IMG/VR virus record: IMGVR_UViG_3300012346_000561
Coordinates: 142,358-156,904 of that record
Source of the DNA: a virus
Taxonomy: Duplodnaviria; Heunggongvirae; Uroviricota; Caudoviricetes
Direction: 5' to 3' (one strand)
Length of the DNA stretch: 14,547 nucleotides
The notes under the pieces are model-generated. The model saw nothing but the letters and a program-made list of their open reading frames with translations. It searched no databases and was not told the origin of the DNA. A program made the translations under genes and the position numbers. Shown one piece after another: positions 1-14,547 of the stretch. Positions within the stretch are counted from its first letter, which is position 1, and each line of letters opens with the position of its first letter.

Positions 1-670
1 AAGCCTCTCTTGAATCTCCTGCTGGCATGAACCATACTTTTTCTTGAGGTATGTCTAGCATCTTAATGCAGTTCATAATCTCTTCTAATGCTTCTTGATC
101 CTCTCCATCCCATACTGGTTTTAGGTGGTAGTCAGAATGGTAAGCAATTGATTTAGACATTGCATCGTAGTTCAATCTTAACTTGTTGTGTTGTTTGATC
201 ATTTTTTCGTCCACAATGTCTCCTTGAGGTGTTGCAACGCCAACTTTAGGGACTGAATTCCTGAACTTAGGGGAGATTGATAATAGATTAATTGGGTAAT
301 CCGTTTCAAGAAAATGACTTCCTTCGGTCTCAATTGTAATGAAAATATTTCTTTCATGTGCAAAATGTGTTAATTCATTTACTAATGCTGGATGCATTGT
401 AGGTGATCCTCCTGTAAGCATCATCTCTGTGATGTGAGGATTCTTGTCGTACATGTCAATAATGTCTTGGAAACTGATATGTCCTTTCTCAGGATGAATA
501 CTTGTGTACCAAGAATCGCACCATCCACCATCACCAAACCAACATCTGTGAGTACAGCCTGTTGTTCTGATTACTACTGTTGGATAGCCTGCTCTACTTC
601 CTTCTGATTGTACTGCTGTATAAAGCTCTACAATTGGGAGTGTTTTATTATAATCTTCTATTCTTTTCAT
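1..670 (-). CDS. queE: 7-carboxy-7-deazaguanine synthase QueE-like radical SAM protein (3' end lies outside the window)
   Basis: Not in the ORF track because its stop is beyond position 1. Manual translation from ATG at 670: MKRIEDYNKTLPIVELYTAVQSEGSRAGYPTVVIRTTGCTHRCWFGDGGWCDSWYTSIHPEKG...MMLTGGSPTMH...ITIETEGS...LSISPKF...VWFMPAGDSREA. QueE hallmarks are Q-x-EG, R-x-x-GC, LTGG-x-P, IETxG, SPK and F-M-P. queD lies nearby. Confidence 0.9.
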   Translation of the reverse strand, partial: MKRIEDYNKTLPIVELYTAVQSEGSRAGYPTVVIRTTGCTHRCWFGDGGWCDSWYTSIHPEKGHISFQDIIDMYDKNPHITEMMLTGGSPTMHPALVNELTHFAHERNIFITIETEGSHFLETDYPINLLSISPKFRNSVPKVGVATPQGDIVDEKMIKQHNKLRLNYDAMSKSIAYHSDYHLKPVWDGEDQEALEEIMNCIKMLDIPQEKVWFMPAGDSREA

Positions 671-774
671 CTTCCTGTTATTTGTTTTATATACCTTTCT
701 ACCGCTACTACTTTTTGTCTTAGATCTAATTTAGAGTCTATTACATCCTGTAAGTATTTGTGAAACTCTTCCAT
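667..774 (-). CDS. small hypothetical protein, 35 aa (MEEFHKYLQDVIDSKLDLRQKVVAVERYIKQITGR)
   Basis: Manually found ORF that fills the gap between 782 and queE. Its TGA overlaps the queE ATG (ATGA), and it reads as an amphipathic helix. Confidence 0.65.
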   Translation of the reverse strand: MEEFHKYLQDVIDSKLDLRQKVVAVERYIKQITGR

Positions 775-781
775 TGTTAAA

Positions 782-976
782 TTAGGCTTCGCTACCATCT
801 TCTTCTTGGTTTTTTAAATCTTCACTTGATCTCATCATCTTAACTTTGTATGCATCAAGGTAGTATGATAGTACTCCTATTATTTCAAAATCAGAAAGTT
901 TCTTTGCTTTAAAGTTTGTTACAATACCTTCTTCTGTATCTGTTAAAGTAACTGTGAGTGTTTTTACCTTTGCCAT
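782..976 (-). CDS. hypothetical protein (about 64 aa, start MAKVKT)
   Basis: ORF track 782..1009. The ATG at 976 directly follows the upstream TAG (TAG-T-ATG) and avoids a 32-nt overlap, so it is the preferred start. Confidence 0.7.
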   Translation of the reverse strand: MAKVKTLTVTLTDTEEGIVTNFKAKKLSDFEIIGVLSYYLDAYKVKMMRSSEDLKNQEEDGSEA

Positions 977-977
977 A

Positions 978-1187
978 CTATCCGATATCGTAATGTTCCC
1001 AAATAGCATCGATATGCTCTCTTAACTTTTCCATAGCTGCTCTAGCTTCTTTACATAGTTGAACTAATTCCGGATCTTCTTCTCCGTCGTATCCGTAATT
1101 CTCTACCCAATATCCAAATCCTTGATTATCAATTTCTCCGAATAATTGTTCTGCTTCTTCTTCTGATAGTTTAATTTCTTTGCTCAT
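978..1187 (-). CDS. acidic hypothetical protein (about 69 aa, start MSKEIK)
   Basis: ORF track 978..1196. Tiles with its neighbours in the operon; the start position is uncertain (1187 or 1196). Confidence 0.7.
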   Translation of the reverse strand: MSKEIKLSEEEAEQLFGEIDNQGFGYWVENYGYDGEEDPELVQLCKEARAAMEKLREHIDAIWEHYDIG

Positions 1188-1722
1188 CTTTTTCAAAATT
1201 TATTGGTAATTCTATTTTATCTCCATTTGGTTTAGAATACACTGCATGTGTTGGCGTCAGTGTAAACTCCTGTCCTTTTAATGCTTCGATGTATCTATCA
1301 GCTGTTCCTGGTTGCAGGTATGCAATTGTAGCATGCGGATGGTAGTCAGGAAAGTTTGATGTATGTGGAAATTGTTTTAGTTTTGCATTTGCTGTATGAA
1401 GTCCTGGTCCTGATACATCGAATTTAAGTACGTCGTAGTCTGGATTATCAAATTTAGATATATTATATAATTTACATTCTCCGAATCTTAATTGATCTAA
1501 AACATTTTTTACATCCTCATCTGCTACTTCTTCATGTAAACCAAATAGAAGTGTTGTATGTGGTTCATCTTCTAAACCAAACGATCTATCACCTTCCTGT
1601 GTGTAGATATCTTTTGGATCTATCATATCCTGAATCTTATTCATCAGAGGAAAGTTGTAATATAACATTACACATCCGAAGTCAAACTTCTGTTCTGTCA
1701 GTAAATCTTTAAGCTTTATCAT
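1171..1722 (-). CDS. 2H phosphoesterase superfamily protein (2'-5' RNA ligase / T4 gp57B-Acb1-like)
   Basis: Two H-x-T motifs each followed by hydrophobic residues, PH55TT57LLFG and PH130AT132IAY, at the spacing typical of the 2H fold. Confidence 0.8.
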   Translation of the reverse strand: MIKLKDLLTEQKFDFGCVMLYYNFPLMNKIQDMIDPKDIYTQEGDRSFGLEDEPHTTLLFGLHEEVADEDVKNVLDQLRFGECKLYNISKFDNPDYDVLKFDVSGPGLHTANAKLKQFPHTSNFPDYHPHATIAYLQPGTADRYIEALKGQEFTLTPTHAVYSKPNGDKIELPINFEKDEQRN

Positions 1723-1942
1723 AGTCTTCGTTTATTTCTTTTATTAACTGCTCTAATTTAGCATACTCTTCCTCAGTATATTGAGAGTTGTAACATTTAA
1801 AAGTTGCTGTTGTATCGCTCCCTATTGTAAGGAGTACGTGATAGTCTTCTGTTATACCATTCGAATGTACTTGTTCGTAAGCTTTTTCTAAAACTTCAGA
1901 AGGAGTACTTATTGGCATTTGTATTACAAATATTGGCTTCAT
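1709..1942 (-). CDS. hypothetical protein, 77 aa
   Basis: ORF track; tiles between queD and the 2H gene; A-rich upstream context. Confidence 0.75.
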   Translation of the reverse strand: MKPIFVIQMPISTPSEVLEKAYEQVHSNGITEDYHVLLTIGSDTTATFKCYNSQYTEEEYAKLEQLIKEINEDYDKA

Positions 1943-1996
1943 TTTACTAATACGTAATTAACCTCTCCTGGAAAGGTTGTTGTTGTTGTCCAATAA

Positions 1997-2458
1997 CTAT
2001 TCTCCATAAGATGCTGAGTTTCTTTCGTGTTCGTAGACCTCTACCTTAGTAGCTCTTACTCTTCCGTTTGTTTCTTGTGATAAGAATGTATTAATTTTCT
2101 CGTATAAGAATTCTGCAAATCTTTCACATCCCACTGATGGAAGTACTCTTAATTGAATAACACCATCTTTGTCCATTTGTTTAAATGTATCCATGTAAGG
2201 ATCATCTTCAGCTACGATAGTTGTGTGGTCTAATAGGTAATCAAAAAATGCTTTAGGAGACATTCCTTCGATATCTCCGTTTGCTCTTTTCATTCCTCCG
2301 AAGTCCCATACCCAGTTTCTTTCGTCTAGCTCTCCTTCGAACCATACTCTGAATGATACTGCATATCCATGTAAGAATTTACAGTGTGTACCTTCTGCTT
2401 TCCATTGACGAAAACATGCTGAGTATCCGTCGAATAATTTTGTTGATTGAAATTTCAT
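1997..2458 (-). CDS. queD: 6-carboxy-5,6,7,8-tetrahydropterin synthase QueD / 6-PTPS family protein
   Basis: HCKFLHGY (C-x3-H-G-[H/Y]), WVWDFG, LDHTT, E-x-x-AE-F-L and V-E-V-Y-E-x-x-x-N-S-A match the T-fold PTPS/QueD pattern. queE is in the same operon. Confidence 0.85.
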   Translation of the reverse strand: MKFQSTKLFDGYSACFRQWKAEGTHCKFLHGYAVSFRVWFEGELDERNWVWDFGGMKRANGDIEGMSPKAFFDYLLDHTTIVAEDDPYMDTFKQMDKDGVIQLRVLPSVGCERFAEFLYEKINTFLSQETNGRVRATKVEVYEHERNSASYGE

Positions 2459-2461
2459 TTG

Positions 2462-2611
2462 TTAAAATATTAAATTGTAAATTGTTGTCCATATAGCAAT
2501 TGTTATAGCTCCTAATAGGATCCATACAAATGCCTTTGTGTAGTCTTTTTTAAATCTCTGTTTAGGCTTTATACCTAAAGCTTCTTTTACGTGATCGTTT
2601 ACCTGTCTCAT
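2462..2611 (-). CDS. small single-pass membrane protein, 49 aa (MRQVNDHVKEALGIKPKQRFKKDYTKAFVWILLGAITIAIWTTIYNLIF)
   Basis: Manually found ORF that fills the 2459-2634 gap. Basic N-terminus and a C-terminal hydrophobic helix; lies directly downstream of a promoter motif. Confidence 0.7.
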   Translation of the reverse strand: MRQVNDHVKEALGIKPKQRFKKDYTKAFVWILLGAITIAIWTTIYNLIF

Positions 2612-2614
2612 AAT

Positions 2615-2646
2615 TACAATATATGAAATATATTTTATGATTCCAA
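2615..2646 (-). promoter_or_regulatory. Bacteroidota-type promoter, variant copy (TTG-N20-TATATTGTA)
   Basis: Minus strand reads TTG-GAATCATAAAATATATTTCA-TATATTGTA. It has the same 20-nt spacer and TTTC-N-TATATT core as the other five copies. Confidence 0.6.
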
Positions 2647-2937
2647 ATTTTCTGGATAGTATTTTTCATACAACTCTGCTTCTTTTCTTCCACAATCATC
2701 ACACTGTATCCCTCTTCCGACTGTATTTAGTGCTTGATCGTAGCAACAAATCTGATCTAGTTCTTCCATTTCCTCCTCAGTAAGATCTGTTCGTTCTAAA
2801 TTCTCCCACCAATCTTTTCTTCCCCACTTATCAATCTTTGCTTCCATTTCAGGAACAGGAATGCACATTGTTATGAATCCGTGATAACAATTTTCTTTTT
2901 CTTCACCACAGTGGTGACATGTTTCTAGTTTTTTCAT
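2635..2937 (-). CDS. Cys-rich putative zinc-binding protein (about 100 aa, start MKKLETCHHC)
   Basis: CHHC near the N-terminus, CDDC near the C-terminus, plus four further Cys. The ATG at 2937 overlaps the upstream TGA (ATGA) and is preferred over the ORF-track start at 2985. Confidence 0.7.
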   Translation of the reverse strand: MKKLETCHHCGEEKENCYHGFITMCIPVPEMEAKIDKWGRKDWWENLERTDLTEEEMEELDQICCYDQALNTVGRGIQCDDCGRKEAELYEKYYPENLES

Positions 2938-3272
2938 TTCCAAAATAATTGAACCATCATTATTGCAAAAGCTAATCCAAGACATACAAGTGTCTTAAGT
3001 GTGAATGGTTCTTGGAACCACAAATGTGCCATATAGCTGAATACTATTGCTCCTATCGAGAAGCCCATCAATCTTGATGGCCACATCTCTCCTCCGAAAT
3101 GTGATACCATATATTTTACAGACATAATGTAAAGGAAAGAAATTGGCACACCCATTAACGAAACTGTCCATGGATGTTGCTTGAACCACTCCCATCTGAA
3201 CTGTCCTTGTAGTTGTACGAATGTAAGTATTTGTGCTAACACTCCAAAGCTAAAACCTATTATAAAATTCAT
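2934..3272 (-). CDS. 4-TM small membrane protein, SMR/DMT (EamA-half)-like
   Basis: Four hydrophobic segments in 112 aa. The C-terminal WFQEPFTLKTLVCLGL resembles the F-x-E-x-x-T-x-x-x-x-x-G-L motif before the last helix of DMT/SMR proteins. Confidence 0.6.
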   Translation of the reverse strand: MNFIIGFSFGVLAQILTFVQLQGQFRWEWFKQHPWTVSLMGVPISFLYIMSVKYMVSHFGGEMWPSRLMGFSIGAIVFSYMAHLWFQEPFTLKTLVCLGLAFAIMMVQLFWK

Positions 3273-3583
3273 ATGTACTGTAATAAAATGTAACTTATTT
3301 TGTATCCTGCGAATGCTCCTAGAGCTGAGGGTATTGGAAATACTATTAGTTTTCCTAAATCTGTAACGTATTTAGGTCTGTTCAGTAATCTGCCCATAAA
3401 GGCATAGTATGCTAGGTATCCTAGTAGAACTGCAATGTCTGTTCTTGTTGCAATGAATACAACTAGAGTTGCTCCAATAAAGGCAAAAGCAAAATTATCT
3501 CTCACTCCTTCCCAGATTTCTTTTGCGGTAGCATTTTTATACTCCTTAACTATTTTTCTTACTTTTGCTTTTGGTGCTTTCAT
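3269..3583 (-). CDS. hypothetical membrane protein, 104 aa
   Basis: Basic N-terminus followed by about 3 hydrophobic segments; tiles with thyA and the SMR-like gene. Confidence 0.75.
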   Translation of the reverse strand: MKAPKAKVRKIVKEYKNATAKEIWEGVRDNFAFAFIGATLVVFIATRTDIAVLLGYLAYYAFMGRLLNRPKYVTDLGKLIVFPIPSALGAFAGYKISYILLQYI

Positions 3584-3585
3584 TT

Positions 3586-4623
3586 TTAGTTGCTTAAAGG
3601 TGCTTTAATTGTTGGATGTGATTGATAATCAAATAACAATACATCTTCTATTGATGAGCAGTATATTCCATCCCTAACATGAACTGTTGGTAAATCAAAT
3701 CCTTCTCTTTGTATTTGTTCTTTTGCTTGTTCAATATGATTTGAATACAAATGAACATCTCCTAAATTACCAATCAATTGGTCAGGAACCATATTTACTT
3801 CATCTGCTAACATTTCTAATAACAATCCATAAGATGCAATGTTGAATGGTAAACCTAAGAATGTATCTACTGAACGTTGATTCCACATTAGAGAGATTGC
3901 TCTGGTTGGGATATTCTTTTCTTTTATAATTTCATAAACTCTATTCCTATCAGTTATTTGATTATTTAAAATTTCATCAGTTAATTCAAATGAATTTTTT
4001 ACATCAACTTGATACTCAATTATTTCTTCCAAACTCAACTCTCTTGTATAAACTTGAAATCCATAATGACAAGGTGGAAGAACCATTTGGTCTAATTCTC
4101 CAACATTCCAAGCATTAACCATCATTCGTCTTGAGTCTGGATTGTTGGTAAGGTCTGCGATAAGTCTACGTATTTGGTCATAGTAATGTACGTCATCAAA
4201 TACCTCACCTCCATTGGCCCATTTTCTCCATTGCTTACCGTAAATTGGACCTAAATCGCCCCACTTCTTAGCAAACTCATCATTTGTTTTAATAGTTTCA
4301 ATAAACTCTTCCATACCCATTGGGAAGTTTCCTTTGTACGTGTTCACATAGTTTTTAAAGGCATCACCATCCCAGATGTGACAATTGTTATCAACTAAGT
4401 ATTTTATGTTAGTATTGCCTTGTAAAAACCATAATAATTCAGTTACAATTGTTTTGAATGGCATTTTCTTAGTTGTAAGCAAAGGAAAACCATCCTTCAT
4501 GTTATGTCTGATAGTATAGCCGAAGATTGATTTTGTTCCTGTACCTGTTCTGTCTTTCTTATCAACACCATGTTCTAGTATGGTCTGAAGTAAGTCTGTG
4601 TATTGTTTATCTAATTTATTCAT
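3586..4623 (-). CDS. thyA: thymidylate synthase
   Basis: DRTGTGT, ELLWFL, WGDLGPIYGKQWR, PDSRR, LPPCH (catalytic Cys), NQRSVD and LGLPFNIASY (dUMP-specifying Asn) motifs. Confidence 0.97.
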   Translation of the reverse strand: MNKLDKQYTDLLQTILEHGVDKKDRTGTGTKSIFGYTIRHNMKDGFPLLTTKKMPFKTIVTELLWFLQGNTNIKYLVDNNCHIWDGDAFKNYVNTYKGNFPMGMEEFIETIKTNDEFAKKWGDLGPIYGKQWRKWANGGEVFDDVHYYDQIRRLIADLTNNPDSRRMMVNAWNVGELDQMVLPPCHYGFQVYTRELSLEEIIEYQVDVKNSFELTDEILNNQITDRNRVYEIIKEKNIPTRAISLMWNQRSVDTFLGLPFNIASYGLLLEMLADEVNMVPDQLIGNLGDVHLYSNHIEQAKEQIQREGFDLPTVHVRDGIYCSSIEDVLLFDYQSHPTIKAPLSN

Positions 4624-4927
4624 TTATTTCTTCTTGTATTGTTGGTTCAATTGTAGAGACTATTCCATAGATCATAGACTCACTTACCCATATATGAGGA
4701 TACTCTTCTCCTTCTCTCCAGTACATTTGATATGTTCCATCTGATGTATCAAAATCTTGTACAACAGCTTTTAGTGAATCTGGCTTTAGATAAAGTACAT
4801 CTCCTATATTATACACTGGGGTGTATGTGATTGGTTTTTGGAGTTCTTCTTCTCGTTTTCGTTCCTGTTCAGTTTTACAACTAATTAAAGTTGTAATAAG
4901 AATTAAAAATGTTATTAATTTATTCAT
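4616..4927 (-). CDS. putative lipoprotein, 103 aa
   Basis: MNK plus hydrophobic core plus lipobox LISC (Cys17), then a charged linker and a small beta-rich domain (YNIGDVLYLKP). Confidence 0.7.
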   Translation of the reverse strand: MNKLITFLILITTLISCKTEQERKREEELQKPITYTPVYNIGDVLYLKPDSLKAVVQDFDTSDGTYQMYWREGEEYPHIWVSESMIYGIVSTIEPTIQEEINE

Positions 4928-5111
4928 CCAAATACTTATTAAACATTTCTTTTGCTTTTTCTATATTGTCTTGATCCTCTTCCATTATAGTTAGAATAAT
5001 AAAATTGGCTTCTTCTTCAGTACATTTTTCAATTATGTCGATGTATACTTCTACATCAACTCCTAATTCTCCTGCGATGGCCATATCCATCATGTCAAAT
5101 AATCCTGCCAT
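4920..5111 (-). CDS. small acidic hypothetical protein, 63 aa
   Basis: ORF track; overlaps both neighbours in operon fashion. Confidence 0.7.
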   Translation of the reverse strand: MAGLFDMMDMAIAGELGVDVEVYIDIIEKCTEEEANFIILTIMEEDQDNIEKAKEMFNKYLDE

Positions 5112-5335
5112 TATTTCTCATTTAGTAAGTTATATCTCTTAATGTCTGCAACCAATTCAAATTTATCTCTAATATGAATATACTGGTAGTAAGGCATTCC
5201 TTCATCTTGTAATCTCTTTATATAGAGTCTTGCTAATCTATCAGCTTTAAGACACTGTACTAATGTCTCACATGAATTGATTACTTTCTCAATCCAAATT
5301 TCAATATCTACTGGTGTGTTACTTTCTGCTGCCAT
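5111..5335 (-). CDS. hypothetical protein, 74 aa
   Basis: ORF track; 1-nt TAATG overlaps with its neighbours. Confidence 0.75.
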   Translation of the reverse strand: MAAESNTPVDIEIWIEKVINSCETLVQCLKADRLARLYIKRLQDEGMPYYQYIHIRDKFELVADIKRYNLLNEK

Positions 5336-5553
5336 TATAGTCTGCTGAATTTTAATACTCTAGTTGCTTCTACTGCTTCTAGGAATTGTTTATGTGCTGA
5401 GTTCTGTGAAGGCTTTCTTCCAGTTGGAGTTGTTATTTTCTTTACTGCTTTAGGCTTTCCTTGCTCTCCCCAATGAATGAAATAATGTCCTTGATCTTTT
5501 ACAAATGCAATTTCATTTCCATTCACTGTCACTGTCAATAATGTTTTTACCAT
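5335..5553 (-). CDS. basic hypothetical protein, 72 aa
   Basis: ORF track; tiles in the operon. Confidence 0.75.
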   Translation of the reverse strand: MVKTLLTVTVNGNEIAFVKDQGHYFIHWGEQGKPKAVKKITTPTGRKPSQNSAHKQFLEAVEATRVLKFSRL

Positions 5554-5921
5554 TTTACTTTAACGTATAAATTGTCTAATATGTTTTGTTTTTTACCTCT
5601 GATTGTATCTTCAAGGTCTGCTCTTTGTTTTGATACTTCTTCTTTGATTCTCTGTACAGCACGCTCTGTCACCTTTGTATTAAGGTTAAGAGGGTAAATC
5701 TGTTTTGTATTAACAATTTCTGCTTTCTCTGTATCAATGATTAGGTCAAGGTGAAGGCAAGGTACTTGAATAAAGTATTTAGCTACATCTGGATCTTTAA
5801 GAGGTGTTTCTGCTTTAGGATGGTAAAGCAATTTAAGTATATTTCTATACCCTCTTAAATCTTCTGGTGTTAATTCATTTCTGAATTTCTTAGCGATCTT
5901 AATTTTAGTTCTTCTAAACAT
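5547..5921 (-). CDS. hypothetical protein, 124 aa
   Basis: ORF track; AAAGGTT-ATG start context shared with the promoter-proximal genes. Confidence 0.75.
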   Translation of the reverse strand: MFRRTKIKIAKKFRNELTPEDLRGYRNILKLLYHPKAETPLKDPDVAKYFIQVPCLHLDLIIDTEKAEIVNTKQIYPLNLNTKVTERAVQRIKEEVSKQRADLEDTIRGKKQNILDNLYVKVKW

Positions 5922-5926
5922 AACCT

Positions 5927-6265
5927 TTATTTTTTATTTAACCAATTATTAAACTCCTTTATTCTATCTGATGCTGTAAATCCTATATGAATTAAACCTC
6001 CTAATACTAATCCTGTTATTGCAAGTATTAATGTTATTGGAACTAACCATACCCAATAGTGATATCCTATAACAGGTGCTTCTTTATCGTATTTAGCATC
6101 TGACATTCTCCCAAAAAGAAAAAATGTAACCGGCACATTTATTAAAGTATAAATTCCTAATGCTACTTCTTCGTCCAGTGCCCAAATAAGAATAAATACT
6201 AGGACTACTAGTATATTCCAAAACCAAACACTATTTGGCGTATCTTTAAAGAACTGTTTTACCAT
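5927..6265 (-). CDS. hypothetical multi-pass membrane protein, 112 aa
   Basis: Three hydrophobic segments and a basic amphipathic tail (IKEFNNWLNKK); first gene after the promoter at 6288-6319. Confidence 0.8.
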   Translation of the reverse strand: MVKQFFKDTPNSVWFWNILVVLVFILIWALDEEVALGIYTLINVPVTFFLFGRMSDAKYDKEAPVIGYHYWVWLVPITLILAITGLVLGGLIHIGFTASDRIKEFNNWLNKK

Positions 6266-6287
6266 AACCTTTGCTTTTAAATTATAT

Positions 6288-6319
6288 CTAAATATAAGAA
6301 AAAAGACTCACATATGCAA
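6288..6319 (-). promoter_or_regulatory. Bacteroidota-type promoter (TTG-N20-TATATTTAG)
   Basis: Minus strand reads TTG-CATATGTGAGTCTTTTTTCT-TATATTTAG in an intergenic gap, 22 nt upstream of an ATG. Confidence 0.75.
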
Positions 6320-6327
6320 GCCTTTTT
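6299..6327 (-). terminator. intrinsic terminator embedded in the promoter spacer
   Basis: Minus-strand RNA AAAAA-GGCUUGC-AUAU-GUGAGUC-UUUUUU: 7-bp stem (4 Watson-Crick and 3 G-U pairs) plus U6, just after the metallophosphoesterase stop. Confidence 0.65.
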
Positions 6328-6336
6328 CCAATTATT

Positions 6337-7059
6337 TTATAAAAATTTTATTTCATTTGTGATGTGATCCCAATCAAACGTCATTGGCTTTTGAGTGTAT
6401 TCGTATTGCTCATCCAACACTGCTGCATTGAAGAAGTGAGTACCATCTTTAAACTGATAACCATATCCTGAATGAATATGTCCACATACATGAATCTTTG
6501 GTCTTAGTCTTTCGATTCTTTCTGCTAATAATTCACATCCTAAATTGTCATACTGTCTTCCTGTTACTGTATCTAGAGTTCCAAAAGCTGGACCATGAGT
6601 AACTAAGATGTCTGTATTGTCAGGAATTGCTTCCCACTTACCTGATAATTCAAGACTGTTTCTTTGTAAATTAAATGCCCAAGAATAGAATTCCGGTTGC
6701 CAAGGTGATCCGTAAATGCGAATATTACCTTCAGGATAATCTCCATTTGGACCATCACCGTACAATGTTAATTGCTCGTCTTGAAGATAGTCTACATTAA
6801 GGTGTTTGTTTATCCACTCCTGTACTTCTTCAGGATGATTTTCAAACATACGGTCATGATTTCCTGCTATGAAAATTTTAGCATCGTACTGTTTTAGAGA
6901 TCCAAACCAATATAAAAAGTCATGGATATCATTTTTATTATATCCTGAGTTCATAATGTCTCCGGCATGGATTAGAATATCTCCTCCAGGTAGATCTGAC
7001 ATTGGAATCAATCCATGTCTTGTATGTGTATCCGAAAGGACTGTTATTCTTGTTTTCAT
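6337..7059 (-). CDS. calcineurin-like metallophosphoesterase (MPPED1/2, 239FB-like), about 240 aa
   Basis: All five motifs are present: SDTH, AGDIMN, GNHD, THGP and CGHIH. The ATG at 7059 (MKTRITVLSDTH) follows the upstream stop and is preferred over 7110. Confidence 0.9.
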   Translation of the reverse strand: MKTRITVLSDTHTRHGLIPMSDLPGGDILIHAGDIMNSGYNKNDIHDFLYWFGSLKQYDAKIFIAGNHDRMFENHPEEVQEWINKHLNVDYLQDEQLTLYGDGPNGDYPEGNIRIYGSPWQPEFYSWAFNLQRNSLELSGKWEAIPDNTDILVTHGPAFGTLDTVTGRQYDNLGCELLAERIERLRPKIHVCGHIHSGYGYQFKDGTHFFNAAVLDEQYEYTQKPMTFDWDHITNEIKFL

Positions 7060-7060
7060 T

Positions 7061-7597
7061 TTATTTCCAATCAATTTTTGGACAGTATTTGTTGTATTTT
7101 GCTTTAGCAAATTCTACCACTAAATAAGTTTTTTCTTGTTTTGGTTCATTCCAAATTCTATAACCATTCTCGTCGTACTTTATCTTACGTCTATAGTTCC
7201 AATCTTTAAACGCTTTATACCCTTCAACAACACCTATTACAATTGCTATTACCCATGTCATAGTTCCTATGGAAACCATAGCCATATAGAAACTGCCTTT
7301 TTCGGGCAATACAAAAAATGCACAAATTAAGGATATCATAGAGGATATTACAAATAATATAAAATATGCTATTACACTCATCCCAATACGTTTACCTGTA
7401 CTAGTATCACTGTATTTGTAACCTTTGTCTGTTAGTTCTAAAACTATCATTGGAAGACATACTAATGAATAAGGTACTAATACTAACCATGCTAATACTA
7501 ATTTCCAAAAATATGGACATAAGTTAGTCGGTAAATCATTTGTTCCGTAGAACCATTTATACAATTTTGTTGATGTTGAATTTGAATTTAATGTCAT
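7061..7597 (-). CDS. hypothetical membrane protein, 178 aa
   Basis: Three long hydrophobic segments, LCPYFW near the N-terminus and KYCPKIDWK at the C-terminus. Confidence 0.8.
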   Translation of the reverse strand: MTLNSNSTSTKLYKWFYGTNDLPTNLCPYFWKLVLAWLVLVPYSLVCLPMIVLELTDKGYKYSDTSTGKRIGMSVIAYFILFVISSMISLICAFFVLPEKGSFYMAMVSIGTMTWVIAIVIGVVEGYKAFKDWNYRRKIKYDENGYRIWNEPKQEKTYLVVEFAKAKYNKYCPKIDWK

Positions 7598-7600
7598 AAT

Positions 7601-7831
7601 TTATAATTTTTTGTTTTTAAAGTTTTGCCAAGATTCATCTTCTTGTAAGAATTTTTCAATAAGAAAATATATGCCAGCTACTACAGCAGCAATATTAAGT
7701 AAGGGAATGAATAAATAAGGTAGTGGTTCTAAAAATTCTTTTACAGCCCCTCCATCTCTTTTAACTAAAAAATAAACACCTACTATTGATATTAGTAAAG
7801 GTAAAACGTAAAATAATAAAATCCAGATCAT
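7601..7831 (-). CDS. small 2-TM membrane protein, tandem paralog B
   Basis: MIWILLFYVLP...KRDG...FIPLLNI; clear similarity to 7828..8058. Confidence 0.8.
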   Translation of the reverse strand: MIWILLFYVLPLLISIVGVYFLVKRDGGAVKEFLEPLPYLFIPLLNIAAVVAGIYFLIEKFLQEDESWQNFKNKKL

Positions 7832-8058
7832 AACGGTTGTTTTAAGTATTCTTTAATATCTTGAATTATTTTTAATTTTGGTGCCAATTCATAGACAAAC
7901 ATTCCTATTACTATGATATTGAGTATAGGTATTAGCATTAACAATACACCCACTACATACTCTCCTTTGGTAGAGCTACCATCTTTTTTAGCAACGTAAT
8001 AACCTATAACACTACTTACTATAAACGGTAAAACGTAGAGTAATAAAATCCAAATCAT
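7828..8058 (-). CDS. small 2-TM membrane protein, tandem paralog A
   Basis: MIWILLLYVLP...KKDG...LIPILNI; same length (76 aa) as its paralog; ATGA overlap. Confidence 0.8.
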   Translation of the reverse strand: MIWILLLYVLPFIVSSVIGYYVAKKDGSSTKGEYVVGVLLMLIPILNIIVIGMFVYELAPKLKIIQDIKEYLKQPL

Positions 8059-8080
8059 ATCTTTTGCTTTTAAATTATAA

Positions 8081-8112
8081 CTAAATATACGAAATTATAT
8101 TTGGCTTTCCAA
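8081..8112 (-). promoter_or_regulatory. Bacteroidota-type promoter (TTG-N20-TATATTTAG)
   Basis: Minus strand reads TTG-GAAAGCCAAATATAATTTCG-TATATTTAG, 22 nt upstream of the ATG at 8058. It contains the inverted repeat ATTTGG-AAAG-CCAAAT. Confidence 0.75.
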
Positions 8113-8571
8113 ATTTTTCATTATAATTTTATAAACTTTTTTACTCTTATGTGGATCTCCTTTTCCAATTGCCGGATGTATTATTGTTCCTGGAAATTGT
8201 TTGTAGTACCTGTCTAGAGTATTCTGATTCATTCTTCTTACTGTACCCCAGCCCCATGAACCTTGAATGACAAAAAGACGAGCATTTGGAAAAGTCCTCT
8301 TAATAGTATTTACTAAAATACTTATGCCTCTGTCCTTGTATCCATCGTTTACTCCAATGCATACACATACGCTTTTAACTGCAGGAGATACAGGGTATTT
8401 AAGTGTTTTCCTATTCAATTTAACAACACCTATACCTGATTGGCATAACTGTTTTACTTGTTTAATTTCAGTTGAATGCCTGGCCAGTAGGTATGTTTGT
8501 GAATCACCTATTAGGATATGTTCCTGACTAAAACTAAATATTGTAAATAGTAAAAGTAAATATTTTATCAT
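8095..8571 (-). CDS. SGNH/GDSL-family hydrolase with signal peptide
   Basis: N-terminal MIKYLLLLFTIFSFSQ, block I ILIGDS, block III CIGVNDG and a C-terminal D-x-H (GDPH). Confidence 0.75.
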   Translation of the reverse strand: MIKYLLLLFTIFSFSQEHILIGDSQTYLLARHSTEIKQVKQLCQSGIGVVKLNRKTLKYPVSPAVKSVCVCIGVNDGYKDRGISILVNTIKRTFPNARLFVIQGSWGWGTVRRMNQNTLDRYYKQFPGTIIHPAIGKGDPHKSKKVYKIIMKNLESQI

Positions 8572-8714
8572 TTATCTTTTTTTGGTTCATCTTCTCCAAA
8601 CAAATCCTCTCCTTTATAGTCTGGATGCTTTGTATGCATTTCATCTATTCCTCTAACCCATAGTGCTACTATTCCAATTAGCACAAATATTCCTATAGTA
8701 ATTAATCCCACCAT
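8568..8714 (-). CDS. small single-pass membrane protein, 48 aa (MVGLITIGIFVLIGIVALWVRGIDEMHTKHPDYKGEDLFGEDEPKKDK)
   Basis: Manually found ORF that fills the 8572-8701 gap. N-terminal hydrophobic helix; its TGA overlaps the SGNH ATG (ATGA). Confidence 0.7.
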   Translation of the reverse strand: MVGLITIGIFVLIGIVALWVRGIDEMHTKHPDYKGEDLFGEDEPKKDK

Positions 8715-9319
8715 CCTTCAATATTTTCTTCCATTATTTTAAATAACAACTTTCTTGCTCTGTCTTGATTTATATGTGCAATATTCATTGCAATAATTCT
8801 TTTTATTTCAGATTCATCTCTATCATCTAAAGTAAATGGGCCTTCACCTTTTAATACTCTCTTATAGACTAAAGGATACTTTTTAAAGAACTCATCATAA
8901 TTTTCCCATACTTCTTCTGAATTGTATAAAGATGATCCTGGTCTGTCTTCACAATCAGTAAACCAAACTCTGTCTTTACGGTAATCCATATACTCCATTG
9001 AATAAGGCTCATCTTGACATAATTGAATTAATTTAACACATGTTCTCATATTACGAGCATCTTGTTGTGCTCGTGTATGAAAATCTCTACGGCCAATATA
9101 ATTGGCTTGAGCTTTTAATTTATGTTTCATTACTTCATAAATGTAATGCCCATCCCAATTTCTATCTTTCCAGATAATTGGAAACCAGTAAATAAGATTT
9201 TGAATACCCCATTTAATTTCTTTATGTAAGTATTTACCATCATGATTCCACCACAGCCATATTCTTCTAAAGAAGTTTGGTCTTGGTTGGTTTTTTAAAT
9301 CTTCAAAAAAATCTTCCAT
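8702..9319 (-). CDS. hypothetical protein, 205 aa (Trp-rich N-terminal part, helical)
   Basis: Long ORF with operon tiling; no family recognised with confidence. Confidence 0.85.
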   Translation of the reverse strand: MEDFFEDLKNQPRPNFFRRIWLWWNHDGKYLHKEIKWGIQNLIYWFPIIWKDRNWDGHYIYEVMKHKLKAQANYIGRRDFHTRAQQDARNMRTCVKLIQLCQDEPYSMEYMDYRKDRVWFTDCEDRPGSSLYNSEEVWENYDEFFKKYPLVYKRVLKGEGPFTLDDRDESEIKRIIAMNIAHINQDRARKLLFKIMEENIEGWWD

Positions 9320-9323
9320 ATTT

Positions 9324-9515
9324 TTACTTTTTCAGTTGTTTAACTCTATTTTGTGTTTCTAAAGATAAAGAAACTTGAACTGGTTTTCCTGTTCGGATTA
9401 ATTTTTGAATAGCTTTAGATACTAGTTTTGATTCTTTTGAATTCATTAGAACTTTCCCTAAAGGTGATGCTACCGGAACACAACTACCAGTAAATTTTCT
9501 TTTGTACTCACTCAT
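9324..9515 (-). CDS. basic hypothetical protein (about 63 aa, start MSEYKRKF)
   Basis: ORF track 9324..9533. The ATG at 9515 directly follows the upstream TAG (TAG-T-ATG), the same junction type as at 976-980. Confidence 0.65.
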   Translation of the reverse strand: MSEYKRKFTGSCVPVASPLGKVLMNSKESKLVSKAIQKLIRTGKPVQVSLSLETQNRVKQLKK

Positions 9516-9516
9516 A

Positions 9517-9927
9517 CTACACTGTATGTTCAATTTGTACTCTTACACAATTCTGAGGTAATCTGTGGATGTGTCTGTAGTTGTTTACGTACCCCATCAT
9601 ATTTGCACTACCAACTGCATTTGCAGAATGTATTACAACATCAACAACAGGAGATCCATCAAGCCATTGATTGACCAACCATTTAGTGCAATCCATTCCA
9701 GTTTTCTCTGTAATGTTATCATAATTTAATTCGTAGTTGTGATACACGTTTGAGTGCCATTCAGCCATTGCTGAAGGTCCTAAATCATGATCTAATGAAA
9801 TTATATCAATGTTTTCTAATCCTAAGTCCTGTACTTTTTGTACAAACTCTTCGTAACTTCTTACCACAATCCAACTTGGATCAGTTGGTGTTCTTACGTC
9901 GTCTAAGTATATTTTATGTCTTAACAT
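9517..9927 (-). CDS. stand-alone divergent receiver domain of the cyclic-phosphate-processing REC type
   Basis: IYLDDVRTP, VRSYEEF, ISLDHDLG and IHSANAVG are the pattern of the phage-enriched cREC_REC receiver family. There is no output domain and no histidine kinase nearby. Confidence 0.75.
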   Translation of the reverse strand: MLRHKIYLDDVRTPTDPSWIVVRSYEEFVQKVQDLGLENIDIISLDHDLGPSAMAEWHSNVYHNYELNYDNITEKTGMDCTKWLVNQWLDGSPVVDVVIHSANAVGSANMMGYVNNYRHIHRLPQNCVRVQIEHTV

Positions 9928-9932
9928 TTTAT

Positions 9933-10763
9933 TTATTTTTTAAGTTGTTCAAACCATCTATCAAATCCTTGTTCAGTGTTAGTTCCTTTTGAATTCCACC
10001 AATGGTAAAAGAAATCTAAAGATATTTTTCTTACTTCTTCCTCACTATACTTATTCTTGTCTTGTTCTTGTTGCCATTTAGCACCTGAAATAAAATCTAA
10101 TTTTATTTGTTTAGTATATTCAACCCTATGGCTTCTTCCTGATTTTATAGTCTTTATTTTATAATTTTCAGCAACTTCTTCAAGTGTTTCTTGTTTATGT
10201 TCTTTAATTGGAATAGTACAACCATAACTACCATTTACTGTTGGTAATTCTTGTTTAGGTTCTTCTTTTGGAATGATGATTTTGTATTTCCAAACACATT
10301 TAGAATGATTCTGTCCTAAATCATTTGGGTCAACTTGTCTTCCCATAGGGTTAAAGAATCCATAAACAACATCAACAAAATCACAACTTGGATTCTTAAC
10401 AAACCATTCTAAGAACTCATCATGAATAGCTTGTATACCATCTTTGATTAATTCTTGGTCTGTTGTTAAGATGATTTTTTTCCAATCTCTTCTATCAACT
10501 AAACCCTGAGCGGCTGCCAGCTTTGGAGTTGCTTTAATTACTTCAATCCCATCAGTAACATATTCATCTCTAACAAATTTTTCTTCACTAGTAATGTACA
10601 TGTTATGTGGACGTACAGAGGCATCTGTAACACTCATATGATGTTTATATTGACTATAGGTCCAATAAGGTTCACCAGCTTCCGTACCAATAGCATAATC
10701 TCTATAAGAACGATTTAATGATAAGCGAGATTCTCCTGCTAGTACTAAATGTATGTTTTTCAT
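9933..10763 (-). CDS. hypothetical protein, 276 aa, modular type recalled from Flavobacterium-infecting phages
   Basis: MKNIH..SRL, NMYITSEE, KIILTTDQELIKDGIQAIHDEFLEWFVKNPSC and KQETLEEVAE...GAKWQQEQ blocks; the family attribution is from memory and unverified. Confidence 0.8.
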   Translation of the reverse strand: MKNIHLVLAGESRLSLNRSYRDYAIGTEAGEPYWTYSQYKHHMSVTDASVRPHNMYITSEEKFVRDEYVTDGIEVIKATPKLAAAQGLVDRRDWKKIILTTDQELIKDGIQAIHDEFLEWFVKNPSCDFVDVVYGFFNPMGRQVDPNDLGQNHSKCVWKYKIIIPKEEPKQELPTVNGSYGCTIPIKEHKQETLEEVAENYKIKTIKSGRSHRVEYTKQIKLDFISGAKWQQEQDKNKYSEEEVRKISLDFFYHWWNSKGTNTEQGFDRWFEQLKK

Positions 10764-10785
10764 AACCTTTGTTTTAAATTAATAT

Positions 10786-10817
10786 CTAAATATACGAAAT
10801 TTATTTTGATAAAACAA
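10786..10817 (-). promoter_or_regulatory. Bacteroidota-type promoter (TTG-N20-TATATTTAG)
   Basis: Minus strand reads TTG-TTTTATCAAAATAAATTTCG-TATATTTAG, 22 nt upstream of the ATG at 10763. Confidence 0.75.
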
Positions 10818-11163
10818 ATAATTCGTATGTAGAATTTTCTGTATTAAACTTAATATAATCTTCTCTTTGTTCTACAATCTCTGTTACTGGGGTTGTTTGC
10901 CAAGTGAATGAAGGTCCAAATGGAGACATTAATAAACTTCTTCCAACAGCAATGTCTTCAAAGTCTGCTCTGTATCTTCCATCTTCATCAAACTCTAACC
11001 ATTTTACATCTCTGGATGTTTTGGTTAGTTGATCTCTTCCTCGAACTAATCTGTATTTAGGTTCTAATTCTTTCCCAAATATAGACTTAAATGCTTCATC
11101 TAGATTAAATGTACCATCCTCAGTTTGAGTTAGTAGTATTTTTGGCTGTGCTCCTCCTATCAT
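10801..11163 (-). CDS. hypothetical protein, 120 aa
   Basis: ORF track; ATGA overlap with the upstream gene; beta-rich C-terminal half. Confidence 0.8.
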   Translation of the reverse strand: MIGGAQPKILLTQTEDGTFNLDEAFKSIFGKELEPKYRLVRGRDQLTKTSRDVKWLEFDEDGRYRADFEDIAVGRSLLMSPFGPSFTWQTTPVTEIVEQREDYIKFNTENSTYELFVLSK

Positions 11164-11375
11164 AACCCTTTTTCTTTTTTAAATTCTTTTAATAAATCCG
11201 CAATGTAATTTTCTCTATAAAAAACCGCTTCTGTATATCTAAGAACAAACCATTCCGCAAACTCAATAGCAAATTCATCTGCTATTTTTTCACATTCTTT
11301 AGCTTGGTAAAATGGTCTGTTTAAAGTTGGAGTTGCAGTATCTAATTGCTTTTTAAACTTTTCTTTTAGTGTCAT
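11160..11375 (-). CDS. hypothetical protein, 71 aa
   Basis: ORF track; MTLKEKF...CEKIADEFAIEFAEW helical small protein. Confidence 0.75.
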   Translation of the reverse strand: MTLKEKFKKQLDTATPTLNRPFYQAKECEKIADEFAIEFAEWFVLRYTEAVFYRENYIADLLKEFKKEKGL

Positions 11376-11376
11376 A

Positions 11377-11937
11377 TTAGAATTTATTTTTTAATTCTTG
11401 TTTCTTAATAATCTCTTTCAATCTCTGAACGTATGTTGGATCCTCAGCATAATTTTGTCTTAAGTATTCAAAATACTCTCCTTCAGTTCTAATATCTGAT
11501 AAATAAGTTGAGTAGTATAGAGCATAATCTAAAATGCAATCTTGCCATGTATCGTAGTAAGCATGTCCTCTATTTGTACCTTTTGCTAAATTAGCTCTTA
11601 ATTTAGCTTCCTTCATACCAAACATGTTGTTGTTCTCTAGAAAGATAGTTGATTTAAAATGCCCTGATTCTAATTTAGCTTGTGCTAAAATGATGTGAGG
11701 GTATCTAAAATTTAACTGATTGATCTTTTCAATCAATTTACTTTCTGAGAATCCGCTATACTCTCTGATTACGATTAATCTTTCTTCTTGAGATAGATTT
11801 TCTACTTTGTTAGCTGGATTAGATGTGAATCCAAATATTAAAAGTAATCCTACTGCTGCTCCTAAACCTGTTAACGTTTTGTTAGTAAGTTTTGTTTTTT
11901 CGAAGTCTAACGTCTCTTTATTAAATTTGTAATACAT
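11377..11937 (-). CDS. GH73 glucosaminidase-domain peptidoglycan hydrolase with N-terminal membrane segment
   Basis: ILAQAKLESG (catalytic Glu), NNMFGMK, Y-x-T-W-Q-D-C-I-x-D-Y and YAEDPTY motifs; hydrophobic GLGAAVGLLLIFGF segment near the N-terminus. Confidence 0.88.
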   Translation of the reverse strand: MYYKFNKETLDFEKTKLTNKTLTGLGAAVGLLLIFGFTSNPANKVENLSQEERLIVIREYSGFSESKLIEKINQLNFRYPHIILAQAKLESGHFKSTIFLENNNMFGMKEAKLRANLAKGTNRGHAYYDTWQDCILDYALYYSTYLSDIRTEGEYFEYLRQNYAEDPTYVQRLKEIIKKQELKNKF

Positions 11938-11962
11938 AACCTTTTTTGTTTAATTATTATAC

Positions 11963-11994
11963 CTAAATATACGAAAAAAGAGTTGAACTAGCAA
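11963..11994 (-). promoter_or_regulatory. Bacteroidota-type promoter (TTG-N20-TATATTTAG)
   Basis: Minus strand reads TTG-CTAGTTCAACTCTTTTTTCG-TATATTTAG, 25 nt upstream of the GH73 ATG. Confidence 0.75.
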
Positions 11995-12001
11995 CTCTTT
12001 T
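11974..12001 (-). terminator. intrinsic terminator after the NAMPT-like gene, embedded in the promoter spacer
   Basis: Minus strand reads AAAA-GAGTTG-CTAGTT-CAACTC-TTTTTT: a perfect 6-bp core (10 bp with the A/T extension) plus U6. Confidence 0.7.
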
Positions 12002-12032
12002 AACAATTATTTTAATGTAAATATTTTATACC

Positions 12033-13538
12033 TTACTTGTTCTGTAAGCGTTTACGAATCTCTGTGAGAGTAGTTTCGTTTTGGAATTGACCATCTTTGT
12101 AGATTGTCTGAAGTTCTCCGTTTGCTTCTACTTCCCATGAAACTTTATCAACTAACATGTAATTATTTTCATTGTGTCTAGTTACATGTAAAAGTCCGGT
12201 TGCTGATTTCTTAGTTCCATCGTCAGTGATTGGATCTTTAAAGATTTCTCTCGCTTCTCCATCAACTTCAACGTAGGTTGCTTTCATTGCAAAACCAAAA
12301 GTATCTCTGGTGTTGAATTGGTATGTGAATGATCCCACTCCTAATACGATATTTGTACTTGCAAATCCTTTTGCTTCTAATCTACTGCAAATTTCATTTG
12401 CTCTTTCTATTGTAATGGAATCTCCGTAGATTGCTCCAATATGAGAATCTAAAACTTTGTAACCTTGTTCGTTGATAGTTCCGCCGAATACATCCCAAAG
12501 TAATTCAATAACACCTTTGTATTCCGGACTACCTTCATCTACGCCATACTTTGGGTAATTGTAATCCAAATTTTGTTCATCACCTGAATTAATAGTGTGG
12601 TAAGCTCCACAAATAATATCAACTGGATCACCTGAGTCAGGACGAATAACTAATTTACCATCTCTTGCAAGAATCTCTTCTTTAAGAGTTACAACATGTT
12701 CGGTACAAACTTTCCATAAATCCCAAGTATCTGATACAACTGATAAAATACCGGTTGGATATGTTTCTAACAATCTACGGAACGTTCCAACTTCGTCGTC
12801 TTTACTTCCAGCACACATAACTGAATGCTCAGTTGCATTTACACTTCCACAAACTGCTTCAGTTTCTCCGTAGAATTTTCTTGCACCATAAATTGTTGGT
12901 AAACTATCACTCCCCATAAAAGATGTTAAGTGTCCAAGTCCTGAAGAGATAACTGCTTCAACTGAATCCATACCTCTCATTGAGAAGTCATGCCCTTGCC
13001 AGTCGATAAACCAATCTCTTTCAGCGTCAGTTTTTTCCATCCAACTTGTTAATACTTTACGATATTGGTGTGCAATAGTTGCAGAAGTCATTGGTTTCCA
13101 TAATAGGTTAGAGATGATTGTCTCTAAATAATTTGTAACCCAGTAGAAATCTGGATGTGTGTTGTAGATGGTTAGTACCGGTACTTTGATAGGTACTAAT
13201 GTTCCTTCTGGAAGTGCTTTAGCATTGGTAGGTAAGTACCCTAAATCATGTAAAGCTTCAAAGTGAGAAACATCATAATCAGTTCCTAGGTACATTGATA
13301 ATTCACGTTTCATTTCCCCACAAACTTCATCTTTAGGTTTACTAAAGAATTCGTTTTGGAATGCTTCATGAATTTGTTTCATAACCATCTGTTGACCGAA
13401 ACTTACTACTTGCTCGCATCCTTTAGGAGCATATTTGTTACTACGAGGAGTAAAGTTAGAATAAACCAAAGTAGTTCCTTTTGGATACTGTTGGTGATGT
13501 CCTGTTTTATAACCGTCTGTTAAAAATAGTGGATTCAT
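12033..13538 (-). CDS. nadV: nicotinamide phosphoribosyltransferase-family protein; probably the Namat (nicotinamide ADP-ribose transferase) of NARP1
   Basis: TDGYKTGH, HDFSMRG, ATEHSVM, SVVSDTWD, VIRPDSGDP, AIYGDSIT and VLGVGSF motifs of the NAMPT fold. The Namat call is inferred from adjacency to the Prs-like gene. Confidence 0.93.
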   Translation of the reverse strand: MNPLFLTDGYKTGHHQQYPKGTTLVYSNFTPRSNKYAPKGCEQVVSFGQQMVMKQIHEAFQNEFFSKPKDEVCGEMKRELSMYLGTDYDVSHFEALHDLGYLPTNAKALPEGTLVPIKVPVLTIYNTHPDFYWVTNYLETIISNLLWKPMTSATIAHQYRKVLTSWMEKTDAERDWFIDWQGHDFSMRGMDSVEAVISSGLGHLTSFMGSDSLPTIYGARKFYGETEAVCGSVNATEHSVMCAGSKDDEVGTFRRLLETYPTGILSVVSDTWDLWKVCTEHVVTLKEEILARDGKLVIRPDSGDPVDIICGAYHTINSGDEQNLDYNYPKYGVDEGSPEYKGVIELLWDVFGGTINEQGYKVLDSHIGAIYGDSITIERANEICSRLEAKGFASTNIVLGVGSFTYQFNTRDTFGFAMKATYVEVDGEAREIFKDPITDDGTKKSATGLLHVTRHNENNYMLVDKVSWEVEANGELQTIYKDGQFQNETTLTEIRKRLQNK

Positions 13539-13547
13539 ATAAATTGA

Positions 13548-14453
13548 TTAAAATACGTTTAATTGTTCTAATTTGTAAAGTTCGTTGTCATTTTTAATTG
13601 TGAATTCATTGTCATCTTTACTGCAGTATGAATTTGTAGTAAAAATTCCATCAAAGTACTTATTTAACTCTTTTAGTCCTGCACTGAAAATACCATGTGT
13701 CACTACTAGGTAGATTTTAGCACTTATTCTTTCTTTCTTAATTACTTTGGCTAATTCTATAAAAGTTCTACCACCGTCACATATATCGTCAATGATTACA
13801 TATTGCATACCGTCATTAACCGAGTCAGGGTCTCCAATTGAACCTGGTAGATTAGGTACTTCAGTTTTTACAATCTGACCTGTTCTTACATCTCTTACTT
13901 TGTTTGCTGTAATTATATTCTCAATTTGAAAATGTTTAGCAACATCAAAGATTTTCTTATATGCACCTGCATCAGGACTTACTAGGCAAATTCTTTCTCT
14001 AGCATTGTTTTTATTATCGATATTAGTTAATGCGTATTTTACCAGTAGAATGTTATCGATTTTTACAAAATTATTTAAACAAGCTTCTAATACATCTGAG
14101 TGTGGGTCTAGAACTGTTACAGCAAAGAAGTTTTGACTATTGATAATTGGACAAATTACCTGCTTAAGGTAGTTGCTTCCGCCTTCTTGAAATTTACGAT
14201 CTGAACGTGCACCGATAAAATACGGAACAAACAATCCTACATTTTTAACTCCTATATTCTTAAGAGCTTGGTTTGCACAGATAATTAATTCTACATCTCT
14301 AAATGATGTCATTCTGGATTGAATTACAATATTGGTTTTATCGTAGTTGTATCCTGCCTCTAAATCGATGGTTTGTTGACCATCAGGGAAGCTGCTAATT
14401 TTATATTTTACGTCTGATTTCTCAGGGTTAAATAAGTTTAATTTTTTCAACAT
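13548..14453 (-). CDS. prs: ribose-phosphate pyrophosphokinase-family protein; probably the Adps (ADPR-PP synthetase) of NARP1
   Basis: FPDG, PYFIGARSDR, DPHS, VSPDAGA, IIDDICDGGRTF (PRT loop) and THGIFS motifs; directly upstream of the NAMPT-like gene in one transcription unit. Confidence 0.9.
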   Translation of the reverse strand: MLKKLNLFNPEKSDVKYKISSFPDGQQTIDLEAGYNYDKTNIVIQSRMTSFRDVELIICANQALKNIGVKNVGLFVPYFIGARSDRKFQEGGSNYLKQVICPIINSQNFFAVTVLDPHSDVLEACLNNFVKIDNILLVKYALTNIDNKNNARERICLVSPDAGAYKKIFDVAKHFQIENIITANKVRDVRTGQIVKTEVPNLPGSIGDPDSVNDGMQYVIIDDICDGGRTFIELAKVIKKERISAKIYLVVTHGIFSAGLKELNKYFDGIFTTNSYCSKDDNEFTIKNDNELYKLEQLNVF

Positions 14454-14482
14454 AACACTATTTGTATTAATTAATAATATAT

Positions 14483-14514
14483 CTAAATATAAGAAAAAAG
14501 AGTTGAACTAGCAA
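14483..14514 (-). promoter_or_regulatory. Bacteroidota-type promoter driving the prs-like/nadV-like pair
   Basis: Minus strand reads TTG-CTAGTTCAACTCTTTTTTCT-TATATTTAG, 29 nt upstream of the ATG at 14453. Confidence 0.75.
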
Positions 14515-14521
14515 CTCTTTT
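14494..14521 (-). terminator. intrinsic terminator for the upstream (out-of-window) gene
   Basis: Same GAGTTG-CTAGTT-CAACTC-T6 hairpin as the left copy. An upstream frame ends ...GDSH-TAA at 14532-14534. Confidence 0.6.
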
Positions 14522-14547
14522 AACAATTATTTTAGTGAGAATCTCCT

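Follow-up and report, generated by a model that had tools for sequence, protein, structure and literature searches.

Two genes that we predict to form a counter-defence operon, adps and namat, lie between two almost identical 52-nt terminator-promoter (T/P) elements in a phage genome, and the explanation we favour, to which as a whole we assign a probability of roughly 0.7, is that this cassette was gained here, or lost in relatives, by homologous recombination within the element. In relatives a single element stands 5' of the GH73 lysin gene, the state that sequence comparison identifies as ancestral.

The repeat pair and its element family

The window analysed here, meaning the whole 14,547-nt stretch of DNA, makes up the final 14.5 kb of the contig, and its features are collected in Table 1. 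Read on the coding (minus) strand, copies A (14534..14483) and B (12014..11963) of the element start 2520 bp apart and agree at 51 of 52 positions, as 42 nt of exact identity, one T/G mismatch and a further 9 exact nt, with the next mismatch falling one base beyond the 52-mer. Only two ORFs, adps and namat, are enclosed between them, which confirms the length, identity, spacing and gene content given in a preliminary description of this DNA. In the 156,904-bp genome the 52-mer, which contains a hairpin, is present exactly two times, rather than as many scattered identical copies, and no exact direct repeat of that genome is longer than the 42 nt shared without mismatch; the pair is not attributable to chance.

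Table 1 Features of the repeat-bounded cassette and of the element family in the window
Feature	Position	Strand	Remarks
Copy A, 52-nt T/P element	14483..14534	-	Upstream of adps; A/T box, hairpin 14521-14496, T-run, core TATATTTAG
Copy B, T/P element	11963..12014	-	Hairpin 12001-11976, TTG 11994-11992, core 11971-11963
Left flank of copy A, 13 nt	14535..14547	-	Same as left flank of relatives' single T/P element 5' of GH73
adps, PRPP-synthetase-like, 301 aa	13548..14453	-	Pfam PRPP-synthetase domains; predicted ADP-ribose pyrophosphorylase
namat, Nampt-fold, 501 aa	12033..13538	-	NAPRTase/NAMPT_N; predicted nicotinamide ADP-ribose transferase
GH73 glucosaminidase, endolysin-type	11377..11937	-	Conserved right-hand anchor of the site
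T/P-family copy, different stem	10781..10830	-	
T/P-family copy, weak stem	8076..8130	-	
T/P-family copy, strong 14-bp terminator hairpin	6283..6340	-	Promoter half equals that of copy A over 16 nt
Degenerate T/P-family copy	near 2615-2650		

As judged from its sequence, the element combines three parts: a conserved A/T box; a terminator hairpin (10-bp stem, 6-nt loop) with a T-run behind it; and an early promoter of host sigma-A type, the upstream TTG of which falls within the 5' arm of the hairpin. The predicted promoter consists of TTG, a 20-nt spacer and TATATTTAG, alternatively readable as TTGCTA-17-TATATT, and is at the sequence level of Bacteroidota type, its TTG-N20-TAtaTTTAG resembling the sigma-A -7 box of flavobacteria, TAnnTTTG (PMC9723704). 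This anatomy supports the earlier view of the repeats as promoter-terminator elements around an anti-defence gene pair, with copy B predicted to serve both as the terminator of namat and as the promoter of GH73. An Rfam scan of the 14,547-nt window returned no match.

The element belongs to a family that is represented five times in the window and again in a cluster at 98-114 kb, with almost every copy on the gene strand, in a region that is mosaic against relatives. Four further promoter copies had been described in the window, and while three of these are clear, the fourth is degenerate. They had also been said to share only the core motif. The leader, the core TATATTTAG and the TTG recur in these other window copies, each with a different hairpin; all remaining element copies in the genome likewise carry hairpins that differ from that of A and B.

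Identity of the enclosed genes

The two genes, separated by 9 nt, had been read as a prs-like and a nadV-like gene, and this assignment needs correction. By sequence the pair is NARP1, or NAD+ reconstitution pathway 1 (Osterman et al., bioRxiv 10.1101/2024.02.11.579819), made up of Adps and Namat and predicted to act on ADP-ribose; with this match, a Prs-NadV route through PRPP is rejected. From the known families, the products are predicted to rebuild NAD+ from ADP-ribose and nicotinamide with the use of ATP, and so to counter NAD-depleting host defences.

The nadV-like protein matches Namat far better than Nampt, as its top solved match is the SpbetaL1 Namat (9W5X/9W5W, E 5e-157) and Nampt reaches only about 1e-64. 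It conserves the catalytic Arg R306 and the clamp aromatic F392, and relative to SpbetaL1 it has Phe in place of Y396 and Lys in place of the variable-loop R40. Adps shares 35.6% identity (E 2e-28) with its counterpart in Vibrio phage Gary, a phage whose operon has been tested (bioRxiv 10.64898/2026.01.28.702374), and in pairwise matches it is closer to phage homologues, that of Gary among them, than to cellular PRPS (1.7e-11). Structures have been published for both Namat (PMC12774641) and Adps (PMC13586617).

NARP2, whether as Prs + Nampt or as Nampt + Nmnat, was also rejected, because the Nampt-fold enzyme groups with Namat and is encoded next to an Adps homologue. As in NARP1, a PRPS-like gene adjoins a Nampt-fold gene in a phage, and unlike the extended NARP1-AP, the phage locus is without a Macro-domain phosphatase. 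A calcineurin-like phosphoesterase was considered as a NARP1-AP component and rejected, given that the phosphatase published for NARP1-AP belongs to the Macro-domain proteins.

Single-element sites in relatives

The phage is Flavobacterium-type, with a genome of 156,904 bp (157 kb), and its nearest named relative is Flavobacterium phage immuto, of the genus Immutovirus.

In relative L148, a metagenome contig 97.4% identical to our phage over 645 nt (element plus GH73), there is only one element, whose left flank is that of copy A and whose right flank is that of copy B. The same single-element arrangement is found in about ten further relatives (L143, L142, L145, L152, L006-L010 and L017), and both adps and namat are absent from three complete relatives, with the phage's own genome as the positive control. 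The earlier proposal that recombination at the repeats accounts for the presence or absence of the pair thus gains support from these empty sites, each with a single copy before GH73 and the GH73 promoter kept, and from the genes missing in the complete relatives. We take the 13 nt to the left of copy A as the ancestral upstream context, because they are identical to the flank of the relatives' single element before GH73. On the right, the cassette's neighbour (GH73) is conserved, whereas on the left it differs from that of relatives: the gene upstream of copy A is a tRNA array and the relatives have another upstream gene, which places a second breakpoint about 22 nt to the left of copy A.

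The near-identity of copies A and B had previously been taken to point to a recent event. Orthologous elements are, however, 49-52/52 identical between genomes whose GH73 genes share only 83-86%, so that identity of the element provides no clock and this dating is not upheld.

Further relatives carry the element in other combinations. The same box and hairpin are joined to a different promoter half and a different gene in L151, and L147 shares the element and GH73 but differs in the left flank; read from their sequences, these hybrid elements indicate exchange within the element. Element pairs also occur elsewhere, with a 50-nt exact pair bracketing GH73 and two genes in L016, and a 70-nt pair in L056.

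Proposed route of gain or loss

Under the favoured explanation, a self-contained adps-namat operon with its own promoter half and leader would enter or leave via recombination in the element or, in formally equivalent terms, a circle bearing one hybrid element would integrate or excise. The outcome would be one element on each side, with copy A retaining the ancestral left flank, copy B retaining the ancestral promoter, leader and GH73, and the cassette constituting a moron-like transcription unit. The 42-52 nt of homology would still allow RecA/UvsX-type deletion of the 2520-bp unit with GH73 staying expressed, and transfer of the unit would be possible in principle; by analogy with the mini-circles formed at the promoter-early stem-loops (PeSLs) of T4-like phages, both events are probably rare. 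The route had been called recombinase-independent, which is right in that no site-specific recombinase would be needed and wrong in that RecA-type homologous recombination would be required. A RecA/UvsX-like ORF is encoded by the phage, in which a Sak4-type recombinase (PF13479) was sought and not found.

A wider reading would have NARP1 move between unrelated phages as a terminator-repeat-bounded unit, with promoter-terminator repeats acting as a general anti-defence vehicle and the cassette, in this phage group, excising, reinserting or amplifying measurably under selection by NAD-depleting defences. We regard this as rather unlikely.

A search for a donor counts against the favoured explanation. 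The 80 Namat loci compared, all on viral contigs, included no near-identical cassette, as the closest Namat is 84% identical in amino acids, and none of the 80 has the element's hairpin. A look-up of the exact Namat protein gave no record elsewhere.

Alternative explanations

The repeat pair might instead be an active device, forming a 2.5-kb circle frequently and reversibly and, together with unequal exchange, gaining, losing or amplifying NARP1 and thereby tuning its dose. The phage's RecA/UvsX-like gene and a direct repeat with 42 nt of exact homology are compatible with such a device, as is the presence/absence polymorphism of NARP1 among relatives. Inverse PCR revealed PeSL mini-circles in RB49 and phi1, but those of RB49 were too scarce for Southern detection (PMC2839356). 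Neither a tandem nor a second copy of adps or namat was found in the genome or in the 80 related loci, which speaks against amplification by such a device. In addition, 42 nt is about the minimum length for efficient RecA-type exchange, and a dosage benefit is not evident, since NARP1 acts catalytically on defence products. We consider a frequently operating device improbable.

We give a similarly slim chance to an origin in which the likeness of A and B stems from gene conversion or from selection on the terminator, and the cassette arrived by illegitimate or gene-boundary recombination. The ancestral flanks are divided between the copies, the left one standing at A and the right one at B, an arrangement that integration predicts and conversion does not require, and both the different hairpins of the other element copies in the genome and the hybrid elements of L151 and L147 count against conversion or selection as well. 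What such an origin would explain is that nearly every gene boundary in the region is a mosaic breakpoint against relatives, whether it bears an element or none, that the element is very strongly conserved across diverged genomes, and that the same 24-nt hairpin appears in unrelated gene contexts of other phages. When alignment ends were crudely counted for each gene boundary, those bearing an element showed no clear excess of breakpoints, and we therefore claim the element neither as the main driver nor as the sole route of shuffling.

Finally, an assembly artefact, in which the cassette of a co-occurring phage was threaded into the contig via the shared repeat, is very improbable. In its favour, copy A stops 13 nt short of the end of a contig recorded as 'linear' and 96% complete, and the ERR3489831 Logan contigs break within the repeat and so give no independent confirmation of linkage. 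Against it, the contig itself holds both junctions with distinct left flanks, ordinary reads and the final assembly k-mers are longer than the 42-nt repeat, the composition of the cassette shows no anomaly (its GC and GC3 match the genome), and synteny and micro-homology run across the contig ends. For GH73 and Adps, exact protein matches came only from short ERR3489831 Logan contigs, one for each protein, and both contigs begin inside the repeat. Synteny with phage immuto carries on from the contig end into the contig start, and the join is spanned by short homology to the end of the relatives' upstream gene, from which we infer that the two contig ends are adjacent in the real genome.

Significance

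If the cassette was indeed gained or lost by recombination within the element, the locus would offer a clean sequence-level case of a lytic phage gaining or losing a counter-defence pathway without a mobility gene, with both filled and empty sites seen. PeSL-type terminator-promoter shuffling, described for T4-like phages of Proteobacteria, would also be extended to phages of Bacteroidota, in which the promoter grammar differs. This explanation predicts that NARP1 carriage is unstable and host-dependent in this Immutovirus-like phage group, and suggests that genes could be engineered into Flavobacterium phages with the element as a natural landing pad.

Comparison with known systems

The proposed mechanism is not new, being that of the PeSL mini-circle model (PMC2839356), or PeSL/moron model, here in a Bacteroidota phage. 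PeSLs are known from T4-type phages, together with the mini-circle model (Arbiol et al. 2010, PMC2839356; Comeau et al. 2014, PMC4122927). Like them, the element described here is an intergenic composite, by its sequence, of a host-type early promoter and a terminator stem-loop overlapping the upstream promoter box, and it is present in numerous copies in hyperplastic regions. Indels between relatives are likewise flanked by two elements, with the empty site holding one, and the proposed path is again a circle carrying one hybrid element. Unlike PeSLs, the element belongs to another host phylum and promoter type, with TTG-N20-TAtaTTTAG rather than the E. coli sigma-70 consensus, and has no sequence relation to PeSLs; the phage is Immutovirus-like rather than T4-type, and the cargo is a two-gene operon from a family with a known anti-defence role, where PeSL cargo consists of ORFans. 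Given the Immutovirus-like phage and the Bacteroidota-type promoter, we consider the element PeSL-like in its working and not by descent.

A second parallel is with the morons of lambdoid and other phages described by Hendrix and colleagues, which are autonomous transcription units, preceded by a promoter and followed by a terminator of their own, that are inserted between genes lying next to each other in related phages and give a fitness benefit dispensable for the lytic core. Classical morons are mostly found in temperate phages and expressed from the prophage, and duplicated flanking elements are not part of their definition. In the NARP1 cassette the predicted promoter half of copy A precedes the operon and the predicted terminator of copy B follows it, and of its two neighbours the right one, GH73, is conserved and the left one differs from that of relatives. 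The cassette departs from the classical cases in being flanked by duplicated elements and in residing in a lytic phage.

The adps–namat pair lies between two copies of a predicted terminator–promoter element

Two near-identical 52-nt copies of an element (T/P, copies A and B) lie 2520 nt apart, and the only open reading frames between them are adps and namat, so that the bracketing of a prs-like and a nadV-like gene alone by near-identical direct repeats, as reported in the preliminary description, is borne out. Every gene of the window is on the minus strand, and the coding-strand order runs from an array of 11 tRNAs through T/P(A), adps, namat and T/P(B) to the glucosaminidase gene GH73. The two copies agree at 51 of 52 positions (42 identical nt, one T/G difference and 9 identical nt). 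A count across the whole 156,904-bp genome found the hairpin-bearing 52-mer exactly twice, as copies A and B, and no exact direct repeat in the genome is longer than their 42-nt stretch.

Coordinates of the repeat copies, genes and related features
Feature	Position	Strand	Remarks
Copy A, 52-nt T/P	14534..14483	-	
Copy B, 52-nt T/P	12014..11963	-	
adps, 301 aa	13548-14453	-	Pribosyltran + Pribosyl_synth domains
namat, 501 aa	12033-13538	-	NAPRTase + NAMPT_N domains
GH73 glucosaminidase	11377-11937	-	downstream of copy B; called endolysin in one relative
tRNA array	genome C1:13-1482	-	Ile, Asn x2, Phe, Tyr, Ser, Val, Lys, Pro, Gln, Ser
Degenerate sixth promoter-like copy	2459-2650	-	precedes unlisted ~50-aa ORF
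RecA/UvsX-like ORF, 359 aa	genome C1:~18100-19180	-	locus L156; PF00154, 29 bits
Calcineurin-like phosphoesterase (immuto35A_34)	L001:6682-7362		phage immuto
Namat loci with phosphoesterase homologue	L058, L065, L068, L082, L084, L089, L107, L108, L118, L125, L127, L130		other phage contigs
Exact 50-nt T/P pair	L016:5925-5974 and 7493-7542		other hairpin
Exact 70-nt T/P pair	L056:6120-6189 and 7834-7903		within string of small genes
Reordered blocks	8590-9332, 9518-9934, 10816-11166		varying orders among relatives

Along each copy, the box TAAAATAATTG is succeeded by a hairpin (10-bp stem and 6-nt loop in both A and B), then a T-run and lastly a core C(G/T)TATATTTAG, with the ATG ~25 nt later. 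On this anatomy we read the repeat as a predicted composite terminator–promoter unit. The TTG that forms the end of the hairpin 5' arm lies 20 nt upstream of TATATTTAG and is invariant across an alignment of the five window copies; a simple sigma-70 scan returned TTGCTA-17-TATATT at the same place. The core closely resembles TAnnTTTG, which is the sigma-A -7 box of flavobacteria (PMC9723704). Searching the genome for this promoter class showed it to be nearly confined to the gene strand, with the five window copies and a cluster at 98-114 kb, and the stems of copies other than A and B are different or absent. The promoter half of copy A is identical over 16 nt to that of the copy near 6283 rather than to that of copy B, so that only the box, hairpin and T-run, 42 nt together, are informative as a duplication. 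The ORF that follows the degenerate sixth promoter-like copy contains a hydrophobic stretch.

The window forms the last 14.5 kb of a record that is a single contig, classed linear and 96% complete, and the contig ends 13 nt beyond copy A. Of the named phages, Flavobacterium phage vB_FspM_immuto (Immutovirus, 160 kb) is the closest relative, at ~75-85% nucleotide identity where alignable. Synteny with immuto runs across the contig end to the contig start (GH73, then tRNAs, then further genes), and the 13 nt to the left of copy A, together with ~10 nt of the contig start, match the region around the 3' end of the relatives' gene upstream of T/P; since both cross the join, the contig ends adjoin in the real genome. 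The tRNA array thus sits directly upstream of copy A, with immuto carrying 3-4 tRNAs at the equivalent place and two relatives (L006, L009) carrying 7-8 other tRNAs ~4.5 kb further upstream. In relatives a 375-aa gene precedes the element, and its 3' end is similar to the ~10 nt between tRNA-Ile and the copy A flank, so that a second breakpoint lies here.

Relatives carry a single element at an empty site

Scans with the exact 24-nt hairpin returned 9 viral and 12 metagenome contigs. One of these related loci, L148, shares 97.4% identity with this genome across T/P and GH73 (645 nt; GH73 98.4% at the amino acid level) and carries one T/P, with the 13 nt of copy A as its left flank and a right side identical to the promoter, leader and GH73 of copy B, which is the empty site that the preliminary description had proposed looking for. 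The single-T/P arrangement also occurs in L143, L142, L145, L152, L006-L010 and L017. A search that recovers both adps and namat in the genome studied here found neither gene anywhere in the complete genomes of three relatives, one of 167 kb, one of 168 kb with terminal repeats, and immuto. This single-copy versus two-copy pattern is what would be expected from recombination at the element, either by entry of a unit with one element through a crossover at an element already in place, or by recombination between A and B that deleted the unit; it fits a gain here as well as a loss in the relatives.

The near-identity of the copies had been taken as a sign of a recent event, a reading that we do not retain. 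T/P orthologues upstream of GH73 match copy B at 49-52 of 52 positions (52/52 in L143), where 24 hairpin positions match by construction, the loci having been fetched by hairpin, and the other 28 are also nearly identical. Relatives fetched through GH73 have the element almost unchanged, or wholly replaced by one with another hairpin. Because T/P stays near-identical where GH73 has diverged to 83-86% nucleotide identity, the 51/52 match is no clock. The proposed independence from a recombinase stands insofar as no site-specific enzyme is needed, but homologous recombination is needed, and could be supplied by the RecA/UvsX-like ORF. No second adps/namat copy was found in this genome, nor a tandem in any related locus examined. 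The initial interpretation is thus supported in part: the bracketed cassette and its empty site hold, and the strong claim of an actively excising, amplifiable dose-tuning device is unproven. Separately, two short Logan contigs of run ERR3489831 (L154:1-65, L155:1-69) encode GH73 and Adps identical to those of the window, indicating that the phage was present in that run; both start at the same base within the repeat, a k-mer break that is uninformative on linkage.

The gene pair is read as NARP1

Adjacent phage genes annotated "prs" and "nadV" encode Adps, an ADP-ribose pyrophosphorylase, and Namat, a nicotinamide ADP-ribose transferase, which jointly use the products of NAD-depleting defences to restore NAD+, and NARP2 consists of Nampt and Nmnat in phages without Adps (Osterman et al., bioRxiv 10.1101/2024.02.11.579819). 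The best solved matches of the 501-aa protein are SpbetaL1 Namat structures (9W5X/9W5W, E 5e-157), with human and other Nampt at ~1e-64, and its alignment keeps the catalytic R306 and clamp F392, with Y396 replaced by Phe and the variable-loop R40 by Lys (residue roles from PMC12774641). For the 301-aa protein, phage homologues are nearer than cellular PRPS (best cellular E 1.7e-11); one of them, at 35.6% identity (E 2e-28), is that of Vibrio phage Gary, whose operon was tested (bioRxiv 10.64898/2026.01.28.702374). Given the top-ranked Namat structures, the retained key residues and the phage affinity of the Adps-like protein, we read the pair as NARP1 (NAD+ reconstitution pathway 1), with predicted Adps and Namat.

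Adps and Namat are usually linked in viral contigs with homologues, and no donor was found among these (Namat at most 84% and Adps at most 67% amino acid identity). T/P-like promoters precede the pair in L065, L082, L084 and L108, and a T/P follows Namat in L118; GC and GC3 of the cassette match the genome. In immuto, the slot upstream of GH73 is occupied by a calcineurin-like phosphoesterase. Of 80 Namat loci on other phage contigs, 12 have a homologue of it at most 5 kb from adps/namat. This enzyme may be functionally linked to NAD/ADP-ribose metabolism, and would differ from the published NARP1-associated phosphatase, as the latter is a Macro-domain protein.

Exchange within and around the element

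L151 shares the upstream gene end, the box and the hairpin, but these lead into another promoter half and another gene, and in L147 a different left flank precedes the same T/P and GH73, showing that exchange takes place within the element. Relatives have two further brackets: the L016 pair, which encloses GH73 together with two small genes at a spacing of 1568 nt, and the L056 pair. The identical 24-nt hairpin precedes unrelated genes with a different, TTATCTTTAAGTAT-type promoter half in L053, L054, L056, L144, L146, L149, L150 and L153, so that the terminator half circulates as its own module.

Between window positions 2900 and 11400, gene order is reshuffled in nearly every relative, with breakpoints at almost each gene boundary and blocks such as the three tabulated in varying orders. 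In a comparison with 37 related loci, alignment ends accumulate at almost all gene boundaries of the region, with no clear excess at T/P boundaries versus others. T/P is thus not the sole shuffling joint.

Comparison with known systems

The cassette fits the moron concept. In T4-type phages, hyperplastic regions carry composite cassettes of a promoter and a stem-loop, the promoter-early stem-loops (PeSLs), where an extra ORF between two PeSLs has been described alongside a sister phage's empty site with a single PeSL, and where rare mini-circles were detected by inverse PCR (PMC2839356; PMC4122927). The structure of T/P and the recombination route proposed here fit this model. T/P is not a PeSL by descent, as it differs in phage group, in host phylum and in promoter grammar, but it would work like one. 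The mechanism is thus of a known kind, and this locus offers a tidy example in which the filled and empty sites are both seen.
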